The notes under the pieces were generated by a model, which made no database searches, was not told where the DNA came from, and saw nothing but the letters and a program-made list of their open reading frames with translations. From Candidatus Heimdallarchaeota archaeon (lineage in GTDB: Archaea > Asgardarchaeota > Heimdallarchaeia > Heimdallarchaeales > Heimdallarchaeaceae): 12,286 bases of DNA. The position numbers and the translations under genes are program-made. Positions 1-12,286 of the stretch are shown in pieces. Within the stretch, counting starts at the first letter, position 1; each line of letters starts with the position of its first letter. The stretch is from assembly GCA_021399395.1 (NCBI GenBank), contig JAAFKJ010000064.1, forward strand, positions 1-12,286. The letters run 5' to 3'.

Positions 1-699
1 GCAGTAAAAGCTGCTCCAGCTTTACCAAGAGCACCTCCCGCTCCTATACCAGTTGGTCCAGCAGCTGAAAACATCTCAGCCAACTATGTTGTAGCAGGTT
101 CCGCAAGAGATTATCCTAAAGACGATTTCAAAAGATTCTGGATGAAAACTTGGGATGGATCTGGTATTGCTGAGAAAGTCCTATTAATTATAGCACTATT
201 CTTCTTACTAACAGGTGCAATAACTACCACATGGTATATTTTAGCAGTCTTCCCAATAACCCTAATTGGCATTGCAATTCTAGTATTCTTCACCAATCGT
301 AACCGACGTGAAAAACTGATTAGATTAGTTGAAAGTCATGGAGCTCTCTATATCAGTGATGCTGCAAGAATACTACGAACATCTACCGAGTTCATTAGAA
401 TGGATGCATGGAAGATAGTAAACCTTGGATTAGCCCCTATAGCATTTGATACTCAAAACCATATCCTCTTTGACGTCACTAAAGTCGATCCATCCAAGGT
501 TGGTAAAGTGTCTGCACAAGCAGAGAAAATTCACGCTGAATTAGTATCTGAAGTATCTAAGCAAGAAGAACAAGAAGATAAGAAAGTAGAAGAGGTTGTT
601 TTAGGCGAGGAAGTTAAGTGCCCTTTCTGTGACAGTGATAACCCCCCTGACTCTTCATTCTGCATAAAATGTGGCGCAAGCCTCAAACCTGCAAAATAA
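1..699 (+). CDS. 5'-truncated membrane protein: Pro/Ala-rich linker, two-TM hairpin, PCI/winged-helix-like domain, C-terminal zinc ribbon
   Basis: The frame of track ORF 142..699 is open back to base 1 (AVKAAPALPRAPPAPIPVGPAAENISANYVVAGSARDYPKDDFKRFWMKTW...), so the true start lies upstream of the window. It has hydrophobic segments VLLIIALFFLLTGAI and ILAVFPITLIGIAILVFF, a wHTH-like stretch LYISDAARILRTSTEFIRMDAWKIVNLGLAPIAFD and a CPFC-x10-CIKC zinc ribbon. A T-rich tract follows the stop. Confidence 0.8.
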   Translation, partial: AVKAAPALPRAPPAPIPVGPAAENISANYVVAGSARDYPKDDFKRFWMKTWDGSGIAEKVLLIIALFFLLTGAITTTWYILAVFPITLIGIAILVFFTNRNRREKLIRLVESHGALYISDAARILRTSTEFIRMDAWKIVNLGLAPIAFDTQNHILFDVTKVDPSKVGKVSAQAEKIHAELVSEVSKQEEQEDKKVEEVVLGEEVKCPFCDSDNPPDSSFCIKCGASLKPAK

Positions 700-741
700 C
701 TTTTTCTACTCTTCTTCACCTTTTCTTTTTTTTATTTTTTC
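700..741 (+). terminator. Archaeal oligo-T/pyrimidine-rich terminator
   Basis: CTTTTTCTACTCTTCTTCACCTTTTCTTTTTTTTATTTTTTC immediately follows the TAA at 699, in a convergent intergenic gap. Confidence 0.65.
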
Positions 742-2544
742 TTACCTAATATGTAGATTAGGACATGTTATGAAACTTTCATCTCTTATTTCTCTTTCAA
801 CAGGTTCCATAAAGGATTGGTCAACTAGCTTACCTTTAGTGTTATAGAATCTCCACCAGATACAAGTTTTGAGTTTTGGAATAATCTTCTCATCGATGAA
901 CTGTTCTTTCTCCTCAGGATCTACCATCAGTTCCTTGTAGTCTTCTTGATCATCTTCAGTAATGAAGAGATAATATTTCCTTATATCATCATTGAGTATC
1001 TGTTGTTTAACTGTAAATAACCATTCATCAAAACGAATCTTTTCATCTTCTGACATGATTCTATGGTTGGGAGGTACGTAAGTTACCCCATACCCTCTAG
1101 CTTCTTCTCCTTCTTCATCTTTCTCAATTTTGTAATCAGTCTTATTTCTCAAATTATCAAAGTAGTTGATAGGACCTTTACCTGATACACCTATACACAA
1201 ATACTCAGTACTCTTCCATAATGATCGTTGATACATATGGTCATGACCAAAGACAGCTGCACTTACACCATATTCATCAAACAGAGGAGTTAGACAAGAT
1301 TGAGCTACTGAGTCAGAGTTATTTCTTGCTCTTCCGAAGTAACCTATAGTAAAGATCGCTGAATGCAAGAATACATAACAGAACTGAGGACCTATGCCCT
1401 CATTAGCTCGTCTTCTCCACATACTTAATTCTCGATTCAACCATTCCCATTGACGACTGTCGCAAGTTATACTTTCATTTCCCCAAGTCAAACCGACAGA
1501 GTCCAAGTGTATCATGAAGACATTACCTTCAGTGTGAGAGTAGAATGCACCAGTATGTTTACCGGGTGTTTGAACATATATGTGGAAGTGTTTTTGTGTT
1601 CTATTTGCACCACCAAACCATGCACCTTTGCAGAACCCACCGTTGAAATAATCGTGATTACCTATAGTTGGGGAGAAAACTATTCTTGCTAGATTCGGGT
1701 TTGCACAAGTGAACAAATCAGCCCAATGTTGATGGTATGATCCGTTATCAATGTTATCACCACTTGTTGTAAATACTTGATAGCCTTTATTGAATGTGTA
1801 TTCCATTTCATTGACATGAATATCATTCATAAGTTTATTTAGAATGGGATTTGTTCTCACACCACAGCCTTTACCCTTACCACGTTTGAAGCGAGCTTTA
1901 TGCCCTCCATGTAAATCTGAAGTTGATACAAAGAAAATTGGTTGTTTAGTATCTTCCACAGCTGCAACAAATTCTATAACTTTTGAAGATCCAACTAAAA
2001 TGTCATTCTCATCATAACATTCTATCCTATAGTGATAATCCTTCTTATGCTCAAGATTTTCAATTAACCCTAGAAACAGCTGAGGTTGAGATGATATTGG
2101 ATGATAATTAAATGACGAAGAATGCTTCATAGGTATAAGCGCTAGCTCACACAAATCATCATTAAACAAACGTATTAGGCATTTTCCCTTGAGTTTGCTT
2201 AGAAAAGGTTTCTTCTTATTAACTTCTACTATTTCCTTTACTCTGTTGGGTTTTAGATAGCCATAGTCAAGGTAAAGTGTTACCAAAACTCTAGATGGGT
2301 CATCCTTAATTCTCTGTAGATAATATTTATCTATAACAAACTTAACTGGAGGAAGTTTTTCCTCTATATTCTCTTCTGTAGAATAAGGTTTGTACTCTAC
2401 TTCTTCAAAATCGTCTAATTCGATTGCATAGAAGTTCTCCTCCTCTGCCAATCTTCTACGAATAGATTCTTTTATCTTGATTCTATATCCTCTTGATGGA
2501 ATTTTTTCTTCTGGAGGAATAATATTTGGTTTATCTTTAGTCAT
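742..2544 (-). CDS. Calcineurin-like metallophosphoesterase (purple acid phosphatase-like architecture, no signal peptide)
   Basis: All five metal-binding motifs occur in order: SDLHG, SGDNIDNG, IGNHDY, FLHSA and FGHDHMYQR. They are preceded by an FN3-like segment (LIENLEHKKDYHYRIEC). The track starts at TTG 2568; ATG 2544 (MTKDKP) is preferred because a TATA-like TTTTAAA lies 26 nt upstream. Confidence 0.88.
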   Translation of the reverse strand: MTKDKPNIIPPEEKIPSRGYRIKIKESIRRRLAEEENFYAIELDDFEEVEYKPYSTEENIEEKLPPVKFVIDKYYLQRIKDDPSRVLVTLYLDYGYLKPNRVKEIVEVNKKKPFLSKLKGKCLIRLFNDDLCELALIPMKHSSSFNYHPISSQPQLFLGLIENLEHKKDYHYRIECYDENDILVGSSKVIEFVAAVEDTKQPIFFVSTSDLHGGHKARFKRGKGKGCGVRTNPILNKLMNDIHVNEMEYTFNKGYQVFTTSGDNIDNGSYHQHWADLFTCANPNLARIVFSPTIGNHDYFNGGFCKGAWFGGANRTQKHFHIYVQTPGKHTGAFYSHTEGNVFMIHLDSVGLTWGNESITCDSRQWEWLNRELSMWRRRANEGIGPQFCYVFLHSAIFTIGYFGRARNNSDSVAQSCLTPLFDEYGVSAAVFGHDHMYQRSLWKSTEYLCIGVSGKGPINYFDNLRNKTDYKIEKDEEGEEARGYGVTYVPPNHRIMSEDEKIRFDEWLFTVKQQILNDDIRKYYLFITEDDQEDYKELMVDPEEKEQFIDEKIIPKLKTCIWWRFYNTKGKLVDQSFMEPVEREIRDESFITCPNLHIR

Positions 2545-2570
2545 CTCAAGTAGGAATAATAATATCAATC

Positions 2571-2577
2571 TTTAAAA
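2571..2577 (-). promoter_or_regulatory. Putative TATA box for the metallophosphoesterase (leaderless or short leader)
   Basis: Minus-strand GTAAAA-TTTTAAA (purine-rich BRE-like sequence plus TATA-like box) ends 26 nt before ATG 2544. Confidence 0.45.
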
Positions 2578-2600
2578 TTTTACTGAAAAGGATGGTATTT

Positions 2601-3206
2601 TTAGCTAATATGACACATATGATTGACAGATTCGATTAGAAAATTGTCCTTACCACCCTTATTTGTATAAATAATCTCATTTATACAACAATTATCCTGC
2701 TTAAGATTATCGAAAATTAACTCAGAAGAACCTAGTATTTTTAAAATAACAGATCTATTACATCCTCCATGAGTTAGAATTAGTATATTTTCCTTTTCCT
2801 TATTCATCTTAGCTATATTCTCGAAGATAGCCCATACTCTGTTAACAAATACCCCTGTTGTTTCTCCACCAATTTTAACCATTAGGTCATCAAATTTTTC
2901 TAGAGTATCTAGTTCACCCAAGAATTCATCTACACCCCTCCCATCATACTTACCTAACGAGTGTTCTCTTAACTCTTCATAGTATGTGACAGGAACATTC
3001 AAGGTAGAATTGATGATCTTAGTTGTTTCTACTGTACGTATTAAATCAGAACTGAAAATTGCTTCTATTCCTTTGTCTTTTAGTTCATTAGCTAAATCTT
3101 GTGCTTGCTTTTTACCAGTCTCATTTAATGGAATTGGAAGATGACCCATAATGAGTCTGTTTTTGTTGTAATCGGTTTCACCATGTCGACAAAGATAGAT
3201 TTTCAT
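2601..3206 (-). CDS. Histidine phosphatase family protein (PhoE/GpmB/CobC-like)
   Basis: N-terminal LCRHGET catalytic motif, SSDLIRT, LREHSLG and the late ILTHGG motif; 201 aa. Confidence 0.95.
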   Translation of the reverse strand: MKIYLCRHGETDYNKNRLIMGHLPIPLNETGKKQAQDLANELKDKGIEAIFSSDLIRTVETTKIINSTLNVPVTYYEELREHSLGKYDGRGVDEFLGELDTLEKFDDLMVKIGGETTGVFVNRVWAIFENIAKMNKEKENILILTHGGCNRSVILKILGSSELIFDNLKQDNCCINEIIYTNKGGKDNFLIESVNHMCHIS

Positions 3207-3207
3207 C

Positions 3208-3260
3208 AGAGTAGCAGAAACAAATGGATTAAAAAAGGTTAGGGAAGGGAAGAGTAGCAG
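3208..3260. repeat. 10-bp perfect direct repeat AGAGTAGCAG (3208-3217 and 3251-3260)
   Basis: Both copies are read directly from the 58-bp intergenic gap and bracket a TATA-like element at 3229-3236. Confidence 0.6.
3229..3236 (-). promoter_or_regulatory. Putative TATA box for the histidine phosphatase (may also serve as oligo-T terminator of the ABC operon)
   Basis: Minus-strand TTTTTTAA ends 22 nt upstream of ATG 3206. Confidence 0.35.
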
Positions 3261-3264
3261 TTAA

Positions 3265-4275
3265 TCATCTAACTACTCTAGTTAATTTTGCTCCACATCT
3301 AGGACATGAATAACTGCCTACAGGTATTTCTTCACCACATGTAGTACAGTTCTTGATTTTTCTTTCTCTTTGACCTTCTTGTCTTGATAATGGTTTCAAA
3401 ATAAAACCTTCTTTTGTTATGTCCCACGTATAAAGTAAAGTTCCTTGAAGCTCCTCCAGAGCTTTTTCAGGTATAGTTATCCTATTCTGATTATCTAAGA
3501 CTAAAAATCTTGAACTATCTAAGTCAGTTAGATCAATACCTTCAAGATGTTCTCCTATTAGAATTCCATCCCGAATTTCTAATGTCCGGTCTGAGAATTC
3601 TCCAACTATAGGATCATGAGAACAAAGCAAGTAGGAGGTACCAGTCTCTTCTTTAAGTTCTTTGAATAAATCAAGAATTTGAGTGGAAGTTTCAGTATCT
3701 ACATTCCCAGTTGGTTCGTCAGCAAAAATCAGACTTGGATTGTTTGCAAGAGCTCGCGCTATCGCAACACGTTGTTGTTCCCCACCAGAGATTCGTTTAG
3801 GTGTGTGATCTCTTCTGTGCCAAATACCTAAGGTCTCCATTAGCTCTTTTACTTTCTGTTTTCTCTTAGCAAATGGAGTGCTAATAAGTTTCATTGGCAT
3901 CTCAATATTTTTCTCAGCAGATAGGTAAGGAATAAGATTTTGTTCTTGAAAGATGTAGCCTATATTATGTCTCCTAAAATCGAATTGATCTTCTTCTGGA
4001 AGTTTAGTTATATCAGTTCCATCAGTATAGAATATTTGACCTGCAGTTGGTTTAAGCATACCACCTAAAGCTAAAAGGAGTGTACTTTTTCCCGACCCTG
4101 AAGGACCAATTATTCCAAGAATCTCTCCTTTTTTGATATCAAAACTTACTCCTTTGAGTGCAACAACTTTGTTCTGATGTTCCAATCCATATACATGGTA
4201 AATATCCACTGCTTGTAACGCAAGATCTTCGGGTAGAGGTTCAATCTGGACTTTTCGTTTCATATCTCCATACAT
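3265..4275 (-). CDS. ABC transporter ATP-binding protein (LolD/MacB/FtsE-like) with C-terminal AbrB/MazE-like domain and zinc ribbon
   Basis: Walker [11 protein letters not shown]-loop YIFQEQNL, signature ISGGEQQR, Walker B/D-loop [12 protein letters not shown] and H-loop CSHD. The tail contains [19 protein letters not shown] and CTTC-x10-CPRC. The track's GTG 4284 lies inside a GAGGTGA SD (4281-4287), so ATG 4275 is the more likely start (4278 and 4263 are alternatives). Confidence 0.93.
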
Positions 4276-4285
4276 CATAATCACC

Positions 4286-7105
4286 TCAGAATGTTCGCAT
4301 CTCCTCTACAACATTAGTTCTTGAAGCAATAATTGCAGGAACTAAGGTAGACATCAATATTATCACAAAAGAACCTAATACCGTCGCGAGTAGTATAAAT
4401 GGTGGATAAACTATTTGTCTGTTAAAAGATGTAATGCTGAAATTATCAAAGAATCCATTGAATTGATACCCTAAAATGAACCCTATAAATGTTCCAAACA
4501 AAGTTGCTAAAATTGCCATTGAAATCACTTCCGTGAGGACAAGTTTTATCAACTGTTTCTGCGAAGCCCCCTCAGAAATCAATATAGCAAATTCCTTCTT
4601 TCTTTGATTGATGATCATAAACATAAATAGAGATACACCGATAATTATTGCAAGAAGGGAAATAAGGAAATTGATGGTTAATAAACCTGGAAAACCAAAT
4701 CTTCGACCTTCTTGATCTTTGATTAATTCAATTTCTTCTTCATGGGTTTGTGCATATACAATCCACTCAAATTCAGAATTGAATTGTGACGAAAGATTCT
4801 CTTCGACTGGATCTACTTCAGGTTTGAAATTGATTATTGCTTTTGTTACTTCAAATGTAAACGGTGCATATGCAAAAATAAAATCTTGATCTACAAGCAT
4901 TGTGTAAAAGATATCTGTTTCAATAAAATCAAATATTCCTCCCATTGCCCCAAAAGAATAATCCATAATTTCACAGGGTGCATGGTCAATTGTTAGTGTT
5001 GCTTGAGCTTCATATTGTGATCCATCATAAGTAGTAAAATTAAATGTTGAATCATCCCCAATTTCTAAATATCTTGAAGTATCTACACCCACACCTACAT
5101 TTACTAAAGGATTATCCTTAAGCGTCTGCAATCCTTCATTCCAATCAGTATATTCAACAATAGAATCTGTGTGCCATAAAGCCTGATTTCCATATGTTGT
5201 TAAATTCGTTCCAAAACAAATTACAGGTGTTGCCCCTATATATAAAACGGTCATATAGATCGGGATTACTACTTCTATTTTATCTTCATAACCAACAAAA
5301 TCTGAAATAGAAAGATCATTCGAACCTGCAAGAATATCTACACGCATGTCACCACCAATATAGAAATCAGCATGTCTTACAATTTCAGCTGAACCCGTTT
5401 CTCCCTGTATTGCTCCAAAGACACATAATGAAACTGATAAGCAAAGTAGTACAGTCATTCGTGGAAAATTTTGGTGCCTTCTGGATAAACTACCTTTCAA
5501 CAGCACCCCTATATCTTTGAAGATTTTCACCAATAATTTATCTAATCTTACAGGTATTTTTGTTGATAATCTACTCACTATTTTAGCTGCTCCAAACCAT
5601 AGAAGAATTGGCGTAAATGCTTGTAACAATTCTACTGTGAATCCAAAAGCTACATTAGGATCAATGTCCTCAACAATTGTGAAAGCAACTCCTACTAAAC
5701 CAATTACGAAGAAGATTACGTCACCATAGATTTTCTTAAACCAGCTTACTTTTTCCTTTTCAACAGTTGTTGCCAAAGCAACTTCTTGCTGGATAAAAGC
5801 ATTAGTTTTCTTTCTTGTTGCCATAAAGAGAATAAACAACGTTACAACTGCCGTAGTAATAACACTCCAAGCTTCAATATTGAGCGCTGAGTAAGCAAAA
5901 GATAGCGTCGAGAAATCTATGGCCATAAAACTATAAGTAGAAAGCACTGTAGCTGCTCCAAAAGTGCCAAGAAATATACCTATAGCTTCTCCTACTATAG
6001 CTATCAAAAATACTTCCAGATAGATCATCATCCGGATTTGCTTGGGACTCGCACCTTGAGCTTTCAATACGGAAATTTCAAATTTTCTTTCTCGTATTGC
6101 AAGTTCCGCGCCTAGATTGATAAGAATCATGGATAAAACAATCGCAGGAATATAGAGAACTGCATCTATAATCTGCATGATAATAATTAAACCTTGATAA
6201 GCAAAAAGAACTCCCGATATTAGATTTCTCCCTTCTAAAGGAATTTTTTGTTCCATTCTTTTCAAGACAATCGTGATATATTCGTTGAATTTGATAAGAT
6301 TACTCAGGGGGAATTTAGTTAAATCTAGTTTCGTAGGAAGATGGTACATATTAAAAGCAGTAAGATTCCCAATTATAGTAGAATTGAAGCTGTCACTTCC
6401 AATAACCATATGTTGCTCATCTAAAAGTAATCCAGGATTAAAGAATCCTCTCACTGTTAAATTCATTGAATGAGTAATGACACCCACATCATCATAGGAA
6501 ATCCCATTAAACACTGTTTTGTTGAGGAAGAATGTAAATTGTAAAGTGTCATTTATCTGGATTCCAAGATTTTTATACTGATTTGATGATAATAGAATTC
6601 CATTATCATCTAAGTTATTTTCTCCAGCGATGATGTTGATTCTTTCGATTATAGAATTGTTTTCAAACTCAGAATCGACAATCATTGGATCATATAGGGG
6701 TCGTCCTAAATCCCACCCTATCTGTGTTGAGAAATTGAAATCTGGTAATAAGTACGAATAATACATGTTCCAGTAATCGTTTTTATCATAATGAGCATGA
6801 CGACCATAAACAACCACGCTGTCTTGAAATTCTTCTTCCTGCAAGATTAGATCTACTACTTCAGCTGGTGTATATCCAATATCTGTATCAGTAGGACGGA
6901 AGGTGACTTCAGCTTCAACATTATCGATCATATCCTGAACTGTAATTGAATTAATAATGGATCCATAGAAGAAGATACTAGAAAAAATTGCTGCACCAAG
7001 TATCATTCCTGCACCAATCGAAATACTTCGTCTTTTATTGGATATCATTGACCTAAAAGCAAAACCAATAAAAGAGAAAAATTTAGGGCGTTTAAGACGT
7101 TTCAT
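4286..7105 (-). CDS. FtsX-like/MacB-family ABC permease with two tandem FtsX repeats
   Basis: 939 aa. N-terminal AFRSMISNKRRS followed by a TM helix, two large extracytoplasmic domains and two FtsX signature segments (ERKFEISVLKAQGASPKQI and QRKKEFAILISEGASQKQL). It ends PAIIASRTNVVEEMR. It has an ATGA overlap with the upstream ATPase and a GGAGGT SD at 7112-7117. Confidence 0.93.
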   Translation of the reverse strand: MKRLKRPKFFSFIGFAFRSMISNKRRSISIGAGMILGAAIFSSIFFYGSIINSITVQDMIDNVEAEVTFRPTDTDIGYTPAEVVDLILQEEEFQDSVVVYGRHAHYDKNDYWNMYYSYLLPDFNFSTQIGWDLGRPLYDPMIVDSEFENNSIIERINIIAGENNLDDNGILLSSNQYKNLGIQINDTLQFTFFLNKTVFNGISYDDVGVITHSMNLTVRGFFNPGLLLDEQHMVIGSDSFNSTIIGNLTAFNMYHLPTKLDLTKFPLSNLIKFNEYITIVLKRMEQKIPLEGRNLISGVLFAYQGLIIIMQIIDAVLYIPAIVLSMILINLGAELAIRERKFEISVLKAQGASPKQIRMMIYLEVFLIAIVGEAIGIFLGTFGAATVLSTYSFMAIDFSTLSFAYSALNIEAWSVITTAVVTLFILFMATRKKTNAFIQQEVALATTVEKEKVSWFKKIYGDVIFFVIGLVGVAFTIVEDIDPNVAFGFTVELLQAFTPILLWFGAAKIVSRLSTKIPVRLDKLLVKIFKDIGVLLKGSLSRRHQNFPRMTVLLCLSVSLCVFGAIQGETGSAEIVRHADFYIGGDMRVDILAGSNDLSISDFVGYEDKIEVVIPIYMTVLYIGATPVICFGTNLTTYGNQALWHTDSIVEYTDWNEGLQTLKDNPLVNVGVGVDTSRYLEIGDDSTFNFTTYDGSQYEAQATLTIDHAPCEIMDYSFGAMGGIFDFIETDIFYTMLVDQDFIFAYAPFTFEVTKAIINFKPEVDPVEENLSSQFNSEFEWIVYAQTHEEEIELIKDQEGRRFGFPGLLTINFLISLLAIIIGVSLFMFMIINQRKKEFAILISEGASQKQLIKLVLTEVISMAILATLFGTFIGFILGYQFNGFFDNFSITSFNRQIVYPPFILLATVLGSFVIILMSTLVPAIIASRTNVVEEMRTF

Positions 7106-7848
7106 TTCTTAACCTCCTTCTTACCTTCATATTTAGAATCAAGAATCTTAGTTTGTTCCTTTAACACTTTCCCTTTTTGAAGAATGTATAATCTATCAGT
7201 CTCTCTTGCACTTAATGTATCATGAGTGACCATGATAATGGTTATTTTCTGTTCTTTAGCTAAATTCTTGAAAAGTGCAATTATATCCTTACCAGTGTGA
7301 GTATCTAGATTACCAGTAGGTTCATCAGCGTAGATGATATCAGGCTCATGGGCTAAAGCACGAGCAATAGCTACACGCTGCTGCTCCCCCCCACTTAATT
7401 CTTCAGGTAAGTGGTCTATACGAGCAAAAAGACCTACGATTTCAAGAAAATCTATAGCTTTACTTTCAGCTTCAGTCTCGATCACTCCCCTCAATTTCAT
7501 AGGAAGCTTAACATTCTCCTTAGCTGTTAAATATGGAATAAGAGCAAAGTTCTGAAAAACAACGGAAGACTTAGTTCGCCTTATTTGAAGCCTATCTTTA
7601 TAACTAGTATTATGTAGGTTAACTCCAGCAATTTTGACCTCTCCTTCAGTAATAGTCTCTAATGTTGCTAATATGTTTAGCAGAGTTGATTTACCGCTTC
7701 CAGAGGGCCCCATAACACCTATGAACTCACCTTTCTTAATTTTCAAGTCTACTCCAGTTAATACATGTACTAACTCTCCTCCTGGTAGTTGAAAATCTTT
7801 TATAAGACTTGTAGAATCAATCGCAACTTTACTTGATCTCTTAGCCAT
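7102..7848 (-). CDS. ABC transporter ATP-binding protein (LolD/MacB/FtsE-like)
   Basis: [44 protein letters not shown] and VTHD; 248 aa. Confidence 0.96.
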   Translation of the reverse strand: MAKRSSKVAIDSTSLIKDFQLPGGELVHVLTGVDLKIKKGEFIGVMGPSGSGKSTLLNILATLETITEGEVKIAGVNLHNTSYKDRLQIRRTKSSVVFQNFALIPYLTAKENVKLPMKLRGVIETEAESKAIDFLEIVGLFARIDHLPEELSGGEQQRVAIARALAHEPDIIYADEPTGNLDTHTGKDIIALFKNLAKEQKITIIMVTHDTLSARETDRLYILQKGKVLKEQTKILDSKYEGKKEVKK

Positions 7849-7868
7849 TTTGCTTATATTTGCAGAAG

Positions 7869-7878
7869 TATAAATAAA
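7869..7878 (-). promoter_or_regulatory. Putative TATA box of the ABC operon
   Basis: Minus-strand TTTATTTATA ends 20 nt upstream of ATG 7848. Confidence 0.4.
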
Positions 7879-7889
7879 GATAACTGATT

Positions 7890-7905
7890 AAAAAGAAAAG
7901 TAAAA
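7890..7905 (-). terminator. Oligo-T terminator downstream of the CorA-like gene
   Basis: Minus-strand TTTTACTTTTCTTTTT starts about 10 nt after TAG 7915. Confidence 0.5.
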
Positions 7906-7914
7906 GGTAGAATT

Positions 7915-9660
7915 CTAACTATTCAGAACTCCACTTGATCGCATGTCACCTAGAATTTGTTCAATCATTTTTTGCTGGTCTGTATTGACTTCACTAGTCT
8001 CTATTTCGATGCTTAATAATAGAGCATTTGTTTCATTGTAGGTTATGCTTACGTGATCTACATCCAAATCTTTCAATTCTGGATCGTCGCCTATATCCCA
8101 TACATAGCTTACTATGATATTGTCTCTATCATATTCAACATGCTTTGTCAATATTTCCTTTTCAGCCATATAGCTGCTTAGTTTATCTACATTTATGGTT
8201 CGATTTAAGGTCATATTGATTGTGAAATCTTTGAGAGCTTTTCTTTCCATCATATTTTTACTCCACCGCAGATAAATTACAATTCCTATCCAACAAACAA
8301 GACTAATGATAAACATTACCAGAGTCCCGTATTTAGACATTAAGCCGCCAAAAACAGTATCAGATGATCCGTATTCACCTACAGCAAAAGCAAAGACTTC
8401 TAGAATAATACTTCCAGCCAAAATCAATTCAATCATGTCGATAGCTCCACCAGTTCTAGTATTTGCTTGAAGAACTTGATTCATACTTTTAGTATTCCTG
8501 GTCATTGCTTTGTTCATGTTTCTCATTTGCATTTCAGAGAGTGTAGAAATGTAGTTTCTTATTCCCTCTAGTTCAGTTAATAGACCATTAATGATTTTGT
8601 CTGCTTCTTTTACTCGCTCTCTTGAGATATTAAGACCTTCTTCAACATCGTAGAAATCATTTAGATCAGCAATGTTATTATCTCTGTAAATTTGTAACAA
8701 ATCAGAAGTTGAATCCTTAAGAAACTCTTGTATTTGGCTGACTAAACTTATGGTACTTGTAAGTAAGGTTATTTGCTCTTGAACACTGTTCAATGCTTCA
8801 GTATTTCCTTTAACTGCTTCTTCTACTAGGTTTTTTATGTTGTTAGATTGGTCATAAAGCTCCCAGATTCTAGACATGAAACAGTCAACAAATGTTCCAA
8901 TAGCATGTTGGATTCCCCAGAAAGTTATCTGGTATTCGTTCTCTTCAGTGAAGTTGTCAATAACTGCAAGTGTTCCTCTTGTACCCTTAAAGAAGATATT
9001 TGATCCTGCTTGGTAAGGATGATGTCCTTCTCCAACTAATTGGTTTATCTCTATTTCGCAATCCTCACCATCACAATACTCTTGTACATCATCATGTTTA
9101 ATATTGATATCCTCACCAACATAGCAAATTGTTTTTGGTCTGTGCATCGGATTTCCGAATATAATCTCTAGAAAGTTTCTTTGAAACTCAGTAAGAAGAC
9201 TATCAATTACCAATGAACTATCTTGCGATAAATCAGCGACCACTCGAGAAAGCTTATCAAGCGACATATAGCTGTTTTGTCCTTCTATCTCACGTAAATT
9301 TAATGAGTATATAACAAAGCCAGTTTTTGAGATGAAAATAGCCATTTCTTCAATCTGAACAATTCCCTCTTCTTCTGGTAAATCTATTACTGCTTCAAGA
9401 TTAACATAACTATCTAATGCATAATCATTTACTAAGACTCTGGTATGTTTTCCCTTGGATGTAAAGATAGGTACATCAGGTGACCGGTCTATCAACCCAG
9501 TAAGAAGAGTCTTATGAGCTCCTTTTTCAATGTCTAGCTTCTTATTCAATTCTCTGAGCTGGTTAGAATCAAAAGGTAACCATTCTACAACAAAAATCTT
9601 CGGATGTTTGATATAGAGAATTTCATCGAGTTCGTCTTTAATGTTATGTGCTATTGTCAT
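7915..9660 (-). CDS. Uncharacterised membrane protein with CorA-like architecture (alpha/beta N-domain, long helical stalk, two TM helices, extra C-terminal soluble domain)
   Basis: 581-aa ORF with a GGTGA SD 9 nt upstream. It has a beta-rich N-region (IEEMAIFISKTGFVIYSL) and long amphipathic helices running into TM1 (IDMIELILAGSIILEVFAFAVG), then a short loop and TM2 (TLVMFIISLVCWIGIVIYL). No GMN motif. The CDS is secure; the family assignment is inference. Confidence 0.6.
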   Translation of the reverse strand: MTIAHNIKDELDEILYIKHPKIFVVEWLPFDSNQLRELNKKLDIEKGAHKTLLTGLIDRSPDVPIFTSKGKHTRVLVNDYALDSYVNLEAVIDLPEEEGIVQIEEMAIFISKTGFVIYSLNLREIEGQNSYMSLDKLSRVVADLSQDSSLVIDSLLTEFQRNFLEIIFGNPMHRPKTICYVGEDINIKHDDVQEYCDGEDCEIEINQLVGEGHHPYQAGSNIFFKGTRGTLAVIDNFTEENEYQITFWGIQHAIGTFVDCFMSRIWELYDQSNNIKNLVEEAVKGNTEALNSVQEQITLLTSTISLVSQIQEFLKDSTSDLLQIYRDNNIADLNDFYDVEEGLNISRERVKEADKIINGLLTELEGIRNYISTLSEMQMRNMNKAMTRNTKSMNQVLQANTRTGGAIDMIELILAGSIILEVFAFAVGEYGSSDTVFGGLMSKYGTLVMFIISLVCWIGIVIYLRWSKNMMERKALKDFTINMTLNRTINVDKLSSYMAEKEILTKHVEYDRDNIIVSYVWDIGDDPELKDLDVDHVSITYNETNALLLSIEIETSEVNTDQQKMIEQILGDMRSSGVLNS

Positions 9661-9661
9661 T

Positions 9662-10288
9662 TTATTTCTTCACCAGCTTGTCTGCAATCCTTAGGAAATA
9701 AGGTTTAGAGATGTAGCTTACATCTTCACTTTCTAAGAAATCTAATTCAAAATCCGAAACGTCACATTCAGGACAATCAATCTTAATTTCTGGTTCATCG
9801 CCCATATTCATAAAGAAATCTAAGTGGGTTTTACAGTGTTCACAGTAAAATAACTTATGCACTTCATCTTGAACGTCCTGAGGAATGATATTCAAGTACT
9901 TAAAGCCAAGATCTGTAATTCTATAAGCTGTTACAAAACCATGTTGAGAGGTGCTCAATCGAATTTTTTCTAATATGTCTAATTCTCTAAGATCTTCTAT
10001 ATCATCAATCCCTTCATATGAGAGATTAACAGTAAAACTACTGCGTCCAAAAAATTGTATAGAAGTAGGTGCATAATCATATGATTCGTAGGTTCCTTTT
10101 ACTATCTGATAATACATCACAGCCCACAAAGGGAGTTCTTTTACCCAGACTTTTTCATTACTTGTTTCTAAATAATGATCGCCCTTTACCCATTTTGTGA
10201 GATAGTTCATAGTATATAGCAAGGTTTGCTGATCTCTCGTTAATCTTGATATATCTAAGTTATCCCCCGTTGATGGTTCCAATGTCAT
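9662..10288 (-). CDS. Uncharacterised winged-helix protein with C-terminal zinc ribbon
   Basis: 208 aa. It shows a helix-wing pattern SYEGIDDIEDLRELDILEKIRL...AYRITDLGFKYL, a YDYAP motif, CEHC...CPEC and a C-terminal EDVSYISKPY. The stop lies 1 nt before the next ATG. Confidence 0.7.
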   Translation of the reverse strand: MTLEPSTGDNLDISRLTRDQQTLLYTMNYLTKWVKGDHYLETSNEKVWVKELPLWAVMYYQIVKGTYESYDYAPTSIQFFGRSSFTVNLSYEGIDDIEDLRELDILEKIRLSTSQHGFVTAYRITDLGFKYLNIIPQDVQDEVHKLFYCEHCKTHLDFFMNMGDEPEIKIDCPECDVSDFELDFLESEDVSYISKPYFLRIADKLVKK

Positions 10289-10298
10289 ACTTTAGGAG

Positions 10299-10322
10299 AA
10301 ATAATTCAGATTATTTTAATCT
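10299..10322 (-). promoter_or_regulatory. TATA-like box (10312-10319) overlapped by two short palindromes
   Basis: Minus-strand TTAAAATA ends 23 nt upstream of ATG 10288. The palindromes are AAATAAT-N4-ATTATTT (10299-10316) and AGATTA-N3-TAATCT (10308-10322). Confidence 0.4.
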
Positions 10323-10338
10323 TTCTGGATAGGAAAGC

Positions 10339-10376
10339 AAAAATGAAAATAAAAAAAGAGTTGAAAGTAAAAAAAA
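10339..10376 (-). terminator. Oligo-T terminator of the gelsolin gene
   Basis: Minus-strand TTTTTTTTACTTTCAACTCTTTTTTTATTTTCATTTTT follows directly after TAG 10377. Confidence 0.65.
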
Positions 10377-11003
10377 CTACCTTTGCTTTTCTAGTTCTTT
10401 GTCTCTCTTGGCAATTCTTTCAATTAGATCTTTGAAGCCTTTAGGTTCTTGTTCTTCCTCAAATGTAAAAACAACTGGACGACGTTTTCTTTCTACATCA
10501 AGTGCTCGTGCAATTTTACCTGCTTCATACTTTTCCTTAACTTGAGATTTTTTACCTATCCAAACATAGATCTCATCATATGCATCTAATACGAACGAAT
10601 CATTAGATTTCAGATTTTTGTGTTTGATGGCAACTTCCTTAGTTGTAATTGTCCCATCATTTTGTTGAATTATCTGTAGAAGTTTATAATCAATATCTAA
10701 CTTTAATTCAAAATGTTTTAAGAAACCAGGAGTATCTCCTTCAACTACTACAAAATCAAGCAGCTCTTTGAACTCTTCAGGTTCATCTCCTTCCATAACA
10801 GTTTTGATAAGAAGGTCTTTATTCTCTTCTTCTACTACCTTAGCAGTCCAAGCACCAACAGCACGATCATCACAATAGGATTTTCCCCCTAACCATATCC
10901 AGAGGTGTGTAGTTGTGGTCACTAAATATACATCTCCATTTAGAAATTTATATGGCTCTTTTACGGGTTTTAGTCTTTTTCTTACTACATGATAGACATT
11001 CAT
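10377..11003 (-). CDS. Two-domain gelsolin (Asgard 2DGel-like actin regulator)
   Basis: Two gelsolin repeats: FLNGDVYLV...LWIWLGGKS...EGDEPEEF and LKSNDSFVLDAYDEIYVWIGKKSQVKEK...EEEQEPKGF. They are joined by GDTPGFLKHF, equivalent to the GFKHV linker of eukaryotic gelsolin. Confidence 0.92.
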   Translation of the reverse strand: MNVYHVVRKRLKPVKEPYKFLNGDVYLVTTTTHLWIWLGGKSYCDDRAVGAWTAKVVEEENKDLLIKTVMEGDEPEEFKELLDFVVVEGDTPGFLKHFELKLDIDYKLLQIIQQNDGTITTKEVAIKHKNLKSNDSFVLDAYDEIYVWIGKKSQVKEKYEAGKIARALDVERKRRPVVFTFEEEQEPKGFKDLIERIAKRDKELEKQR

Positions 11004-11025
11004 GTTACTACTTATCTTCGTAATG

Positions 11026-11093
11026 CATAAAAGATTTATGAAAAAAGCAATCGGTTTAAAATAATTGATTGCTTAGCTCGTAAGATTTTAATA
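11026..11093. promoter_or_regulatory. Divergent promoter region with two TATA-like boxes and a central inverted repeat
   Basis: Minus-strand TTTTATG (11026-11032) lies 22 nt before ATG 11003, and plus-strand TTTTAATA (11086-11093) lies 22 nt before ATG 11116. Between them is AAGCAATC-N14-GATTGCTT (11045-11074). Confidence 0.55.
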
Positions 11094-11115
11094 ATTTAAA
11101 GAAGAATAACTCCAT

Positions 11116-11775
11116 ATGAGTAATGAAGAATCAATTTTTGATGAGGAAGTAGATGAACCTCTTTGGAAGCAAATTACTGAGAAAATTAAACCTTATCTTA
11201 CTCAAGAAGACATTATAAACATGGATTTAGATAGTTTTGGAGCTTTAGTTAAAAGATTACATGGTATTAATGAGCTTACAGAACATGAAATGTCTTATGC
11301 TAAGAAGAATAGAGATTTGATTCTTATACGAATGGGATTATTACATAACATCCCTGATTTAAGTGAAGACGATTTAGAAGTTGGATTAAAACAAATTGCT
11401 GTAAGGTTAGCTACTTACTATTTCAGTAACAATGTTGCTAATTCTCTTGAGGAAGCGCAAACTAAAGTTCTTGAAGTTATGAGAGAAGGATTTTCTTCAA
11501 GTGTTACTGTTAGTCTAAATCCTGAAGAAGAAATCATCACATTAAGAGAAAAATTGTCAATTATTTCCAAAGTGAATCTAGAGAATGCGAAGGATATTGC
11601 TGCATTGCTTACAAAAACAAAAGATAAATTGATGAATATAGGTATATCAGGATCAGTATTTTATGAAATAGATAAGTTCTGTCAAATGCTCAAAAGGCAG
11701 AGAGAAGAAGATCTACCTACAAAGAATGATATTGTCGAAGCATCTTTTGAATGGCAAATGAAAATCCAAAAGTGA
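11116..11775 (+). CDS. Hypothetical all-helical protein; possible distant Vps28 (ESCRT-I)-like protein
   Basis: 219-aa acidic helical ORF with an upstream TATA-like box. The C-terminal ~85 aa show a four-helix pattern (IITLREKL...NAKDIAALL...VFYEIDKFCQMLKR...DIVEASFEW). The CDS is secure; the Vps28 resemblance is by eye only. Confidence 0.5.
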   Translation: MSNEESIFDEEVDEPLWKQITEKIKPYLTQEDIINMDLDSFGALVKRLHGINELTEHEMSYAKKNRDLILIRMGLLHNIPDLSEDDLEVGLKQIAVRLATYYFSNNVANSLEEAQTKVLEVMREGFSSSVTVSLNPEEEIITLREKLSIISKVNLENAKDIAALLTKTKDKLMNIGISGSVFYEIDKFCQMLKRQREEDLPTKNDIVEASFEWQMKIQK

Positions 11776-11780
11776 GTGGA

Positions 11781-12286
11781 ATGGAAGAAGAAACTAAAGT
11801 ACCAGATATACCTTCAATAGAGGAACAAGAAGAAGATGTAACAGGAGAAGAAACCGAAGGAAAGACAACAGGTACTGCTCTTCAAAATATAACCACAAAA
11901 GTAAAAAAAACAGTAAATCTTGATCTATTTGTCCCACAGATTCATGAATGGATAACTGAGAAACTAAAAACAGGTCCAACTTTAGTTATTGGAGAAAATA
12001 TAGGCGAATTTTCAATAGTAATTTCTGATAATCTTCCAAGTGTGATTGCAAGAGAAAGCTCTTCTACTTATGTCAGTCCTCAGTCTGAAGTGAAAGATGC
12101 TTCCATGCTAGAAAAGATTGACTTCAAACCTTTCGACATTGAAAAATTAGCTTCTATGAATGACATTTTCATCAATATTATCGTGATTTTTACTTTGAGA
12201 AAATTAGAGAAAGATAAACAAAAACAACTTCTAAGAGAATGTAAAAGGATGTTGTCAAGAGATGGACAATTAATAGTTGTAGGAGA
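11781..12286 (+). CDS. 3'-truncated class I SAM-dependent methyltransferase-fold protein with degenerate motif I
   Basis: Not in the ORF track because there is no stop within the window. My translation is MEEETKVPDIPSIEEQEEDVTGEETEG...GPTLVIGENIGEFSIVIS...IDFKPFDIEKLASMNDIFINIIVIFTLRKLEKDKQKQLLRECKRMLSRDGQLIVVG. The last 45 aa match the MTase pattern FD-hhhh-F-L-x-LRE-xRxLxxxG-hhh. An in-frame GTG at 11772 overlapping the upstream TGA is an alternative start. Confidence 0.75.
   Translation, partial: MEEETKVPDIPSIEEQEEDVTGEETEGKTTGTALQNITTKVKKTVNLDLFVPQIHEWITEKLKTGPTLVIGENIGEFSIVISDNLPSVIARESSSTYVSPQSEVKDASMLEKIDFKPFDIEKLASMNDIFINIIVIFTLRKLEKDKQKQLLRECKRMLSRDGQLIVVG

Follow-up and report, generated by a model that had tools for sequence, protein, structure and literature searches.

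CorA, ZntB, Mrs2 and CmaX are divalent-cation channels of the 2-TM-GxN type in which an alpha/beta N-domain is followed by a helical bundle and by a stalk helix that leads into the first transmembrane helix (TM1). CorA carries the tripeptide GMN at the outer end of TM1 and forms a homopentamer around a central path for ions. CRISPR type III-associated CorA membrane effectors also exist, and these act in defence. In the present study we analyzed a stretch of 12,286 nucleotides (the window) of contig JAAFKJ010000064.1 from a Candidatus Heimdallarchaeota archaeon, in which a first-pass annotation had described two adjacent genes as a winged-helix/Zn-ribbon protein coupled to a GMN-less, CorA-like membrane protein. 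The two genes belong to the MJ1567 and MJ1566 families, respectively. We propose that their products are two subunits of one membrane complex that conducts cations, and we give this full statement a probability of about 0.5.

The features of the locus are listed in Table 1. Both open reading frames were found where the annotation had placed them, 1 nt apart and with GGTGA inside the upstream gene. That is, in the minus-strand reading the small gene ends with TAA (9664-9662), a single A follows (9661), and the large gene begins with ATG (9660-9658) and ends with TAG (7917-7915). The homologues of the 581-aa protein gave E values from 0 down to 1e-28 and those of the 208-aa protein from 1e-127 down to 1e-43, and we therefore regard both genes as real. 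The TATA-like box and the downstream oligo-T tract that had been claimed can likewise be read in the sequence, as putative signals. On the minus strand there is no Shine-Dalgarno-like motif between the TATA-like box and the first ATG, so that the archaeal transcript starting at the small gene is probably leaderless or nearly so, judging from the sequence. The gelsolin gene upstream of the pair has T8 and T7 runs at its end.

Table 1. Features of the two-gene locus, in positions of the window
Feature	Position	Strand	Basis
Small gene (MJ1567 family, 208 aa)	9662-10288	-	ORF list
Large gene (MJ1566 family, predicted CorA-fold membrane protein, 581 aa)	7915-9660	-	ORF list
Putative TATA-like box TTAAAATA	10312-10319	-	23 nt upstream of first ATG; sequence reading
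GGTGA, Shine-Dalgarno-like motif of the second gene	9670-9674	-	Within first gene, 9 nt before ATG
T-rich tract T4/T4/T5, possible archaeal terminator	7890-7906	-	Sequence reading, 3' of stop
Small protein: winged-helix domain (residues 16-146)	9851-10243	-	Model and fold matches
Small protein: Cys4 zinc-ribbon region (residues 147-185; C149, C152, C172, C175)	9734-9850	-	Motif and model
Small protein: C-terminal tail (residues 186-208), invariant E188-D-V-S-Y192-x-S-x-P196-Y-F	9665-9733	-	Predicted docking element
Large protein: N-terminal alpha/beta domain, cytoplasmic (residues 1-238)	8947-9660	-	Model and family alignment
Large protein: long helical bundle and stalk (residues 239-400)	8461-8946	-	Model; aligns to CorA/ZntB/Mrs2 soluble domains
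Large protein: TM1 (residues 407-430), conserved G416, G428 and acidics	8371-8442	-	Kyte-Doolittle peak 409-427
Large protein: TM2 (residues 446-466), then basic stretch RWSKNMMERKALK	8263-8325	-	Kyte-Doolittle peak 446-464
Large protein: extra C-terminal alpha/beta domain (residues 479-575)	7936-8226	-	Model; aligned across archaeal and fused forms

The large protein was assigned to Pfam 38.1 family PF27230 (MJ1566_N), since the 100%-identical protein P0001 is labelled PF27230.1, as are 31 of the 32 matches. The small protein was assigned to PF27231 (MJ1567) from the label PF27231.1 on all 20 of its 20 homologues. These assignments are precomputed labels on homologues, and the family names are taken from the Atlas output. 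Both are families of unknown function in Pfam 38.1. Local Pfam and NCBIfam scans of the two proteins gave sub-threshold noise only (PhaP, MCPsignal, SHQ1-like, SigH). Going by their numbers, we take MJ1566 and MJ1567 to be neighbours in Methanocaldococcus jannaschii. At E<=1e-3 the family comprises 887 representative clusters in the representative library, and it spans archaea and many protists. We found no published function for it and no publication naming MJ1566 or MJ1567. The words CorA, magnesium, Mrs2 and MJ1566 do not occur in the main text of bioRxiv 10.64898/2026.10.28.762692, nor in that of PMC12962969; the supplementary tables of either might list the family. Thus, the pair is catalogued but unstudied, and the earlier description of it as an undescribed system holds for the literature that we found but not for Pfam 38.1, where both families already appear.

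The arrangement of the two genes is strongly conserved. The small gene lay directly upstream of the large gene on the same strand at all of the 18 loci found by tblastn, and at 34 of 35 distinct archaeal loci found by HMM (38 loci, among which 3 were duplicates). At the only exception, L023, the large gene sits at a contig end. The pair was also adjacent in 3/3 additional archaeal metagenome contigs. When the neighbours were clustered in 11 lineages, the pair alone was common to all 11, and the next most frequent neighbour was an ABC ATPase (4/11). These results indicate that the pair is the only conserved part of its neighbourhood, as expected from the discrete bicistronic unit that had been proposed. 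One further locus (L020), on a MAG labelled Verrucomicrobiaceae, was rejected as a bacterial case; its gene is interrupted in an intron- or frameshift-like manner and the contig has few long ORFs.

In stramenopiles and green algae, both modules are present in one polypeptide. The annotation had mentioned similar motifs fused in large protist proteins, and such fusions were indeed found, among others, in Tribonema, Lagenidium, Thalassiosira and Ectocarpus, as well as in oomycete (Oomycota) and green algal (Chlorophyta) clusters of the Atlas. The motifs that it named (DYAP, EDVSY-S-PY and ILAGS...GE[WY]) turned out to be the most conserved of the family. Residues 16-198 of the small protein align to residues 165-342 of the 980-aa protein P0031 (29% identity, E 2e-13). 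Of the 293 near-full-length members of the family that were collected, 182 have both modules, and none of the remaining 111 had an N-terminal extension of more than 120 aa. The split archaeal forms and the fused protist forms thus make a clean Rosetta-stone case. The fused protein P0145 falls within the archaeal-type clade of the tree, and for this reason we think that fusion probably took place on more than one occasion. In the trees, the protist proteins lie outside the Heimdall clade; a specifically Asgard origin of the protist form is thus not shown, and the family by itself has no bearing on eukaryogenesis.

We then considered what the small protein does. Its designation as a winged-helix/Zn-ribbon protein is supported at the level of fold and motif. 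The winged-helix domain matched the ORC/Cdc6 winged helix with Z 10.0 over 100 residues and TubR, MukF, RosR and MarR with Z 8-9, and Foldseek gave a probability of 0.99 to RTP and PadR at E of about 0.02. No Pfam HTH family was matched at E<=1. The conserved positions of this domain are W48, DYAP at 71-74, N88-x-S90-x-E92 and L100. The ribbon has the knuckles C149-x2-C152 and C172-x2-C175, with hairpins at 157-171 in the model; its matches to Zn_ribbon_8 of Pfam (E 0.0012) and to TIGR02605 (E 0.009) are both below their own cut-offs. The likeness to YwgA or Panacea (DUF4065), which we take to be a YwgA-like antitoxin domain, was not borne out: no such family appeared in Pfam at E<=1 or in NCBIfam, and the fold is that of a generic winged helix.

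A protein of this kind might be a transcription factor that is held at the membrane and released to bind DNA when a signal arrives. The winged-helix fold, with MarR, PadR and ORC among its top matches, and the Zn ribbon would suit such a role. However, the small protein has an acidic pI of 4.62 and a net charge of -16, the median pI over 35 split homologues is 4.96, and invariant acidic residues lie on the putative recognition helix, helix 3 (D95, D96, E98, D99 and E102). The ribbon is also dispensable in the fused forms, most of which have lost it: among 35 split proteins each Cys is conserved at 88-100%, as against 8-14% among 70 fused proteins. Moreover, the modules of the eukaryotic proteins are joined covalently by a linker with a median of 17 aa, and therefore no release could occur there without proteolysis. 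We consider a sequestered transcription factor to be very improbable. The tail motif is conserved in the fused forms too, and it has a pLDDT below 50 when the small protein is modelled alone.

The large protein shows the two hydrophobic peaks given in Table 1, and basic residues follow the second. Its model had a pLDDT of 75.4, with values below 50 at residues 399-408, just before TM1. In an alignment of 108 sequences, the strongest conservation was found in the cytoplasmic N-domain and not in the membrane part. This domain holds most of the residues that are invariant in the family, namely E26, P29, N33, D58, Q102, E104, G114, D135, R139, D143, D147, Q160, R174, K176, E204 and Q207; the polar ones among them were each conserved in 87-99% of the 108 sequences. 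Within TM1, about 90% of the sequences share G416 and about 84% share G428, and acidic residues recur at positions 408, 411, 421 and 429, and also at 424 in the fused forms, where a D-R pair occupies 424-425. TM1 is unusually charged, and a by-hand check of the conservation table put its polar positions on two faces rather than in a single stripe. The protein is GMN-less, as had been stated: the source protein lacks this tripeptide, the end of TM1 reads G-E-[YW] across the alignment at the place where GMN would be (G428-E-Y in the source protein), and the GMN found in 3 of the 108 sequences is at unrelated positions in all of them.

The description of the large protein as CorA-like holds at the level of fold and not at that of sequence. 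All of the top Foldseek matches in the PDB were CorA, Mrs2 or ZntB (E 1e-5, probability 1.00), with low TM-scores of 0.16-0.34. A second fold comparison gave CorA 8zak_A at Z 14.5 with an rmsd of 2.1 A over 133 residues, ZntB at Z 13.5 and MjCorA at Z 13.1. In an independent scan of 48,161 chains, CorA was at rank 1 (Z 14.1), MjCorA at 2, CmaX at 3 and Mrs2 at 5, 6 and 8. The best CorA matches thus lay at Z 14.1-14.5 and an rmsd of 2.1 A over 128-133 residues; the margin is small, since plain helical bundles reach Z 12-13.8, near the CorA rows. As for the sequence, the large protein did not match Pfam CorA (PF01544) at E<=1, its profile found nothing relevant among PDB sequences (the best hit, E 0.038, was a coiled coil), and an hhalign comparison with 15 aligned Heimdall CorA proteins yielded a probability of 18% and E 1.3e-3, which is too weak for homology. 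Taken together, the modelled structure makes a CorA-like fold likely.

We also considered the MJ1566 protein as a replacement of canonical CorA. In the family of the source genome, canonical CorA was present in 0/10 genomes and the MJ1566 family in 12/28, while in family f6 the counts were 12/12 and 5/11. This idea was rejected, as the two occur independently. Of 31 genomes in the source's family, 25 carry genes with an MgtE domain, the source genome among them, and the MJ1566 pair is therefore not required for Mg2+ uptake. Nor does the family meet a universal need, because its distribution is patchy: it was found in 41 of 301 Asgard genomes, in 11 of 90 high-quality genomes and in 8 of 22 genomes of the same genus (a second count gave 48/400).

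The relation between the two proteins was analyzed with a model of the heterodimer. The score was 0.62, the median of three runs (0.64, 0.62 and 0.00), and none of the 3 controls rose above 0.00; of 80 solved complexes 58 reached this mark, as against 2 of 110 mismatched pairs. The model is not fully reproducible, as one of the three runs gave 0.00; the agreement of contacts between runs was at least 0%, and the pLDDT of the partner was at least 66. On the small protein, the whole modelled interface consists of residues 190-208, which face residues 78-125, 132-144, 239-250 and 320-330 of the large protein. The model supports contact between the two proteins, as the first-pass annotation had anticipated, and it suggests that the EDVSYxSxPYF tail docks on the cytoplasmic N-domain of the large protein. 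The strict co-occurrence and order of the genes, the signals for translational coupling, the eukaryotic fusion and the fold-level likeness to CorA were shown in the present analysis, while the docking of the tail is a model prediction. We think it very likely that the pair forms an obligate two-subunit complex.

As to how such a complex might work, we propose the following. The two genes would encode two subunits of one membrane complex. From the N to the C terminus, the large subunit would comprise a cytoplasmic alpha/beta domain, a long helical stalk that continues as TM1, then TM2 after a short outer loop, and an extra C-domain that is again cytoplasmic. The small subunit would be an acidic winged-helix and Zn-ribbon protein rather than a DNA-binding regulator, and it would sit permanently on the N-domain of the large protein through its invariant C-terminal tail. 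The complex may oligomerise in the manner of CorA, and a path that conducts cations may be lined by TM1, in which glycines and acidic residues are conserved. The cytoplasmic part of the complex, together with the winged-helix subunit, may sense a ligand or a partner and thereby gate the path. The pair is probably a regulated cation channel; for cation conduction taken as a separate claim, we would put the chance slightly below even.

The same architecture could serve another purpose. The CorA-like scaffold might be a receptor, a tether or an enzyme platform whose TM helices act only as an anchor, and the invariant polar residues of the N-domain might bind a ligand or catalyze a reaction. The concentration of conservation in the N-domain rather than the membrane part fits this possibility, and polar invariance as high as this could equally mean that the domain binds a ligand or catalyzes a reaction, without any relation to the conduction of ions. 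The charged TM1, which lacks GMN and may not be a classical pore helix, and the extra C-terminal domain point in the same direction. So do the eukaryotic forms, which hint at protein handling: ubiquitin-like domains separate the modules in some of them (among the 120 proteins listed, 5 have PF00240/PF11976 and 5 have PF27687), and SprT-like domains are added in Atlas clusters. On the other hand, the invariance of the N-domain would be explained in part by the predicted docking surface for the invariant tail, the conserved glycines and acidic residues of TM1 would be odd in a simple anchor, and neither protein matched any enzyme family in the Pfam and NCBIfam scans. We therefore regard a membrane-anchored protein without channel function as possible but rather unlikely.

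The first-pass annotation had also suggested a toxin-antitoxin or abortive-infection-like module, in which the membrane protein would be a lethal pore and the small protein its inhibitor, by analogy with CRISPR-associated CorA effectors. A CorA-shaped effector encoded in a self-contained two-gene cassette with varying neighbours would suit such a module, and so would an occurrence that is patchy within a single genus (8 of 22 genomes). However, neither protein matched any family of PADLOC-DB 2.0 at E<=1. Among the 20 flanking genes that were scanned at 11 loci there were no CRISPR, restriction, integrase or toxin-antitoxin genes; they were metabolic and housekeeping genes (for example, an MFS transporter, TldD, FEN1, a subtilase, glycerate kinase and radical SAM enzymes), and in one lineage the pair stands beside SecY, uS5 and EF-1alpha. 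The pair is a single copy in the source genome. Furthermore, a permanent and conserved fusion in many protists is difficult to square with a toxin-antidote pair. The suggestion thus found no support in these data, and a defence role seems very unlikely.

If the pair is a channel, as we prefer to think, the MJ1566 and MJ1567 proteins would make up a family of CorA shape that differs in its selectivity motif and has a winged-helix subunit dedicated to it, and a new candidate in membrane transport for protist biology. The predicted clamp between the tail and the N-domain leads to point mutations by which it can be tested directly. A wider proposal, that the pair represents an ancient class of regulated cation channel in archaea and eukaryotes, apart from CorA/Mrs2, with a winged-helix gatekeeper clamped by the invariant tail, an archaeal source and a eukaryotic fusion, is speculative, and we hold it to be doubtful at present. 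On this proposal many protists (stramenopiles, green algae) would possess an unrecognised membrane channel, for which the split form of Asgard archaea could be used in structural work.

Finally, we compare the pair with the known systems. With the winged helices of MarR, PadR and RTP and of ORC/Cdc6 and MukF, residues 16-146 of the small protein have the fold in common. The MJ1567 domain differs from them in its acidity, helix 3 with its conserved acidic positions included, and in having the DYAP and N-x-S-x-E motifs, the Cys4 ribbon and the docking tail. CRISPR type III CorA effectors resemble the pair in that both are CorA-shaped membrane proteins with a cytoplasmic partner, whereas the MJ1566/MJ1567 pair has no CRISPR or defence genes among the flanking genes scanned, gave a null result with PADLOC and is fused in eukaryotes. 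With CorA, ZntB, Mrs2 and CmaX, the MJ1566 protein shares the order of its parts from the alpha/beta N-domain through the helical bundle to the stalk helix and TM1, the short loop between TM1 and TM2 and the basic residues after TM2. The weak hhalign alignment also puts D153, Q160 and R161 on E92, Q99 and R100 of the "ED...QR" helix of CorA. In contrast, the MJ1566 family has G-E-[YW] instead of the GMN of CorA, a charged TM1, an additional domain at the C terminus (about 100 aa) that has no counterpart in CorA, and an obligate winged-helix partner or N-terminal fusion.

The small and large genes were found in the arrangement that the first-pass annotation had described, and its reading of the two ORFs, the 1-nt gap, the GGTGA, the upstream box and the T tract held throughout. 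These features are listed in the table. The G+C content of the window is about 34%. No SD-like motif was found on the minus strand between TTAAAATA and the first ATG of the pair. Judging from the sequence, TTAAAATA is a putative promoter element and the T tracts are putative terminators.

Features of the window and modelled segments of the large protein
Feature	Position	Strand	Remarks
Partial ORF	1-699	+	Two hydrophobic helices; DeoR-type HTH (weak, E 0.004); C-terminal Zn_Ribbon_1 (E 5e-6)
ABC transporter-like operon, three genes	3265-7848	-	Downstream of pair
T4/T4/T5 tract	7905-7890	-	3' of large gene
Large gene	7915-9660	-	ORF, 581 aa
Small gene	9662-10288	-	ORF, 208 aa
Small-gene stop TAA	9664-9662	-	One A, then large-gene ATG at 9660-9658
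GGTGA	9674-9670	-	Read from sequence
TTAAAATA	10319-10312	-	23 nt upstream of first ATG
T8 and T7 runs	3' of gelsolin gene preceding pair	-	Read from sequence
Gelsolin protein, two-domain, 208 aa	10377-11003	-	Pfam Gelsolin, E 5.4e-20; directly upstream of pair
Acidic 219-aa protein	11116-11775	+	Without family match; divergent from gelsolin gene
Large protein, alpha/beta domain	Residues 1-235		Model
Large protein, helices	Residues 239-283, 287-328, 339-431		Model
Large protein, further helix	Residues 445-475		Model
Large protein, second alpha/beta domain	Residues 479-575		Model

The small gene was directly upstream of the large gene in all 18 genome loci that the family alignment had served to find (tblastn). 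When 20 loci from other Asgard families were added and three duplicates among the 38 were set aside, HMM searches located it next to the large gene, upstream and in the same orientation, in 34 of the 35 distinct loci; in the remaining one the large gene sits at a contig end. Clustering of neighbours across 11 lineages showed that only the pair was common to all 11, the next being an ABC ATPase (4/11). The flanking genes were a mixture of metabolic and housekeeping functions. The window's genome has a single copy of the pair. We consider it unlikely that the pair serves in defence or as a toxin-antitoxin module.

The window's gelsolin, 219-aa and ABC neighbours recur only in nine close relatives among the 18 loci; the gelsolin protein, an Asgard eukaryote-like actin regulator, lies beside the pair, conserved together with the 219-aa protein, only in those nine. 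The predicted products of the ABC-like operon are two ATPases, of 248 and 339 aa, the latter with a CxxC...CxxC tail end, and a permease-like membrane protein of 939 aa; a separate TATA-like TTTATTTATA stands about 30 nt upstream of the operon's first ATG. The partial ORF encodes a second membrane protein of the window with an HTH and a Zn ribbon, which is unrelated to the pair. At another locus, L039 (75-1444), two MJ1567-type small genes in tandem precede a single large gene. In Ca. Heimdallarchaeum endolithica (CP084167.1, 6001-7746), one in-frame TAG splits the large gene into 101- and 476-aa ORFs, and the database protein P0026 begins downstream of this break, which could be a pseudogene mutation, a sequencing error or recoding.

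Local Pfam and NCBIfam scans of both proteins gave only noise-level matches. The small-protein search returned 20 proteins, all labelled PF27231, and the large-protein search returned 32, nearly all from Heimdallarchaeaceae or Heimdallarchaeota MAGs and with the precomputed label PF27230; two of the 32 (980 and 989 aa) carried both. The ESM Atlas (Pfam 38.1) names these families MJ1567 and MJ1566_N, respectively, and shows Oomycota and Chlorophyta clusters with both in a single 855-944-aa protein, some two-family eukaryotic clusters also having ANKRD40_UBL or SprT-like domains, as well as one archaeal (Thermoplasmatota) and one unlabelled bacterial cluster. The representative library held 887 family clusters at E<=1e-3, and a literature search for "MJ1566" or "MJ1567" found no paper. 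Many members, split and fused (P0030, P0058, P0061, P0209 and others), bear the JGI automatic name "WD repeat-containing protein 35", which no sequence or model supports.

The first-pass annotation had mentioned large protist proteins in which similar motifs are fused, and such proteins exist. The small protein aligned end to end with residues 165-342 of the fused protein P0031 (E 2e-13), and the remainder of P0031 aligned with the large protein across all its domains. With the fused protein as query, 223 matches were obtained; nearly all of the 120 listed have both families, the named organisms among them all being stramenopiles (Tribonema, Lagenidium, Thalassiosira, Ectocarpus, Pylaiella, Scytosiphon and Discosporangium), with EukProt and MMETSP transcripts also listed, and in 10 of the 120 a ubiquitin-like domain lies between the two modules. 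Among 293 near-full-length members, 182 were fused and 111 split. On a Verrucomicrobiaceae-labelled MAG contig sparse in long ORFs (L020, 3911-6249), a single ORF contains the small module together with the beginning of the large one, and the remainder resumes 27 nt further on in another frame; this looks like an intron-bearing eukaryotic gene binned into a bacterial MAG.

Among Asgard archaea the family has a patchy distribution: it occurs in 41 of 301 genomes (8/22 of the same genus; 11/90 of high quality; 20/70 genera), and a different query found it in 48 of 400 genomes (21/85 genera). Two unrooted trees (FastTree, 108 rows; IQ-TREE quick, 69 rows, with eight long-branch rows omitted and fused rows thinned) both gave two clades, separated by a branch with support of 99 and 98. 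The first, with 24-25 split rows plus a single fused one (P0145), holds the window and every Asgard locus. The second holds the eukaryote-type fused forms and split pairs from archaeal metagenome contigs of 49-60% G+C, whose neighbours include EF-1alpha, Cbf5, SecY and uS5 and whose large protein has at most 37% identity to anything in 400 Asgard genomes. With both trees unrooted and archaeal split pairs in the second clade as well, the trees do not demonstrate descent of the protist form from a Heimdall copy. One contig, DATKZI010000026.1, carries the NCBI label Candidatus Bathyarchaeia; the genome tool assigned it to the class of the window's Heimdall genome.

The complex model of the two proteins scored 0.62 (runs 0.64, 0.62 and 0.00; best of three controls 0.00); 58 of 80 solved complexes and 2 of 110 mismatched pairs reached this value. 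Agreement of contacts across runs was at least 0%, and partner pLDDT at least 66. The entire modelled interface of the small protein is its last 19 residues, the invariant EDVSYxSxPYF tail, which has low confidence in the lone small-protein model. The model places the tail on N-domain strands 78-125 of the large protein and on its helices 132-144, 239-250 and 320-330, segments that contain the invariant Q102, E104, R139 and D143. In fused proteins the tail lies a median of 17 residues ahead of the N-domain, a spacing that fits the predicted contact.

The small protein had been assigned as a winged-helix/Zn-ribbon protein, and the model (pLDDT 72.6) agrees, showing a generic winged helix with a Cys4 ribbon. 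Conservation of these four Cys is 88-100% in split forms but only 8-14% in fused ones. The protein is acidic (pI 4.62). That it is a DNA-binding regulator seems to us improbable.

We favor, from the modelled binding and fold, an obligate two-subunit, CorA-shaped membrane complex, which as a presumed oligomer would most likely conduct cations under cytoplasmic control. In the window's family, none of 10 genomes, two of them single-contig, yielded canonical CorA (PF01544), and 25 of 31 have MgtE; in the other families of the class, canonical CorA turned up in 29 of 31 genomes. The MJ1566/MJ1567 family occurs independently of both CorA and MgtE. Thus, the pair is dispensable for Mg2+ supply in the window's family.

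With the large-protein model (pLDDT 75.4), the top Foldseek rows were all CorA, Mrs2 or ZntB (E 1e-5), with low TM-scores. VIA-align gave Z 14.5 for CorA (rmsd 2.1 A, 133 residues), 13.5 for ZntB and 13.1 for MjCorA, and a scan of 48,161 chains that did not depend on Foldseek again ranked CorA first (Z 14.1), followed by MjCorA, CmaX and Mrs2, helical bundles scoring Z 12-12.7. Family scans, profile comparison with the PDB and hhalign gave no significant sequence match to CorA; the weak hhalign alignment has the same register as the structural alignments and pairs D153, Q160 and R161 with CorA E92, Q99 and R100. The protein has two hydrophobic peaks (409-427 and 446-464). Of the earlier description as a GMN-less CorA-like protein, the likeness is supported at the level of the fold only, and the absence of GMN stands: TM1 ends in G-E-[YW] in the MJ1566 family, whereas it ends in GMN in CorA.
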